A stretch of 64,000 nucleotides of DNA. Origin: Anaerolineales bacterium. Lineage in GTDB: Bacteria; Chloroflexota; Anaerolineae; Anaerolineales; UBA11579. Shown here one piece after another: positions 1 through 64,000 of this stretch (its first letter is position 1; every line of letters begins with the position of its first letter). Below the pieces are notes generated by a model. The model ran no database searches. It saw nothing but the letters and a program-made list of their open reading frames with translations, and was not told the origin of the DNA. The stretch lies in contig JBBEBI010000038.1 in NCBI GenBank assembly GCA_040882365.1, forward strand, positions 2,678 through 66,677, read 5' to 3'. The translations under genes were made by a program, and so were the position numbers.

Positions 1-118
1 GAAACTCGGGCACGGTGAAACCAGGCCCGCGCTGTGAGCGGAACTCCTTGCGGATGACGCGCATCACCAGGGGGATCACTTCCAGGACGCTATCGGCGGT
101 AGGGCGTAGCGGAGACAT
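1..118 (-). CDS. MarR-family transcriptional regulator (N-terminal part, runs off the window)
   Basis: Manual translation from ATG at 118: MSPLRPTADSVLEVIPLVMRVIRKEFRSQRGPGFTVPEF..., resembling a MarR N-terminus. TATAAT lies 6 nt upstream. Not in the ORF track. Confidence 0.6.
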   Translation of the reverse strand, partial: MSPLRPTADSVLEVIPLVMRVIRKEFRSQRGPGFTVPEF

Positions 119-262
119 ATTTCGATTATAAAATTAATTCCAAAGCGAACTATATCACTGTGAAAGTAAAAGGTCAATCCCTAGTGTGGGCGGTCGGACG
201 TAATTCCAACAGGGACAAGCTAAAATGAAGTCAACTCAGGCGTATCTAATTCAGGAGGAGAT

Positions 263-1189
263 ATGGATTTCTTCGCGCAGTTTTTCTGGTGGTTCTTCTG
301 GGGGCTGGTGGTCTTGGTATTGCTGCCAGGCACCATTTTCACGGTCCAACAACAAACCGCGGTCATCGCTCAGCGCTTCGGTAAGTTCGTGCGTATCTAT
401 AAGGCCGGGCTCAATTTCAAGATCCCGCTCATCGAACAAATTGCTGGCCGAGTAAATCTGCGTTTGCAGCAACTGGATGTGGAGATCGAGACCAAGACCA
501 AGGACAACGTTTTCGTTCGCATGGTGGTCTCCGTGCAATACCTGATTCGTGAGGACAAGGTTTACGACGCTTTCTACAAACTGCAGGATCCGCACACGCA
601 GATCAAATCCTTTGTTTTCGACGTCGTCCGTTCCAATGTTCCTAAAATGATCCTGGATGAAGTGTTCGAGAATAAAGACGACATTGCCAATGCGGTACGT
701 ACGGAACTCTCCGAAGCCATGAATGACTTTGGTTATGACATCCGCCAGACCCTGATCACCGATATCGACCCGGATGAAAAGGTCAAGCAGGCGATGAACG
801 AGATCAACACTCAGCAGCGCTTGCGCCTGGCGGCCACCGAGAAAGCCCAGGCCGAATACATCATGACTGTGCGCGCCGCCGAAGGCGAAGCCGAGAGCAA
901 GCGCCTGCAGGGCGTGGGCATTGCCAACCAGCGCAAGGAGATCGCCCAGGGCCTCAGCACGGCGGTCGTTGATTTTCAGAAAGAGATCAGCAGCGTTTCT
1001 CCCCAAACGGTGATGGACCTGCTTATGGTCACCCAGCACTTCGACATGCTTAAGGATATCGGCGCCCACGCGGGCAGCAAGGTCATTCTTATCCCCTATT
1101 CGCCCAATGCAGTAGGCGACCTGACCGACCAAATGCGCAACGCCATCTTTGTCGCCAACGAGATGGGTAAAGAAGAGAAAAATAAATAG
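263..1189 (+). CDS. SPFH/band-7 membrane protein (plant HIR-like subfamily)
   Basis: N-terminal TM segment; RFGKF..AGL, ETKTKDNVFV, DAFYKL, DIDPDEKVKQAMNEIN and AEGEAESKRLQG motifs; SD AGGAGG. Confidence 0.92.
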   Translation: MDFFAQFFWWFFWGLVVLVLLPGTIFTVQQQTAVIAQRFGKFVRIYKAGLNFKIPLIEQIAGRVNLRLQQLDVEIETKTKDNVFVRMVVSVQYLIREDKVYDAFYKLQDPHTQIKSFVFDVVRSNVPKMILDEVFENKDDIANAVRTELSEAMNDFGYDIRQTLITDIDPDEKVKQAMNEINTQQRLRLAATEKAQAEYIMTVRAAEGEAESKRLQGVGIANQRKEIAQGLSTAVVDFQKEISSVSPQTVMDLLMVTQHFDMLKDIGAHAGSKVILIPYSPNAVGDLTDQMRNAIFVANEMGKEEKNK

Positions 1190-1285
1190 GAGTAGTGCCC
1201 TTCTAATCAATACGGGCAATTACTTGTGTTTTTTGTTGTCCCAACTTAATTCATTTTCGCAGCGCGAACTCTATAGGCCAAACAA

Positions 1286-1314
1286 TTGACCGGGTTACCT
1301 TCTCATAATATAAT
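1286..1314 (+). promoter_or_regulatory. Near-consensus sigma70 promoter for the 618-aa gene
   Basis: TTGACC (1286-1291), N17, TATAAT (1309-1314). Confidence 0.7.
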
Positions 1315-1365
1315 CACGACTTACATTCTTTTTCGTCCTTATGAAGAAAGGGAGACAAAGCAGCT

Positions 1366-3222
1366 ATGGACATTGAAAAATTCCTGTCTGAACAAGTAAA
1401 ACCAGGAGAAACATTCACAGCGGGAGTTGCTAGTATAGATTTTATTAATGCCACAGAGCTCTCTGGTACACCTCAGCAAATCGCCGACACCAAAACAGCC
1501 TTTCTAGAACTGGTCTCATCGCTTATCGAAAATCAACCTATTGCAGTATTGAATTGGTCGGGAGATGGTGGCCTGTTGATCTGTGACGGGGCACGTGGAT
1601 TTGACGACCTTGTTGTTGTGTGTGACAAGACATTGGGATTTTTACCCTTTTTCAATCGCTCCTTGGGACGCTTCACCTATTTGAATGATGATCGCATTCA
1701 TGTACGAATTGTGTGCAACTCGGCCTTTGTGCAGAACACCGGCGAAGCGAAGACGTTCACTGCCGAAGTGGTAAATAAAACAGCCAAATATGAAAGAAAT
1801 ATTGGTATCCGGGATCACTTGGTTGTCACCAGTAATATTTACAGCGGCCTGTCGCTTGATTTTCAAAGGAGGCTTGCTCCCAGCTCAGTCTCAGACAATA
1901 AACTTGGACCTTATTACGTTTTAGATGCGCTTGAGAGTAATTCGATCGTTCGCAGAAATGAATTTACCTCGGAGAAGATCAGAGATTGGATCGCAGCTGC
2001 GGCGAAGTTAAAAAAGTATGACGAAATCATGATTTTTACTTATACGAATGAAAGCCTTTATGAGTACTTGAGTACGCCGTTACCGGGCATAACCATTAGG
2101 GTATTGGCTAGAAATTGGCTCAAGGAAGCCGAAGAGGAGAATGCTTATAACCACAAGATGAGCCAAACTTCCCCGGCTTCAGAGCTCCGTAGATTATGGA
2201 AAAAGGCAGACGTTATAAAACGCGACGCTGAAATATTGATTGATGAAAGGCGCGATCAGCCTTATAAAAATGAATTCAACATAAGGTTTTATGAATCAAG
2301 GCCGCTTTTCAAAGGTATTATCTTGCGCAACTCACAAACAAAAAGGAGGATCGGGTACATAGGCCATTATGCCTGGGACCTTGATTGGCAGACGGGAGGG
2401 AGCCCGATCATTGGCGAGAATTGGTCAGCAGTTTGGCTGAGTGAAGACGGCGGCAGCCAATCGAATATGTTGGATGCAGTTACCAGCCGGTTTGAAGAGC
2501 TGTGGGAAAATGGCAAGAGCTTTGAAGAACTTGATGAAACTGAACAACAACAGGCTCTCATTGCTCAATACAAAGAAAACGTTAAGGCTGTGTGGGAAAT
2601 AGATGATAAGCCTTTTCTGGTTATCGTTCCCGGACGCGAAAAACCAGGAAGGCTTTATCCGCTGGTGGGGGCTGAAGATTTATTGGCCATGCGCAGTGTG
2701 GAGAGATTCCTGCGTGAACATGGGGCCGCCTTTGCGCTAAAGATAATGACAACCGGGGATTCAACTGAGATAAGCAAGAAGTGGGACGGCCATCTTATTT
2801 ATATCTGCCATAGAACTATCAGCCCCGAGTATTTGACTGAACTCAAAAAAGGGGGCTTCCCATATGATATTGTGACCAAAGAAGGAGGAAAACCAAGCAT
2901 CGTGCATATTCCTTACAAGCACGAGTATTTTTCTCCGATGGATGAAGATTCACCGCAAGAAAGAGATTTTTGTCTTGTCGCAAAGACCCGCCGCCCTGAC
3001 AAGGCAGGTAGTTTATTCATTATCGCCGGATTGCATGGGATGGGGACGCTAGCTGGGGCCCAATATCTAACAAATCAAGATCAGCTTAGAATTCTTTTTG
3101 AAGCGCGAAAGAATCTCGATTTTTGCACCGTGGTCGAATGTGAATTCAGAGAGCTCTGGGAAATAGTAAAAATGGAGAATGTAACCTTCCCGGAAGGCTC
3201 CGAGAAACTGGCTGCCAACTGA
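1366..3222 (+). CDS. Multidomain protein: class III nucleotide cyclase-like N-terminus, PLD-fold/DUF5919-like middle domain, uncharacterised C-terminal alpha/beta domain
   Basis: 618-aa ORF, visibly AT-richer than its flanks. Cyclase-like motifs SIDFINAT (D25), WSGDG (D67), HVRIVCNS, VVNKTAKYE and LVVTSNIY. Middle domain has IRFYESRP...FEELWE. C-terminus has DFCLVAK...IIAGLHGMGTLAGAQYL. Confidence 0.6.
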   Translation: MDIEKFLSEQVKPGETFTAGVASIDFINATELSGTPQQIADTKTAFLELVSSLIENQPIAVLNWSGDGGLLICDGARGFDDLVVVCDKTLGFLPFFNRSLGRFTYLNDDRIHVRIVCNSAFVQNTGEAKTFTAEVVNKTAKYERNIGIRDHLVVTSNIYSGLSLDFQRRLAPSSVSDNKLGPYYVLDALESNSIVRRNEFTSEKIRDWIAAAAKLKKYDEIMIFTYTNESLYEYLSTPLPGITIRVLARNWLKEAEEENAYNHKMSQTSPASELRRLWKKADVIKRDAEILIDERRDQPYKNEFNIRFYESRPLFKGIILRNSQTKRRIGYIGHYAWDLDWQTGGSPIIGENWSAVWLSEDGGSQSNMLDAVTSRFEELWENGKSFEELDETEQQQALIAQYKENVKAVWEIDDKPFLVIVPGREKPGRLYPLVGAEDLLAMRSVERFLREHGAAFALKIMTTGDSTEISKKWDGHLIYICHRTISPEYLTELKKGGFPYDIVTKEGGKPSIVHIPYKHEYFSPMDEDSPQERDFCLVAKTRRPDKAGSLFIIAGLHGMGTLAGAQYLTNQDQLRILFEARKNLDFCTVVECEFRELWEIVKMENVTFPEGSEKLAAN

Positions 3223-3267
3223 GCCACCTGCTTGAGGTGCCCCCAGGTGAATCTTGCTAGCGAAACC

Positions 3268-3528
3268 TTAGTCTTTTACCCTTATCGAGTACATCGTAGG
3301 CATCTTGGCCACGAACGGGCACTGGGAAGCGCCGGGGCAAGTCGATCCGCAGGTGGCGGCGCAAGGGCTGGCATTCACTTCGTCGCCCATCTGCAGCCGG
3401 CCTTTGCCAACCCAAAACTCGATCATCCCCTTGAGCGCGCTGGGCTCTATATTCACTTTCGCCGCCAACTCATCCAGCCGCAGTGTGCCCTGTGCAGCCT
3501 GCATTTCGCGAAGTACTCGGCTCAGCAT
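3268..3528 (-). CDS. feoC: FeoC-like winged-helix, Cys-rich protein
   Basis: MLSRVLREM...LDELAAKVNIEPSALKGMIEFWVGKGRL followed by C-x3-C-x3-C-x5-C; last gene of the feo operon. Confidence 0.75.
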   Translation of the reverse strand: MLSRVLREMQAAQGTLRLDELAAKVNIEPSALKGMIEFWVGKGRLQMGDEVNASPCAATCGSTCPGASQCPFVAKMPTMYSIRVKD

Positions 3529-3530
3529 TT

Positions 3531-5273
3531 CTATCCCAACCCCAGTAACAGGCCACCCTGGAAGACCGCGAAGGCCATGAGCCAGGCCAAAGCCGTTTGC
3601 CCCAGGATGCTGGCCCACATCACCCGGCTGCCGAATTCCTGGCGCTCAGCGGCCACCGCCGCCATGCAAGGCGTGTAGAGCAATACGAAGACCATGAAAG
3701 CCAGGCCGGCCAGGGCGCCGTGCCCTGTACCTTGAACCTGGCTGATCCGCTCGAAGCCGCTGCCAATGGAAACCATGAGGTCCGTTTGGGGTGATTCTTC
3801 CTGTGCCTCGCGCAGATCGATGCCGATGATCAGCGGCAAAGCCTTCAGCGTATCCACCGTGGCTTTCACAAAACCTTCCCCGATATCCCCAAGCTCTTCG
3901 ATAAAGCTGCCGGTCGATGGCGCGTAGGCAGCCGCCTCCGTGTTGTACACCTGAGCCAGCGTGCTTACGACCACTTCTTTGGCCACAAAGCCGCTGAACA
4001 AGGCCCCGCTGGCCTCCCAACTGCCAAAGCCCAGCGGTTGGAACAGCGGCGCGGCCGCGGATGAGACCTTGGCGAACAGGCTCTGCTCGACGGGCGTATC
4101 GGCAAAGGTGCCGTTCCCGGCCACCGGCAAGGCCATACTCAGCCATAACAGCACACTCACGATCACAATGATTCCACCGGCCTTGCGCACAAAACCGCCG
4201 GTGTGCTCTCGCACGTGAAACCAGATCGACTTCAGGCTAGGCAGACGAAAGGGCGGCAATTCCATCACAAAGGTCGAGGCCTGCTTGCCTTTGAAGGCCG
4301 TGTTCTTTAGCACCAGACCCACGCCGACTGCCGTAAAGATGCCGAATAAGTACATGCCGAACACAACACTCCCACCGGCCGCCGGAAAGAAAACAGCCGC
4401 AAACAAAAGGTAGACAGGCAGGCGAGCGCCGCAACTCATGAAGGGCACCAGCAGGGCGGTGAGGATGCGGTCCCGCCGGTTTTCCAGGATGCGCGTTGCA
4501 AAAAAGGCAGGCACGGTGCAGCCGAAGCCCACCAGCATGGGCAGGAAACTCTTGCCATGCAGGCCTAATGTGTTCATCAGGCGGTCCATCACGAAGGCGG
4601 CCCGCGCCATATAGCCCGAATCCTCCAGGATGCCCAGCACAAGATAAAGGGACATGAGCACGGGAAGGAACACCAGCACGCCGCCCACGCCGGCGATGAC
4701 GCCACCCACCACTAGGCTTTCCATCCAACTGCCTCCCAAGCCCAGAACGCCAAAAAAAACTTGCGCCCAGTGAGTGAGTGGTCCATTGATCACCGCGTCC
4801 ACCCAATTCAGGAAGGGGGCCGAGACGTCAACTGTGATCTTCAAAGTCGCCCACATGGCGAACAGAAAGATGGGGATGCCGAAGGTGCGGCTGGTGAGTA
4901 TGCGATCGACGCGATCCGAAACTGAAACGGTAGGCGAAGCCGGTCGAGCTACTGCCTGTCGCACCAGGTTGTTGATCCAGGTGTAGCGCCGGTCGGCAAT
5001 AAGCGCGTCGGCATCATCGCCGAAACGCGCCGCCAGTCTCGCTGCGGCCTCGCGCGCCTGGAGAACAACGGCTTGGCCACCGTCTTGGTTGGCTATCTCG
5101 TCCAGGACCTTTTCGTCACCCTCCAGCAATTTGACGGCCAGCCAGCGCGGCGAAGCATTACCAGCAAGGGGAGTGTTGGCAACCGCCCGTTGCAAACGGG
5201 AGATCTCTGCTTCAAAATCCGTGCCGTAGTCGAGACGAAACTCTTGAAGGGAAAGTAAACCCGCGCCCATCAT
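3531..5273 (-). CDS. feoB: Ferrous iron transport protein B, helical and membrane domains (split FeoB, C-terminal part)
   Basis: LEDSGYMARAAF, GFGCTVPA, PFMSCGARLPVY, FVMELPPFR, AKEVVV and LYTPC motifs; no G-domain. Confidence 0.92.
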   Translation of the reverse strand: MMGAGLLSLQEFRLDYGTDFEAEISRLQRAVANTPLAGNASPRWLAVKLLEGDEKVLDEIANQDGGQAVVLQAREAAARLAARFGDDADALIADRRYTWINNLVRQAVARPASPTVSVSDRVDRILTSRTFGIPIFLFAMWATLKITVDVSAPFLNWVDAVINGPLTHWAQVFFGVLGLGGSWMESLVVGGVIAGVGGVLVFLPVLMSLYLVLGILEDSGYMARAAFVMDRLMNTLGLHGKSFLPMLVGFGCTVPAFFATRILENRRDRILTALLVPFMSCGARLPVYLLFAAVFFPAAGGSVVFGMYLFGIFTAVGVGLVLKNTAFKGKQASTFVMELPPFRLPSLKSIWFHVREHTGGFVRKAGGIIVIVSVLLWLSMALPVAGNGTFADTPVEQSLFAKVSSAAAPLFQPLGFGSWEASGALFSGFVAKEVVVSTLAQVYNTEAAAYAPSTGSFIEELGDIGEGFVKATVDTLKALPLIIGIDLREAQEESPQTDLMVSIGSGFERISQVQGTGHGALAGLAFMVFVLLYTPCMAAVAAERQEFGSRVMWASILGQTALAWLMAFAVFQGGLLLGLG

Positions 5274-5821
5274 GCTCCAGTGGCGAACTTCACCAGCTCG
5301 GCGCGCAGGGCCTCTACCCCTCCGCCGCGGCTGGCCACTGTGGCTAAGGTGGGCGCGCCCAGCGATTTGTGGAGCAGCTCCAGATCGATGCGCAACCCGC
5401 GCGCCGCGGCCAGATCGCTCATGTTGAGCGCCACGATCAGGGGTGAGCCCAGTTCCAGCAGTTGCACCGTGAGATAGAGATTACGTTCCAGGTTGGAAGC
5501 GTCCACCACAGCCACGACAGCATCCGGTTTTTCGTTGAGGATGTAATCGCGGGCGATGACTTCTTCGATGGAGAAGGCGCTGAGGCTATAGATGCCGGGC
5601 AGATCCACCAGTTCGATTTCCACGCCGTCTTGGAAGAAGCTTCCCTGTTTCTTCTCCACGGTTTTCCCCGGCCAGTTGCCCACGTGCTGCCGTGAGCCGG
5701 TGAGCTGGTTGAACAGGCTGCTCTTGCCCGCGTTCGGATTTCCAGCCAGGGCCACGCGCAGCTTTTTCTTTTTTTCGGGACCCTTGGTGCCGCAGCAATT
5801 ATGCCCTCCGCCGTTAATCAT
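5270..5821 (-). CDS. feoB: FeoB small GTPase domain (split FeoB, N-terminal part)
   Basis: G1 GNPNAGKS, VGNWPGKTVE, G3 DLPG, G4 NMSD; ATGA overlap with the downstream membrane-domain ORF. Confidence 0.92.
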   Translation of the reverse strand: MINGGGHNCCGTKGPEKKKKLRVALAGNPNAGKSSLFNQLTGSRQHVGNWPGKTVEKKQGSFFQDGVEIELVDLPGIYSLSAFSIEEVIARDYILNEKPDAVVAVVDASNLERNLYLTVQLLELGSPLIVALNMSDLAAARGLRIDLELLHKSLGAPTLATVASRGGGVEALRAELVKFATGA

Positions 5822-6054
5822 TACTGCACCTCGACCAGCACCAGCTGCGCCTCACGCTTGCGCAGCGAGAGGCGGTAACCTTTGATCTGGTATTCCACCG
5901 GATCACCCAGCGGAGCGACGCGTACCACCTCGATGCGTTCGCCGCGCACCAGGCCCATCACCAGCAGGCGCTGGCGGTCGGCGCCTTTGGCTGCCAGTTT
6001 TAAGATGCGCCCGGTTTGGCCGGTCTTCAACTCGCTAAGCAACGCAGCTTGCAT
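5821..6054 (-). CDS. feoA: Ferrous iron transport protein A
   Basis: RLLVMGL..G..I..VRVAPLGDPVEY..GYRLSLRK.EA. Confidence 0.95.
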   Translation of the reverse strand: MQAALLSELKTGQTGRILKLAAKGADRQRLLVMGLVRGERIEVVRVAPLGDPVEYQIKGYRLSLRKREAQLVLVEVQ

Positions 6055-6062
6055 GCCAGCAC

Positions 6063-6728
6063 CTAGTCGATTAATTCCACAGCGAGGATCTGCTCCGCTA
6101 TGGCTCCAGTAAGTTCCGTGCGATCCCCTGTCGTTTCCACGAGTACATCGCCGCGGCTGCTGGTCGCCAGCAGGCTTACCTGTTTCCCCTCACTGATTCC
6201 TTGCGAATCCAAGAAGTGGCGCAGGGTTTCGTCTGCAATTTTCACGATTTGGTAACGGCGGCCCGCCTTTTGGTGGGTAAGCGGCTGCTCTATGATGGGT
6301 CCGGCTTCCTCCACAGCAGGAATGGGTAGACCCTGCGGGCTGGTTTGCGGGTGGCCTAAAAATCCGGCCAGACGCTCAGTGACCTCATCGGCGCCGAGAT
6401 GCTCGAAGCGGCAGGCGAGGGCGTCGGCTTCAGCAAAACCCAAATCCAACTGTTCGACGAGGAACAGCTCCCAAAGGCGGCGGCGTCGCAGCGTGCGATT
6501 GGCATGCCGGCGTCCTTCCGGTTGCAAGGCAACGCCCTTGTACGGTTGGTAGTCCAGGAGGCCTTCTTCCTGAAGTTTATGCACCATCTGGTTAGCGGAA
6601 ACGGGGACCACAGAAAGTTCGGTGGCCAGCCTGGAAAGCGGCACCGGGCCCTCCACTCCACGCTCGGCCAGTTTGGCCAGAGTGATCAGGTACATCTCTT
6701 CGCTTTCGCTCATCTTTAGGTCTTCCAT
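6063..6728 (-). CDS. DtxR/MntR-family metal-dependent repressor with C-terminal FeoA domain
   Basis: SESEEMYL, HTH, YQPYKGV.L, RLWELFL and ACRFEH motifs; start placed at ATG 6728 after GAGG. Confidence 0.9.
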   Translation of the reverse strand: MEDLKMSESEEMYLITLAKLAERGVEGPVPLSRLATELSVVPVSANQMVHKLQEEGLLDYQPYKGVALQPEGRRHANRTLRRRRLWELFLVEQLDLGFAEADALACRFEHLGADEVTERLAGFLGHPQTSPQGLPIPAVEEAGPIIEQPLTHQKAGRRYQIVKIADETLRHFLDSQGISEGKQVSLLATSSRGDVLVETTGDRTELTGAIAEQILAVELID

Positions 6729-6854
6729 AGCAACCTCGCCAACTCTTATGGGCAACCTTAACAATGCCCCAAAGCGGCCAGCTTGCCTACCAGCAGATGT
6801 CCCTCCCTATACGGTCAAACGTCCCTGGATGCCGGCCTAAGCTAAAATTGCCCT

Positions 6855-8810
6855 ATGCCTGCTACGCCGACTTCCGCCTCTTCCATCGTCTGGACGCCGA
6901 ACAAGGATTACATCGAAAACGCCCGCCTTACCAAGTTCATGCGCGCCTATGGCATCGGCAGCTTTGATGACCTGATGGCGCGCTCGACAAGCGACGTAGC
7001 CTGGTTCACCGAAGCCGTCTTGAAATTCCTCGATATCCAGTTCTACGAACCTTATTCCAAAGTAGTCGATCTTTCCAACGGGATAATGTGGCCTCAGTGG
7101 TGCGTGGGTGGCCGGATGAACATTGTGCACAATTGCCTCGACAAGTACATCGGCACAACCACCGAAAACCAACCCGCCCTTGTTTGGGAAGGCGAAAACG
7201 GCCAAGCGCTTACGCTCACCTATGGTGAGCTTTACGCACGGGTCAATCAAGCCGCCAGCGCGTTGCGCTCCCTCGGCCTGGGCAAAGGGGATGCGGTCGG
7301 CATCTTCATGCCTATGGTCCCGGAGATCGTTGTGGCCCTGTTGGCCATCGCCAAGATCGGCGGCATCATCTTGCCGCTCTTCTCCGGCTACGGCGTGGAC
7401 GCGGTGGTCAGCCGCCTGGCCGACGCAGATGCCAAGGCGCTATTCACCGCCGATGGCTTTCCGCGGCGCGGCAAGCCCGTCGAGATGAAATCCATCGCCG
7501 ATAAAGCCGCCGGCCAGTTGCCCAACCTCAAGCACCTCATCGTGCTTAAGCACGCCAACATCGAAGTACCTATCCTGCTAGGCCGCGATCATTGGTGGCA
7601 CGAATTCCTCGACACCCAGTCCCCGGAGGCGGACACCGAGCGCATCGCCGCGGAGGATCCACTGATGATCATCTACACCTCGGGCACCACCGGCCGCCCA
7701 AAGGGGGCCGTGCACACCCATTGTGGCTTCCCGGTCAAGGCCGCGCAGGACATGGCTTTTGGCACCGACGTGCGCCCCGGTCATCTCATTTATTGGATGA
7801 CGGATCTGGGCTGGATGATGGGCCCCTGGCTGGTGTTCGGCGCGCTGCTGCTGGGCGCCACCTTTTTTCTTTACGATGGCGCACACGATTTCCCTGGTCC
7901 AAACCGGCTTTGGGCGCTGGTGGAGAAACACAAGATCACCACCCTGGGTGTTTCGCCCACGCTGATCCGCGCCCTCATTCCTTTTGGCGAGAAGCCGGTG
8001 AAAGCCCACGATCTATCCGCCCTGCGCTATTTTGCCTCCACCGGCGAACCCTGGAATCCCGACCCCTGGCATTGGCTCTTCGAGGTCGTCGGTGAATCCA
8101 AGCGGCCCATCATCAACTATTCCGGCGGCACGGAGATCTCGGGCGGCATCCTGATGGGAAACCCCATCCTGCCGCTCAAGGCCACGGCCTTCGCCGGGCC
8201 TTGCCCTGGCATGGCCGCCGACGTCTTCAACGAAGCCGGCGAATCCGTCACCGGCGAAGTGGGCGAACTGGTCATCAAAGCGCCATGGATCGGCATGACC
8301 CGCGGCTTCTGGAAAGACCCCGCCCGCTATGAAGAGACGTATTGGTCGCGCTGGCCGAACGTGTGGGTGCACGGCGACTGGGCTGCCAAGGACGGGGATG
8401 GCCTCTGGTACATCCTCGGCCGCTCCGACGACACCATCAAGGTGGCCGGCAAGCGCCTTGGCCCGGCCGAAGTCGAATCCGTATTGGTTGCGCATCCGCA
8501 AGTCGTGGAAGCAGCCGCCATCGCCGTGCCCGACGAGCTCAAGGGAAACCAGGTGGTTTGCTTTTGCGTCCTTCAGTCCGGTGCCGCAGCCACGGAGGAA
8601 TTGCGCAAGGAACTGCGCGCCAGCCTGGTGGCCGCCCTTGGCAAGCCGCTGGCGCCCAAAGCCCTGCTCTTCGTCAGCGATCTGCCCAAGACGCGCAACG
8701 CCAAGGTGATGCGCCGCATGGTGCGCGCCGCCTATCTCGGCGAACCTGCCGGCGATACCTCGTCGCTAGTCAATCCGGAAGCGGTGGAGGAGATCAGACG
8801 CGCGCAATGA
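6855..8810 (+). CDS. Acetyl-CoA synthetase-like AMP-forming acyl-CoA ligase
   Basis: YTSGTTGRPKG, STGEPW, SGGTE, HGD, GRSDD and LPKTRNAKVMRR motifs. Confidence 0.9.
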   Translation: MPATPTSASSIVWTPNKDYIENARLTKFMRAYGIGSFDDLMARSTSDVAWFTEAVLKFLDIQFYEPYSKVVDLSNGIMWPQWCVGGRMNIVHNCLDKYIGTTTENQPALVWEGENGQALTLTYGELYARVNQAASALRSLGLGKGDAVGIFMPMVPEIVVALLAIAKIGGIILPLFSGYGVDAVVSRLADADAKALFTADGFPRRGKPVEMKSIADKAAGQLPNLKHLIVLKHANIEVPILLGRDHWWHEFLDTQSPEADTERIAAEDPLMIIYTSGTTGRPKGAVHTHCGFPVKAAQDMAFGTDVRPGHLIYWMTDLGWMMGPWLVFGALLLGATFFLYDGAHDFPGPNRLWALVEKHKITTLGVSPTLIRALIPFGEKPVKAHDLSALRYFASTGEPWNPDPWHWLFEVVGESKRPIINYSGGTEISGGILMGNPILPLKATAFAGPCPGMAADVFNEAGESVTGEVGELVIKAPWIGMTRGFWKDPARYEETYWSRWPNVWVHGDWAAKDGDGLWYILGRSDDTIKVAGKRLGPAEVESVLVAHPQVVEAAAIAVPDELKGNQVVCFCVLQSGAAATEELRKELRASLVAALGKPLAPKALLFVSDLPKTRNAKVMRRMVRAAYLGEPAGDTSSLVNPEAVEEIRRAQ

Positions 8811-8829
8811 TTATTAGTGCTTTTTTCTT

Positions 8830-8859
8830 TGTCATTCCGAGTGAGGGCGCCAAGCGAGG
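8830..8859 (+). repeat. Degenerate (C/T)GTC-type REP-like sequence
   Basis: TGTCATTCCGAGTGAGGGCGCCAAGCGAGG resembles the CGTCATTGCGAG... repeats at 23806 and 24225; lies between convergent genes. Confidence 0.35.
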
Positions 8860-8863
8860 CTGC

Positions 8864-9292
8864 TTATTCCATGATTGGCATCAAGAGATGCAATTCTGCT
8901 TGGCTGCGATAGAACTCAACATCGGGCCTGCTGGAGTCTTTCATGTACTTGGAATGCAGAAATGCGAAGATTTCGCCGATCTCCCCTGTATGCTCGCTCC
9001 AGTTTAGCAACTTCACACAGACGTACTTTCCGCTACCTAGGAGCATGGTGGGAAGGCCAAGGGCCTTGATTTCTTCCGGATCACTTGTTTCCAGGGTCGC
9101 ATAGTAAGTGATCTTGTCGCCTTCAGTAAAGGCCAGGCCATAGAAGCTTCTGCCTTTCAGCGACCTCAATTTGGATTCCAGGCGCTGCCAGCAGCCTTTT
9201 AAATCCTCAGGAAATTTGGTTGCCCGGCTAACCACTAGTTGAGCCCCTGGGAACTCAATAACATTCACTTTCAGTTCTGCGGGGAGGACCAT
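8864..9292 (-). CDS. GyrI-like small-molecule/effector-binding domain protein
   Basis: W.RL....KGRSFYG, GKY and RPDVEFYRSQAELHLLMP motifs; AAGGAG upstream of ATG 9292. Confidence 0.65.
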   Translation of the reverse strand: MVLPAELKVNVIEFPGAQLVVSRATKFPEDLKGCWQRLESKLRSLKGRSFYGLAFTEGDKITYYATLETSDPEEIKALGLPTMLLGSGKYVCVKLLNWSEHTGEIGEIFAFLHSKYMKDSSRPDVEFYRSQAELHLLMPIME

Positions 9293-9411
9293 ATTCCACT
9301 CCTTTGCAAGGATAGGCACCAAAGTCCTGATTTCAGTTTACGTCTCTATCGGGGAATATTTAACTGTCTCATATCGTCTTTGCTGGTTTCGATTATCATC
9401 GCAATGCTCCC

Positions 9412-10251
9412 ATGCCCGCGCCCTTCATCGCCGCCCTCTTCGCCTTATCCGCCGCCGTCGCCTGGGGTTCCGGCGACTTCGTCAGCGGTCTGTCCGCCCG
9501 CCGCATCGGCGCACTTTACACCCTGCTTCTTTCCTTCATCGTCGGCCTGGCCGGCCTTCTCATTTTGACTCTGCTCGGCGCCGAGCCAATTCCCGCCTTC
9601 GCCGATCTGGCCTGGGGCGTCTTGGCGGGCATGCTGGGCACGGGCGGCTTCATTTTCATGCTGCGCGGCTTCACCGTCGGCCGCATGAGCATCGTTGCGC
9701 CGGTCTCCGCTATATTAGCGGCCGCCATTCCGGTGGTGATCACCGCTTTTAGTGAGGGCGTGCCGCATCAAGGTCAATTGCTCGGCTTCGCTCTCGCTTT
9801 TGCCAGCATCTGGCTGCTCTCCAGCCAGGGAAACGAAAAAAGCAGGCCCGCTGGCATCGGCTTGGCCCTGGTTGCCGGCCTCGGCTTTGGCCTTTTCTTC
9901 ACCATGCTGGACCAGATCTCGGTAGGCGTGATCTTCTGGCCGCTGGTTGCCAGCCGCCTGGTTGCAGGTTTGCTGCTGGCGGGATACTTTGTCGTCACCC
10001 GTCAGCCCCTTGTTCCTTCAAAACCCCCCTGGGGCTTGCTTGTGGCCTCCGGCCTGCTAGATGTCGGCGGCAACTTCTTCTTCCTGCAAGCCGTGCAAAC
10101 GGGCCGCCTGGATTTGTCCGCCGTGCTCGTCTCGCTCTACCCGGCAGTCACTGTGCTACTGGCCCTGCTGATCGCTAAGGAACGCATCTCTCGCCTTCAG
10201 GCGGCCGGTGTGGTTGCCGCCCTGATTGCCATCCTCTTGATTACTATTTAA
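9412..10251 (+). CDS. EamA/DMT-family transporter
   Basis: About 10 hydrophobic segments in two repeats; WGSGDF, MSIVAP and SLYPAVT.LLA..I.KER motifs. Confidence 0.9.
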   Translation: MPAPFIAALFALSAAVAWGSGDFVSGLSARRIGALYTLLLSFIVGLAGLLILTLLGAEPIPAFADLAWGVLAGMLGTGGFIFMLRGFTVGRMSIVAPVSAILAAAIPVVITAFSEGVPHQGQLLGFALAFASIWLLSSQGNEKSRPAGIGLALVAGLGFGLFFTMLDQISVGVIFWPLVASRLVAGLLLAGYFVVTRQPLVPSKPPWGLLVASGLLDVGGNFFFLQAVQTGRLDLSAVLVSLYPAVTVLLALLIAKERISRLQAAGVVAALIAILLITI

Positions 10252-10275
10252 GACTTTTGAAGCCTCAAACTGCCC

Positions 10276-10941
10276 CTACCAATCGATCGGGGCCTGTCCC
10301 TTCGACTCCAAGAAACCGTTGGCCTTCGAGAACGGCCGGCTGCCGAAGAAGCCGCTGCTCGCCGAAAGCGGCGACGGGTGCGCCGACTCGATCACGTAAT
10401 GCTGGTTGCGGTCGATCAGCGCGCCCTTGCGCTTAGCATACGCGCCCCACAGGGTGAACACCAGCCCCTCGCGCTGCTCCGAAAGGATGCGCAGCACCGC
10501 ATCCGTGAAAGTCTCCCAACCCCTGCCCTGATGCGACCCGGCCTGCCCCTGGCGCACCGTCAGCGTGGCGTTCAATAGCAGCACGCCCTGCTGCGCCCAG
10601 CGCTCCAAGTTGCCGCTGGCCGGCGGCTGCACGCCAAGGTCAGCTTTCAATTCCTTGTAGATATTTACCAGCGAGGGCGGAAGCGGCAAGCCTTCGTTCA
10701 CCGAAAAGCACAGCCCGTTGGCCTGCCTCGGGCCGTGGTAAGGATCTTGCCCAAGGATTACCACCTTGACCTTGTCGAACGTGCATTTGTCAAATGCATT
10801 GAAAATCTTGCCGCCCGGAGGATAAATAGTGTATTTCTGGTATTCTTCGTGCACGAACGCGGCCAACTGCTGGAAATAGGGCTTCTCGAATTCCACCTCC
10901 AGCTTCTCTTTCCAGCTCGCCTCAATTTTTACATCGGACAT
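10276..10941 (-). CDS. ung: Uracil-DNA glycosylase, family 1
   Basis: GQDPYH, PPSL.NI, GVLLLN and HPSPLS motifs; start at MSDVKIEASW. Confidence 0.96.
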   Translation of the reverse strand: MSDVKIEASWKEKLEVEFEKPYFQQLAAFVHEEYQKYTIYPPGGKIFNAFDKCTFDKVKVVILGQDPYHGPRQANGLCFSVNEGLPLPPSLVNIYKELKADLGVQPPASGNLERWAQQGVLLLNATLTVRQGQAGSHQGRGWETFTDAVLRILSEQREGLVFTLWGAYAKRKGALIDRNQHYVIESAHPSPLSASSGFFGSRPFSKANGFLESKGQAPIDW

Positions 10942-11119
10942 GGATAAGCCTAATTCTAAACGTTGTGGCCCATGCCGCGGGCCTGACGATTCCTTATCGT
11001 TTATACTCAACATCTGCTCTTCGCCTATGCGCTTGTCAAGATGTATCGACCCCTTCCCCTATTTCCAACAACAACTTGACAACCTGATCCAGCCCCATGC
11101 TATCAAAGGACCCTGACTA

Positions 11120-12265
11120 ATGAATTTTGACCTCACTGACGAACAAATACTCTGGCGCAATGCCATTCACGATTTCGTTGCTAAAGAAGTCAAACCTAAA
11201 GCCAAGGAAGTGGACGAAACCGGTGAATTCAATTGGGCTGCCGTCGAGAGGATGGGTCCCCTCGGCCTTCTGGCCCTCAACGTGGCGGAGCAATACGGGG
11301 GCGGCGTGGACGCGGTCAGCGCCGCCATCGCCATCGAGCAACTAGGCTGGGGCTGCGGCAGTACCGCCTTGGCCATCGCAGCCCACAATGGCTTGGGTTG
11401 CGCCCCCGTCGCTAATTTTGGCTCCGAGGACCTCAAGCAGCGCTTCCTACCCAAGGCGGCAACCGGCAAAGGCAAACTGGCGGCTTTGGCCCTGACTGAG
11501 CCCGGCGCCGGCTCCGATCTCAAGGGCGGTGTGGAGACCCGCGCCGAACTTCACGGGGATGAATGGTTTATCAATGGCAGCAAGATGTGGTGCACTAACG
11601 CCTCAATCGCAGATTTCATCGTTACCCTGGTGCGCACGGAACGAGGCTCCGGTTCCGGCAGCCTAAGCCTCATCGTAGTGCCCACGGACTCCGCCGGTCT
11701 CTCCATTGGCCCGGCAGAAAAGAAGATGGGCTTGCACGGTTCCCCCACTCATGCGGTCAGCTATCAAAACGTGCGCGTGCCCGCCGCCAACCTTGTAGGG
11801 GAGCGCGGCAAAGGCTTGCAATACACCCTGGCCACTCTGGATGGCGGCCGCATCGGCATCGGCGCCCTGGCCACCGGCCTGGCGCAGGCCGCGCTGGACG
11901 AGGCCGTGAAATACGCCAAGGAGCGGCAGACCTTCGGGCAGCCGATTGCCAGCTACCAGGCTGTCCAATGGATGCTGGCCGATGCGGAGACCAACATCAG
12001 CGCTGCTCGCCTCATGGTTTACCGGGCCGCGTTTGCCAAGCAGCAGGGAAAACCATTCACCAAGGAAGCCGCCATGGCCAAACTGTTCGCCACGGAAGCG
12101 GCGGAGAAGGTGTGCCGCGACGCCATCCAGATCCACGGCGGCTATGGCTATTCGAGCGAATACCCCGTGGAGCGCATCTACCGCGACGCGCGCCTGATGA
12201 CCATTGGGGAAGGCACCAGCGAGATCCAGCGCCTGGTCATAGCGCGAGAGATGCTGGGGGACTGA
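11120..12265 (+). CDS. Acyl-CoA dehydrogenase
   Basis: [29 protein letters not shown] and [10 protein letters not shown] motifs. Confidence 0.95.
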
Positions 12266-12728
12266 TGCAAGCAAAGGGGCGGCGTTCTATTCGATTACCC
12301 GAGTATGACTATTCTTCTCCCGGCGCCTATTTTGTGACTATTACAACCAAGCTCAAGCAACCAAGTATTTGGCAAGATTCAGAGCGAGCAAATCCTTCTC
12401 AACGAGTGGGGGCAAATAGCGCAACGATTATGGCTCGAAATCGCACATCCTTTTTCCCAAGTAACACTAGATGCTTTTGTAGTCATGCCGAACCACGTGC
12501 ATGGAATTCTATATAACGAAATCGAGCCCCCCAATGCAGTCCAGAACGCCAAAAATCATGTAGGGGCGCCGCATGCGTCGCCTCTACGCCAGCCTAGTCC
12601 ACATGGACGGCCAAAAGGTTCGCTGGGGGCAATCGTTGGATCTTGCCAGTCGATGGTATCTCGATGAACGCGAACTGGAAGAGACTCGTAATTACATCCT
12701 TTACAACGCCCTCAAGCGATATCGTTAA
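12265..12728 (+). pseudogene. Decayed REP-associated (IS200-like, Y1 HUH) tyrosine transposase
   Basis: RRSIRLPEYDYSSPGAYFVTI, then a frameshift near 12360, then LNEWG...LDAFVVMPNHVHGI...SLGAIVGS. The WQR.YYEHIIR block is missing; the tail (ELEETRNYILYN) is in another frame. Confidence 0.85.
12560..12587. repeat. GTAG-type REP palindrome inside the transposase remnant
   Basis: GTAGGGGCGCCGCATGCGTCGCCTCTAC is an imperfect palindrome with GTAG/CTAC ends. Confidence 0.75.
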
Positions 12729-12779
12729 TGCCCGACCATTTAAATTGAAACTGGGATTAACGGAAACAAAAAAGGGCTT

Positions 12780-13295
12780 CTACCAGCCCTCGATGTAACT
12801 TGACCATTCCTTGATACTGCTTAGGTAACGGCCGAAAATGTACTGCGCGGAGGCAGTGGGGGTATGTGGGTTCTTGAGCAAATTCATGCCGGCGCTTTCC
12901 ACCATGCGGCCGCCTTTACGATGATTGCAGCTTCGACAGGCGGTAACCAGGTTTTCCCAGCTGTGCTGGCCGCCCAGGCGGCGCGGGATCACGTGATCCA
13001 GGGTCAGCTCGTCGGTCCGGGTGCCGCAATACTGGCAAGTAAAGTCGTCCCGCCGGAAGATCTCCTGTTTGTTCAATTTCACGTGGGGCCGGGGGCGTTT
13101 GATCATGCGGTCCAAGCGGATGACGGAGGGGGCGGGATACATGGCCCGGGCAGTGTGGATTTCACCTCGTCCGTTGAGCAGCATGGAAGCCTTTTCGCCG
13201 AAGATCAACCCCATGGCGCGCCGGATGGTGCACACATTCAGGGGCTCGAAATTGGCATTCAGAACGAGGACGGGTTCCTTGAGATTACTTTGCAT
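12780..13295 (-). CDS. HNH endonuclease (McrA-like, stand-alone family)
   Basis: VLVLNANFEPL, PSVIRL, RRDDFTCQYCG, TLDHVIPR and WENLVTAC..CN..KG motifs. Confidence 0.92.
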   Translation of the reverse strand: MQSNLKEPVLVLNANFEPLNVCTIRRAMGLIFGEKASMLLNGRGEIHTARAMYPAPSVIRLDRMIKRPRPHVKLNKQEIFRRDDFTCQYCGTRTDELTLDHVIPRRLGGQHSWENLVTACRSCNHRKGGRMVESAGMNLLKNPHTPTASAQYIFGRYLSSIKEWSSYIEGW

Positions 13296-13398
13296 AAGCG
13301 CCGGGCATTGGCTAAAAATAAGATTGGGCGATTATAGCATGGGCGTGTAGTAATCGCCCAATGGACTACGCGTGCTATATTTAAGGGCGGAGATCAGC

Positions 13399-14613
13399 AT
13401 GAACATCGATGAACAGGTAGCCACACTGATGCAAGGCACCGAATATGGCGACGATCAACTGCGCGCCGCCATGCAGGCGGAGTTGCGCGAGCGCCTAGCG
13501 GAGGCGGAAAAGGCCAGCCGCAAGCTGCGCGTCTACGCCGGCTTCGACCCGCGCACCACCGACCTGCATTTAGGCCACACCATCCCCATGCGCAAGCTGC
13601 GCCAATTCCAGGACCTCGGCCACGAAGTTATCTTCCTCATCGGCACCTACACGTCGCTGATCGGCGACCCGTCGGATCAGGACAAGTTGCGCCCCCAGTT
13701 GACCCCCCAACAGGTGGAGGAGAACGGACGCACGTATGCCGAGCAGGCTTTCCGGGTCCTGGACCGCCACAAGACCGAGGTGCGCTTCAACGCCGAGTGG
13801 CTCTCGAAAGTCACCTTTGCCGATCTGATCGGCTTCGCTTCCAACTTTACCGTGCAGCAATTCCTCACCCGCGAAAACTTCCGCGAGCGTTGGGATAAGG
13901 GCGACGCTATCTATCTCCACGAGACCTTCTACTCCCTCATGCAGGGATACGATGCTTACATGCTGAAGGCCGACGTGCAAGTGGGCGGCTCGGATCAACT
14001 CTTCAACATTGTCACCGCCGCCCGCAAGCTGATGACCGCGCTGGGCGCCAAGCCCAACATCGGCATCATCATGGGCATCCTGCCCGGCACAGATGGCGAG
14101 AAGAAGATGAGCAAGTCCCTGGGCAACCACATCCCGCTCAACACAAACGCCGATGATATGTACGGCAAGGTGATGAGCGTGCCTGACAAAGCCATGGGCC
14201 TCTTTATGCGCCTGGCTACCCGCTGGACCGCCGGAGATATTGCCGCCAAAGAAAAGGCAGTCGCCGTGGGCAAGCTGCACCCGCGGGATGCCAAAGCGCA
14301 GATCGCCCTGGAGATTACGGAGATCTTCTATGGGGTGGAAGCTGCCAAGGCGGCTCAAGACAACTTCGCCCGTGTCTTTCAGCAAGGCGAATCCCCGGCG
14401 GATATACCCGTGCACAAGTTCACCGCGGGGCTCTCGGTCCTGGACGTGCTGTTGAACGCAGGATTGGCGAAGAGCAAAAGCGAAGGCCGCCGGCTGATCG
14501 AGCAGAATGGGGTGAGGTTAGATGGAGAAGTGCTGGACGACCCGAACCAGCCCTTGTCGCGGCCGGGCGTGCTGCAGGTCGGCAAACGTAAGTTCGTCAG
14601 GCTAGAAAACTAA
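13399..14613 (+). CDS. tyrS: Tyrosine--tRNA ligase
   Basis: GFDP, HLGH, GGSDQ and KMSKS motifs; C-terminal S4 domain. Confidence 0.97.
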   Translation: MNIDEQVATLMQGTEYGDDQLRAAMQAELRERLAEAEKASRKLRVYAGFDPRTTDLHLGHTIPMRKLRQFQDLGHEVIFLIGTYTSLIGDPSDQDKLRPQLTPQQVEENGRTYAEQAFRVLDRHKTEVRFNAEWLSKVTFADLIGFASNFTVQQFLTRENFRERWDKGDAIYLHETFYSLMQGYDAYMLKADVQVGGSDQLFNIVTAARKLMTALGAKPNIGIIMGILPGTDGEKKMSKSLGNHIPLNTNADDMYGKVMSVPDKAMGLFMRLATRWTAGDIAAKEKAVAVGKLHPRDAKAQIALEITEIFYGVEAAKAAQDNFARVFQQGESPADIPVHKFTAGLSVLDVLLNAGLAKSKSEGRRLIEQNGVRLDGEVLDDPNQPLSRPGVLQVGKRKFVRLEN

Positions 14614-17243
14614 TCTCTCGCGGCGGAGAGCAAGTCCCGGCCGATTGAGCGCGCGCCAACGGGGTCATCGCTCTCCAGCAAGACCACCACGCATTGATCC
14701 GCAGAGGCTTGGTCGGCCAAACTGCCTGCCAGGTACCAGGTGTAGCTCTGGCCACCCTCTCCGAGTGCCTGGCCGGTCAGTTCCCATATCGAAAGGGCGG
14801 GATAACTCAGATTTTGGGCCATGCCGGATGCAAAAGTCCCGTTCACAATCTGACGCGTTTCTGCCAGTGACCCGAAAGGTTGCCAACCGCCACCGGCTTG
14901 CTCGATCTCCAGCACGATCTTGGGCTCCGTCATTTGGCCGAAGTTGCTAAGAGAACAGATCGCCCGCGCCATTTGAAGCGGGCTGATCAATAAGCCGCCT
15001 TGCCCGATGGCAGCCGCCTCCGGCAAGTCCAGGTTAGCCGGCATTACCTCGGCGTGCAGCTCCAAAGGAAGATCCGGCGCTGCGTAAAAACCAAGGTCAT
15101 TGAACAGGGCCAATAATTGCTCACCGCCCAGAGACAGGCCCAATTGGACCAGCGCGCCCGGACACGCAGATGCAATCAGTACGTCCCAACTCTGGATACC
15201 TTCGGGATTCGTGAGGCAGTCGAAACGCTGGTCGTTGAATGTAAACTCTAATTCCGTAGGCAGTTGGGGCACAACCCCGGCAGAACGCGCCGCAGCAAGC
15301 AGGAACGGTCCTAGTGTCGTGCCCGGCGGATAGGCTCCTTGCGCCGCTCTGTTCAACAGCGGCGAATCATCCGCTCTGGAGAGCGCCTCCCAGTTTTTAT
15401 TGAGCTCTTTGGGGTCAAAACCGGGCTGCGAAGCCAAGGTCAGCACCTCGCCTGTCTCCGCCTCAAGCACCACCGCCGCTCCGGTTTGGCCTGCCAGCAG
15501 ATCATTGGCCAGGGTAGTCAGTTCTGCATCCAAGCTAATGCGCACATCCAGGCCCGGAGAGGGTTCCCCGTAAAGCAAGTGGCTTAGCCATAATCCAAGA
15601 GTTGGCTGGTATTCTTCACCGCGCAAGATACCGTCCAGGCCAGCTTCCAGGCCCGATTGGCCGAAAGCTTCGTGGGAATAGCCCAGGACATTGGCCAGAT
15701 CAGGAAGGAGATATTCCCTCTGGTACTCCCCTCTCTGCCCCGTTGTTCGACTGAAGATTTCCCTGTTGCGATCCACCAGCGCGCCGCGGGCCACATAGCG
15801 GTCCGATAAGGCCCGGCGCGCATTATCCGCCCGGGTCAGCAGGTCCGGCCCGCGGGTCAGGCTCCACCAACCGGTCGTGAGGGCCGCGGTGCCGAATGCG
15901 GCGAAGATGATGCCAGCGATCGCCAGGGTGGGGCGCGAGCCGGGCAACGGGGCGGCGCGGTTGATTCCGTCGTTGCTGATCAGGCATAGCAGCAACAGGG
16001 CAATGAACGAAGCCAGCAGGGAGGAGCCGCCGTAGGATACGAAGGGCAACGTTACTCCCGTGAGCGGCAACATGCGTATGTTACCGCCGATGATCAGAAT
16101 GCTTTGGCTGGCCAGATAAGCACAAAGGCCGATGGCCAGGTATCGCTGGTAGGTGTCGCGCGCCTGCAAGGAGATGCGCAGGGCCCGCAAGCAAAGCAAG
16201 CTGATCAACAGGAGCAACGCAATAGCACCGACCAACCCCGTCTCTTCGACGATGGAGGTGTAGATGAAGTCGCTGTGGGAAACGGGCACAATGCCCGGGC
16301 TTCCCATGCCCGGCCCCCGGCCCAGCATCCCGCCTGAGGCCACGGCCAAGATGCCTTGGACGATCTGATAGCCGGAACCGCTGGGATCCGCCCAGGGATT
16401 GATCCAAATCTCGACGCGCTGGTGCACTAAGCCCACCAGTTCGTAGCCGGCGATCAGCGCCACGACGAGGATGAACAGGCTGGCCACCAGCACGCGCCGC
16501 TTGCCCGCTGCGGCATAGATCATGATCATGTAGATGAAAATAAAGACCCAGGCGGTGCCGAGATCATGCTGGCCGAGCAGCAAGAGCAAGGCTACTCCGG
16601 TCATCAGCGCGGTGGGCACCAGCAGCGCAAGCCACCCCGAGGTTAGTGGCTGCCGGTCGGCAAGATAGGCGGCCAGATAAATGACGAGAAGCAATTTCAG
16701 TATCTCCGAGGGTTGGAAGTAAACGCCGCAGCAGCCCAGCCACAAGCGGGGCTCGATGCCGGAGGGGTTGGTGCCGAAGAAGATGGTCAAGGCGGTGATG
16801 GCGAAACCGGCCAATAGGATGAGATATTTGTAGCGGCGCAAAGTTGGCAGTATTTGATCTTTAGCTCGCAGGGCAAGGATGAATAAGCCCGTGCACACCG
16901 CCACCCATAAAGACTGGCGCAATCCAAACACAGTTGTGAGCCGCCAGATGGTGAGCAGCCCCCAGCCGGACAGGAAAGCCACCAGCGGGACGAGAAAAAT
17001 ATCGCGATGAGGGAAATGCTTGCGTACCTGGCGGTGAAGAACGACGAACGAGCCCAGCCAAACCGCCAGCCCCAGCCAATGCGCCCAGCGCAATTGTCCG
17101 AGCCCCTCGAAGGCCCGCTGGCGCACCGCCGGGGAGATGGTGAGCGCTAAGGCATATGCGCCCACGAACAAAGCCGCCAGCCTGAGCAAGCTGGCGGAAG
17201 TGTTGGCGGGCAACAATCGCCGCAAAGGTTGCAGCATTCTCAT
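14610..17243 (-). CDS. rodA: RodA/FtsW (SEDS) glycosyltransferase fused to a degenerate PbpA-like transpeptidase domain
   Basis: FQPSE..K, DLGTA, GYQ, HSDFI, G.TLPFVSYGGSS, then RG..DR, G.VL..AS.P.FDP, LLNRA.QG.YPPG. ATGA overlap with mtnP. Confidence 0.9.
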   Translation of the reverse strand: MRMLQPLRRLLPANTSASLLRLAALFVGAYALALTISPAVRQRAFEGLGQLRWAHWLGLAVWLGSFVVLHRQVRKHFPHRDIFLVPLVAFLSGWGLLTIWRLTTVFGLRQSLWVAVCTGLFILALRAKDQILPTLRRYKYLILLAGFAITALTIFFGTNPSGIEPRLWLGCCGVYFQPSEILKLLLVIYLAAYLADRQPLTSGWLALLVPTALMTGVALLLLLGQHDLGTAWVFIFIYMIMIYAAAGKRRVLVASLFILVVALIAGYELVGLVHQRVEIWINPWADPSGSGYQIVQGILAVASGGMLGRGPGMGSPGIVPVSHSDFIYTSIVEETGLVGAIALLLLISLLCLRALRISLQARDTYQRYLAIGLCAYLASQSILIIGGNIRMLPLTGVTLPFVSYGGSSLLASFIALLLLCLISNDGINRAAPLPGSRPTLAIAGIIFAAFGTAALTTGWWSLTRGPDLLTRADNARRALSDRYVARGALVDRNREIFSRTTGQRGEYQREYLLPDLANVLGYSHEAFGQSGLEAGLDGILRGEEYQPTLGLWLSHLLYGEPSPGLDVRISLDAELTTLANDLLAGQTGAAVVLEAETGEVLTLASQPGFDPKELNKNWEALSRADDSPLLNRAAQGAYPPGTTLGPFLLAAARSAGVVPQLPTELEFTFNDQRFDCLTNPEGIQSWDVLIASACPGALVQLGLSLGGEQLLALFNDLGFYAAPDLPLELHAEVMPANLDLPEAAAIGQGGLLISPLQMARAICSLSNFGQMTEPKIVLEIEQAGGGWQPFGSLAETRQIVNGTFASGMAQNLSYPALSIWELTGQALGEGGQSYTWYLAGSLADQASADQCVVVLLESDDPVGARSIGRDLLSAARD

Positions 17244-18127
17244 TTGTTTAGATACTTGTCTACCAAGATGCCCAATTTCCTGGCGCGGGCTTTGGACACG
17301 CGCTTGGGGGCGGTGACGAACGCGTTGGCCAATGCAGCGCCGCAATCGCACTCCTGTTGCTCGTCCAGATTAGCGGCCAGGTTGCGAATGGCCTGCTGCG
17401 CCATGTTAAGATTTTTCTTCATGGTGTTGATCACCATATCCACGTTGACCGGCTCTTCGTGCCATACATCATAGTCCGTCACGTGCGCCATCACCGCATA
17501 ACACAGTTCAGCTTCACGCGCCAGGAAGGCTTCGGGCGATGTTGTCATGCCAATGATCGAGTGGCCCCAGGAACGGTAGCAGTTCGACTCGGAGCGGGTG
17601 GAAAAGCGCGGCCCCTCGATGGTGATGTAGCTGCCGCCCAGGTGCACAGTCGCCTTCGCCTTTTTGCAGGCTTTGTTCAATTGTTTGCCGAAGGCGTTGC
17701 AGAATGGTTCGGCGGCCCCTATGTGCGCTACCAAGCCCGGTTCATCGAAAAATGTGCGCGCTCGACCATGCGTCAGATCGAAGAGTTGAGTGGGGATGAC
17801 CACGTTTCCGGGGGCGTAGTCCTCGCGCAAGGATCCGCAGGCGCTGACCGCGGCCACAAAACGGACGCCCAGGGATTTGAGGGCATATATGTTGGCGCGG
17901 TAATTTACCTTTGAAGGTGGGATCGTGTGGCCGATGCCATGGCGGGCCAGGAAGGCGACGTGGCGGCCAGCCAACGTACCGATGATGACCGGCGAACTGG
18001 GCTCTCCAAACGGCGTTTCGACTTCAACCTCGCGTCTACCCGCCAGCTCAGGGATGGCATAAAGACCCGAGCCTCCGATAATGCCCAGTCGAGGATTTTT
18101 ATTCACGGCTTTATTTTGGCGCGCCAT
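17240..18127 (-). CDS. mtnP: S-methyl-5'-thioadenosine phosphorylase
   Basis: GIIGGSG, RHG..H, NYRANI, EGPRFST, GMT..PE and TDYDVW motifs; the start may instead be GTG at 18106. Confidence 0.93.
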   Translation of the reverse strand: MARQNKAVNKNPRLGIIGGSGLYAIPELAGRREVEVETPFGEPSSPVIIGTLAGRHVAFLARHGIGHTIPPSKVNYRANIYALKSLGVRFVAAVSACGSLREDYAPGNVVIPTQLFDLTHGRARTFFDEPGLVAHIGAAEPFCNAFGKQLNKACKKAKATVHLGGSYITIEGPRFSTRSESNCYRSWGHSIIGMTTSPEAFLAREAELCYAVMAHVTDYDVWHEEPVNVDMVINTMKKNLNMAQQAIRNLAANLDEQQECDCGAALANAFVTAPKRVSKARARKLGILVDKYLNK

Positions 18128-18557
18128 CGAACTCAATTGTAAAACCAACCTGGCCGCAGCGAACCTGGTCGTGCTCGGCGAGAACGACGGGGCTGCTGAG
18201 TGCTTGCTCATTCAGGAAGGTTCCATTGCGCGACCCCAGATCCTCCAGCCACCACTGGTCGTGGTGGAAGGCCAGCCGGGCGTGGCGGGCTGAGATGGTG
18301 TCATCTGCGATCATCCATTCGCAGCTCGGGTGCCGCCCGATGATTATTTCCGAGGCGGTGAAGCGAAGTGACTCGCCGACGCCATTTTTGCCCACCAAGG
18401 ATAAATGTAACGCGGGTACGCGCTGCTTGGCGACGCTGGCGGCCTGGTGCCGCAGATCGCGCCAAAGGATCAAAAAGCACCATCCCAAAAAGGCGTACAG
18501 GGCAACGCCCATAAACAGGCGCAAGGCCAAGAGGAAATAGGCGCCGAGATTTTCCAT
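18111..18557 (-). CDS. FHA-domain protein with N-terminal TM helix (FhaB/FipA-like)
   Basis: LYAFL TM segment; IGR, SARHA and DLGSRNGT motifs. Confidence 0.9.
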   Translation of the reverse strand: MENLGAYFLLALRLFMGVALYAFLGWCFLILWRDLRHQAASVAKQRVPALHLSLVGKNGVGESLRFTASEIIIGRHPSCEWMIADDTISARHARLAFHHDQWWLEDLGSRNGTFLNEQALSSPVVLAEHDQVRCGQVGFTIEFDGAPK

Positions 18558-18563
18558 GCAAAA

Positions 18564-19340
18564 TCAGGAAGCCTGGTCCTTGCCGTTTTCGCCGGGTCTG
18601 TACTCCTGGGTCTCGCCAGGAGACTGAGCTGCATCCTGGCCGTAAATGATGGGCACACCGGCCAGCGAAATGACATCCCCGGCCAGCAGCACCGCAGTTT
18701 TCACATCCACGTTGTTGACTTTTGACCCACCCGTGGACCCCAGATCAAAGAGATGGTATTGCCCCGAGATGGCGCGCAGTTGGGCGTGGCGGCGAGAAAC
18801 GGCGGGATTTTCAATCACCAGGTGATTGTCTTTTTTACGGCCGATGTTCACGATGGGCAGAGTGAGGGGGAAGATATCCACACCGCCCACGATCAGAAAG
18901 GCGCCCGCAGGGATGGGATGTTGGGTGAGGGGAGGGGCTGGAGGCAGGGATTGCGTTTGGCCCACGCTTTCGCCAATGCCTGAACAGCGCACGCGGAACT
19001 CCCCTGGTTTCAATCCCTCCTGCGGGGAAATGTGTAGCACGGGAACGCAAGCCAGAGAGATGGCCGATTCGGCCGCCGCCGTCTGCAAGGCTGCTTTTAG
19101 CTCATCGAGCAAGTTCTGGTTGGATTGGAGCGCCGAAGCGTGTTCCGCGCTGGCCTGGATAGTATAGATTCCCGGGGCCACCAAGGCCTCCCCTTCGCCA
19201 AATTCGACCTCCATGAGCATGGCTTCAACGAGGTTGGATGCCAGCTGACCCTTCACGTCTCGAGAAGAAAAAAGCTTGGCCGTGCCTTCCTCGATAAGCC
19301 GCTGCAAACGGGCCTCGAACCTGCTCAGGGAGCTATCCAT
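18564..19340 (-). CDS. DUF3662 + FHA domain protein (FhaA-like)
   Basis: FEARLQRLIEEG...F N-terminus; IGR, SRRHA and DLGSTGG FHA motifs. Confidence 0.88.
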   Translation of the reverse strand: MDSSLSRFEARLQRLIEEGTAKLFSSRDVKGQLASNLVEAMLMEVEFGEGEALVAPGIYTIQASAEHASALQSNQNLLDELKAALQTAAAESAISLACVPVLHISPQEGLKPGEFRVRCSGIGESVGQTQSLPPAPPLTQHPIPAGAFLIVGGVDIFPLTLPIVNIGRKKDNHLVIENPAVSRRHAQLRAISGQYHLFDLGSTGGSKVNNVDVKTAVLLAGDVISLAGVPIIYGQDAAQSPGETQEYRPGENGKDQAS

Positions 19341-19421
19341 CCTTCGTATTTTATCGTCTCGCCTTCAGCCGCGCACCGTTCTTTTATTTGCGATTAATTG
19401 TTATTATGATTAGGAAGGACT

Positions 19422-19838
19422 ATGCCAGACTTGGAGTTGGCCGGCTTTGAGGAGCTGGAACACACCGCGGATTGGTCGCTGCGCGTTTGGGCACCAGATC
19501 TGGCCGGCCTGCTGGAGCAAGCCGCGCGGGGTATGCAAGACCTGTGCGGCATCCGTATTGCCAGCGACAGGCGAGAACTGCGCAGCCTTCGGGTGGAAGC
19601 AACGGATGCGGAGGGGCTGCTGGTCTCGTTCCTGGGCGAACTGCTGCACATAGCGGAGGAAGAGTGGCTGGCCTTCGACACATTCGAACTGTCCGTGTCC
19701 GAGAGCATGGCGAACGCCCGATTAGAAGGCGGGCCTATTGTGGAACAGAAGAAGGAGATCAAAGCGGTCACCTATCACAACCTGGTGGTCGAAAAGAAAT
19801 CAACTGGTTTGCAAGCGGTACTCGTGTTTGACGTTTGA
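19422..19838 (+). CDS. Archease
   Basis: EHTAD, LLV.FL.ELL, IKAVTYH and C-terminal FDV motifs. Confidence 0.95.
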   Translation: MPDLELAGFEELEHTADWSLRVWAPDLAGLLEQAARGMQDLCGIRIASDRRELRSLRVEATDAEGLLVSFLGELLHIAEEEWLAFDTFELSVSESMANARLEGGPIVEQKKEIKAVTYHNLVVEKKSTGLQAVLVFDV

Positions 19839-19844
19839 GGGCCC

Positions 19845-21296
<1,452 letters not shown>

Positions 21297-21336
21297 TGGA
21301 ACTACCGAGGTCGAAGATTCGTGAGCATAACTGTAT

Positions 21337-21756
21337 ATGAAACTTCTAGCGAAACTAACTCTTCCCCTTTTGTTTGCTGTGGAAACGGCCTGTTCGGTAA
21401 ATTCGCCGACCCCCACGATGGAACGGACGCCGGTACCGGCGGGCGGGGCTGTCTACATTGATACCGCGGATCTTTTGATAATGGAAAGCTATCCGGTGCA
21501 AGTGGCCCTGCACATCACCGGTAACCTGCCCACCCCTTGCCATGAATTCAACTATTCCTATCAGATAGGCACGCCCGAAGATCGCTTCCGCGTCGATTTC
21601 ACCGTCTGGAGCGAAAGCGACCCTGCAGTGATGTGCACACAGGTCTTGCAACCCCTTGACGAAAACCTGCCTCTTCCGATGGGCGGGGCGCCTGATGGTA
21701 CGTATAGCGTGTGGCTGAATGGAGAATTCGTCGGCGAGTTCAGTTATCCTGGGTAG
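21337..21756 (+). CDS. Putative lipoprotein
   Basis: Signal-like N-terminus ending TAC; ESYPVQV, LPTPC and CTQVL motifs. Confidence 0.7.
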   Translation: MKLLAKLTLPLLFAVETACSVNSPTPTMERTPVPAGGAVYIDTADLLIMESYPVQVALHITGNLPTPCHEFNYSYQIGTPEDRFRVDFTVWSESDPAVMCTQVLQPLDENLPLPMGGAPDGTYSVWLNGEFVGEFSYPG

Positions 21757-21817
21757 AGGCGAACGCCCTTAGGCTAATTCCGCGAAGCGTAAAACGGCCC
21801 GCGAAAACCCTGTGCGG

Positions 21818-21913
21818 TCATGATGATGACAACACCACGCCGATTAGGCCGTCAAAGGTCCCTAAGGCTATGTAGCCAAGGTAGGCGATCCTGATGACTT
21901 TGTTATCTAGCAC
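21818..21913 (-). pseudogene. N-terminal fragment of an MFS transporter
   Basis: Manual translation VLDNKVIRIAYLGYIALGTFDGLIGVVLSSS* matches the AY..FI.LG..DGLLGVAWP first helix of an MFS family, then stops. Confidence 0.5.
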
Positions 21914-21925
21914 GGGTCTTTATCG

Positions 21926-21958
21926 AAAAAAGAAGGGCGCAGATACCTGCACCCTTCT
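21926..21958 (-). terminator. Rho-independent terminator of the etf operon
   Basis: Stem AGAAGGGCGCAG/CTGCACCCTTCT with an A-run on + (U-tract on -), just after the etfA stop. Confidence 0.8.
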
Positions 21959-21966
21959 GGGCATTT

Positions 21967-23013
21967 TTATTTGTGCAGCCTCTCCTTGAAAGCTCTGGCT
22001 AAGGCGGGCACGATCTCGTGCAGGTCTCCCACAATACCGTAGCGGGCCAGTTTGAATATTGGGGCATCCGGATCTTTGTTGACGGCCACTATCACTTTGC
22101 TGGTGCGCATGCCGGCCAAATGCTGGATGGCGCCCGAAATACCGAGGGCGATGTACAGATCGGGTGAGACCACCTTGCCGGTCTGGCCCACCTGGTGGGC
22201 GTAGGGGACATAGCCGGCATCCACGGCGGCGCGGCTGGCGCCCACCGCGGCACCCAGGGCCTCGGCCAGTTCGCCGATCATCTTGAAGCCCTGCTGGGCG
22301 CGCCAGATCTCTTTTTGCTTTTCGTCGGTGATCTGGGCGGGCGGAGTGAGATTGGGATTGTTGGAGGTGCCGCGCCCACCGGACACGATAATGGCCGCAT
22401 CACCAAGGGAGACGCGGCCCTCAACGGTGGCGTAGTCCACCATTTTGGTAGGGATGTCGGCTTCGCTCATTGCCGCGGGAACCTTGGTGACCGTTCCGGA
22501 GCGATTGGCGTCTTCCACGGGTTTGGTGAAGGCGCGCACCCGCAACGTAAGGATCTGCGGCTTGGTCTTGCACACGACCTTGGATAGTAATTTGCCTGCA
22601 TAGATGGGGCGAGTGGCAACCAACTTGCCGCCTTCATTCTTGATTTCGATGACGTCGGGCACGACACCGCTATCCAGATCAACGGCCGCCATGGCGGCCA
22701 GCTCCCGGCCGCGCGTGCTGGTGGGAAAGAAGATCGCTTCGGGTTGGTGTTCCTTGGCTAATTTGGACAGTAGGGTCGCATAAGGTTCCGGCCGGTAATC
22801 GGCCAAGCTTGTATCCTCCGTGACGAAAGCCTCATCGGCGCCACAGTAGATGGCGGTTTGGGCCAGGCTCTCGGCGTTGCTGCCGAGAATCACCGCGCTC
22901 ACCGAAGCGCCCAGCTCACTGGCTAATTTGCGCGCCGCGCCCACCACTTCCCAGGATGCAGGCAGTGCTTTGCCCTTGAAATGGTCGATATACACGAAGA
23001 TTTTGCCGGCCAT
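21967..23013 (-). CDS. etfA: Electron transfer flavoprotein subunit alpha
   Basis: [33 protein letters not shown] and NKD motifs; start MAGKIFV overlaps the etfB stop. Confidence 0.95.
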
Positions 23014-23792
23014 CACAGCACCCCTTCGGCAATGAGTTTGTCGGCCAGCTTGGCGGCAATTTCGTCCGGGGTGCTGCCTGTGATCATTTCGTTGGTCACT
23101 TCGCGCTGCGCAAGGCCCGATATTTCCGGCCAGGTAACTTTCGATTGTGGAGCGGAGATCCCTAGATCGCCCAGCGACCAGGTGGGGATTTCGGCTTTGG
23201 AGGCCTTGCGAATGCCCATGAAAGAGGGATAGCGCGGCTCGCCGAAATCCTTGACGATGCTGAGCACGGCGGGCAGCTTGCCATCTACGATCTGACGGCC
23301 TTCCTCGATGCCGCGCTCCACGCGGATTGTTTTGGCCGCGGGATCCAATTGAGAAATGGCGGCGACAAGCGTCAGCGCTGGCCAACCGAGCACTCGAGCG
23401 GTCATTGCTGGAGTAAGTCCTGTATCGGAGTCAATGGCCTGCTTGCCGAAGACAGCCAGCTCGATATCACCGAGTTTCTTGACCGCGGCGGCCAGTACGC
23501 GAGAGGTGGCGCCCGCGTCCGGGGCGGAGAGAGCGGGGTCAGAGATCAGGATGGCTTGGGCACAGCCCATAGCCAAGGCATGCTTAAGCGCCTCTTTGGC
23601 GCTCTCGCCGCCGAGGGTCAGGGCGGTCACTTGACCGCCATGTTTTTCGGCCAACTGTAAGGCGGCTTCGACGGCGTATTCGTCCCAGGGGTTGATGACC
23701 AGGGGGGCGTCGCCCCAACTGGCGACGCCATTATTGACCGTCATTTTGGCGGCCGAATCGGGCACTTGTTTTACGAAAACGGCGATCTTCAA
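23013..23792 (-). CDS. etfB: Electron transfer flavoprotein subunit beta
   Basis: VKQVPD, NPWDEYAVE, ALAMG, GKQAID and EPRY motifs; TTG start after TAAGGAG. Confidence 0.95.
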   Translation of the reverse strand: MKIAVFVKQVPDSAAKMTVNNGVASWGDAPLVINPWDEYAVEAALQLAEKHGGQVTALTLGGESAKEALKHALAMGCAQAILISDPALSAPDAGATSRVLAAAVKKLGDIELAVFGKQAIDSDTGLTPAMTARVLGWPALTLVAAISQLDPAAKTIRVERGIEEGRQIVDGKLPAVLSIVKDFGEPRYPSFMGIRKASKAEIPTWSLGDLGISAPQSKVTWPEISGLAQREVTNEMITGSTPDEIAAKLADKLIAEGVL

Positions 23793-23805
23793 ATCAGTCT
23801 CCTTA

Positions 23806-24225
23806 CGTCATTGCGAGGAGGCGCAGCTGACGAAGCAATCTCGGCGGGCACCAGGCGCCAATTCATTCATCGAGGATCTCGGGCAACCAATCATTCCATT
23901 TTGGATTTATGCTGTTAATTGGGTCAATTTTCTTTTTCCTCGAGCCGCCTTTATTTGCTTTTCGCGCTCGAACGCCTCTTCAATTCTCTCAGTTACTTCA
24001 ACATAAACAAGCTTACTTACCTTGTAACGCCTCGTGAATCCCTTGCCGGTTCTATGTTCTTCCATTCGGCGAATCAGATCATTGGTGACACCGGTATAGA
24101 TCACTGAATTGCGCTTATTGGTCATTATATAAACGCTGGCTAGCTGTTCTGCTTTCACGATCCAAGTTTTCTTGCTGCTTAGCTTGATTTCTTCACGGGA
24201 TTGCTTCGCTTCGCTCGCAATGACG
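23806..24225. mobile_element. GIY-YIG cassette bounded by CGTC-type inverted repeats
   Basis: Left end CGTCATTGCGAG-N13-CGAAGCAATC (23806-23840); right end GATTGCTTCG-N5-CTCGCAATGACG (24199-24225). These are reverse complements. Confidence 0.7.
23863..24158 (-). pseudogene. GIY-YIG nuclease (small UPF0213-like family), frameshifted
   Basis: VYIMTN..NSVIYTGVTNDLIRR..EH...FT.RY....LVY.E...A..REKQIK. The conserved tail (GSRKKKID..NSINPKWND) is in a shifted frame from about 23945. Confidence 0.85.
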
Positions 24226-24227
24226 GG

Positions 24228-25442
24228 CTACTTCTCAGCCTGCCAGTATTCCGCATCATACGCGGGTAGCTCACGGCGCAACTTGGCATCCTCTCGATAG
24301 CCAAGGGCGTAGCCGGCTTGCATCAATTGATGGATTTCGCTGGTGCCCTCGTAGATCACAGCGCCTTTGGAATTGCGCAGGTAGCGCTCCACGTCGTATT
24401 CATCACTGTAGCCATAGGCACCATGCACTTGGATAGCCTCGCTGGCGGCTTCGAAAGAAGCGTCGGTGGCGAACCATTTGGCCAACGAGGTTTCGCGCGT
24501 GTTGCGCTGCCCTGCATTCTTCATCCAGCCGGCGCGTAAGTAAAGCAAACGGGCGGCTTCATATGATTGCACCATGTAGGCAATCTTTTGTTGCACAAGC
24601 TGGAATTGCCCGATCTCACGATTGAAGGCTTTGCGATCGTGGGCGTATTTGACGCTGGCTTCCAGACAGGCACGGATGAGGCCCGTAGCTCCCGCGGCCA
24701 CGGTGTAGCGTCCGTTATCCAGGCAGGACATAGCGATCTTGAAGCCTTCCCCTTCTTCACCGAGGCGGTTCTCGGCAGGGACATGCACATCCTGCATGGA
24801 GATCCAACCGGTTGAGCCGGCGCGCACACCTAGCTTGCCATGGATATCGCCGGTCTTCACGCCTTTACGGTCCAGCTCCAACATGAAGGCAGTGAGGCCA
24901 TCGTGCGGATCTGCCGCATCCGGATTGGTGCGCAGCACGACAAGAGCATGGTGCGCTTTGGTTGCCAGGGAGATCCACATCTTCTCACCATTGAGTACAT
25001 ATTCGTCGCCCATGCGCTTGGCGGTGCCCTTCATGCCGGCCACATCGGAGCCGGCACCCGGCTCCGTGAGGCCGAAGCAGGCGTATTTTTCGCCCTTGGC
25101 TTGCGGCCCCAGGAACTTTTGTTTCTGCTCTTCAGTGCCCCATTGCAACAAAGCCATGCTGTTGAGACCCATATGGACAGACATCACCACGCGCAACGTG
25201 GTATCGGCCACTTCCAGTTCCTCGCAGACCAGCCCAAGCGAAATGTAATCAAACCCTTGGCCGCCGTAGCGAACAGGGATGTTAATGCCCAGGATGCCCA
25301 ACTCGGCCATGCGCGGCAATATGAAAGGAGCCATCTCCTGTTTGCGATCCCATTCTTTGATGACGGGAACAACTTCCTTTTGGACGAATTCCCGCACCAT
25401 TTTTTGGGCCATGAGGTGCTCTTCGTTAATCTGAAAGTCCAT
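24228..25442 (-). CDS. Acyl-CoA dehydrogenase
   Basis: [30 protein letters not shown] and IYEGTSEIH motifs. Confidence 0.95.
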   Translation of the reverse strand: MDFQINEEHLMAQKMVREFVQKEVVPVIKEWDRKQEMAPFILPRMAELGILGINIPVRYGGQGFDYISLGLVCEELEVADTTLRVVMSVHMGLNSMALLQWGTEEQKQKFLGPQAKGEKYACFGLTEPGAGSDVAGMKGTAKRMGDEYVLNGEKMWISLATKAHHALVVLRTNPDAADPHDGLTAFMLELDRKGVKTGDIHGKLGVRAGSTGWISMQDVHVPAENRLGEEGEGFKIAMSCLDNGRYTVAAGATGLIRACLEASVKYAHDRKAFNREIGQFQLVQQKIAYMVQSYEAARLLYLRAGWMKNAGQRNTRETSLAKWFATDASFEAASEAIQVHGAYGYSDEYDVERYLRNSKGAVIYEGTSEIHQLMQAGYALGYREDAKLRRELPAYDAEYWQAEK

Positions 25443-25575
25443 CTATCCTCGGGGGATCATTGTGGATTTGCGGTGCTTCAGGCAAACACGCGGCCAGCGC
25501 CGTGCTTTGCAGCGCGGGGATTATACCGCGAGGGTCTCTGCTGCCATCGAGTGGCCGAAACCGTATAATTTGCGA

Positions 25576-26640
25576 GTGCTCGGGTTGCTTTTAAAGCGGG
25601 CCTGGATCGGCATTTTGTTGGGCCTGATCCTGCTTACGCTCCCCAACGCTTGGCTTCGCACTCTTGCACCGGTGGCGGGAGAGATCCTCACGCCTACGCC
25701 GCCTCCCGCGGCGGACACACTAACCACAGCCTATGAGCAGGGATTGGAATTGAGCGCAAATGATCCGTTGGCCGCACTGCCATTTCTCGAACAGGTCATG
25801 TTTTCGGATCATCCAGCGGCCGAAGATGCCCGTAGGCTGACACTCGCCATCCGGGCTGCCCGACTGGAGCAAGACCAGGCTTATCTGTTTACCGCAACAG
25901 GGCAAGCGCTGGCTGCTATCGAGGAGTGGAGGTTGGCTCGAATTGCTCTGCTCAAAGCCGTGCAGTTTGATGAAGGATATGCAGAGGCTTGGGCATATTT
26001 GGGGGAGGCGCAGCATCACAACGGCGAGGAAGATTACCCGGCGTTACAACGCGCTATGGAGTTAAATCCGGATTCCGTGGCAGTTCAATTGTTCAATGCC
26101 CTATATTGGCAGCGGCAAGGCGATTTTCTGCAGGCTAACCTGCATTTCTATATTGCTTCTCAGTTGGATCCCAATAATCCAGCCATTTTTATCCAGTGGG
26201 GCCAGAACGCCATGTTGGCGGGTGAACCGGTGGAGGCCCGCCAACATTTCGAGGCTGCCGCCAGCCTAACTCCGCGTGATCCGGAGGTGTGGAAGGTGTT
26301 GGCGCGCTACAGCATCGAAAGTGAACTCTTTGTTGGCGAGCTCGGCCTACCGGCTGCGGATCAACTGACACGGGATAACCCCACGGACGGGGAGGCCTTG
26401 GTATTGCTGGGCCGGGCTCACATCCTGATGGGGAACAGGCAAACTGGGCTGATCTTTCTCGAACGGGCGATAGAGATAGATCCCAATTACAGTCAAGCCC
26501 ATTATTATCTGGGGTTATATCTGTTGGCTGAGGGAGACATAGAAGAAGCCATCCTTCACCTGAATAGAGTCATCGCCCTGGTGCCTGGTTCGGAAGAAGC
26601 GGAGCTGGCCGCCGAGTTGATCGTGCAATATTCTCGCTAG
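25576..26640 (+). CDS. Tetratricopeptide-repeat protein with N-terminal signal/TM segment
   Basis: Repeated A..LDP/AHYYLG-type TPR units; in-frame GTG start 6 nt after TATAAT. Confidence 0.8.
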   Translation: MLGLLLKRAWIGILLGLILLTLPNAWLRTLAPVAGEILTPTPPPAADTLTTAYEQGLELSANDPLAALPFLEQVMFSDHPAAEDARRLTLAIRAARLEQDQAYLFTATGQALAAIEEWRLARIALLKAVQFDEGYAEAWAYLGEAQHHNGEEDYPALQRAMELNPDSVAVQLFNALYWQRQGDFLQANLHFYIASQLDPNNPAIFIQWGQNAMLAGEPVEARQHFEAAASLTPRDPEVWKVLARYSIESELFVGELGLPAADQLTRDNPTDGEALVLLGRAHILMGNRQTGLIFLERAIEIDPNYSQAHYYLGLYLLAEGDIEEAILHLNRVIALVPGSEEAELAAELIVQYSR

Positions 26641-26709
26641 ATGCACGCCGGGCACATGCTAGAATCTATTGGCTTCGTGGTACACGAAGCCTAGAAGAGC
26701 GAGGGATGA

Positions 26710-27060
26710 ATGGCCGATCATGACTGTGTCTTCTGCAAGATCGTTTCAGGTGAATTACCTGCGGAAAAGCTTCATCAGGATGAATGGGTTACTGCATTCC
26801 GCGATATTCATCCCCTTGCCCCTGTTCATATTCTCATTGTTCCCAATAGACATCTGACCAATACCAACGACCTTACGCCGGCAGATGAGGCCATTGCCGG
26901 ACGCATGCTGGCCATAGTGCCTGAAATCGCAAAAAAAGAAGGTGTCGCAGAGAGTGGATACCGCCTGATCTTGAACACAGGACCCGATGGCAATCAGGTG
27001 GTGATGCACATGCACATGCATTTGCTGGGCGGCCACCTCATGCAGAATCCCATGGGGTAG
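26710..27060 (+). CDS. hit: HIT-family (Hint) nucleotide-binding protein
   Basis: DCVFCKI, AFRDIHP.APVH and HMHMH triad. Confidence 0.93.
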   Translation: MADHDCVFCKIVSGELPAEKLHQDEWVTAFRDIHPLAPVHILIVPNRHLTNTNDLTPADEAIAGRMLAIVPEIAKKEGVAESGYRLILNTGPDGNQVVMHMHMHLLGGHLMQNPMG

Positions 27061-27079
27061 GCAAGGGTATAATTTCTTC

Positions 27080-27526
27080 ATGGCCTTAAAAGTCCAACTG
27101 GAACAAGCCCTCAAGGATGCCATGCGGGAGAATGACGCAACGCGGAAAAGCACGTTGCGCATGGCCCTTGCGGCTATTAAAGAGGCTGAAGTCCAAAAAC
27201 TGGGCGAACTAGACGACCCCGCCATCCTTGGCGTGCTGCGAAAGGAAGTCAAATCGCGTCAGGAAACGGTGGCTGAGGCAGAAACGGCCGATCGCAGGGA
27301 CCTGGCGGAAAAAGCACGCGCCGAGATGCGTATCCTTGAAGGGTTCATGCCGCAGGCGTTGAGCTCCCAGGAACTGGAAGAGTTGGTGCAGGCGGCCATT
27401 GCCGAAGTGGGCGCCAGCACGCCCGCCGATATGGGCAAAGTGATGAAAGCCGTTTTACCCAAGATACAGGGCCGCGCCGATGGGGGACAAGTAAGCCAAC
27501 TCGTCCGCGCCAAGCTTCAAGGTTAA
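27080..27526 (+). CDS. GatB/YqeY domain protein
   Basis: LKDAMR, E.K.R.E, DMGKVM and GRADG..VS..V motifs. Confidence 0.93.
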   Translation: MALKVQLEQALKDAMRENDATRKSTLRMALAAIKEAEVQKLGELDDPAILGVLRKEVKSRQETVAEAETADRRDLAEKARAEMRILEGFMPQALSSQELEELVQAAIAEVGASTPADMGKVMKAVLPKIQGRADGGQVSQLVRAKLQG

Positions 27527-27539
27527 CCCCTCACTCCCT

Positions 27540-29681
27540 ATGACTGAGCAAACGAAATCCCAGCGCAGCCCGCGCTGGCCCACCCGCAGCCTTTACTTCC
27601 TGGGGTTACTGTGGGTCTTGGGTCTGGCGGTCTCGTTGGCGCTGCTGATGTTGCCATTTTCCAGCCGCCAGGCCACCTTGCGGCTGCAAGTGGGAGATGT
27701 GGCCAGCCAGGATGTGCTGGCTCCCTACGCCCTGAGCTACCAAAGTGAGGTGCTCACGGACGAGGCGCAGGAGGAAAGCGCCAATGCCGTGGTCCCCATT
27801 TACGGACCGCCGGATGCTGACATTGCCCGCGATCAACTGGAGCAACTGCGCAATGCGCTGACGTTCATAAACACCGTGCGGCAGGATAGCTTCGCATCTC
27901 TAGACCAGAAAATAAATGACCTGGCCGCTTTGCAAAGCGTTAGCTTCAGCCAGGAAACCGCCCAGAATATCCTGCTATTGCCGGACGCGGCCTGGCAGAA
28001 CGTTCAACAGGAAACCATCGTCGTCCTTGAGCAAGTGATGCGCAGCAGCATTCGCCAGAACCGGCTGGAAGAAGCTCGCAGCACTATTCCCGCCCTGGTT
28101 AGCTTATCTATTCCAGAAAACCAGGCTGCCATCGTGGCCGAATTGGCCGCAGGCTTTGCAGTGCCGAATAGTTTTTATTCAGAGGAACTGACGGAGCAGG
28201 CGCGCGAAGAGGCCCGCGCCTTAGTTCAGCCGGTCATGGTTTCGTATCAAAACGAAGAAGCCATCGCGCAACGTGGCCAAGTGATTTCGGAGGCTGACCT
28301 CGAAGCCTTGCAGCAGTTCGGGTTGGTCCAGACCGAGGCAAGCTGGCAGAACTATGTAAGCACGGCGGTGCTGACCCTGGCGGTTTTCATATTGGCGGTG
28401 CTCTATTTGCGCTACAAACCCCGGTTAGCCGGGGATCTGCGCGGTATGACGGTGGTTGTCGCTCTTTTTATCCTGTTCCTGATCACTGCTCGCCTGACCA
28501 TCGTCGATCGCACCGTAGTGCCTTATGTCTATCCTTTGGCCGGGTTTGGGCTGCTGGTTTCCAGCCTATATAGTTCCCAGGCAGCCATGGTTTTTTCGTT
28601 TGTTTTGAGCGTCCTGGCGGCTTACAACCTTCCCAACGCTTTCGACCTGACCCTCTATTATTTTCTAGGCAGCCTGTTCGGAATTCTGTTCCTGAAGGGT
28701 GGGCAACGAGTGATGGCTTACTTTTGGGCGGGGGCGGCTATTACGGTGGCAAATATTGCCGTGTTATTGGCTTACCGGCTGCCGCTGGCATCGACAGATC
28801 TGCCCGGAATGCTCACGTTAATGGGTGCCGCGGCCCTGAATGGTTTTGGCGCGGCAAGCCTCACCATCGTCTTGCAACTCTTTTTAGCGCCCTGGCTTGG
28901 CCTGACGACCAGTGTGCAACTTTTGGAGCTGGCGCGACCGGACCATCCGCTACTGCAATTCATCTTGCGCGGCGCCCCCGGCACCTACCAACATAGTTTA
29001 TTGATCGCGAATTTATCGGAACAAGCCGCTGAAGCCATTGGGGCAGATGCACTGCTTACTCGCGTGGGCGCCCTTTACCACGACGCGGGCAAAGCGCGGC
29101 AGCCCCATTACTTCATCGAAAATCAGGTGACTGGCAGCAAGAATCCGCACGACGCGTTGAGTCCCAAGGAAAGTGCCAAGATGATCCTGCAGCATGTGCC
29201 GGACGGATTGAAGTTGGCTGCCAAGCACCACCTACCCAAGCGGATCAAAGATTTCATCGCCGAGCACCACGGTACCTTGCTTACGCGCTACCAATATGCG
29301 AAAGCCCTGGAGGCGGCCGGCGGCGACGAGAAGAAAGTGAACATCAACGACTTCCGCTACTCGGGCCCCAAACCCAGGTCGCGCGAGACGGCCCTGGTGA
29401 TGCTGGCCGACGGCTGCGAGGCCCGCACGCGCGCTGAAAGGCCGAAGACCCGCGAAGAATTGCGCGCCATGATAAAGAACGTGATCGACAACCGGCTTGC
29501 GCAGGAACAACTCGACGATACGACATTGACCATGAACGATCTGAAGATCATTCAGGATGTGTATGTATCGGCCTTGCGCGGCATGTACCACCCGCGGCTG
29601 ATCTATCCCGAATTAGACGAGAACACGCTGGGCTCGTTGGATGCGCAGCCGACGTTAAAGACGCTGAAACCGGAAAAATGA
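27540..29681 (+). CDS. 7TMR-HDED/7TM HD-domain phosphohydrolase (PgpH-like c-di-AMP phosphodiesterase)
   Basis: Extracellular domain, TM block, then APGTYQHS, YHDAGK, FIENQ, EHHGT, FRY.GPKP and MLAD..EA; sits before ybeY-dgkA. Confidence 0.9.
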   Translation: MTEQTKSQRSPRWPTRSLYFLGLLWVLGLAVSLALLMLPFSSRQATLRLQVGDVASQDVLAPYALSYQSEVLTDEAQEESANAVVPIYGPPDADIARDQLEQLRNALTFINTVRQDSFASLDQKINDLAALQSVSFSQETAQNILLLPDAAWQNVQQETIVVLEQVMRSSIRQNRLEEARSTIPALVSLSIPENQAAIVAELAAGFAVPNSFYSEELTEQAREEARALVQPVMVSYQNEEAIAQRGQVISEADLEALQQFGLVQTEASWQNYVSTAVLTLAVFILAVLYLRYKPRLAGDLRGMTVVVALFILFLITARLTIVDRTVVPYVYPLAGFGLLVSSLYSSQAAMVFSFVLSVLAAYNLPNAFDLTLYYFLGSLFGILFLKGGQRVMAYFWAGAAITVANIAVLLAYRLPLASTDLPGMLTLMGAAALNGFGAASLTIVLQLFLAPWLGLTTSVQLLELARPDHPLLQFILRGAPGTYQHSLLIANLSEQAAEAIGADALLTRVGALYHDAGKARQPHYFIENQVTGSKNPHDALSPKESAKMILQHVPDGLKLAAKHHLPKRIKDFIAEHHGTLLTRYQYAKALEAAGGDEKKVNINDFRYSGPKPRSRETALVMLADGCEARTRAERPKTREELRAMIKNVIDNRLAQEQLDDTTLTMNDLKIIQDVYVSALRGMYHPRLIYPELDENTLGSLDAQPTLKTLKPEK

Positions 29682-30145
29682 TCCACATCGAAATCGACAA
29701 ACAATATCGGGAGAAGCATAGTGCCGATTTGTTGACAAGGACGGTCGAAGCGGTCTTAAAGGACCAGCAAGTGGGGCGGGAGACGGGGATCAGTGTAGTG
29801 ATCACGGGGGATAAGAAACTAAGGGAACTCAATCAGCAATTTCTTGGGGAAGACCATGTGCCCGATGTGCTTTCTTTTCCCTCCGGCGAGTCGAGCGATG
29901 CTCAGCATTATTTGGGCGATGTGGTTATTTCAATGCCGCGGGCACGCGCCCAAGCCAAGGCAAGCGGCCACCGCATGGACGAAGAATTACAATTGCTGAC
30001 CGTGCACGGCCTTCTGCATTTGCTGGGACACGACCACGCCAGCCCGCAAGAAAAGGCGCGCATGTGGGCCGCGCAGGAAAAAATCCTCATTGGCCTTGGT
30101 GTGCACATCACGGCCAATGTTTCAGAGAAATATCCAACACCCTAG
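29678..30145 (+). CDS. ybeY: rRNA maturation endoribonuclease YbeY
   Basis: DVLSFP, LGDVVIS and HGLLHLLGHDH motifs. Confidence 0.96.
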   Translation: MIHIEIDKQYREKHSADLLTRTVEAVLKDQQVGRETGISVVITGDKKLRELNQQFLGEDHVPDVLSFPSGESSDAQHYLGDVVISMPRARAQAKASGHRMDEELQLLTVHGLLHLLGHDHASPQEKARMWAAQEKILIGLGVHITANVSEKYPTP

Positions 30146-30526
30146 ATGATCCTGTTCTTGCGCGACCGGCTGGGTTCATTCAAGCCTGCTTTTGCCGGCA
30201 TTGGGCATGTGTTTCGCAGTCAGCCCAATGCTTGGATTCATGCCGTGGTAAGCCTGGCTGTCCTCGGGGCCGGGTTGTGGGTCCAATTGAGCGGCGGAAG
30301 TTGGGCCCTTATTTTGCTGGCTATGGCCCTGGTGTGGATAACGGAGTTCCTCAATACCGCCCTAGAGGCGGTGGTGGACCTGGCGAGCCCAGCGCACAGC
30401 AAATTGGCGCAGGTCGCCAAGGACGTGAGTGCTGCAGCTGTGGTGATTGCGGCTGCGGCAGCCGTGATCGTCGGATTATTAATTTTGGGTCCGCCCGTTT
30501 GGGCGCGCGCAGTGGGTCTGTTCTAA
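30146..30526 (+). CDS. dgkA: Diacylglycerol/undecaprenol kinase
   Basis: SF..AF.G, N..IH, EFLNTALE.VVD and AKD..AAAV motifs. Confidence 0.93.
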   Translation: MILFLRDRLGSFKPAFAGIGHVFRSQPNAWIHAVVSLAVLGAGLWVQLSGGSWALILLAMALVWITEFLNTALEAVVDLASPAHSKLAQVAKDVSAAAVVIAAAAAVIVGLLILGPPVWARAVGLF

Positions 30527-30544
30527 GCAGCGAGAAAATTCGCC

Positions 30545-31186
30545 TTGGTTTCTGCTCGCCAACATCAGTTTGACGAACTGCAATTGGAGATGAGAGCCTG
30601 CCGAGCTTGTCTGGCGGCGGGGTACTTTATCGAACCGCCGGCGGTCACGAAAGGAAGGTTGGGAGCGCGCATCATGACCATTGGGCAAGCCCCTGGGGTC
30701 ACCGAAGTGAAAGCGGGGCGGCCGTTTAATGCGGGCAGCGGCAAGCGGTTGTTTCAATGGCTGGCGAAGGCCGGCATCGAGGAAGACTGGTTTCGCCGAA
30801 CACAATACATGACCGCGGTCACCAAGTGTTTTCCAGGCAAGAATACTTCCGGCGGTGGCGACCGGGTTCCCTCGCGCCACGAGCAAGAGCTATGCAGCCA
30901 CTTTCTGGAATCAGAACTAAAGCTGGTGAAGCCAAAACTCGTTATTCCTATCGGCCGACTTGCTATCCAGAGATTTTTTCCACCCGATGTCGCCTTAGAG
31001 GAATTGATCGGCACGGAACATCAGATCGATGGCCGCTGGATGGTGCCATTCCCGCACCCTTCGGGCGCCAGTCGCTGGCACCAGATCCCGGCCAACCGCG
31101 AGCGCATCGCTCAGGCCATCGAATTAATCGGGGACCACTATCAGAGATTGTTTCCTCGACGTGTAAAGATTAGCCGGAAGAAATAA
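30545..31186 (+). CDS. Uracil-DNA glycosylase superfamily protein (family 4-like, probable Fe-S)
   Basis: CRAC, GQAPG, RPF...SG.RL, KCFP, E...C and PHPSG motifs. Confidence 0.85.
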   Translation: MVSARQHQFDELQLEMRACRACLAAGYFIEPPAVTKGRLGARIMTIGQAPGVTEVKAGRPFNAGSGKRLFQWLAKAGIEEDWFRRTQYMTAVTKCFPGKNTSGGGDRVPSRHEQELCSHFLESELKLVKPKLVIPIGRLAIQRFFPPDVALEELIGTEHQIDGRWMVPFPHPSGASRWHQIPANRERIAQAIELIGDHYQRLFPRRVKISRKK

Positions 31187-32144
31187 GATATTCGCTATAT
31201 GTATCTACAAACAGCGCTGGGGTGCCGCCGGTGTGCCAGAAGAGCACCTGGTCCTGCTTTTTGAAATATTTCTGGCGAATCAAATCGATGAGGCCTGCCG
31301 CGGCGCGCCCTGTATAAACGGGATCCACCAGCAGCCCCTCCGTCTGCGCAAGTAAGTGGATGGCCTCTTTTTCGGGATTGCCCAAAACGGCGTAGCCTTT
31401 TCCCAGATAATCATCATTTACAAGGACGTCACTCTCGGTGAAGATGACCTTTTCGCCAACCAAGAGCGCAACCTGTTCGGCTAACTTGGCGACGCGCGGC
31501 CGCAAGTCGTTGGCGCTCTCATCCACGCTGATGCCTAGTACCCTTCCTTCGTATCCGAGTAAGCTGGCGCCGGCCAGCAAACCCGCCTGGGTGCCACCGG
31601 ATGACGTGGCGAAAACGATCCAATCGGGTCGGACTCCCTGATCTAATAATTCTTTCAGAGCGAATGCATAGGCGGCTGCGCCGAGCGGATTTGACCCGCC
31701 GTAGGGAATGAGAAACGGTTTGCGCCCCGCGCGTTTTGCCTCTTCATGCACAGCCTGCAGGGTGGCATCTCGCTGCGCCTTGTCTGTCCAACGGACCTCA
31801 GCACCAAGCAAGCTGTCGAGGAGCAGATTCCCGGAGCGGATCTCAGGCGCTTCGCCTACGAGAACCAGAGTGCATTGCAGGCCGAGGCGGGCAGCCGCGG
31901 CCGCGGTTTGGCGGCAATGATTGGATTGAATAGCTCCGGCGGTGATTAAAAGGTTGGCACCCTCTGCCAAGGCAGCGGCGCACAGCAGCTCTAGTTTGCG
32001 GGTCTTATTGCCGCCGAAGGCCAGGCCGGTTTGGTCGTCGCGCTTGACCCAAAGTTGCGGCCTGCCTAGTTTCTCGCTCAGCCGCGCCAGCGATTGTACG
32101 GGCGTGGGCAACTGGGCCAGGTCCACGCGGGGGAGGGCTTTCAT
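31170..32144 (-). CDS. D-cysteine desulfhydrase / ACC deaminase family PLP enzyme
   Basis: PTP, KRDD.TG..FGGNK.RKL, QSNH, SSGGT, DPVYT and HTGG motifs; ATGA overlap with the femAB-like gene. Confidence 0.92.
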   Translation of the reverse strand: MKALPRVDLAQLPTPVQSLARLSEKLGRPQLWVKRDDQTGLAFGGNKTRKLELLCAAALAEGANLLITAGAIQSNHCRQTAAAAARLGLQCTLVLVGEAPEIRSGNLLLDSLLGAEVRWTDKAQRDATLQAVHEEAKRAGRKPFLIPYGGSNPLGAAAYAFALKELLDQGVRPDWIVFATSSGGTQAGLLAGASLLGYEGRVLGISVDESANDLRPRVAKLAEQVALLVGEKVIFTESDVLVNDDYLGKGYAVLGNPEKEAIHLLAQTEGLLVDPVYTGRAAAGLIDLIRQKYFKKQDQVLFWHTGGTPALFVDTYSEYLISSG

Positions 32145-33256
32145 CCCGGCTCTCCGGCAAACACCTGGCGGCGAGTGCCACGCCGCCCGCGCCAGCGCAT
32201 CACAGCAATCACGCGCGGCAAGACTTGCGCATACAGCGAGTATGTCAGCGGCTGCAGCGGCAGGTCCCAGGCGCCGATGTGGCCTACCGGGTAAGCACCC
32301 AGGCCCTGTTTGAAGCGGAACACTCCCCACATGGGATCTTTCTCGTTGAATTCGTCAGGAGCACCCCAAAGGTCGTAAGACTCGCATCCGGCCGCCCGGC
32401 TCGCCTTGATGGCTTCCCATTGCAGCAAATAGTTGGGCATCCATTCGCGGGCGAAGTTGCGCGACATGCCGTATAGGTACCAGGAGCGCTTGCCGAAAAT
32501 GAACAGCATGAGACCGGCGGCCGCTTGGCCTTCGGCTTCGGCAATCAGTGGGACCAGCATGCCGGCCGAGAAAAACGAATCCCAGACAGCGCGGTAATAC
32601 TCCTGGCTGCGGATGACGAATCCGTCGCGCACGGAGGTCTCGGCGTACATGCGATAAAGGAGGGGAAAGTCCTCGGGAGCACCGCGGCGCACCGTAACGC
32701 CCTTGCGCTCCGCCAGCCGCAGGTTGTAGCGTGTCTTCTGCTTCATAGCCGCCAATAATTGCTCTTCCGAGAGCCGCAGGTCGATCAACATGGTATTCTG
32801 CATCTGCACTTGTTCATTGGAAAATTGCCAACCAAGTGCCTTCAAATCGTTAGGGATGGCCTGCCCAAACGGCTCGGCCGTCATCTCGGCTTCCCCGGCG
32901 CGCCCTGCACGCAAAATGACATCAGGGTCTATCTTGAAAAAGAAAGCGCCAAGGGAGCGGCCGAAGTCGCGCAAATCCGCAAACACGCGCTTGCGCAGTG
33001 TTTCGTCGCCCCAGTCGCGCAACAAGGGGCCTTTCGGTGTATAAAGCATGCAGAGGCTTTTGCCAATGCCTGGGATGCGGATGCTGCGCTGCAGGATCTG
33101 GGCGGCGGCATCCAGCTGTCCACCGCTTCCTTCCCAGATTTTGTAATAGGCTGTCCAGCCGAAGGGGAGCTTAGCCTGCGCCCACTCCCTGGTTTGCAGA
33201 AGATGCGGGTTGGGGAGCTGAAGGATGCGCTGATTCCAATTCTCGGGGGAAGACAT
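32141..33256 (-). CDS. FemAB/FemX-family aminoacyl-tRNA-dependent peptidyltransferase
   Basis: HLLQT.EW, Y.PKGP, KIDP, MKQKTRYN.R, YLYG.S, YDLWG and FKQG.G motifs. Confidence 0.9.
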   Translation of the reverse strand: MSSPENWNQRILQLPNPHLLQTREWAQAKLPFGWTAYYKIWEGSGGQLDAAAQILQRSIRIPGIGKSLCMLYTPKGPLLRDWGDETLRKRVFADLRDFGRSLGAFFFKIDPDVILRAGRAGEAEMTAEPFGQAIPNDLKALGWQFSNEQVQMQNTMLIDLRLSEEQLLAAMKQKTRYNLRLAERKGVTVRRGAPEDFPLLYRMYAETSVRDGFVIRSQEYYRAVWDSFFSAGMLVPLIAEAEGQAAAGLMLFIFGKRSWYLYGMSRNFAREWMPNYLLQWEAIKASRAAGCESYDLWGAPDEFNEKDPMWGVFRFKQGLGAYPVGHIGAWDLPLQPLTYSLYAQVLPRVIAVMRWRGRRGTRRQVFAGEPG

Positions 33257-33264
33257 CTCGAGTG

Positions 33265-35141
<1,877 letters not shown>

Positions 35142-35145
<4 letters not shown>

Positions 35146-36071
35146 GCCGTCCACTCGTCCGCGCAACGTTTGAGCCCTGCTTCCAGTGTTACTCGCGCTT
35201 GGAAACCAAGCAACTTGGCCGCAAAGCCCGGATCGCCAAGCGAGCGCGGCACGTCGCCGGGACGCTCGGCGGCGAACTCCGGTTCAGGGGCATTGGGGAT
35301 GATGGAGTAAAGGACATCCAGCAAGTCCAATATTTTGGTTTCAATACCTGAGCAAATATTGAAAACCTGCCCCTCCAATCCTTCAGCTTCAGCGGCCAGC
35401 AGGTTAGCGCGGACCACATCGCCCACATAGACGAAATCGCGGGTTTGCAGCCCGTTCCCCAAGACCACGGGGGGCTGTCCGGCTTTGAGGCGTTGGATGA
35501 ACTTGGGTATTACTGCGGCGTACGTAGAAGAGGGCGATTGGCGTGGGCCATATACATTGAAGTATCGCAGGGCGACAACCGGGAGGCCGTGGACTCGGCT
35601 GTATAGGTTTGTCAGGATCTCATTGAAAAGCTTGGAAGCCGCATAAGGGGAAAGGCATTCGGGCCGGGCGGTCTCTCGCAAGGGGAGTTCGGTGCCCGGC
35701 CCGTACACGGCCGCGCTGGAGGCGAGGATTACTCGGCGTACGCCTACCTGGCGGGCAGCCTCCAACAGTTCGATGGTGCCGTTTACATTCACGGGATAAC
35801 ACTCGGCCGGCTTTTCAATAGATGCGGGTACGGAAACAAACGCCGCGAGGTGAAAAACAACTTCGATGTCCTGGACTGCCTCAGCAACATTTACTCGATT
35901 GCGCAGATCTCCCTGGACCAAAACAATCTTGTCCTTGACCCCGGCGAGATTCTCGGCACTCCCTGTGGAAAAGTTATCGAGGACGCGCACATGGTCACCC
36001 CGTTCGACCAGCGCTTGGGTCAGGTGCGAGCCGATGAAGCCGGCCCCGCCAGTGACGAGGACGCGTGCCAA
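35142..36071 (-). CDS. NAD-dependent epimerase/dehydratase (UDP-GlcNAc 4-epimerase-like)
   Basis: TGGAGFIGSH, SSAAVYG, YAASK, RYFNVYGPRQ and RDFVYV motifs. Confidence 0.92.
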
Positions 36072-37490
36072 CTAGCGACCTCGGAAGCCGAAGATGGTGC
36101 CGAAGGTGCGCAGCAGGATAACGAAATCCAAGATGGGGCCGCGGTGTTTGATGTAGTACAAGTCGTACTCCAGTTTGATGGACATTTCTTCCAGGGTTGC
36201 ATAGTACCCGTAATTCACCTGAGCCCAACCGGTAATGCCCGGTTTTTCCAGTAAGCGCGCTCTATAGAAAGGGATGTGTTTCTCGAAATGCTCCATCAGT
36301 TCCGGTCGTTCCGGACGGGGACCTACCAGTGACATATCGCCGCGCACCACGTTGATGAATTGGGGCCATTCATCCAGGCGGGTTTTGCGCAGCAAGCGCC
36401 CGAGGCGGGTGGTGCGCTTGTCGTCTTCTTTGGCAAGCTGAGGTTTGCCGTGCTTCTCGGCCCCCACGCGCATGGTGCGGAACTTGATGATGCGGTAAGG
36501 CCGGCCTCCTTTGCCTGCGCGCGTCTGCGAAAATACGACTGGGCGCCCGGAATCGACGAGGATGGCAATGGCGATCAATGGGGTGAGCAGCACCAGGATG
36601 GCGACGCCAATGAGGCCGCCGATAATATCTGCCAGGCGTTTGCCCATTTGATAGAAGCGATTGACCCGCGCATCATCCACAAAGGAGCGCACCAGCCAAT
36701 CGGCCTCCAAGTAGTTCACGGGGACCCTGTCGAGCAATTCTTCGTAGGCCACCGGCATGCGGACGATCTCCATACCTTGTTCCTGGGCCTCGAGAAGGGC
36801 GCGGAAGGTGGGGTCTTGCATCCTTCCATTGATGGCCACGAGAATATCCGTGGCGCCTTGTTCTTCGATTAAGGGAAGCAGCAGATCGCCTCCGCCGATG
36901 ACTTTATGCCCCGCCACCTTTTTGTTTTTCTTTTTCGGGTCATCGTCCAAGACCCCGGCGATATGGTAAGGGGCCGGTTTTATGCCGCCTATCACCTGTA
37001 ATAAAGCCTGGCCGCTGGCTCCTGCGCCAAGTAGCACCGCCCGCCGGGTGAACTGCGGCGAGGTGAAGATGCGAATGTACAACAGGCGCCACAGGGCGGT
37101 GAGGATCCATGCCAGGAGGGCAAAGCTGGCTACTCCCCGGCGCGGCAGGGAGCCAGGGTCCGATGTGAAGTAGAACAGGACGTAAATGCCCATTCCCACG
37201 AAGGCGGCAGAGATAAGCCCGTTGAGGGTTTGGCGCCAATTGGAGGCCCGGTGCGGATTATAGGTCTCCACTAATAGGACCAACCAGAAGAGGGGCAAAA
37301 AGTAGAACCAGGTGGCAGGGCGCTGAAGGAATTCCCGGACGCTGACATCTGTCCCGGCCGCCCAAAAATAGAGGGCGATTGTTAACGCCAGCACCGCGGC
37401 AGCGAAATCCACCGCAATCAGCAGCACACGCCGTTCGCGGACGCCGAGGCGCCAGGCTTTTGTCGCCGCGCCGCGTTTTACTTCTGCCAT
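36072..37490 (-). CDS. Polyprenyl-phosphate sugar phosphotransferase (priming glycosyltransferase)
   Basis: TM helices and Rossmann-like domain, then KR..D, KFRTM, RLDEWPQ, MSLVGPRPE, KPGITGWAQV and YDLYY motifs. Confidence 0.93.
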   Translation of the reverse strand: MAEVKRGAATKAWRLGVRERRVLLIAVDFAAAVLALTIALYFWAAGTDVSVREFLQRPATWFYFLPLFWLVLLVETYNPHRASNWRQTLNGLISAAFVGMGIYVLFYFTSDPGSLPRRGVASFALLAWILTALWRLLYIRIFTSPQFTRRAVLLGAGASGQALLQVIGGIKPAPYHIAGVLDDDPKKKNKKVAGHKVIGGGDLLLPLIEEQGATDILVAINGRMQDPTFRALLEAQEQGMEIVRMPVAYEELLDRVPVNYLEADWLVRSFVDDARVNRFYQMGKRLADIIGGLIGVAILVLLTPLIAIAILVDSGRPVVFSQTRAGKGGRPYRIIKFRTMRVGAEKHGKPQLAKEDDKRTTRLGRLLRKTRLDEWPQFINVVRGDMSLVGPRPERPELMEHFEKHIPFYRARLLEKPGITGWAQVNYGYYATLEEMSIKLEYDLYYIKHRGPILDFVILLRTFGTIFGFRGR

Positions 37491-37494
37491 AGAG

Positions 37495-38505
37495 CTAGTG
37501 CCGGGATTTCCATTTTCGATGCGTTGGAGTCAAAAAGGACCACAGAAAGGCGCCTCCCCAGGAAAAGTGCATGGTCGCCATGGCCAAAGGGACGCCAATT
37601 AGCAAACTGATTTGCCTGTGTTCGAGAACCTTAAGCAAAGCTGCTCCGATGAGCAGCGCGACGTATGATACCACCTCGGCCAATAGTACCCAGTGCAGCC
37701 ACGGCCACATAAGCCCAGCGAAAGGAAGGACTAGGAGACTAAGCACGAACAAAGGAGGAACGGCTTGGCGCAAGCGTAACGATCCGGGATAACGGCGCAG
37801 CATCTGCCATTTCCAGTAGCCGTACCGGGCGTATTGCCCTGCCAACTCTCCTAAGGTGCCACGGGCAAAGTAGGTGGTTTTGATGGCCGGGTCCAGCCAT
37901 ACCTTACCGCCCGATCGGCGGATGCGTGTGTTGAGTTCGTAATCTTCGTTGCTGTGCAGGCTCTCATCGAATGGCCCGATCTGGGACACCAGGCTTTTTT
38001 TGAATGCCCCAAAGGGAACCGTGTCCACTTCCCTTGCCTGACTGGAAATTCGGTAAAAAGCATCGCCGACACCCAGGGGGTGGGCGGCTGCGATGGCGAT
38101 GGACTTCGCCATCCAACCCGGCCCGCCGGGTTGGATATCCCATACGCCCCCCACATTCCAGCCGCGGCCGGCTTCGATGGCCGCCACACAACGTGAGATG
38201 TAATCGGGGCAGGGGACGCTGTGGGCATCCAACCGAACGATGTAATCCCCTTTAGCGGAGGCAATGGCCCGATTCAACCCGGCAGGGATAGTTCTGGTTG
38301 GATTATCAAGTATCCTGATCTGGAGGGCCGAATGGGCCTTCTGGAAATTAGCAATCTGCGTGCGTGTGCCGTCTGAAGACATCCCATCCGCGATGATTAC
38401 TTCTATTCTACTGAGTGGAAAATCCTGCTGCGAAAGGGCCGTAAGGAGCTGGGGTATGGTGCGTTCCTCATTAAAGCAGGGCACGATCACGCTCACGGTC
38501 GGCAT
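37495..38505 (-). CDS. Glycosyltransferase family 2 (ExoA-like)
   Basis: VSVIVPCFNE, DGMS.DGT, RLDAH, NEDYE and QY.RYG.WK motifs; C-terminal TM helices. Confidence 0.92.
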   Translation of the reverse strand: MPTVSVIVPCFNEERTIPQLLTALSQQDFPLSRIEVIIADGMSSDGTRTQIANFQKAHSALQIRILDNPTRTIPAGLNRAIASAKGDYIVRLDAHSVPCPDYISRCVAAIEAGRGWNVGGVWDIQPGGPGWMAKSIAIAAAHPLGVGDAFYRISSQAREVDTVPFGAFKKSLVSQIGPFDESLHSNEDYELNTRIRRSGGKVWLDPAIKTTYFARGTLGELAGQYARYGYWKWQMLRRYPGSLRLRQAVPPLFVLSLLVLPFAGLMWPWLHWVLLAEVVSYVALLIGAALLKVLEHRQISLLIGVPLAMATMHFSWGGAFLWSFLTPTHRKWKSRH

Positions 38506-38541
38506 GGCAAGGAGATTCTATTCGATTCTAAGGAATTAGTC

Positions 38542-39936
38542 TTAGTTCGCTGCCGGTAACCGTACAATGAACTGCGACCCGGCGCCAGGTTTACTTTTCA
38601 CGCGGATACTTCCGCCGTGGGCCACAGCGATCTGCTGGGCAATGGACAAGCCCAGGCCGGCGCCACGGCTGGCGGCGGTTTTCCGAGACTTATCTACCTG
38701 ATAGAAGCGTTCAAAAATACGTTTGGCCTCCTGAGTAGGGATGCCGGGGCCCTTGTCACTCACAGTTATTTCGACGATTTCCTTTGTGCCCGTGGTTGAT
38801 ATGGCCACCTCTTCGCCTTGAGGTGAATATTTAATCGCGTTCTCCACCAGGTTGGAAAGGATCTGCATCAGGCGTTCAAAGTCACCCTTTACTTTCAGGC
38901 GCGTGCCTGGCTTCGCCTTAAGCTTGATCCCATTTTGTTTGGCCAGGAGAGCGAACTTACCAATCACCTCGCTAATTAATGAATCTGCTTCCACAACTTG
39001 AACGTCAAGGCGAATGGCGCCGGCATCCAGACGGGCCAATTCAAGCAGGTCTTGCACCAGCCGCTGCATGCGCCCGGCCTCGCCGGAGATCACGTGGGCG
39101 GCTTTGTTAATTTCGGCGGACCCACGGGCAGTTCCGTCAAAGATGGCCTGGGCGAAACCCTGAATCGAAGTAAGCGGTGTCTTCAGTTCGTGGGAGATAT
39201 TGGCCACAAAGTCGCGTTGGGATTGCTGGGTGGCGACCACCTTGTTGCCCATCTCGTTGAAAGTAAGCGCCAGTTGCTGCAATTCCGTCGGCCCTTCGGG
39301 TCGGATGGCTTCCATCTGGCCTTTGGCAAGTTGGCGGGCGGCTGAGGAAACGCGTTGCAAGGGAGCGGTGATGGAGCGCGCCATCATGAGTGCAAGGAAC
39401 AAGGACAGTAAGAGAGCTGCCAAGCCTGCCCGGACAATGGGAGGAAACAACTCATCGGTAAAGAATGCGAACAAGGGCGCGCGGGGCAGCGGCAAAGCAA
39501 CCACAAGCGTGTAACCGCGGGCAAAAACCCGGGATATGTATATCCAGGTGTGGCCGCTCTGGTCTGCTGCTTCGGCTACCTGGGCGTTGGCGCCCCTGTG
39601 AGCCGGCGTTCCTGGCAGCCGTAGCTCGGGTTCGGCATCCGCGCGGGAATCGGCCAGCAGATTCCCGTCGGCGGTGAACACCAGAACGCGGACGCCAAGT
39701 AGCTGGTCGGCTTCTTCCCCGGCTTGCCCAATGGCTGCGGCATCCCCGGCCAAGGTATTAGCCAGATGCTGGCGCTCCATTGCATTGGCAGCCAAAACCA
39801 AGTTGATTTCGGCCTCACGCGCCAGGCGCGGATTGCGGACCAGGAACGCAACCAGGGCCAACGTAACGATTCCGAGTGTGATTCCAATAAGCAGGAAGTA
39901 GGTGATCAGCAGCCGCGAGCGGATGGACGAGAACAT
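38542..39936 (-). CDS. HAMP-domain sensor histidine kinase
   Basis: Two TM helices, HAMP, SHELKTPLT, NL.ENAIKY, DKGPGI and GAGLGL motifs. Confidence 0.95.
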   Translation of the reverse strand: MFSSIRSRLLITYFLLIGITLGIVTLALVAFLVRNPRLAREAEINLVLAANAMERQHLANTLAGDAAAIGQAGEEADQLLGVRVLVFTADGNLLADSRADAEPELRLPGTPAHRGANAQVAEAADQSGHTWIYISRVFARGYTLVVALPLPRAPLFAFFTDELFPPIVRAGLAALLLSLFLALMMARSITAPLQRVSSAARQLAKGQMEAIRPEGPTELQQLALTFNEMGNKVVATQQSQRDFVANISHELKTPLTSIQGFAQAIFDGTARGSAEINKAAHVISGEAGRMQRLVQDLLELARLDAGAIRLDVQVVEADSLISEVIGKFALLAKQNGIKLKAKPGTRLKVKGDFERLMQILSNLVENAIKYSPQGEEVAISTTGTKEIVEITVSDKGPGIPTQEAKRIFERFYQVDKSRKTAASRGAGLGLSIAQQIAVAHGGSIRVKSKPGAGSQFIVRLPAAN

Positions 39937-40613
39937 CAGGCCACCAGCTTGTAACCGATGCCGGACACGGTCTCAATAATTGCCTGGCTGGCAGCCAGCT
40001 TCTTGCGCAGTTGGGCCACGTGAACATCCACGGTGCGCGTTTCGCCGAAGTATTCGTAACCCCAGGCCAATTGCAACAGTTGCTCCCTGCTGAGGACCAG
40101 GCCCTTATGTTTGGCGAAGGTCAGCAGGAGGTTGAATTCCTGAACGCGCAATTCAATGAGGTCATCACCGACGCGCACCTCATGCCGGGCGGGGTCGATG
40201 CAGATATCCGCCGCATGGAGTGGAGATTCACCCTGGGCAGGCCGCGAACTGCGGCGCAGCAGGGCCTTGACGCGGGCCATCAACTCGCGGGGGTTGAAAG
40301 GCTTGGTCAGATAATCATCGGCGCCCATTTCCAAACCCACGATCTTGTCCACATCGTCGTCGCGGGCCGTGAGCATGATGATGGCAATGGGGTCGCTGTC
40401 CGCTCTCAGGCGGCGGCAGACCTCGTACCCGTCTACTTTCGGGAGCATCAGGTCCAGCACCATGAGGGCAGGCCGGTTCTTCTGCACGGCCTGCAGGGCG
40501 GCTTCGCCGTCGGTCACAGCCTGAGTGCGAAAGCCCTCCTGCTTCAGATACAGAGCGGCCAGGTCGGTGATGTTGGTTTCATCATCGACCAATAAAATCA
40601 GTTCTCCTGGCAT
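39936..40613 (-). CDS. OmpR/PhoB-family response regulator
   Basis: VDDE, DLMLP, GADDYLTKPF and RTVDVH..LR.K motifs. Confidence 0.96.
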   Translation of the reverse strand: MPGELILLVDDETNITDLAALYLKQEGFRTQAVTDGEAALQAVQKNRPALMVLDLMLPKVDGYEVCRRLRADSDPIAIIMLTARDDDVDKIVGLEMGADDYLTKPFNPRELMARVKALLRRSSRPAQGESPLHAADICIDPARHEVRVGDDLIELRVQEFNLLLTFAKHKGLVLSREQLLQLAWGYEYFGETRTVDVHVAQLRKKLAASQAIIETVSGIGYKLVA

Positions 40614-40619
40614 ATCCTG

Positions 40620-41006
40620 CTAGAGGACTGCGATGGCTTCGATCTCAAATAAGGCACCGCCCGGCAGCGCGCCAACCTGAATGGTGGAGCGAGCAGGAGG
40701 ATCCTTGGGGAAAAACTCTGCATAGATTTGGTTGACAGCGGAAAAATCGGCTATGTCGGTTAGAAATAAAGTGGTTTTCACCACGTTTTCCAGGGACGCC
40801 CCACCGGACTCGAACAGGTTCTTCAGATTGCTCAGGGCCCGGCGGGTCTCGGCGGCAATGCCGCCGGAGACCAGTTTGCCGGTCTGCGGGTCCAAACCGA
40901 TCTGCCCGGAGGCGAAAAGAAACTCACCGATGCGGATGGCCGGGGAATAAGGACCGATGGGCTTGGCCCCAGCCGTCGGAAAGATAGTTTGTCTCGAGGA
41001 TGACAT
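40620..41006 (-). CDS. RidA/YjgF-family reactive-intermediate deaminase
   Basis: IGPYS, SGQI, N..Y..FF...PAR and EIEAIA motifs. Confidence 0.94.
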   Translation of the reverse strand: MSSSRQTIFPTAGAKPIGPYSPAIRIGEFLFASGQIGLDPQTGKLVSGGIAAETRRALSNLKNLFESGGASLENVVKTTLFLTDIADFSAVNQIYAEFFPKDPPARSTIQVGALPGGALFEIEAIAVL

Positions 41007-41133
41007 GGAAATCTCCTTTGGTTAGCGTGACTTCATTGTACTTTGAGCACGTAATGCGGATGTAAAAAGCTGCTGTGGGCAATGCATTCGAGCAGCTACA
41101 CCGCCCTATTCGCAGAACCGCCAGAACGAGGAT

Positions 41134-42663
41134 CTACTGGATAAAGACGCTGGTCCGCGCCCGGTACTGGATTGCTTCTGCCAGGTGGTTCGTGACAATT
41201 TGAGCCGCGCCAGCCAGATCGGCAATGGTGCGGGCCAATTTCAGGATGCGATGGTAGGCGCGGGCGGTTAGCTGCATTTGGCTCATGGCAGCCTTGATCA
41301 GGGCGCTTCCTTCCGGATTCAAGACGCAGAACTTCCTCACCTCAGCAACACCCATATCGGCATTGTGGTGAATATTACCTTTGCCAAAGCGCTCCCGCTG
41401 TATCTGCCGCGCCGCCTCTATTCGTTGCCGCACAACCTCCGAAGCTTCCCCCAGGCGCTCATCACTCAGCTTTTCGTAATTGACCCTGGGCACTTCTACA
41501 TGGATGTCTATTCGGTCGAGCAGCGGCCCCGATAGCCGTTTCTGATAACGCGTGATCGTGGTGGAAGAGCAGGTGCAAGGCTTGATTGGATCCCCGTAAT
41601 AACCGCAGGGGCAAGGGTTCATGGCCCCGACGAGCTGAAAGTTAGCTGGAAAGGTGAGTGAACCCTGCGCCCGGCTGATAGTAACGACCTTGTCCTCGAG
41701 AGGTTGGCGCAGCACCTCCAGTACGCGCGGCCCGAACTCCACGATCTCGTCCAGGAAAAGCACTCCCATGTGCGCGAGAGAGATCTCGCCGGGTTGGGGC
41801 CAATTCCCGCCGCCGACCAGGCCGGCATTGGAGATGGTGTGATGCGGAGCGCGAAACGGGCGCGTGCGGATCAGTGGCTTGCTTTCCGGCAATTGATCGG
41901 AAACGGAATATATGCGGGTGACATCGAGAGCTTCTTCGATGCCTAGCTTCGGCAGGATTCCGGGCAGGGCGCGCGCCAGAAGCGTTTTCCCCGCGCCCGG
42001 AGGGCCAACCATGAGCATATTATGTCCACCGGCCGCGGCAACCTCTAGGGCGCGCTTAACCTGCTCTTGCCCCTTGATTTCGCGCAGATTGGGAAATACC
42101 TCTTCGTAAACTGTAAGTTCCGTTGGCTCGGGATCGTAGACGGGAATAGGAGTTTGGCCGATCAAGTGTAAATAGAGCGCCCGCAGAGTCCGCACCGGCA
42201 GGATTTCTAAATCGGGGATCAGGGAGGCTTCGGCCGCGTCCGCATCAGGGACGAATAACCGGCGGATCCCTTGTTCGCGGGCCAAGGCCGCCATGGGGAG
42301 CACACCGCGCACGTGGCGAACAGCGCCATCCAATGACAACTCTCCCAGCACCAGCGAGCCCTCCAGGCTTTGAGCTGGTATCTGCCCGGTGGCGATAAGC
42401 ACGCCCAGTGCAATGGGCAGGTCATAAACCGGGCCGGCCTTGCGGACGGAGGCCGGAGCCAGATTGACGGTGATGTGTTTGCGGGGGAAGGTCAGGGCTG
42501 AATTCTTGATGGCCGATTGAACCCGCTCACGGCTTTCCTGGACGGCTGCATCGGGCAATCCCACGACGATGGTTTTGGGCAACCCCTGCCGAGTATCGAC
42601 TTCCACCTCGACCACGACGCTTTCCAATCCGATGACCGCGCTGGAATACACCCGAGCGAGCAT
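41134..42663 (-). CDS. comM: YifB/ComM-family Mg-chelatase-like AAA+ ATPase
   Basis: VGLPD.AV.ESRERV, GPPGAGKT, RAPHH, GE.SLAH.GVLFLDE, NPCPCG and LLDRID motifs. Confidence 0.94.
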   Translation of the reverse strand: MLARVYSSAVIGLESVVVEVEVDTRQGLPKTIVVGLPDAAVQESRERVQSAIKNSALTFPRKHITVNLAPASVRKAGPVYDLPIALGVLIATGQIPAQSLEGSLVLGELSLDGAVRHVRGVLPMAALAREQGIRRLFVPDADAAEASLIPDLEILPVRTLRALYLHLIGQTPIPVYDPEPTELTVYEEVFPNLREIKGQEQVKRALEVAAAGGHNMLMVGPPGAGKTLLARALPGILPKLGIEEALDVTRIYSVSDQLPESKPLIRTRPFRAPHHTISNAGLVGGGNWPQPGEISLAHMGVLFLDEIVEFGPRVLEVLRQPLEDKVVTISRAQGSLTFPANFQLVGAMNPCPCGYYGDPIKPCTCSSTTITRYQKRLSGPLLDRIDIHVEVPRVNYEKLSDERLGEASEVVRQRIEAARQIQRERFGKGNIHHNADMGVAEVRKFCVLNPEGSALIKAAMSQMQLTARAYHRILKLARTIADLAGAAQIVTNHLAEAIQYRARTSVFIQ

Positions 42664-42669
42664 TGGCTA

Positions 42670-42698
42670 AGTGTAGGTGGGCAGGCCAAGCTTGTCAA
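42670..42698 (-). promoter_or_regulatory. sigma70 promoter predicting a leaderless comM transcript
   Basis: On the minus strand: TTGACA-N17-TACACT-N6-ATG (42663). Confidence 0.7.
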
Positions 42699-42750
42699 AT
42701 CAGCCCGTGAAAGCCCCGCGAGTTGAATCGAGGCAAGATAGAATTTGCGC

Positions 42751-43782
42751 GTGCCTTTTTCTCGCCGCGAATTCCTAAAATTTTCCTCGCTTTCGCTGGC
42801 TGCGTTGGCTCTGCGGAGAGTGCCGCGAGCATTCGCCGCTGCCGGCAATTTGCTTGGCCGCGTTTCCTACGATTCAGTGAGCGTATTGGATGCGCCGCGC
42901 CTGGACGCGAACCGCATTGCCCGCGACCGGTTCCGGGACGATGTGCTCGACCTTTTGTATTCACTCACTCCCCTGACGGGGCCGGCCTATAATCCGCTTT
43001 GGTATCGCATTTCGGATGGATATGTGCATTCCGCGTTCATTCAGCCAGTTGATGTGCAATACAACGCGCCGTTGGAAAGCCTGTCCGGGACGGGGCAGCT
43101 TTGCAAGGTAACCATCCCATTTGCCCAACCATTCAACTATTCAAGCCAGGATGGCTGGCAACCGGAAGATCAATTCCGACTTTATTATGAGTCGAACCAC
43201 TGGGTTACAGACATCGTAGAGGGACCGGACGGGGAAGCCTGGTATGAGATCACCGAATCGTGGGAGGGGATCCAATACTTTGCCAAGGCAACGGAATTGC
43301 AGGCCATTCCCGACGAAGAATTAGAGCCCATTTCTGCGAATGTCCCATCCAGCGAAAAGCGCATCGAAATCTCTTTGGCCCTGCAGCAACTGACCGCTTA
43401 TGAAGGTGACCTGATCGTGTTGCGGACACCCATCTCCTCCGGGCTCTCTAGCTCAAGCGGCTCGGGACTGCCTACCGAGACCCCAACAGGAAGGTTCAAC
43501 ATCTTCTCTAAATTGCCCTCGAAGTACATGGGTGATAACCGGCTGACGGATGATTTGGGGGATCGATATCTGCCCGGAGTGCCGTGGACAGCTTTTTTTG
43601 CGGAGGGTGGGTACGCTATTCATGGAGCCTATTGGCACAATAACTTTGGGGCCCCCATGAGCCGGGGCTGCGTGAACGTGCGCCCGAGCGTGGCCCAATG
43701 GTTATTCTGCTGGGCGACCCCTTCGGTAGCGCCAGGAGAACAGGAAGCACGCGGCCAGGGCACACAGGTGATCATCGACTAA
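42751..43782 (+). CDS. L,D-transpeptidase (YkuD family) with Tat signal
   Basis: SRREFLK Tat motif; TP.G.F, HGAYWH and SRGCVN motifs; in-frame GTG 6 nt after TAGAAT. Confidence 0.9.
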   Translation: MPFSRREFLKFSSLSLAALALRRVPRAFAAAGNLLGRVSYDSVSVLDAPRLDANRIARDRFRDDVLDLLYSLTPLTGPAYNPLWYRISDGYVHSAFIQPVDVQYNAPLESLSGTGQLCKVTIPFAQPFNYSSQDGWQPEDQFRLYYESNHWVTDIVEGPDGEAWYEITESWEGIQYFAKATELQAIPDEELEPISANVPSSEKRIEISLALQQLTAYEGDLIVLRTPISSGLSSSSGSGLPTETPTGRFNIFSKLPSKYMGDNRLTDDLGDRYLPGVPWTAFFAEGGYAIHGAYWHNNFGAPMSRGCVNVRPSVAQWLFCWATPSVAPGEQEARGQGTQVIID

Positions 43783-43861
43783 TTTTTATGGCGAATCTAT
43801 AAGAAGAGGGGGCAAAGTCTATAATTGCGGCATCGACTCGCCAAAATCCTGGGGGAGATAA

Positions 43862-43875
43862 TGTAAACGGTTTCA
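43862..43875. promoter_or_regulatory. LacI-family operator-like palindrome
   Basis: TGTAAACGGTTTCA (cre/LacI-like) lies 7 nt before the LacI start. Confidence 0.55.
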
Positions 43876-43882
43876 GGGTCTG

Positions 43883-44910
43883 ATGGCGCGAAAACCAACC
43901 ACATCTTCCATAACTATCCGAGATGTCGCACGCCAAGCGGGGGTATCTGTGGCGACTGTGAGTCGCCACATTAACGAGACCGCCCGAGTTTCCGGACCCG
44001 TGGCGGAACGGATCGAAGAAGTCCTCAACCGCTTGCAGTACAGGCCGCATACAGCCGCTCGCCAATTGGCTACTCAGAAAGTGATGGCGATTGGCTTGTT
44101 GCTGAATAGCATTTACAAAGATTTCTTCGGGCCTCTTTTGTGTGGAATTGAGGATCTTGTCCAACAGAACGGTTACAACCTGTTAGTTGCCACCAACCGG
44201 CCAGAGCGGCGCCAGGGTGTTTCCCAGCTTTGGGACCTCACAACGTTGACGGGTTGCTGGTTTTCGCAGACAGCTTGAGGGACTCTGAATTAGCCAGCCT
44301 GCACGGCCAAAAACTGCCCATGGTACTTATCCATCGCTCCAGCCCCGAAGGCCTGGATATGCCCTGCGTCACGGTCGAAAACAAGGCTGCCACATTCCAG
44401 CTGATCGAGCACCTGATCACCAAGCACGGGCGCAAGCGCATCCTCTTTATGCGCGGCAAGGTGGGCCAGGAGGACTCCTATTGGCGCGAGATCGGGTACC
44501 GCGCAGCGCTCGAAGCGCATGGGATTAAATTCGATCCCGAGTTGATGCTTCCCGGTGATTTCCAGCGCGACGTGGCCTATCTATCCATGCGTGACTTTCT
44601 ATCCCGGCCAAAACGCAAGAATTTCGATGCCGTGTTCAGCGGCGACGATTCAGCCGCCATTGGCGTTTTGAAAGCCCTGGAACAGGGCGGATTGCGCGTC
44701 CCACAAGACGTATCTGTAGCCGGTTTTAATGATTCCCGCCATTCTGCCTTCCTTAACCCGCCGCTAACCACCATAAACGCACCTGCCCATGAAGTGGGGC
44801 GCATTGCGACCAAGAATCTGTTCAACCAGATTACCCATCACCCAGTCGATAGCATCACGCTTCTACCCACGGAGATCATAATCAGACAGTCTTGCGGGTG
44901 CACCAGTTAG
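43883..44910 (+). pseudogene. LacI-family regulator, frameshifted (real or sequencing error)
   Basis: TIRDVARQAGVSVATVSR HTH in ORF 43883-44278; ligand domain (VDGL...D..AIG...VP.DVSVAGF.D...PPLTT...IIRQSCG) in ORF 44230-44910; shift near 44220. Confidence 0.85.
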
Positions 44911-45059
44911 TTTGGCTGGTGCATTCTTTTTGCCTGGACCTCTCAGCACCGAATTTTGCCGCCTCCCTCGCCCGCCGGGAGTGAGGTGGAGGTAAAGGTG
45001 GTCATTCAATAGATCGAAAATGTCCGGCTTCTTTGGTTTAGAAACGTCCCTGCTAGAAG

Positions 45060-45231
45060 GGATTATTCAGTACCGTTCTCCTCGGAGTTGGATTTGCAAC
45101 CGGGAATATCTTCAACGGCTACATGATCGACCTGGTCGGCGTTGGCGGGCATGTATGCAGTCAGCGCCAGCTCGGTTCTTTTCGGAATTCTGCTCGTTTT
45201 CGTATTGAACAGGCGGGTTCGGGCGTTTTAG
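45060..45231 (+). pseudogene. C-terminal fragment of an MFS transporter
   Basis: Manual translation GLFSTVLLGVGFATGNIFNGYMIDLVG, then a +1 shift, then LAGMYAVSASSVLFGILLVFVLNRRVRAF*, resembling the last two MFS helices. Confidence 0.5.
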
Positions 45232-45350
45232 TTTGGTAGTGTCCTAGGACACTACCTTTAGTTTCAGAGGCTTTACAGGAGAACGCCGCGGAGGTAAAAT
45301 CGGAGTTTGTTGTGAAATCAGTAACAAATCTCGGCTGCCGGAGTCTTTGA

Positions 45351-46058
45351 ATGACCAGCGAATCCGCTTCGACCAAACAATTAGCAAAGAAGGATCGCGT
45401 CGCGGGCAAAGTGGTCAAAACCACTTTAGCCGGGGCCGTGATTGACCTCGGCGAGGGCCGCTTGGGCGTGGTTCCCATTTCTCAGTTGCGCAAGGAACCC
45501 GTAAGGCGCGTGGAGGATGTAGTGAAACAAGGGGATCAGGTAGAAGCTTGGGTGCGTCGCGTTGATTCAGAGCATGGGCGCCTTGAACTCACTATGATCC
45601 GACCCCTTGGGCTGGACTGGCGAGACGTCAAGAAAGATATGGTCCTCAAGGGAAAAGTGTCCAAACTTGAGAAGTTCGGCGCCTTTGTAGATTTGGGAAC
45701 AGAACGGCCCGGCCTGCTGCACGTGAGCGAGATGTCCCACGATTACGTACGGCGGCCAGAAGACGTTGTTAGCGTCGGTCAGGAAATAGAAGTAAGGGTC
45801 CTGGATATCAATCGACGCAAGAAGCAAATTAAGCTAAGTATGAAAGCCTTGACCCTGGAGCCCGTGGCCGAACCCGAACCCGAGGCGGAACCGGAGAAGC
45901 CGGTTCCCACCGCCATGGAAGTTGCATTGCGCAAGGCGATGGGCCAGGAAAAGCAAGAACCCGTCGCCAGGCAAAAAATTGCAGCACGGAAAGGAAATTC
46001 CCCAGAAATGGAAGATGTTCTGGCCCGAACCTTGGAAAAACGCCCGAAGTCGCGGTAA
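45351..46058 (+). CDS. Protein with two S1 RNA-binding domains
   Basis: G.V.K....GA.ID and GKV..LEKFGAFVD.G....GLLHVSEM motifs; charged tail. Confidence 0.88.
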   Translation: MTSESASTKQLAKKDRVAGKVVKTTLAGAVIDLGEGRLGVVPISQLRKEPVRRVEDVVKQGDQVEAWVRRVDSEHGRLELTMIRPLGLDWRDVKKDMVLKGKVSKLEKFGAFVDLGTERPGLLHVSEMSHDYVRRPEDVVSVGQEIEVRVLDINRRKKQIKLSMKALTLEPVAEPEPEAEPEKPVPTAMEVALRKAMGQEKQEPVARQKIAARKGNSPEMEDVLARTLEKRPKSR

Positions 46059-46241
46059 GCGGATCGCGTTTGCCTTCAAGCGCCTGGAGCGCTTCCAATT
46101 CTTTACATCAGTGTTTTGGCATTCAGAGACATCTGAAGTTTCCTGTCGTCACTCCACAACTTAACAGCATTCTTAACCAGATTGCGCGCTTTCGCCTTGT
46201 CACCAATCTCCAAAGAAATTCGCCCCAAACTACTTTCTAGG

Positions 46242-46364
46242 AGAGCCCGGCCGGACAGATCCGTTCGCAAAGCGGCTGCCTGAACGGAAGCAACTGATTA
46301 AAGAGGGCAATCTCCTCGCGCTGAGGGCGGTGCCAGTTGCGCAGGGCCCGTGCAACAGGGCTCT
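46242..46364 (-). ncRNA. Candidate structured RNA of unknown family
   Basis: Three perfect 7-bp nested stems; the closing stem extends to about 18 bp through G-U pairs on the minus strand only. Confidence 0.35.
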
Positions 46365-46511
46365 AATCTGGCCATCGCCACCTCCCACGCTTCTATCCTC
46401 CTTTGTCATGGTCTCTCCCGCTGATGGACCCCGATTTTATACATAGGAAACCACCTTTGGTAAAATAACCCGAAAGGCCGCCTCCGCCTTACTTGAAGCC
46501 AGGAGTCTCAA

Positions 46512-46679
46512 ATGCCGCGCGGTTCGGAATTAATCATCATTTTGATCATAATTATCCTTGTATTTGGGGTGGGCAGGCTCAGCAAGCTTGGCGAGGACCT
46601 GGGTAAGGGCATTCGCTCTTTCCGCAAGGGGTTATCGGGGGAAGAAGAGCCAAAGGACGAAGAAAAGAAACCCAAGTAA
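46512..46679 (+). CDS. tatA: Sec-independent translocase TatA
   Basis: Manual translation (55 aa, below the ORF-track cutoff): MPRGSELIIILIIIILVFGVGRLSKLGEDLGKGIRSFRKGL...; SD AGGAG. Confidence 0.93.
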   Translation: MPRGSELIIILIIIILVFGVGRLSKLGEDLGKGIRSFRKGLSGEEEPKDEEKKPK

Positions 46680-46754
46680 TTCACAAATCAGTTGTTGATT
46701 TCTCTTGTGATATAGAGTACATTGTTTTGTAATCAATTAACCAAGGAGGAAGAA

Positions 46755-47834
46755 GTGAAGAAGCTACATGCTGTGTATATTGTCTTTATATTGGCCAGTC
46801 TTGTGCTAACAGCCTTTGTTGTTCCTGGCCAGGTCGTCGCCGGGCCACAGTCCACCGGCGAGAAGCAAGGCCGCGGTGGGGAATGCCTGGGCACGGCCGA
46901 GGATGCGATTGTAGACCTGGATTGTCGTGAGGTAACCATCGCTATCGAGAATGCTTATTTGCCTTTCAACTATATCGACGAGGCAACCGGCGAAGCTGGC
47001 GGTTGGGACTATGATGCCTGGGAGGAAATCTGCACCCGCTTGCACTGCACTCCTGTATTCGTTGAAGCCGCTTGGGAAGGCATGATTCAGGCTGTGGCTG
47101 ACGGCCAGTATGACGCCGCGGCCGATGGCATCACCATCACACCCGATCGTGACGAGATCGTCGATTTCTCGGTCGGCTATGTGGCTATCGAGCAACGTCT
47201 GCTCGTTCGCATCGATGAAACCCGAATTAACAGTATCGAGGATATCGTGAACTCTGCTCCGAGCGGAGCAATCTCGGTAAACCAAATTCTCATTGCGGCT
47301 GTAATTGCTGTTCTTGCTATTGCGGCTATTCTGTTCGCTGAACGGTACGTGGCGGCAAGCTCTCGTGGAATGTTCCGCTGGGTCGGGGTTGCGTTGGTGC
47401 TTATCGTGTTGGTAGGTTATTCAGTGTGGCCACGCCAAAGTTGTCCTACTTTAGCCCTTGGCACTCAAACGGGTACAACCAACTACGAAACCGCCTCACA
47501 GTATCTACCTGCGGCCTGCATCCAGGCCTTTGAGCAGTTCCCCTTTGCCGTTCAGGCTTTGATTGCCGGTGATATCGACGCGGTGATCATTGACGAAACC
47601 GCCGGCCAGGGTTACTTGGGCGCCAATGCAGAGGATCTGAAGCTTGTGGGCCCGTCGCTGTCCAGCGATCAGCTTGGTTTCATCTTCCCGCCTGGCAGCA
47701 ATTTGATAGATCCCGTCAATCAGGCTTTGGAATCCATGATGGATGATGGCAGGCTCAATGAGCTCAACGCCATCTACTTTGGCTCAGATTTCAACTGCGA
47801 TTACACGGACACGGGTATCACCTGCGGCAGCTAA
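46755..47834 (+). CDS. Polar amino-acid ABC substrate-binding protein (family 3) with an internal two-TM insertion
   Basis: ENAYLPFNY, GWDYD, W..MI.AV..GQYD...GITITPDR...VDFS, GTQTGTT and AL..GDIDAVI.D motifs; GTG start after AAGGAGG. Confidence 0.88.
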   Translation: MKKLHAVYIVFILASLVLTAFVVPGQVVAGPQSTGEKQGRGGECLGTAEDAIVDLDCREVTIAIENAYLPFNYIDEATGEAGGWDYDAWEEICTRLHCTPVFVEAAWEGMIQAVADGQYDAAADGITITPDRDEIVDFSVGYVAIEQRLLVRIDETRINSIEDIVNSAPSGAISVNQILIAAVIAVLAIAAILFAERYVAASSRGMFRWVGVALVLIVLVGYSVWPRQSCPTLALGTQTGTTNYETASQYLPAACIQAFEQFPFAVQALIAGDIDAVIIDETAGQGYLGANAEDLKLVGPSLSSDQLGFIFPPGSNLIDPVNQALESMMDDGRLNELNAIYFGSDFNCDYTDTGITCGS

Positions 47835-47866
47835 GCCACTGACCCGCGGCTGATCGTATTACTAAC

Positions 47867-47899
47867 GCGGTGCAGAATCGTTGTAGGATTCTGCACCGC
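47867..47899 (+). terminator. Intergenic hairpin after the binding-protein gene (terminator or mRNA stabiliser)
   Basis: Perfect 13-bp stem GCGGTGCAGAATC/GATTCTGCACCGC followed by TTGTTT. Confidence 0.7.
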
Positions 47900-47921
47900 T
47901 TGTTTAACCAAGGAGCCCAGC

Positions 47922-48746
47922 ATGGCCGTAGACCCCGTTTCTAGAGGCACCGAGCGCGGGGCCATTTCGTTAGAACAAAGGCCCGATCCGCTGACCGGCA
48001 AACTCTACGCGGTGCCCTGGTGGCTTCTCGCTGTCATGGGGGTTTTGATCTGGGCTTGGTACTTCATTTTTTCCGAAATGAGCTATCGTGACGCCTTCGA
48101 ATTCATCATTCAAGGCATCTGGATCACTGTTGTCACCACGCTATCTGCCTACGGGATTGCGATGGTCATTGGCCTGGTGATGGGATTGGGGCGCGTTTCG
48201 CGGAATGTGGTTTTTAGGAACATTGCCAGGTTCTATGTGGAAGTGGTTCGCGGTATCCCCATGCTTGTGCTCATTTTTTACGTAGCTTTTGTGGCTGTGG
48301 TGGATTTCGCCGGTTTACTTGGCTTGGATGGTCGTGACATCCCGATGAACATTCGCGCTATTATTGCCTTGGCGATCACCTATGGGGCATTCTCGGCCGA
48401 AATCTTCCGCGCTGGTATCCAATCCATCGGGAGTGGCCAGATGGAAGCGGCTCGCTCGCTGGGGATGAGCTATGGTCAGGCTATGCGTTACATTATTCTC
48501 CCCCAGGCCATTCGCAATGTGCTCCCGGCTTTGGCCAACGACTTCGTGGCCATGCTGAAGGATTCTTCGCTAGTCTCTGTGCTGGCCGTGCGTGACATTA
48601 CCCAGGTGGCCCGCTTGCATGCTGGGTCCACGTTTCGATTTCGCGAATCATACACAATCTTGGCGGTACTCTACCTCAGCATGACCTTGTTGCTTTCCGC
48701 AGGAGTGCAATTGCTCGAGAGGCGGCTACATGTCGGCCACAAATGA
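47922..48746 (+). CDS. Amino-acid ABC transporter permease
   Basis: [34 protein letters not shown] and KDSSL motifs. Confidence 0.95.
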
Positions 48747-49479
48747 CACCATTATCGAGGTCAAGGAACTCCACAAGCATTTTGGAAAAGTGAAGGCGCT
48801 TTGCGGCGTAAGCGTCAGTGTTGCGCGCGGCAGCGTAGTGGTGATTGTGGGTCCCAGCGGGTCCGGTAAATCCACTCTGCTACGCTGTATCAACCATCTT
48901 GAAGTAGAGACTGCTGGAGAGGTCTGGGTGGATGGACAGCGGCTGAATGAGAAGAATAAAAATATCAATGAGATTCGTGCCGAGATCGGCATGGTGTTCC
49001 AGTTATTCAATCTCTTTCCGCATCTGACCGCCCTGCAAAACATTGTTTTGGCTCAACATATCGTTCGGGGGCGGTCCAAAGAAGAAGCCGAGCAGGTCGC
49101 CCGGCAGCAACTGCAGCGCGTAGGAATATCCGAAAAAGCGGATGTTTACCCCGGCCAGCTTTCCGGCGGCCAGCAGCAACGGGTGGCGATTGCCCGCGCC
49201 CTGGCCATGAATCCCAAGATCATGCTCTTCGACGAGCCTACCAGCGCCTTGGACCCGGAGATGATCAAAGAGGTCCTTGATGTAATGCTCGACTTGGCCA
49301 AAGAGGGGATGACCATGGTGGTGGTGACCCACGAAATGGGCTTCGCCCGTGCCGCCGCCGACCGGGCCATCTTTATGGATCAGGGACTCATCGTTGAAGA
49401 GGGAACCCCCGACCAATTGTTCATACAACCCGTTCAGGAACGGACTAAGCTCTTCCTTTCCCAAATCTTGAAACACTAA
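48730..49479 (+). CDS. Amino-acid ABC transporter ATP-binding protein (GlnQ-like)
   Basis: [27 protein letters not shown] and THEM motifs. Confidence 0.96.
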
Positions 49480-49521
49480 AAGTTTATTGAGCTTGCGTTC
49501 CATTAGCGGCAATTAAGATTA

Positions 49522-49550
49522 TTGACCGCTTGGGTTCCTAGCCTTATAAT
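49522..49550 (+). promoter_or_regulatory. Near-consensus sigma70 promoter of the peptide ABC operon
   Basis: TTGACC-N17-TATAAT. Confidence 0.7.
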
Positions 49551-49657
49551 CAGTCTTTAACCTCATGTGAAGAATTCGCTTAAAGGAGGTGAGTTCCCGC
49601 TCATAGTGTTTCGTCGCATCCAATTCTTTTACTGGAGAAGTATAGGAGAATTTCGCA

Positions 49658-51334
49658 ATGTCAAAAAATAACTTTAGCAAATTGTTTGCCTTGCTCGTCG
49701 TGTCCAGCTTGGTGCTGGCCGCCTGCGGACCCGCAGCGGCCACGCAGGCGCCGGCGGCCACTGACGCCCCCGCTGAACCGGGCTTCGTCGGCGACAAGCT
49801 TGACGCCGGCAGCTGCGACTACGGCGGCAAAATCCTTTCGATCGAGGCTGTCGATGAGCTGACCGTGGTCTTTAATCTTTGCCGCCCCGATCCGGCCTTC
49901 CTCACCAAGATGGCCTTTACCCCATTCGGCATTCAACCCAAGGAGTGGATTGAAACGGCCAGTGGGACCAGGGAGATCCTGGACCACCCAATTGGCACCG
50001 GCCCTTACATGGTGACCGAATGGGTGCGTGGGGAACAGATCGTTTACACCCGCTTCGATGACTACTGGGGTGAGCCCGGTCCTGCGCAGACCGCTGTTCT
50101 GCGCTGGTTGACTGAAGGCGCCGCCCGCTTGCAGGAATTGCAGGCTGGGACTGCCGACTACATCTCCAATCTCAGTCCGTCTGACTATGAGACCGTGCTG
50201 GGCGATCCTAATCTTCAGATCGTCTATCAAAACAACCCGAACGTTTTCTACATTGGAATGACCAACACCTTCCCACCGTTCGACAACGTGCTGGTGCGCC
50301 AGGCCATTGCCATGGGCATTGACCGGCAGCGCATCGTCGACAACTTCTACCCCGCGGGTTCAGAAGTTGCCGACTTCTTCACACCATGTTCCATTCCGAA
50401 TGGCTGCGAAGGAGACTCTTGGTATGAGTTCGATCCCGAAGCCGCTCGCGCCCTTTTGGCCGAAGCCGGCTATCCGGATGGATTTGAAACCACTATCTCC
50501 TACCGCGATGTTTCTCGTGCCTACCTGCTGGAAGCGCCTCCAGTGGCCCAGGAACTTCAGGCTCAACTGGAAGACAACCTTGGCATCACCGCTGAGATTC
50601 TCCCCGTTGAATCTGGGGAATACGTTGAAGCCACCACCACGGGTCAGACAGCTGGTATCCACATGTTTGGTTGGGGTGCGGACTACCCACACATCACCAA
50701 CTTCTTGGATTTCCACTTTAACCAGAACAATCCGCAATTTGGGACAGCTTATCCCCAAATTTACGAACCGCTTCTGGAGGCCTCCTCGATTGGCGATGTA
50801 GCCACAGGTGCTCCGTTGTATGCCGAAGCCAACAACGCAATCCGTGAGCTGGTCCCGATGGTGCCTATCGCACATGGGCTCCCGGCTCACGCCGCTTCGG
50901 CCAGCCTAGGCGGCGCCTACTATCCGCCCTTTGGTGCCCCCCAGTTCAATCTGCTGGATCCTGGCGATGACCAACTGGTATTCGTCCAGAATGGTGAACC
51001 CCTCAGCTTGAACTGCGCTGATGAGACAGACGGCGAGTCGTTGACCGCCTGTCAGCAAGTGGTTGAGACGCTCTTGGAGTACGCCACAGACTCGGCCGAA
51101 ACCATTCCTGAGTTGGCCACTTCCTGCGAGCCCAACGAGGATTCGAGTGTGTGGACCTGCCACCTGCGTGAAGGCGTGAAGTTCCATGATGGATCGGACT
51201 TCGATGCAAATGACGTTGTAGCCTCCTTGGCGGCGGGTTTTGACGCTGCCAGCCCCTACCACGTCGGCAACACCGGTGGGTTCGACTACTTCCGCGATCT
51301 GTGGGACGGTTTGATGAACGTTCCCGCTGAATAG
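49658..51334 (+). CDS. Peptide ABC substrate-binding lipoprotein (family 5), circularly permuted
   Basis: Lipobox LAACG; PIGTGPY, DYWG, VRQAI...IDR and DPE.ARALLAEAG motifs; the LREGVKFHDG signature is near the C-terminus. Confidence 0.9.
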   Translation: MSKNNFSKLFALLVVSSLVLAACGPAAATQAPAATDAPAEPGFVGDKLDAGSCDYGGKILSIEAVDELTVVFNLCRPDPAFLTKMAFTPFGIQPKEWIETASGTREILDHPIGTGPYMVTEWVRGEQIVYTRFDDYWGEPGPAQTAVLRWLTEGAARLQELQAGTADYISNLSPSDYETVLGDPNLQIVYQNNPNVFYIGMTNTFPPFDNVLVRQAIAMGIDRQRIVDNFYPAGSEVADFFTPCSIPNGCEGDSWYEFDPEAARALLAEAGYPDGFETTISYRDVSRAYLLEAPPVAQELQAQLEDNLGITAEILPVESGEYVEATTTGQTAGIHMFGWGADYPHITNFLDFHFNQNNPQFGTAYPQIYEPLLEASSIGDVATGAPLYAEANNAIRELVPMVPIAHGLPAHAASASLGGAYYPPFGAPQFNLLDPGDDQLVFVQNGEPLSLNCADETDGESLTACQQVVETLLEYATDSAETIPELATSCEPNEDSSVWTCHLREGVKFHDGSDFDANDVVASLAAGFDAASPYHVGNTGGFDYFRDLWDGLMNVPAE

Positions 51335-51383
51335 CGGATCAACTCCACCCGCAATGAGCTCTGAGTTCTAGAGTTCTACGCAA

Positions 51384-51443
51384 CAACGCGGGATGGGGAG
51401 GTCGCTTGCTTAGCGGCTGAATCCCATCCCGCGTTGCGTTTTT
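51384..51443 (+). terminator. Intergenic hairpin after the peptide-binding protein gene
   Basis: 14-bp stem CAACGCGGGATGGG/CCCATCCCGCGTTG followed by CGTTTTT. Confidence 0.65.
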
Positions 51444-51454
51444 AGAGGAGCTTT

Positions 51455-52537
51455 ATGCGATCTTACCTGGTTCGGCGCTTCCTCATGGCCATCCCGGTGA
51501 TACTTGGCATTTTGATAGTCACCTTTACCATCGCGCGCCTAATTCCTGGTGACCCGTGTCATTCCGCACTGGGAGAACATGCCACCGAGGCTGCTTGTGC
51601 ATCCTTTGCTGCTCGCATGGGCTTGGATAAACCCATCCTGGTCCAGCTGGGAATTTATATGGAGAACATCCTATTTCGTGGAGACTTCGGGGATTCGATC
51701 CGCTACAGTCGGCCAGTATCCACGTTGCTTATCGAGCGCCTGCCCGTCACCTTGGAGCTGGGCACAGCCGCAATACTGCTCGCCGTCTTGGTAGGCGTGC
51801 CGGCCGGCATTCTCTCCGCAGTGCGCCGGAATTCCGGGGTCGATGTGGCTACCATGATGGGAGCCAATATCGGGGTTTCGATGCCCGTATATTGGCTTGG
51901 CCTTATGCTTGCCTTTGTTTTTGCAGTCTATCTCAAAGACACTCCCTTTGCGCTGCCCCCATCTGGGCGCATGACAGCTGGCCTGCTCCCCGCCCCTTTT
52001 TACGAGGTGTGGGGATGGAACCTTGCAAGGGGTAGCTTTGCGTACTTGATCGCGGATTTTATTTCGAACTTCGCAGTCTTCAACTCCATTATTACTGCTC
52101 AATGGGAGGTGTTGAAAGATGCCCTGGCCCACTTGATCCTGCCCGCTGTTGCTCTCAGCACGATCCCGTTGGCGATTATTGCGCGCATTACGCGTTCCAG
52201 CATGCTGGAGGTATTGGGCCGTGAATATGTGCGCGCCGCTCGCGCCAAGGGCGTTGCTGAGCGCAACGTCGTGATGAAACACGCCTTCCGCAACGCGCTA
52301 TTACCGGTCGTAACAGTGATCGGGCTGCAAACCGGAACTTTGTTCGCCGGAGCCGTATTGACTGAGTCGATTTTTGGCTTTTCGGGTGTGGGTCGCGCCC
52401 TGTTTGACGCCATTACCGGCAGAGACTACCCGATTATCCAAGCCTTCACGGTGGTGATCGCCATAGGCTATGTGTTCATAAATCTGGTCGTGGACATTTC
52501 TTACGCTTTTCTTGATCCGCGCATCAAGCTGAGCTGA
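51455..52537 (+). CDS. dppB: Peptide ABC permease (DppB-like)
   Basis: IPGDP, GLDKP, GDFG.S, LILPA, ARAKG, HAFRNAL and RDYP motifs. Confidence 0.9.
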   Translation: MRSYLVRRFLMAIPVILGILIVTFTIARLIPGDPCHSALGEHATEAACASFAARMGLDKPILVQLGIYMENILFRGDFGDSIRYSRPVSTLLIERLPVTLELGTAAILLAVLVGVPAGILSAVRRNSGVDVATMMGANIGVSMPVYWLGLMLAFVFAVYLKDTPFALPPSGRMTAGLLPAPFYEVWGWNLARGSFAYLIADFISNFAVFNSIITAQWEVLKDALAHLILPAVALSTIPLAIIARITRSSMLEVLGREYVRAARAKGVAERNVVMKHAFRNALLPVVTVIGLQTGTLFAGAVLTESIFGFSGVGRALFDAITGRDYPIIQAFTVVIAIGYVFINLVVDISYAFLDPRIKLS

Positions 52538-52540
52538 CCA

Positions 52541-53494
52541 ATGTCGGCGCAAACTGACCTGATAACAGCAGATACTGGCGTTACGGCGCTTAACACCCGA
52601 AGCCTGGGGTCTCTTACTCTGCGGCGTTTGTTCAAACAGCGCAATGCGCTCCTCGGTATGGCCATCCTGCTTGCTCTGGTGATCGTTGCTGCCCTGGCCC
52701 CTTTGATTGCCCCTTACGATCCCGAACAGGTTCTGATTGGTATTGAGCCCGTCGAAAGGCGCGAGAATCCGTGCATTCATCTATTTGGATGCCCGGCCGA
52801 TAAACCGAAACACATCATGGGGATCGACGGTAATTTTCGCGACCAGTTTAGTCGCATAATTTATGGCACTCGGATTTCGCTTTTCATCGGTTTCACCACC
52901 ATCGGCCTTGCCGTCATTGTGGGCACAGCCATCGGGGCTTTTTCCGGCTATGTGGGTGGCTGGGCAGATAACCTCATCATGCGCCTGATGGATGTCATCC
53001 TTGCCTTTCCAAGCTTCTTGTTGGCTATTTTCATTATTACCGTGTTGGGTCGGGGTTTACAGAATGCTCTTTACGCCATCGCTGTCGTTAACATTCCGGT
53101 CTTCGCCCGCCTGGTACGCGCCAGTGTCCTCTCACTGAAAGAACAGGAGTTTGTGTCCGCTTCGCGGGCCCTGGGCGCTGGCCACTTCAGGCTCTTGTTT
53201 GTGCGGATTTTCCCCAATGCGACGCCGCCGCTCATTGTGCAATCTTCGTTGAGCATAGCGTCGGCTATCCTGGAAGCGGCCGCGCTTTCCTTCCTCGGCT
53301 TGGGGGCGCAACCGCCAACCCCGGAATGGGGCACCATGCTAGGCAGCGAGCGAAACCAGGTTTTCACATCCCCTCATTTGGTCTTCTTCCCTGGCATCGC
53401 CATCATGATTACAGTGCTAGCCTTCAATTTATTAGGCGATGGTTTGCGTGACGCCATGGACCCCCGCCTCGCGCAGATCTCCAACAAGAAATAG
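52541..53494 (+). CDS. dppC: Peptide ABC permease (DppC-like)
   Basis: RD.FSR..YG.R.SL, EFV.A.RALG, LSFLGLG..PP.PEWG and GDGLRDA.DP motifs. Confidence 0.9.
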   Translation: MSAQTDLITADTGVTALNTRSLGSLTLRRLFKQRNALLGMAILLALVIVAALAPLIAPYDPEQVLIGIEPVERRENPCIHLFGCPADKPKHIMGIDGNFRDQFSRIIYGTRISLFIGFTTIGLAVIVGTAIGAFSGYVGGWADNLIMRLMDVILAFPSFLLAIFIITVLGRGLQNALYAIAVVNIPVFARLVRASVLSLKEQEFVSASRALGAGHFRLLFVRIFPNATPPLIVQSSLSIASAILEAAALSFLGLGAQPPTPEWGTMLGSERNQVFTSPHLVFFPGIAIMITVLAFNLLGDGLRDAMDPRLAQISNKK

Positions 53495-53502
53495 CGCTGA
53501 CC

Positions 53503-54567
53503 ATGACATCCGTCGCACCCTACATCGCAAAACCAACAACAGGCAAGGCAAATAGCCCCGCGCAGCTCTTGGATGTTAAGGGACTTAAGACCTACTTTTT
53601 CACGGAGGATGGTGTCGTTACTGCCGTCGATGGGGTTAGCTTCTCTGTTTTTCCGGGCGAGATCTTTGGGCTAGTGGGGGAATCTGGGTGCGGAAAAAGT
53701 GTCACCTCGTTATCGATCATGCGCCTGGTGGATCCGCCTGGCGAAGTCGTGGAGGGCGAAGTGCTATTAGAAGGGGAAGACCTCCGCTTGAAGACAGCCA
53801 GCGGGATGACCAAGGTTCGCGGCCGGCAGATTTCGATGATTTTCCAACAACCCAAGAGCAGCTTGAATCCGGTGTTTCCAATTGGCGATCAAATCGTTGA
53901 AGTATTTGATATCCATGAAAACCTGGATAAGGAGCAAGCTTGGCAAAGGGCCGTGGATTTACTGCGAATGGTCGGCATTCCCGACCCGGAACGAAAGGCC
54001 AGTGCTTATCCTCATGAGCTCTCGGGCGGCCAGGCCCAACGCGTAATGATCGCCATGGCCCTGGCCCTCAAACCCAAGTTGATCATCGCCGACGAGCCTA
54101 CCACCGCGCTCGACGTCACCATTCAAGCCCAGATTCTGGATCTGCTTCGCAAGCTCAGCAGCCAAACAGGCACTTCCGTAATTCTCATTACTCACGATCT
54201 TGGGATTATCGCCGAAATGGCCGACCGCGTAGCAGTTATGTATGCAGGTCAAATAGTAGAGCAAACGGATACCAGGACCCTGTTCGCGAATCCATTGCAT
54301 CCTTATACGCAGGGTTTACATGCCTCCGTGCCGGTATTGGGGCAGGTTAAAGATCGCCTGGAAGTAATTCCTGGATCTGTGCCTAATCTAATTGGTGTTT
54401 CCGGGCATTGTCGCTTTGCTCCCCGTTGTAGGGCCCGCGAGCAATATGGGTTGAGCATCTGCTGGGATGTTGAGCCTTCATTGATTTCGGTTGACCCCGG
54501 CCATACCGTGCGTTGTTGGCTTTACGAGGATCACGAGGGACACAAACCCCCTCTGAAGAAGCGATAA
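53503..54567 (+). CDS. dppD: Peptide ABC ATP-binding protein (DppD-like)
   Basis: [28 protein letters not shown] and CRFAPRC motifs. Confidence 0.9.
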
Positions 54568-54571
54568 CCGT

Positions 54572-55582
54572 ATGAGTACTCCTCCCACAGAAAAGCAAAC
54601 ACCGCATGTGGAGCTGGTCGAGGTGCAAAACCTCGTCAAGTACTTTCCTGTATATGAAGGAGTCCTACGCCGCCATGTCGCTGATGTAAAGGCGGTCGAT
54701 GGCGTGACGTTCACCATCAGACAGGGAGAAACCCTAAGCCTGGTTGGGGAATCCGGTTGCGGGAAAACAACTGTCAGTCAGACCATGCTGCGCCTTGTGG
54801 AACCGACCTCAGGAGCAGTTCATTTCCGCGGCAAAAATATTTTCGAGGCCACGGGCAAAGAACTGAAGAAACTACGGCGTAAGATCCAGATCGTTTTCCA
54901 GGATCCCTATGCTTCGCTGGATCCACGACTGCCGGTCGGTGCCGCCATCGGCGAAGGGCTGGCCATCCATCGCATCGGCAACTCTAAGGAGCGTTTCGAA
55001 AAAGTCTTGCGCGTTATGCAACTTGTCGGACTGGAAGATTATCACGCGACTCGCTACCCCCACGAATTTTCCGGCGGCCAAAGGCAACGTATCGGCATTG
55101 CGCGGGCCCTGGTCCTCGATCCTGAATTCCTTATTTTGGACGAGCCTGTTTCCGCGCTCGACGTCTCTATTCAAGCCCAGGTTTTGAACATTTTGAAAGA
55201 TTTGCAGGACCGTTTAGGTCTGACGTATATGTTCGTGGCTCACAACCTGGCGGTCGTCGAGCACATCTCCGATCGCGTAGCTGTCATGTACTTAGGCAAA
55301 ATCGCAGAACTTGCCACACGGGATGATTTGTTCAATAAGCCCCTGCATCCCTATACGCAGGCACTCATGTCGGCCATCCCCATCCCTGACCCGAATCGTA
55401 CGCGCAATCGGACCATCCTGACCGGGGACGTTCCCAGCCCGCTGAACCCGCCCTCCGGGTGCCGTTTCCACCCACGCTGCCCTATCGCCCGGTTGGCGCA
55501 TTGTTCGGTGGAGGAGCCGCAATTACGCGAACTGCGGCCTGATCACTGGGTTGCCTGCCACTACGCAGGAGATTTCCTTTAG
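54572..55582 (+). CDS. dppF: Peptide ABC ATP-binding protein (DppF-like)
   Basis: [28 protein letters not shown] and [10 protein letters not shown] motifs. Confidence 0.9.
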
Positions 55583-55750
55583 AATTTTGCTTTGCCCGGG
55601 CCAGCGGTAAGAATCTAACCCGCTGAAAATGATGCCGTCTTGCGATCACCGCTCGGCGGATTTTCCGCGCGGTGCTATATTTCTGGATACACTAGCAAAC
55701 TATCCCAATTAGCATAGATAGCTTTAGAATAACAATATTCGTCATCCCTT

Positions 55751-57385
55751 ATGAACTTTGAAGCCGATCTTACTTTCACTTCGCGCCGCTCCCCTATTGT
55801 TGGCCAGCGTGGAATGGTGGCTGCCAGCCAACCCTTGGCCGTGGCCGCCGGCCTGGAGATCCTGCGTTCAGGCGGCAATGCTGCCGATGCTGCGGTCGCC
55901 ACGGCCGCTGCCCTGAATGTGACCGAGCCCACCAGCACCGGCCTTGGCGGCGATTGCTTTGCCCTTTTTTATGATGCCGCGTCCAAAAAGGTGACAGCGC
56001 TGAATGGTTCGGGGCGCTCACCTGCTGGCCTCGATCTCGATCTGCTAAAGAAACAGGGTTTTGATCGTGAGTTGCCCCCTTATCATGCCCATACCGTCAC
56101 CGTGCCCGGCGCCGCGGCCGGGTGGTGCGACTTGATAGAAAAGCATGGGCGGATGACTCTGGATCAGATCCTGGCGCCGGCCATCCGGCTGGCGGAAGAG
56201 GGGTTCCCCGTTGCGCCGATCACCAGTTATTTTTGGGCGCGCGGAGCGGCCAATCAGCTTAGCAAGGCTGCAAATGGAGTGGAGCTCACGCTGGATGGCC
56301 GCGCCCCGAAGCCCGGAGAGATCTTTCGCAACCCCGGTCTGGCGCGCACACTGAAAACGCTTGCCAAAGGCGGCAAGCGGGCTTTCTATCAGGGGGAAAT
56401 CGGGCAGGCCATAGCTGAGGCGGTGAGGCAGTCGGATGGCGTCCTGGCCATCGAAGATCTGGCCGCCCATGAAAGCACCTGGGATAAGCCCATCAGTACG
56501 ATCTATAGAGGTTTTCGGCTCTGGGAATGCCCGCCCAATGGGCAAGGCTTGGCCGCCTTGCTGGCCCTTAATATCCTCGAAGGGTTTGACCTTGGCCAAT
56601 TGGAGCCACTTGGGCCGGAGAGGCTGCACCTCATGATCGAGGCCATGCGCCTCGCCTTTGCGGATACGCGCTGGTTCGTGGCCGATCCGCAAACGGACCC
56701 CGCGCCCCTGGAAGACCTGCTCTCCAAGGATTACGCAAAAAAGCAGCGAACCCTAATTGACCGAGGCCAAGCCAACCTCCGATTTGAGCATGGCCTTATC
56801 GGGCGTTCAAGCGATACTGTTTACTTTAGTGTGGTGGACGGCGAGGGGTCTGCCTGTTCTTTCATCAATAGCAACTATTATGGTTTTGGAACCGGCCTTG
56901 TTCCTAAGGGTTGGGGCTTCACTTTGCAGAACCGCGGCTATGGCTTCAGCCTCGATCCCAATCACCCTAATGCCCTTGGGCCGCGGAAACGACCCTACCA
57001 CACCATTATCCCGGCCCTGCTCACCCATGCCGATAACAACGCCCTGTTTGCCTGCTTTGGCGTGATGGGCGGCTTTATGCAGCCGCAGGGCCACATGCAG
57101 GTGGCCATCGCCTTAATCGACGATGGCCTCGATCCGCAAGCTGCCTTGGATCGGCCACGTTTTTGTATCGAGGATGGCACGGCTGGCGGAACCGTAGCGA
57201 TCGAGGAGGGTATTCCCGCCGAGACGTTGGCTGCTCTTGCGGCCTTCGGGCAGCCGGGGCGGCAGGTCTCGGGGATGGAACGAGCCCTCTTTGGTCGCGG
57301 CCAGGTGATCCTACGCGACCGCGCATCAGGGGTCTTGTGGGCCGGCAGTGATCCCCGCGCCGATGGTTTGGCGATGGCTTTATAA
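55751..57385 (+). CDS. ggt: Gamma-glutamyltransferase-family Ntn hydrolase (YwrD-like, no signal peptide)
   Basis: GGNAADAA, GLGGD, TVPG, nucleophile DTVY, LQNRG, KRPYHT, GVMGG.MQPQG and SDPR.DG motifs. Confidence 0.9.
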   Translation: MNFEADLTFTSRRSPIVGQRGMVAASQPLAVAAGLEILRSGGNAADAAVATAAALNVTEPTSTGLGGDCFALFYDAASKKVTALNGSGRSPAGLDLDLLKKQGFDRELPPYHAHTVTVPGAAAGWCDLIEKHGRMTLDQILAPAIRLAEEGFPVAPITSYFWARGAANQLSKAANGVELTLDGRAPKPGEIFRNPGLARTLKTLAKGGKRAFYQGEIGQAIAEAVRQSDGVLAIEDLAAHESTWDKPISTIYRGFRLWECPPNGQGLAALLALNILEGFDLGQLEPLGPERLHLMIEAMRLAFADTRWFVADPQTDPAPLEDLLSKDYAKKQRTLIDRGQANLRFEHGLIGRSSDTVYFSVVDGEGSACSFINSNYYGFGTGLVPKGWGFTLQNRGYGFSLDPNHPNALGPRKRPYHTIIPALLTHADNNALFACFGVMGGFMQPQGHMQVAIALIDDGLDPQAALDRPRFCIEDGTAGGTVAIEEGIPAETLAALAAFGQPGRQVSGMERALFGRGQVILRDRASGVLWAGSDPRADGLAMAL

Positions 57386-57391
57386 CTGAAC

Positions 57392-58330
57392 ATGTTCAAT
57401 GTGATCGAATCCATTTTTCCTGTTTTTGCCATGGCGGGCCTGGGTTACGCCGCGGCGCTTATGGGGATTCTGCGCGCCAAAGACGTAGATGGCCTCTCTC
57501 GATTTGTGTTTTCGCTGGCTTTGCCGCTCTTGCTCTTCGATTCGCTGGCCAACTCGGTCTGGCCCGGTTCCTTCGATTGGGCATTTTTGTTCGCTTTTTA
57601 TAGCGTTTCGTATTTAATATTTGGCTTGGGCATCCTGGTGGGTCGCATCTGGTTTGGCTTACAACCCGCCGAGCAGGCTATCTTCGGTTTGGGGGCAAGT
57701 TATTCAAATCTCGTTCTGGTCGGCTTGCCCATTATCAGCACCGGCCTGGGCGAGCTGGCGGTTTTGCCACTGCTCGCCCTGGTTTCTGTGCAGAACTTGT
57801 TGTTGTTCCCGTTGGTCGCCTTGGTCGCCCATCCCCGCGATGCAGGCGATAAATTGCTGGTTCGATTGTGGAAATCTGCCAAAGGTGTGGCTGCCAATCC
57901 GTTATTGATCGGCCTGGCTGCTGGTTTCATCGCTCGGGTTTTTTCCATCCATTTACCACAACTAATAGGTGATCCAATTCATTTGGTCGGCCAGGCCGGC
58001 CTTCCCTGCGCCTTGATCGTATTGGGCGCTTCTTTCCATAGATATGAAATTGGCCGCCCAACCCGTGCGGCATTCACCATGGTGGGGTTCAAAATGCTGC
58101 TGCAACCCATGCTGGTTTGGCTGCTCGCGTTTTGGGTCCTGCAATTGGATCCCTTGTGGGGAGCCGTCGCCGTCATGGCTGCCGCCATGCCCACCGGCAT
58201 CAACGCTTACGTGCTGGCAGAGCAAATGGGAGCAGGCCAGAAGACGGTGGCCGCATCCGTTTGGATGTCCTCGCTCCTGGCGGTGCTGATCCAAACAGGT
58301 TTACTGGCGCTTTTTATCGATAAAGTGTGA
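57392..58330 (+). CDS. AEC-family transporter
   Basis: About 10 TM helices; LP.LLF, SN....GLP, NP, P.AL..LG, K....P and AMP motifs. Confidence 0.9.
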   Translation: MFNVIESIFPVFAMAGLGYAAALMGILRAKDVDGLSRFVFSLALPLLLFDSLANSVWPGSFDWAFLFAFYSVSYLIFGLGILVGRIWFGLQPAEQAIFGLGASYSNLVLVGLPIISTGLGELAVLPLLALVSVQNLLLFPLVALVAHPRDAGDKLLVRLWKSAKGVAANPLLIGLAAGFIARVFSIHLPQLIGDPIHLVGQAGLPCALIVLGASFHRYEIGRPTRAAFTMVGFKMLLQPMLVWLLAFWVLQLDPLWGAVAVMAAAMPTGINAYVLAEQMGAGQKTVAASVWMSSLLAVLIQTGLLALFIDKV

Positions 58331-58334
58331 ACCT

Positions 58335-59318
58335 ATGTCAAGTCGTGAATCGCAATCAGCGATAGCTCATCCGAATATAGCGTTCATCAAGTATTGGGGG
58401 AATCGGGATGAACGATTGCGCTTGCCAGCCAATGGCTCGCTCTCAATGAATCTGGACAGTTTACATACAAGAACCACGGTCAGATTTGACGCAACTCTCC
58501 AACAGGATCGCTTGGTGTTGAACGGCCAAGAACTGGCACCTCCTCGAAATCAACGAGTATCCACGTTTTTGGATCTCGTCCGCGGCGTGGCCGGGATCAA
58601 GGAACGGGCTGAGGTGGTCAGCGAGAATAATTTTCCCAGCAGCGCCGGGATTGCTTCTTCCTCTTCGGCCTTCGCCGCGCTGGCTTTGGCAGCCGGCGCG
58701 GCCGCCGGGCTTGATCTCGATGAGAAAGCTCTTTCTCGGCTGGCGCGCCGCGGCTCCGGTTCCGCCAGCCGCTCAGTGCCGGGCGGTTTCGTGGAATGGC
58801 GGGCGGCCGATCGTGATGAGGATTCTTCTGCCGTTTCCGTCGCTCCTGCCGGGCATTGGGCGTTGTCCGATTGCATTGCCATCCTCAGCGAGGAACCCAA
58901 GGCTACCGGCTCTAGCCAGGGGCACCGATTGGCTGAAACCTCGCCCCTGCAATCCGCTCGCCTTGCAGGGGCGCCTAAACGCCTTGAGACTTGCCGCCGG
59001 GCCATCTTGGAACGAGATTTCTCCGCCTTGGCCGAAGCCGCCGAGCTGGACTGCCATCTCATGCATGCAGTGATGATGACCTCCCAGCCCGCGTTGCATT
59101 ATTGGCTGGCGGGCAGCGTGGCTGTGATGAACGAGGTACGCGCCTGGCGCGCCGCCGGCGTGCCTGTTTTCTACACGCTGGATGCCGGCCCCAACGTGCA
59201 TGTTTTCTGCCCTGAAACCGAGGCCGAAAAGGTGGCAGGATACCTGCAAGAGATTCCTGGAGTTCAGCGTGTGCTTCGTTCCGGGCCGGGAGGTCCTGCG
59301 CACCTTATTAAGGGATGA
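58335..59318 (+). CDS. mvaD: Mevalonate (di)phosphate decarboxylase (GHMP superfamily)
   Basis: NIAFIKYWG, N.SLS, NNFP..AGIASS, R.GSGSA.RS and TLDAGPN motifs. Confidence 0.92.
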   Translation: MSSRESQSAIAHPNIAFIKYWGNRDERLRLPANGSLSMNLDSLHTRTTVRFDATLQQDRLVLNGQELAPPRNQRVSTFLDLVRGVAGIKERAEVVSENNFPSSAGIASSSSAFAALALAAGAAAGLDLDEKALSRLARRGSGSASRSVPGGFVEWRAADRDEDSSAVSVAPAGHWALSDCIAILSEEPKATGSSQGHRLAETSPLQSARLAGAPKRLETCRRAILERDFSALAEAAELDCHLMHAVMMTSQPALHYWLAGSVAVMNEVRAWRAAGVPVFYTLDAGPNVHVFCPETEAEKVAGYLQEIPGVQRVLRSGPGGPAHLIKG

Positions 59319-59393
59319 TATTTCTCTTAGCTGGGACTTAGCAACCCCGCGGATTGCCCAGAGTCCCAGGCGATATAATCGGCTTCGTTAACT

Positions 59394-60449
59394 ATGGAAT
59401 TGATTCTTTTCATCGTTGCCATTGCCTTCCTCATTATCGTGCACGAACTTGGCCACTTCCTGGCGGCCAAAGTTTCGCGCATCAAAGTGCAGGAATTCGG
59501 CATCGGATTTCCGCCCAGGGTAGCCCGTTTATTCAGATGGGGGGAAACGGATTTCACCTTGAATGCCATTCCGCTGGGCGGGTTCGTTCGCCCCGCAGGC
59601 GAAAATGATCCCACCGTGGCCGGCGGTCTGGCCCATGCCAATCCCTGGACGCGGATCTTTGTCCTGCTGGCCGGCCCTGCGATGAATATTCTCTTTGCTT
59701 TCTTGCTTTCTTCCTTCATATTCTTCCAGATCGGCAAGCCAGACCTAACCACGGTTCAGGTCATGCAGGTCGCAGAAGGTTCTCCGGCCTCGATCGCTGG
59801 TTTGGAATCGGGCGACATTATCGTGCAGATCAACGATGAGGAAATCAACAGCGCTGAGGAGTTGCATGACGAGATCTATGCACACCTCGGGGATCTGATC
59901 GAACTTACTTACCTTCGTGACGGTGAAAGCTTCACAATAGGCCTGACTCCGCGCGATCCGCCCCCGGCTGACGAAGGCGCCATTGGAGTCACTCTGGGCC
60001 CTGCCCGCTTGCCTATCAGCGGCTTTGAGGCCCTTTCCGTCGGGTGGCAGGCCATTGGCGAGCAGGCCAACGCGCTTATTCAGCTTCCGGGCCGCTTGAT
60101 CAGTGGGCAGGCCTCACCTGACGAAGGCAGGCTGGTCGGCTACAAGGGCATGTACGACATCTATACAGAGGTCCGTGGAGTTGATGCTGCGGAGAGTAAT
60201 TTACCGCCCGGCATTAATACCATGTATTTCTTTGCCTCGATTTCGATGTCTCTCGGAATCCTTAATCTCCTGCCCGTCCCAGCCTTGGATGGTGGCCGAA
60301 TCTTGTTCACCTTACCCGAAATCATTTTTCGTAGGCGCATCCCTGCGGCCTATGAAAATATGGTCAATTTGATGGGCTTGGCTTTGCTGTTGCTCTTGAT
60401 CGTCTACATCAATATCCAGGATTTCATCAATCCCATTCTCGTCCCTTGA
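59394..60449 (+). CDS. rseP: RseP-like site-2 intramembrane metalloprotease (M50) with PDZ domain
   Basis: HELGH, IPLGGFV, AGP..N, PDZ domain and NLLPVPALDGG motifs. Confidence 0.94.
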   Translation: MELILFIVAIAFLIIVHELGHFLAAKVSRIKVQEFGIGFPPRVARLFRWGETDFTLNAIPLGGFVRPAGENDPTVAGGLAHANPWTRIFVLLAGPAMNILFAFLLSSFIFFQIGKPDLTTVQVMQVAEGSPASIAGLESGDIIVQINDEEINSAEELHDEIYAHLGDLIELTYLRDGESFTIGLTPRDPPPADEGAIGVTLGPARLPISGFEALSVGWQAIGEQANALIQLPGRLISGQASPDEGRLVGYKGMYDIYTEVRGVDAAESNLPPGINTMYFFASISMSLGILNLLPVPALDGGRILFTLPEIIFRRRIPAAYENMVNLMGLALLLLLIVYINIQDFINPILVP

Positions 60450-60450
60450 A

Positions 60451-61479
60451 ATGGATAGCGATCAGGGTTCAACCCAGTCTGAAATCTCCTTCGACGAAGT
60501 GATCGCGGCCCTTCGCGATGAAGAGCATCCCTTTCCCGCCCGCTACCTGTACCGTCTTTCTGGATTAGAGGGAGAGGAACTTGGGCTGGTAAGCCGGCTT
60601 TGGTTCACTCTCCCCACACAAAGGCGCCTCGGGCTTTTGGAGGATATGGAGACTCTTGCCGAAAGCAATGCCCTTATACACTTCGATGCCATCAACCGCA
60701 TCGCCCTCAGCGACGAGGATGCCCGCGTACGGGTTACCGCCGTGCGCGCCCTTTGGCTTTCGGAAGATGCCGGCTTAACGCCCCGCTTGCTGGAGATCCT
60801 AGATGGCGATGAGAGCACCGAGGTCCGCGCCCAGGCTACCGCAGCCCTGGGACGCTTTGTATACTTGGGGGAGCTCGGCAAGATCCCCGAATTGGTGTTT
60901 AGATCAATTGAAGAGCGCCTTCTCAAGATCGTGGGAAAAGACGAAGAACCTTTAGTACAGAGACGGGCCTTGGAATCGCTAGGCTATTCAAGCCTCCCCG
61001 AAATTGCCGACCTGATTGAGCAGGCCTATGAACGCGACGATGATGAGTGGGTGGCCAGCGCCCTGTTTGCCATGGGGCGCTCGGCGGACGATCGTTGGGG
61101 GCCGCTGGTGATCGAACGCTTGAAGGATCCCAACGCCGAACTGAGCCGCGAGGCGGCCCGCTCCGCCGGCGAACTGGAGTTGAATGAAGCCGTACCGCCT
61201 CTGTTGGATCTCCTGCATGAAGAAGATTCGGAGCTGCGCCTGGCCGCCGCCTGGTCCCTCTCCCAGATTGGCGGCAGCGACGTGGAGGATGCCCTCGAGG
61301 AGTTGTTGGAACGCACCGAGGACGAAGACGAGATTGACTTGATCGAAGACGCTCTCGAAAACCTGGCCTTCACTCACGAAATGGCCGAAATGAACATCCT
61401 GGATTTCTCTCCGGAGGACTTGGAGGATTTTGCCAACCCTCAGCCTCCCGATCCCGATGAGGATCCGGCCGCGGAATAG
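60451..61479 (+). CDS. HEAT/PBS-lyase repeat protein
   Basis: Repeated D....VR..A..AL units; very acidic. Confidence 0.85.
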   Translation: MDSDQGSTQSEISFDEVIAALRDEEHPFPARYLYRLSGLEGEELGLVSRLWFTLPTQRRLGLLEDMETLAESNALIHFDAINRIALSDEDARVRVTAVRALWLSEDAGLTPRLLEILDGDESTEVRAQATAALGRFVYLGELGKIPELVFRSIEERLLKIVGKDEEPLVQRRALESLGYSSLPEIADLIEQAYERDDDEWVASALFAMGRSADDRWGPLVIERLKDPNAELSREAARSAGELELNEAVPPLLDLLHEEDSELRLAAAWSLSQIGGSDVEDALEELLERTEDEDEIDLIEDALENLAFTHEMAEMNILDFSPEDLEDFANPQPPDPDEDPAAE

Positions 61480-61522
61480 CAACTGCCCTTTCGTTCCTTC
61501 GAAAGATCATGGCTGGTTTAAA

Positions 61523-62719
61523 GTGAAAGCTTCAATTCGTTTCGCACTTCTCCTGGCATTCTTGTTCCTGGGGAGCGCAAACAGCGCCTCGGCTCAAAGT
61601 CCTGTAGAAATAGTCGACCAACAGGTGGAATACCTATTTAACGAGCGGCTGCACTTCACCGTGCACTTTCAGAGTTCCGAAAACCTTCAAGAAGGCTTTG
61701 TTTTCTATCAATTTGAGGGGAGTGAGCGCAATTGGGTCTATGAAGGCGACCTGGGTGAGGACCAAACGCTCGATATTCTAGTGGGGTTGGTGGCGGAAAA
61801 CAGCCCGCCTCCATTCACCGAAATTGAATATTGGTATCGCTTCGCCACTGACCACGGAGACATATACGAAAGCCCGCATTACATCTTGCACTATGATGAC
61901 AACCGATACGCATGGCAGAGCTTGGAAAGTGCGCCTTATATTCTCTATTGGCATAGCGGTGATGCCGCCTTCGCAGAATCCGTATTAGCCGCAGCTCGCT
62001 CGGGGGCCTCCCGCACCCAACAGCTTCTATCCCTCCCCGATCTTGACTCTGCGGTGCTGCGCATCTATAGCGATGCGCAAGACGTGCAACTGATTTCCCA
62101 ACAGGCTGGGTTCAATTGGCAGGCCGGGCACACGGATCCGGACGCCGGGGTCATCCTGCTCTCCTTGGCCCCGGGGCAAAGCCTGGAAATCCAGAGGCAG
62201 GTGCCGCACGAGATCGCTCACCTCATGCTCTACAATTCCCTGGGAGCCGAGGTATATAGCCATCTGCCCACTTGGCTTAATGAGGGCATCGCTTCGTACG
62301 CTGAAGTCTATTCAGACCCGGTGCAAGGGGAATACTTGGAACTGGCTAATGCCGGCGATACGCTGATCCCCTTCTTCTCCCTTTGCAACTCGTTTCCGCA
62401 GGATAGCGCCAGCGCACGTTTGGCCTACGCGCAATCGGCCTCCTTCGTTCGTTTTCTATTCAACACTTACAAAGCCGCGGGGTTCAGTTTGTTCGTGGAT
62501 GCTTATGCTAAAACCGATGATTGCATCAATGCCCCGTTCGAGGCTTTCGGAAAGGATCTCATCGCCCTGGATGCCGAATGGCGCGCGGCCACTTTTGTCC
62601 CGCAGGGCGACGCGCCCGATTGGTTGGTTGCCCTTCCCTGGATGCCAATTTTGAGTTCGGCCGCTGTCGCTTTGGGTCTCTTCCTTTTACTCCGCTTTGT
62701 GGCCTCGCGGAGGAGTTAG
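61523..62719 (+). CDS. Secreted, C-terminally anchored gluzincin metallopeptidase (peptidase MA-like)
   Basis: Signal peptide ending ASAQ; HEIAH...WLNEG.A.Y, LAYAQS and C-terminal TM motifs; start estimated. Confidence 0.85.
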   Translation: MKASIRFALLLAFLFLGSANSASAQSPVEIVDQQVEYLFNERLHFTVHFQSSENLQEGFVFYQFEGSERNWVYEGDLGEDQTLDILVGLVAENSPPPFTEIEYWYRFATDHGDIYESPHYILHYDDNRYAWQSLESAPYILYWHSGDAAFAESVLAAARSGASRTQQLLSLPDLDSAVLRIYSDAQDVQLISQQAGFNWQAGHTDPDAGVILLSLAPGQSLEIQRQVPHEIAHLMLYNSLGAEVYSHLPTWLNEGIASYAEVYSDPVQGEYLELANAGDTLIPFFSLCNSFPQDSASARLAYAQSASFVRFLFNTYKAAGFSLFVDAYAKTDDCINAPFEAFGKDLIALDAEWRAATFVPQGDAPDWLVALPWMPILSSAAVALGLFLLLRFVASRRS

Positions 62720-62720
62720 C

Positions 62721-63017
62721 ATGGCCGAGCCTGTCCGAATGCACGCCTGGGTCGAGGGTCGCGTCCAGGGAGTCGGCTTTCGTTACTTTGTGCGCCAGCG
62801 GGCCGCGGCCTTGCCCATCACCGGTTGGGTGCGCAATCTTTCAGATGGCCGCGTGGAAGTGTTGGCCGAAGGCCAGCCGGCAGATTTAGAAAGCCTGCTA
62901 GCTTCCTTAAGGCAGGGCCCCACGGGCTCTTTGGTGACGCACGTGTCTGTTGATTGGGAGAGGGCTGCTGGGGATTTTGTCGACTTTAACTTTCGTCCTA
63001 CAGAATACCCGCGCTAA
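62721..63017 (+). CDS. acyP: Acylphosphatase
   Basis: GRVQGVGFR, GWVRN..DG.VE and GP motifs. Confidence 0.95.
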   Translation: MAEPVRMHAWVEGRVQGVGFRYFVRQRAAALPITGWVRNLSDGRVEVLAEGQPADLESLLASLRQGPTGSLVTHVSVDWERAAGDFVDFNFRPTEYPR

Positions 63018-64000
63018 GCGACACGTAGAAACGCCGCGCCGATCCCCGGTGCTGTCTCTATTTGTTTGATGAACTCGACATATTCCCGCATCTTTGCGTT
63101 CTGATCGGTCAGTGCATTCACGTTCCCAAACTCGGTAACGAACAGCAGCTTGTCCGGATACCACCTGCGCATCATCTGGTGGCGGGCACCCAATCCTTCA
63201 TCCAGAAGTTCCTCGCTGCTGCTCCAATAGCTTTCCAACCCGATCCAATCTGCCAGCAGCAATGCCTCGTCGGCCTGCTCCATGAAGATCTGGGCGTCCA
63301 TGCGTTGCCCTGTCACCTGTGGTCCGGCTGCCAACCCAGGGAAACCGAATTTGCCGAGCGGGTGAGTTTGCTTCAGTAAATTCACCGCATCGATCCACCA
63401 GCGGGCAAATTCACCTCCCGAATTCCAGCTAACGTAGCAGCCTTCGCCGTTTGTATTAGGCCGTCTCAGTACCTCGAAATAACTGATCCCTGCTTCAGCA
63501 TGCTTGACAATGGAAGGCCGTAGTCGGGCAATCCATTCGCGTGGCGTTAGCCCCTTTCCGCTCGAGGGCATTCTCAGACTTGTCAGCAGGAACGTATCGG
63601 GGAGGCTTTTGCGAATCTGGCCGATGTGTTCTGTGTTCAAGTGGCCATCAATTTTTACGGCTTCCACCTTGATTGACCCGGCGCCAGGCAAGCTCCCATG
63701 CGAGTTCGCTGTCACACCCATCAGGCAACGCCCCACAGGCCAGGGATATATGCGCTCCTTCTGTGCGTTCTGGGCGAACATCAGGAACGGTGTAGGGTCG
63801 AGCACATCAGCCGGGTAATGGGTTAGGCCTTGCTCCGTGGCGCCTGCCTGCATCAGGCCTAAATGGATATGGCCTCCCGCTGTTTCTCCGCTTGGGCCGG
63901 CCAGACCGATCTGCTGCCCGGCTTTCACTTTGCTGCCCTTGTTTACTGAAGCCTTGCCTAGGTGCCCATACAAGGTCCGATAACCGTCTGCATGCAGCAA
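63014..64000 (-). CDS. M23 peptidase fused to a glycoside-hydrolase-like TIM-barrel domain (5' end outside the window)
   Basis: TLYGHL, HIH and DP M23 motifs; then FEV...PN, GFPGL and FVTEFGN. Confidence 0.75.
   Translation of the reverse strand: MLHADGYRTLYGHLGKASVNKGSKVKAGQQIGLAGPSGETAGGHIHLGLMQAGATEQGLTHYPADVLDPTPFLMFAQNAQKERIYPWPVGRCLMGVTANSHGSLPGAGSIKVEAVKIDGHLNTEHIGQIRKSLPDTFLLTSLRMPSSGKGLTPREWIARLRPSIVKHAEAGISYFEVLRRPNTNGEGCYVSWNSGGEFARWWIDAVNLLKQTHPLGKFGFPGLAAGPQVTGQRMDAQIFMEQADEALLLADWIGLESYWSSSEELLDEGLGARHQMMRRWYPDKLLFVTEFGNVNALTDQNAKMREYVEFIKQIETAPGIGAAFLRVA

Follow-up and report, generated by a model that had tools for sequence, protein, structure and literature searches.

A patchily distributed three-domain gene of an Anaerolineales bacterium encodes a predicted class III nucleotidyl cyclase with two likely sensor domains

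Results

The gene and its architecture

The window analyzed in the present study is a stretch of 64,000 nucleotides from an Anaerolineales bacterium (contig JBBEBI010000038.1). Near its start lies P0001, a real open reading frame (ORF) that is preceded by a ribosome-binding-like site (AGGGAG) and flanked, as the preliminary description of this DNA had stated, by an SPFH gene and the end of the feo operon (Table 1). The assembly is supported at this locus: a single contig from the possible source run covers positions 1–7200, and contigs from another run of the same study bridge positions 1261–1617 and 3001–3286.

The promoter-like site TTGACC-N17-TATAAT that had been assigned to this gene is present 51 bp 5' of the start codon. 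Sites scoring at least 9/12 occurred here at the rate expected by chance (3 found, 3.4 expected); therefore, the case for the candidate promoter is its score and its position. Position 1286, previously given as the start of the gene, is the –35 box, and the ORF starts at position 1366. The gene is AT-richer than its neighbors, as claimed: its GC content is 0.45 versus 0.58 in the flanks and the genome, and its GC3 of 0.46 (median, 0.71) is the 16th lowest among the 988 ORFs of at least 300 amino acids. Other low-GC3 genes in the same genome include, by eye, restriction-type genes.

P0001 had no match in the Pfam, PADLOC, NCBIfam, or PHROGs profile libraries, and a simple hydropathy scan found no membrane helix or hydrophobic segment. 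A sequence search of the PDB yielded nothing credible for P0001 alone or for either rear domain, while the family profile gave a single weak match to a cyclase (E 0.021). Predicted structures comprised three domains: a class III cyclase, a PLD fold, and a flavodoxin-like domain. These were common to 26 of the 153 retrieved proteins, P0001 included. The three-domain form made up one side of a branch with an SH-aLRT of 98 in a quick tree, the rows of which were picked by likeness to P0001. The domains are also modular. P0129 joins the cyclase to the C-terminal domain without the PLD domain, and P0027, P0028, and P0032 carry the PLD and C-terminal domains behind a different N-terminus. An HTH as the N-terminus of P0027, P0028, and P0038 was tested and found to be unsupported. 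The two rear domains are unrelated to one another (hhalign probability 10%).

Table 1. Features at the P0001 locus (positions in the window).
Feature	Position	Strand	Basis or remark
SPFH/Band 7 gene, upstream neighbor, not part of the unit	263..1189	+	PF01145, E 9e-32
Sigma-70-type promoter-like site TTGACC-17-TATAAT (candidate)	1286..1314	+	11/12 match; 176-bp gap after SPFH
P0001, 618-aa three-domain gene	1366..3222	+	ORF call; soluble, AT-rich
Predicted class III nucleotidyl cyclase domain, residues about 12–190	1399..1935	+	fold match, profile alignment, conservation counts
PLD-fold domain without the HKD His, residues about 195–385, likely sensor	1948..2520	+	model, fold matches, column counts
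Long linker helix, residues about 386–410	2521..2595	+	predicted helix in both models
Flavodoxin-like domain like BcsB/S_layer_C, residues about 405–605, likely sensor	2578..3180	+	fold match, column counts
feoC, convergent neighbor, end of the feo operon, not part of the unit	3268..3534	-	PF09012

The N-terminal cyclase domain

The model of the N-terminal domain superimposed on CyaB (3r5g) with a Z score of 17.3 and an rmsd of 2.6 over 174 aligned residues, and the best Foldseek E value was 4e-7. Model pLDDT was mostly 60–85 and fell below this range at residues 94–111 and 143–150. The family profile aligned to 3mr7, which set the register of the metal-binding Asp residues D25 and D67, and the motif order and the Asn agree with class III. 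The motifs quoted in the preliminary description, together with D25, D67, N137, and K141, all lie where it had placed them. On the basis of its fold and both metal Asp residues, the N-terminus of P0001 is a predicted class III nucleotidyl cyclase, as had been proposed.

The key residues are D25, D67, R114, N137, and K141. Among 23 full-length proteins, D25, D67, and R114 were each conserved in 23/23, N137 in 19/23, and K141 in 18/23; the corresponding counts among 36 further cyclase relatives were 36/36 (first Asp), 35/36 (second Asp), 35/36 (Arg), 35/36 (Asn), and 36/36 (Lys). The metal ligands are invariant across the family at 25–70% identity. Because these positions are conserved, the active site appears to be under selection. 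The Arg of the canonical transition-state Asn-x3-Arg pair was found in 0/23, its place being taken by the Lys counted above. Active enzymes such as Ma1120 also depart from this pair, according to the literature.

The base-specificity positions do not resemble those of adenylate or guanylate cyclases, which is in line with the preliminary description. The canonical pairs are Lys/Asp and Glu/Cys, respectively (PMC4215837). Position 63 was Lys in 2/23 and Glu in 0/23, and position 130 was Asp in 2/23, Cys in 0/23, and Thr in 10/23. An invariant, clade-specific W64 and a K-x-E-R/K motif are present, and W64 and E143 mark the clade.

P0001 shares its predicted fold (Z up to 17.3) with class III cyclases that carry regulatory domains (CyaB 3r5g, CyaC 1wc1, Ma1120, and Rv1900c), as well as the two metal Asp residues, the Arg of the RIGIH-type strand, the Asn, and the motif order. 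However, it falls below the Pfam threshold, has Lys for Arg, and lacks either base-selector pair. Moreover, its cyclase is N-terminal, and the two domains behind it are not known from cyclases. Class III structures matched at Z 12–17, including PycC (7r65, 13.6; 8jsf, 13.3; 8jsz, 12.9), whereas GGDEF and Cas10 palm folds matched at Z about 10. NUDIX, NTP-transferase, and DUF1045 domains occur as fusion partners in relatives. The mCpol of Panoptes was not among the best 50 fold matches, and no partner gene was seen.

The PLD-fold middle domain

Mean pLDDT over the middle domain was low (57) in the full-length model; this domain was therefore refolded alone, which gave a pLDDT of 92.6. Its leading fold matches were the PLD domain of SauUSI (Z 10.9), the sugar-binding domain of TrmB (10.6), and FAM83B (10.2), and the best 28 rows, read from their titles, were all PLD-superfamily folds. 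Non-catalytic PLD-fold domains (TrmB 2f5t and FAM83 DUF1669) and PLD nucleases (SauUSI, NucT, and Nuc) matched at Z 9.4–10.9, whereas unrelated rows reached at most 4.5.

The HxKxxxxD motif is absent from P0001. The HxK register was set by strand position and by two relatives with K-x4-D-x6-G spacing, with no residue-level superposition, and in this register a His stands two residues before K316 in 1/76 rows. These results bear out the view that the middle domain is an HKD-less PLD fold. The HxK Lys is mostly kept in the family (K316, 57/76), as in PLD enzymes. In contrast to those enzymes, the domain lacks the His and has its own set of conserved residues (Y226, T227, E229, R249, W251, E254, N262, W278, K280, K316, G345, and S346), of which E229 (71/76), R249 (75/76), E254 (74/76), and K280 (74/76) are near-invariant polar columns. 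These densely conserved polar residues could equally be catalytic. No Pfam family covered the 76 members among the matches listed; DUF5919, to which the domain had been likened, was absent from the 25 of 85 Pfam families listed for them at E values up to 1.

A hydropathy scan of 37 stand-alone PLD relatives found two N-terminal hydrophobic segments in 29, one in 6, and none in 2. One relative also has a HAD domain together with a TIR-like N-terminus (the TIR by eye only). The common arrangement, two helices followed by a globular domain, is that of 2TM-sensor immune effectors (PycTM, CBASS 2TM, and Thoeris TM); in P0001, the cyclase occupies the place of the membrane helices. The rear parts of the two-domain cyclase relatives P0066, P0081, P0138, P0141, and P0148 appeared PLD-like by eye, but did not match the P0001 PLD profile and thus belong to other subfamilies.

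The flavodoxin-like C-terminal domain

The C-terminus, which the preliminary description had left unassigned, matches BcsB/S-layer flavodoxin-like domains at the fold level. Taken from the full-length model, it superimposed on BcsB (6yg8) with a Z score of 9.5 and an rmsd of 4.2 over 131 residues. A feature score of 0.89 to an S_layer_C cluster in the Atlas serves as a lead only, and unnamed HTH-fused clusters in the Atlas matched with a TM of about 0.8. Conserved residues are E437, D438, C481, S523, P524, D526, D534, G555, H557, and G560.

BcsB and S_layer_C domains are periplasmic or surface structural domains. The likeness of P0001 to BcsB and S_layer_C (PF05124) is at the fold level only; unlike them, its domain occurs in a soluble protein and in fusions with HTH, TIR, and AAA+ domains, and has no Pfam match. 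P0001, with neither a hydrophobic segment nor a Pfam profile match, does not qualify as an exported or anchored protein of this type. The fusions comprised TIR_2 (P0041), AAA+ (P0046), and HTH (P0064, P0086, P0120, and P0152). In 10 of 13 other proteins tested, the domain follows one hydrophobic segment and then a net charge of +3 to +5, which suggests a cytoplasmic location for it in these proteins.

The HTH form was found in 27 actinobacterial plasmid records. In the three that were read, it heads an operon with UTRA and an AAA_33 kinase (two records) or with HTH and an HD phosphohydrolase (one record). Of six metagenome loci tested, four had a PP2C-like gene next to it, and an AAA_33 kinase lies 18 bp upstream of one full-length homologue (L020).

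Distribution and neighborhood

The gene was found in 4 of the 401 genomes of the order and in 1 of 22 other genomes of the genus, and its reading frame was intact in 4/4 genome matches. A comparison of the close relatives G146 (about 1.96 kb) and G065 (about 95 bp) revealed a 2-kb indel, with flanks that were 96 and 91% identical. GC was 6–20 points below the flanks in 6/6 loci with at least 5 kb of flank; in three short loci, the gene was not AT-richer than its flanks. The same-genus homologue is 55% identical, versus 80% for acs, 88% for SPFH, and 52% for MarR. The few genomes, the indel, and the low GC support a mobile gene of patchy occurrence. Three genomes of a single family carry the gene 0.2–3.6 kb upstream of acs, a placement that an old resident lost many times would explain as well as a gene that arrived repeatedly; the SPFH gene is also near acs in genus members without P0001. 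A defense hotspot upstream of acs was rejected on the contents of 16 other loci of the genus (2 incomplete and 1 rearranged), where this slot was empty or held a methyltransferase, GDSL lipase, LCP protein, or GGDEF and AlkZ-related genes.

The immediate neighbors across loci included SPFH/feo, MarR/methyltransferase, acs, two deaminases, ferritin/creatininase, and TIM, with no conserved partner gene across the loci compared. It had been asked whether homologues lie near defense genes: among 63 neighbor proteins of 11 loci, PADLOC revealed no defense island, and the five proteins matched were each judged to hit on a generic housekeeping domain. The same scan found no PycTM or PycTIR and no Thoeris signaling TIR gene. 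The full-length protein had no match among phages, viral contigs, or plasmids, nor did the middle domain, P0070, or P0071; P0064 had no match in phages, and a viral fold search returned generic cyclases only. The own genome (88% complete) contained no PF10137 and no TIR or TIR_2. It contained four cNMP-binding-domain matches, proteins that could receive the product of the cyclase, and two canonical cyclases.

Discussion

We propose that P0001 is a mobile stand-alone predicted cyclase that is likely switched on by two predicted small-molecule sensors in the same chain, and that it plausibly has a role in conflicts with phages or with other DNA that invades the cell; we assign this reading a probability of roughly 45%. 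The rear domains sit elsewhere behind membrane helices, TIR, HTH, or AAA+ domains. Since they occupy the sensor slot there and the chain has no evident effector, a sensor-gated cyclase is the best reading, in which the cyclase is left as the output. That the rear domains are sensors is likely from their position among domains. The idea of a synthase, sensor, and effector in one polypeptide was not supported: P0001 has no membrane helix, the His is missing from its PLD fold, and in their other fusions both rear domains fall in the sensor slot.

By analogy with other class III enzymes, the cyclase would form a homodimer whose two active sites depend on Mg. The pocket of the PLD-fold domain, the flavodoxin-like domain, or both may bind a nucleotide or a phosphorylated small molecule; the linker helix would relay the change, and the cyclase would convert an NTP to a 3',5'-cNMP, the base of which is not predictable. 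Because the chain lacks an evident effector, the output would act in trans, either via cNMP-binding proteins of the host or as an NTP drain.

A defense role is plausible. P0001 resembles Pycsar and Pucsar in being a divergent, mobile class III cyclase with a likely non-standard base. However, neither the partner genes nor the PycC specificity residues bear out the analogy drawn in the preliminary description, and P0001 is not Pycsar. No cNMP-binding effector gene was found among the neighbors scanned, P0001 carries the extra PLD-fold and flavodoxin-like domains, and it matched neither the PycC profile of PADLOC nor AGS-C. EaPycC F100 and AnPycC F60 are aromatic residues two positions before the first Asp, a feature that the P0001 family lacks (Tyr 1/23, Phe 0/23).

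The principal alternative, which we consider to be rather unlikely, is accessory signaling without a defense role, in which a metabolite-gated cyclase feeds host cNMP-binding regulators. The housekeeping neighborhoods without a defense island favor it, as do a genome with cNMP-binding matches and canonical cyclases, the TrmB sugar-binding domain among the top matches of the middle domain, and the use of the C-terminal domain in plasmid transcription regulators. Furthermore, physiological cyclases give the best fold matches (CyaB, Z 17.3, versus PycC, 13.6). Against this stand the very patchy, AT-rich, and indel-like occurrence, an identity to the same-genus homologue well below those of acs and SPFH (but not that of MarR), and the recurrence of both rear domains beside 2TM or TIR modules, which are typical of immunity.

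We regard as unlikely a more far-reaching form of the preferred, sensor-gated reading: a one-gene anti-phage system from an undescribed class III clade that makes a non-canonical nucleotide. The rear domains would then represent two unrecognized receptor families for nucleotide signals that recur on 2TM, TIR, HTH, and AAA+ proteins. In P0001, they would turn the cyclase from the first step of an immune pathway into its output, as a signal relay or NTP drain within a single chain.

A single gene without a partner would most simply defend in cis. The cyclase signal would be bound by one rear domain and the other would be a non-canonical effector (a His-less PLD nuclease or NTPase), including a guard variant in which a constitutive product holds the effector off. 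The many near-invariant polar residues of the PLD fold and its best match, the SauUSI nuclease domain, point in this direction. In the Menshen paper, a divergent PLD fold is likewise predicted to act as a nuclease; that fold, however, has a conserved HDR motif. Nevertheless, the catalytic-position His occurs in one of 76 rows, P0001 has no membrane helix, and each rear domain is also found in cyclase-free proteins, behind membrane helices or other modules, and thus does not need the cyclase product in cis. We consider such a closed system to be decidedly unlikely.

It is improbable that the cyclase fold catalyzes another two-metal nucleotidyl reaction (synthesis of a cyclic or linear dinucleotide, transfer of NMP, or NTP breakdown) and acts as a decoy maker or a toxic NTP drain. 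The missing base selector, the invariant W64 and K-x-E-R/K, the Lys for Arg, the GGDEF and Cas10 palm matches, and the NUDIX, NTP-transferase, and DUF1045 fusions would suit such activities; however, class III folds score above GGDEF, and the motif order and Asn are those of class III. A catalytically dead NTP-binding scaffold or decaying passenger gene, suggested by the replaced Arg, lost base selectors, and absence of the Asn in 4/23, is very improbable given the intact frames, invariant metal ligands, and well-supported branch.

The present study describes a conserved clade of predicted cyclases that escape the standard profiles; their metal site is intact, and no base selector is recognizable. 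Two unnamed domains, found across membrane, TIR, and DNA-binding proteins, resemble interchangeable ligand-sensing modules, and the ligands that they bind could point to new second messengers of bacterial immunity or plasmid regulation. Even as a plain metabolic sensor, P0001 would add a new kind of input to class III cyclases. P0001 is predicted to join a cNMP-making enzyme to two likely sensor domains and, as such, would act as a signal-triggered messenger maker.

Gene and family

P0001 is a real, conserved and uncharacterised three-domain cyclase. The assembly at its gene is backed by contigs from two runs of one study, one of them possibly the source run. The preliminary description had placed an AT-rich gene between an SPFH gene and the end of the feo operon, and both points held: GC content is 0.45 vs. 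0.58 for the genome, GC3 (0.46) is the 16th lowest among 988 long ORFs of the genome, and the gene is flanked by the SPFH gene and a convergent feoC. Looser promoter-like sites occurred at the chance rate (3 observed vs. 3.4 expected). The motifs quoted previously are all present in P0001, which matched no Pfam, PADLOC (defence-gene profile), NCBIfam, or PHROG model. Two intact ORFs with a 4-bp overlap encode FeoB, one the GTPase (183 aa) and the other the helical/membrane part (580 aa). Among the 18 genus loci compared, a feoCBA-dtxR block between SPFH and acs was present only in this genome.

Coordinates of the features discussed (window, protein, or relatives' loci)
Feature	Position	Strand	Basis or remark
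P0001 gene, 618 aa	1366-3222	+	ORF
Promoter-like site	1286-1314	+	11/12 consensus bases matched
Domain 1, class III cyclase	residues about 12-190		predicted model and profile alignment
Domain 2, PLD fold	residues about 195-385		model pLDDT 92.6
Domain 3, flavodoxin-like	residues about 405-605		full-length model
Split FeoB	3531-5821	-	
L007 homologue	9234-11123	-	
L007 AT-rich gene	12945-14450	+	
L020 kinase and homologue	7248-9800		
L016 homologue and 92-aa ORF	337-2524		
L006 586-aa protein	6856-8616	-	

A word search found four other proteins, and a HMMER search gave 170 matches at E up to 0.001, 150 of which were listed. We scored 153 retrieved proteins with three domain profiles. Of these, 26/153 had all three domains, seven had PLD+C-domain (C-domain, domain 3), and one had cyclase+C-domain; the single-domain rows (cyclase, 41; PLD, 45; C-domain, 33) include many fragments. 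Three of the seven PLD+C-domain proteins (P0027, P0028, and P0032) have a different N-terminus, and the others look like fragments. The relatives carry the names Anaerolineales or Chloroflexi, which makes an Anaerolineales host likely. In a quick tree of cyclase domains, 24 three-domain proteins fell together on one side of a branch (SH-aLRT 98), consistent with the architecture having arisen once; the rows had been chosen by likeness to P0001.

No published description of this architecture or its context was found in the literature compared, including the accessible parts of a TIR survey (10.64898/2025.12.03.692087) and PMC12065111; figures or supplements of the preprints may include the clade. 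The available text of the Pucsar preprint (10.64898/2026.08.12.744502) names STAND, AGS-C, TIR, and 3TM associations and no PLD-fold fusion. The two-domain cyclase relatives tested carry other PLD subfamilies than P0001.

Domain structure

The class III cyclase fold previously proposed for domain 1 is well supported by the predicted model, which matched CyaB (Z 17.3, rmsd 2.6 over 174 residues), structures of the Pycsar cyclase PycC (Z 12.9-13.6), and GGDEF folds (Z about 10). When the family profile was aligned to cyclase 3mr7, D, GDG, R, and N were in register and K faced R. D25, D67, and R114 are invariant in 23 full-length proteins (N137, 19/23; K141, 18/23), and 36 further cyclase relatives keep D25 (36), D67 (35), R114 (35), N137 (35), and K141 (36), numbered as in P0001, with the clade markers W64 (34) and E143 (36). 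The base-selecting positions of adenylyl and guanylyl cyclases, as defined in PMC4215837, are not conserved in the family, in line with the unusual specificity positions noted before; nor is the aromatic residue of PycC (PMC11224242). Domain 1 thus represents a clade of its own, whose metal site appears to work and whose base is not predictable. Elsewhere in this clade the cyclase is joined to NUDIX, methyltransferase, TPR, NTP-transferase, or DUF1045 domains. The wider cyclase-only set (P0065-P0151) shows the motifs W-x-GDGG and N-x3-K-x-E-R with many different rear domains, and nearly all escape Pfam (one weak Guanylate_cyc match, P0130).

Domain 2, refolded separately using 76 sequences, also has a well-supported fold in the model, that of the PLD superfamily (SauUSI, Z 10.9; TrmB sugar-binding domain, 10.6; FAM83B, 10.2; NucT, 10.0; unrelated folds, 4.5 or less). 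With the canonical HKD motif, of the HxK type, as the reference, Lys is kept in 57/76 rows and His in 1/76, the register being inferred from strand position and two relatives with K-x4-D-x6-G spacing. This sets domain 2 apart from HKD enzymes and agrees with the HKD-less PLD fold suggested earlier.

We scanned 37/45 PLD-only proteins for membrane segments; the rest were fragments or, in two cases, had other N-termini. Two N-terminal hydrophobic segments were present in 29, one in six, and none in two. This unnamed family (P0044-P0124; 240-310 aa, two predicted membrane helices and a His-less PLD fold) is a candidate for a membrane immune effector, since such effectors share its layout of membrane segments followed by a globular part. 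In PycTM, the Pycsar membrane effector, the globular part binds the signal (PMC11224242, available part). A HAD domain is also present in two domain 2 relatives, and one has a TIR-like start by eye.

The domain 3 fold is moderately supported by the full-length model (BcsB, Z 9.5, rmsd 4.2 over 131 residues). In an Atlas search, unnamed HTH-fused clusters matched at TM about 0.8, and an S_layer_C cluster, no more than a lead, at 0.89. Elsewhere the domain is fused to TIR_2, AAA+, and HTH. Among 13/33 C-domain-only proteins scanned, these fusions and fragments being left out, 10 had a single hydrophobic segment with a net positive charge after it, a pattern suggesting that their C-domain is cytoplasmic. 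The HTH + C-domain form occurs on 27 actinobacterial plasmid records. In the three read, it heads operons with UTRA + AAA_33 kinase (two) or HTH + HD (one); a PP2C-like gene came next at 4/6 metagenome loci tested. The kinases and phosphohydrolases adjoining this regulator suggest that the C-domain ligand may be phosphorylated.

Actinobacterial plasmid regulators labelled 'sigma-70 family' (L076, L077, and L078; NZ_CP109292.1, NZ_CP107812.1, and CP091383.1) consist of a short HTH and an unnamed flavodoxin-like domain, and L028, L030, L031, and L032 are of the same type. In each case the regulator is the first gene of an operon that also has UTRA, AAA_33 kinase, PP2C-like, or HD genes, likely a ligand-controlled plasmid circuit.

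Distribution and neighbourhoods

Matches were found in 4/401 genomes of the order, including 1/22 other genus members, and the full gene in 2/401 genomes of a phylum-wide sample (its own and G044). No homologue was found at 16 other genus loci around acs. G146 has about 1.96 kb at a site where its close relative G065 has about 95 bp, with flanks 96% and 91% identical. Homologues were AT-richer than their flanks at 9/12 loci, including 6/6 with flanks of at least 5 kb; the three exceptions were short loci. In three genomes of one family the gene lies near acs, which would fit either old residence and repeated loss or repeated arrival. P0001's own genome (88% complete) has four cNMP-binding matches and two canonical cyclases; no TIR match or second copy of either rear domain was found in it.

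Several loci have features of their own. At L020 only, a full-length homologue is preceded, at a distance of 18 bp, by an AAA_33/zeta-like kinase gene, and the locus adjoins a serine recombinase gene. At L007 in G044, deaminase genes in the same orientation flank the homologue on both sides, and another AT-rich gene (501 aa), without a Pfam or PADLOC match, lies about 1.8 kb away. At L016, the homologue and a 92-aa ORF lie inside an apparent succinate dehydrogenase/fumarate reductase operon, flanked by a flavoprotein gene (by eye) and an iron-sulfur gene (Pfam). At L006, a protein 5 kb from the homologue has a PHP-like N-terminus partly matching the PADLOC Ppl model.

Proposed mechanism

Across fusions, what precedes both rear domains is an output module, be it membrane helices, TIR, HTH, or AAA+. 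Since the cyclase is in front here, a sensor-gated cyclase is the most economical reading. The cyclase would be the output module, the rear domains would gate it as sensors, and its product would act outside the protein. P0001 would then work like a regulated class III cyclase.

A signalling enzyme without a defence role is a less probable alternative. No conserved partner gene was found, neighbours being common only to the three same-family loci near acs; P0001 differs in this from Pycsar and Thoeris and resembles Pycsar only in its divergent, mobile cyclase. No defence-gene neighbourhood was seen: 5/63 neighbour ORFs scanned (76 called; antisense shadows and duplicates dropped) matched PADLOC, through GTPase, ABC ATPase, methyltransferase, PHP, and RidA-like domains, all judged generic.

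The closed synthase-sensor-effector of the preliminary description appears unlikely.

Less likely still is a different nucleotidyl chemistry of the cyclase fold, and a dead scaffold is very improbable.

A defence role of the family is plausible without support from its neighbourhoods. Its mobility and the TM and TIR company of its rear domains favour a role in conflict. We tentatively propose, at a probability of approximately 45%, that P0001 is a sensor-gated cyclase whose product would act outside the protein.

Follow-up and report, generated by a model that had tools for sequence, protein, structure and literature searches.

Ionotropic glutamate receptors (iGluRs) and GluR0 are built on a family-3 clamshell whose second lobe is interrupted by a membrane segment with its entry and exit on the same side, and their membrane region is homologous to an inverted K+ channel. 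According to the available sections of a preprint (bioRxiv 10.1101/2021.01.27.428399), the membrane part of GluR0 with its linkers comprises residues 139-255 (117 aa), and a bacterial substrate-binding protein (SBP) grafted on the GluR0 pore gates it only after a dimer interface has been added. In cells that lack an outer membrane, SBPs carry a lipid tether or form a fusion with the permease (available text of PMC6906923), and archaeal SBPs are held by a C-terminal helix or a class III signal (available text of PMC3387779). In PGAP4, a eukaryotic GPI-GalNAc transferase, a soluble fold harbours a tandem transmembrane insertion, according to the accessible part of PMC5785973; that fold is GT-A, unrelated to the one considered here, and the comparison is by analogy only.

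The window analysed here is a stretch of 64,000 nucleotides from the genome of an Anaerolineales bacterium (G000). It encodes an amino-acid SBP, P0002, which differs from other family-3 binding proteins in having 63 extra residues in lobe 2, predicted to form a membrane hairpin, and in lacking a lipobox. The known SBP tethers are comparable in that they retain the protein at the membrane without an outer membrane. As far as they are described in the available text of PMC6906923 and PMC3387779, however, they are terminal or fusion anchors, whereas the hairpin of P0002 lies inside the fold.

A family-3 binding protein with an insert in lobe 2

The gene, its binding stretch and the genes behind it are arranged as follows.
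46755..47834, plus strand: family-3 (PF00497) amino-acid substrate-binding protein P0002 with a mid-fold hairpin insert (359 aa, GTG start)
47133..47150, plus strand: conserved amino-acid backbone-binding stretch Thr127-Arg132 (sequence alignment)
47867..47899, plus strand: 13-bp GC-rich stem-loop between the binding-protein gene and the permease gene (sequence)
47922..48746, plus strand: polar amino-acid ABC permease (PF00528 and TIGR01726 over cut-off)
48730..49479, plus strand: GlnQ-like ABC ATPase (profile match, adjoining genes)

P0002 matches the PF00497 (SBP_bac_3) profile over residues 60-343 with 107.8 bits, against a curated cut-off of 26.4. Its AlphaFold2 model (mean pLDDT 83) has a two-lobed type II PBP fold that superposes on GlnBP (8eyz_A) with Z 26.4 and an rmsd of 1.8 over 221 of 226 residues, and Foldseek agrees. 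Across the family-3 cluster F proteins (GlnBP, ArtJ, LAO and AncCDT-1) the likeness in fold amounts to Z 24-26 with an rmsd of ~2 and extends to the binding residues. The original prediction depended on the binding fold being able to form around the insert, and the monomer model indicates that it can, with the binding residues kept. Thr127, Arg132, Thr241, Thr242 and Asp280 (codon at 47592-47594), all of which we take to be amino-acid binding residues, are invariant in 26 of 26 aligned sequences, and the ligand-pocket residues were aligned to those of AncCDT-1 and AncQR. None of the NCBIfam ligand-specific profiles exceeded its cut-off for P0002, the best being LAO with 110.8 of 256. P0002 is expected to have kept the ability to bind an amino acid, basic or polar, and to pass it to the adjoining permease and ATPase.

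Those two genes follow intact, as had been claimed, and the permease has the architecture seen in insert-less relatives, with no carrier-specific change. The insert-less Anaerolineae orthologues, which are up to ~90% identical to P0002, likewise stand in an operon with a HEQRo-type permease and a GlnQ-like ATPase. Given that the P0002 gene is the only PF00497 gene of G000 and that its permease is like those of the insert-less relatives, a transport role is the default. The stem-loop is possibly an mRNA stabiliser or attenuator. A TatA-like ORF of 55 aa, recognized by eye, lies directly upstream of the binding-protein gene (46512-46679). The second PF00497 proteins of congeners (380-430 aa) were considered as GluR0 candidates and rejected; they are lipoproteins, presumably AapJ-like. 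Amino-acid ABC operons of the type found in congeners at L087-L093, which we take to be AapJ/AapQ-like, were not found in G000.

The insert and its parts are these.
47253..47450, plus strand: in-frame insert S167-T232 (alignment with 23 insert-less homologues)
47277..47348, plus strand: predicted membrane helix 1, residues 175-198, putatively running out to in (AlphaFold2, hydropathy)
47340..47375, plus strand: basic loop and start of helix 2, residues 196-207, predicted cytoplasmic (sequence, hydropathy)
47355..47426, plus strand: predicted membrane helix 2, residues 201-224, putatively running in to out and hydrophobic from 208 (AlphaFold2, hydropathy)
47442..47444, plus strand: Cys230 at the exit junction of the insert (alignment of carriers)
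47517..47519, plus strand: Cys255 (Arg here in 250 of 258 motif matches)

The 66 residues stand in place of 3, and the flanking motifs are 107 residues apart, versus 44 or 43 in all 287 of the insert-less domains counted. Close non-self matches in 61 related genomes were, without exception, broken at residues ~166/232 into adjoining pieces. Kyte-Doolittle (KD) hydropathy over 19 residues peaks at 177-195 (2.85) and 206-224 (2.07), and the loop region between the helices holds three to four K/R and one D/E. The original prediction of an in-frame insert of ~66 aa at these positions, with two hydrophobic helices and a short basic loop, is borne out by the alignment, the hydropathy peaks and the modelled helices. 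On the basis of hydropathy, charge and homology, the insert is predicted to cross the membrane twice. A crude hydropathy screen of G000 gave five candidate mid-protein hairpins, that of P0002 among them.

The same insert occupies this site in three diverged proteins: P0122, which is partial, P0123, and P0109, whose overall identity to P0002 is 76%. Between the full-length carriers, three in number, identity is 29-42% over the insert, versus 87-96% for the core. The N-terminal linker of the insert is Gly/Ser-rich and differs in length by up to four residues among carriers. An S-R-G-x-x-R-W-x-G motif in the loop (within residues 196-207) and a Trp-Pro after helix 2 are invariant in four of four carriers.

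A mis-assembly would have produced both junctions artificially, a concern raised with the original prediction. Run X1, perhaps the one from which the assembly came, yields a single 13-kb contig that covers this region in full at a depth of 16.2 with no joints and spans both junctions, and the left junction is also bridged by a contig of run X4, from another study. At the DNA level the right junction is bridged by X1 alone, which leaves some room for an artefact, but both junctions are common to the three diverged orthologues. The insert is real on this evidence. The conservation of the core likewise speaks against a dying gene, and we consider either explanation, mis-assembly or decay, extremely improbable.

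Probable origin of the hairpin in an OppB/DppB-like permease

A whole-protein search with P0002 gave a weak second match in its own genome, the hairpin of a permease on contig C16.
G000:C16:23078-24232, minus strand: OppB/DppB-like permease P0166 (L027) with an extra helix pair of ~60 aa
G000:C16:23504-23701, minus strand: likely donor hairpin in P0166 (own-genome copy), residues 176-241 (HMM homology)

The depth of C16 co-varies with that of the window across four runs (18.9 versus 16.2 in X1; 2-5 in the others). An HMM of the insert only, run over 12,011 ORFs, scored the own OppB hairpin at 31.2 bits, the next match at 12.5 and the best reversed ORF at 9.7. In the reciprocal search, an HMM of seven foreign OppB hairpins returned the own OppB first and then four of four inserts (16.1-18.9 bits), with the next match at 10.5. 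The hhalign probability of insert against OppB hairpins was 91.8% without the own copy and 95.5% with it, ungapped, compared with 0.3-1.4% for other OppB helices and 4.0% for seven AapQ-type permease hairpins. Local shuffling, which leaves the pattern of hydrophobic residues in place, reached the observed insert-OppB pair scores in 0-8 of 1000 trials. Insert and P0166 hairpin align without gaps over 48-55 columns, with 17-18 of 52 residues identical. Searches with the insert gave six non-self matches in 400 class genomes, five of them this OppB hairpin, and two in 400 order genomes, one this OppB hairpin and the other a histidine-kinase hairpin.

Hydrophobic sequences may inflate such scores, and the likeness might then be one of convergence; the reciprocal HMM, the shuffles and the controls of the same architecture favour homology instead. 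We conclude that the insert and the accessory out-in-out hairpin of an OppB/DppB-like permease subfamily are very probably homologous. The two share the order helix-basic loop-helix. The copy in P0002 differs in sitting within a soluble binding fold and in its newly acquired S-R-G and W-P motifs. A tree built from 15 hairpins unites the four inserts in one clade (100/99), indicating one common origin, and this clade is sister to the own OppB hairpin (91/92).

The own-genome copy is the likely donor, but several observations weigh against it. The branch is long (1.12); DNA identity between insert and donor is 73-75 of 156 bases, near saturation, with no repeat or recombination scar seen; a histidine-kinase hairpin matches at E 4.3e-5; and one AapQ-type hairpin reached 14.3 bits. 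AapQ-type hairpins were nevertheless rejected as donor on their hhalign probability of 4.0%, and the cognate permease, being unchanged, was rejected as the source of a helix pair. The histidine kinase (L028:295-1680, in G131) has an N-terminal helix pair whose loop is like the motif of the insert; this may be chance or a second use of the same hairpin.

E. coli DppB lacks an equivalent of residues 176-241 of P0166, which fall in the loop between the two aligned blocks, and the extra helix pair is also missing from other solved DppB homologues. From DppB topology, we take this loop to be extracytoplasmic. The model of P0166 repeats the helix-turn-helix of the insert, with helices at 182-207 and 212-237 at pLDDT 75-91 (mean for the whole model 65), and the second helix lies below the KD threshold of 1.6. 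The OppB/DppB-like subfamily with this hairpin was found in 10 of 101 relatives and, within the genus (23 genomes), in G000 only.

Lipobox loss and the role of the hairpin

Two features at the N-terminus of P0002 bear on how the protein is held.
46755..46841, plus strand: hydrophobic signal peptide, residues 1-29, without a lipobox Cys (KD peak at 6-24, 2.53)
46815..46817, plus strand: Phe21 (TTT, a single base away from TGT) at the position of the lipidated Cys of relatives (alignment)

The first Cys of P0002 is residue 44, and the protein has no bacterial-lipoprotein lipobox. Judged by eye, signal peptidase I might cleave after Ala29. Among 23 translated relative loci of 24 (L022 was missed by the motif), the insert occurs in none and the lipobox Cys in 22. 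We classified 186 sequences for the lipobox, setting aside 11 that are N-terminally truncated or start with another domain and two truncated carriers. Of 169 insert-less relatives whose N-termini are intact, 168 have the Cys (166 matched the pattern and two more have Cys boxes outside it), versus none of three distinct full-length carriers (four records in three clusters). One protein, L025, is full length and without insert, yet lacks the Cys. The original prediction was thus right that the lipid-anchor Cys is absent, and insert gain and Cys loss do co-occur, a correlation that it had proposed to test by aligning homologues. Because the set is redundant and kin are not independent, these counts stand for one hairpin origin and one or two Cys losses, not for a statistic.

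A general loss of lipidation was considered as the cause and rejected. LspA and 75 lipobox-like ORFs remain in G000, which is 88% complete. Lgt (PF01790) was not found in this 88% complete genome and is present in 22 of 22 congeners, with 2-5 matches each in several; G012, near-identical to the host of locus L030 (which encodes P0123), has it. The missing Lgt is likelier an assembly gap. A search of the same 88% complete genome for Omp85 found none, and this, with LspA and the lipobox-like ORFs, leads us to expect a tether for the binding protein.

We therefore favour a protein anchor as the role of the hairpin: derived from a permease, it would probably replace the lipid anchor of the binding protein of an ordinary ABC importer. 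An in-frame recombination would have put the out-in-out hairpin of the permease into a surface turn of lobe 2, leaving both lobes outside. With a protein anchor present, the lipobox would become dispensable and be lost, probably twice because the N-termini of P0002/P0109 and P0123 differ. If the signal peptide is cleaved, the hairpin would be the sole tether; if kept, it could form a third helix. In one branch a disulfide at the exit junction would brace the structure, and the allele would have moved between congeners by homologous recombination. Fast evolution of the insert relative to the core is as expected of an anchor. Weighing against this reading, the lipobox correlation reduces to the single hairpin origin with at most two Cys losses, L025 has lost the lipobox with no insert, and an uncleaved signal peptide alone might hold the protein at the membrane.

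This last point can be taken further, with the uncleaved signal peptide as the true anchor and the hairpin a tolerated passenger. The h-region of the signal is strongly hydrophobic in P0002, unlike that of P0123 (below 1.6), and L025 provides an instance of lipobox loss without insert. The insert has, however, kept its hydrophobic pattern and its frame despite low identity in four proteins from at least two lineages. A passenger hairpin, or an OppB likeness that arose by convergence, is accordingly very unlikely.

The invariance of the S-R-G-x-x-R-W-x-G and W-P motifs may point beyond plain anchoring. One possibility is that the hairpin packs on the cognate permease dimer, so that the binding protein is docked in advance as a membrane subunit, with a function like that of the SBP-permease fusions GlnP or OpuA. 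A donor that is itself a permease element would fit, as would motifs held in all four carriers while the rest of the insert diverged, and the Cys230/Cys255 pair would fix the geometry. On the other hand, the donor comes from a different permease family, the cognate permease shows no change specific to carriers, and the permeases of carriers group with those of their insert-less sisters. We regard docking as unlikely.

Cys230 and Cys255 are present together in P0002 and P0109 only, that is in two of four carriers. That they were gained as a pair is suggestive of a disulfide at the exit junction, hence of an extracytoplasmic position for that junction. Two VKOR genes in G000 support disulfide formation. 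Other Cys pairs of P0002 (residues 44/57, 93/98 and 348/357) are gained or lost jointly across relatives, which suggests that the orthologue group consists of disulfide-rich surface proteins. Proteins of 520-590 aa in which a single lipobox precedes two tandem family-3 domains occur in many Anaerolineae relatives, e.g. L024 (in G030) and a protein of G029.

The original prediction went further than anchoring, in likening the topology to that of iGluRs and in supposing that ligand-induced closure might be transmitted across the membrane. The likeness holds for the gross plan, a family-3 domain whose modelled lobe 2 is split, as between S1 and S2, by two predicted membrane helices; it fails in site, length, filter and donor. 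The PF10613 match on P0002 ends at residue 152, and the S1 end of GluD1 aligns near 152-154. Full-length GluD1 chains cease to match P0002 at 159, and most ligand-binding-core constructs reach 163-165. The hairpin starts at 167 and so lies ~13 residues downstream of the iGluR site, rather than the roughly 10 first estimated, and away from the S1 end. The absence of a pore loop and of a GYG filter, also noted at the outset, is confirmed: in place of the M1-pore loop-M2 arrangement the insert has a loop of ~10 residues, with no GYG and no channel Pfam match, and its helix sequences have no polar pore-lining residues. Its 66 aa compare with the 117 aa given for GluR0 in the available sections of bioRxiv 10.1101/2021.01.27.428399. 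The donor in GluR0 and iGluRs was a K+ channel, and in P0002 it would be an ABC permease hairpin. The claim that the insertion is independent of theirs therefore gains support from the different site, the OppB/DppB-like homology and the missing pore loop, and P0002 is not a member of the GluR0/iGluR family, which it resembles in plan only.

Signalling or gating by a hairpin pulled on ligand closure, alone or as an oligomer in the manner of a proto-iGluR, would draw on this GluR0-like plan and the nearness of the iGluR site; Cys230/Cys255 could stiffen one linker, and a bacterial SBP is able to gate the GluR0 pore once grafted onto it (available sections of bioRxiv 10.1101/2021.01.27.428399). 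In the same sections, however, a bare fusion without the ligand-binding-domain (LBD) dimer interface does not gate, and P0002 has neither re-entrant loop nor filter in its shorter insert. A Gly/Ser linker of variable length and a fast-evolving insert are also unfavourable, as are the lack of a cytoplasmic output domain on the short loop and of an adjacent sensor gene. With a sole PF00497 gene and an unchanged permease besides, transmission of closure across the membrane is left unsupported, and we hold it to be highly doubtful. A broader proposal is that P0002 represents a recent re-run of the first step towards glutamate receptors, with a membrane module taken from a second transporter and lodged in lobe 2 of the clamshell, fixed, disulfide-braced and spreading sideways among species as a mobile anchor allele, and with a hairpin coupled mechanically to closure or docked on the permease as a subunit or proto-receptor; we consider this unlikely.

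Under the anchor reading that we prefer, a hairpin inside the fold would add a mode of anchoring for ABC binding proteins that we did not find in print: no SBP anchored in this way is described in the titles and abstracts of the non-subscription papers searched. Both parents are extant, namely the insert-less lipoprotein orthologues and, in the same genome, the likely donor permease. With both at hand, the conversion of a soluble into an integral membrane protein by domain insertion, usually untraceable, becomes directly testable. Lobe 2 of family-3 proteins would have taken a membrane insertion for a second time, independently, near the iGluR/GluR0 site, which bears on the ease with which such receptors could arise.

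Distribution and probable spread of the hairpin allele

The clade is small, comprising four protein clusters, and the everyday function of P0002 is probably modest. Word-limited searches by profile and by region across 5.8 billion proteins gave no carrier beyond the same four clusters, and none was found in 22 congeners, 400 order genomes and 400 class genomes. A metagenome scan returned L030 and L031 only, both of the P0123 cluster, and the ESM Atlas neighbours align by their flanks alone (64-68 of 131 residues). Single matches in the genome_contigs and viral_contigs sets (L046 and L094) were rejected as chance wrong-frame matches, and P0160 as a fish protocadherin repeat.

The locus of P0123, L030, is syntenic with that of P0002, and its host belongs elsewhere among the congeners. 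In the ComM tree (13 of 21 rows, the other eight, from more distant congeners, being missed by the motif), G000 pairs with the insert-less G004, and L030, with G012, groups with the insert-less G008 and G022; G012 is labelled a carrier by 99% ComM identity alone. An AU test on this tree rejects a forced grouping of the carriers (p 1.2e-5). In the permease tree (12 loci) each carrier stands with an insert-less sister (100/99), in the same pairs as ComM. For the core of the binding protein, in contrast, carrier monophyly is not rejected (p-AU 0.13 for DNA, 0.20 for protein); the carrier state changes twice on the core tree, and the starred branches force only one change.

These trees suggest that the hairpin allele likely spread between lineages by recombination. 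What moved in this way would be either the hairpin by itself or the complete allele, unless the hairpin was lost precisely several times. A single hairpin origin has to be reconciled with patchy hosts, and transfer needs fewer events than repeated precise loss.

The two loci also differ upstream of the binding-protein gene. A LacI-type regulator, missing at the same position in L030, was recognized by eye in the window over two overlapping ORFs (43883-44278 and 44230-44910), and its split at 43883-44910 suggests a frameshift.
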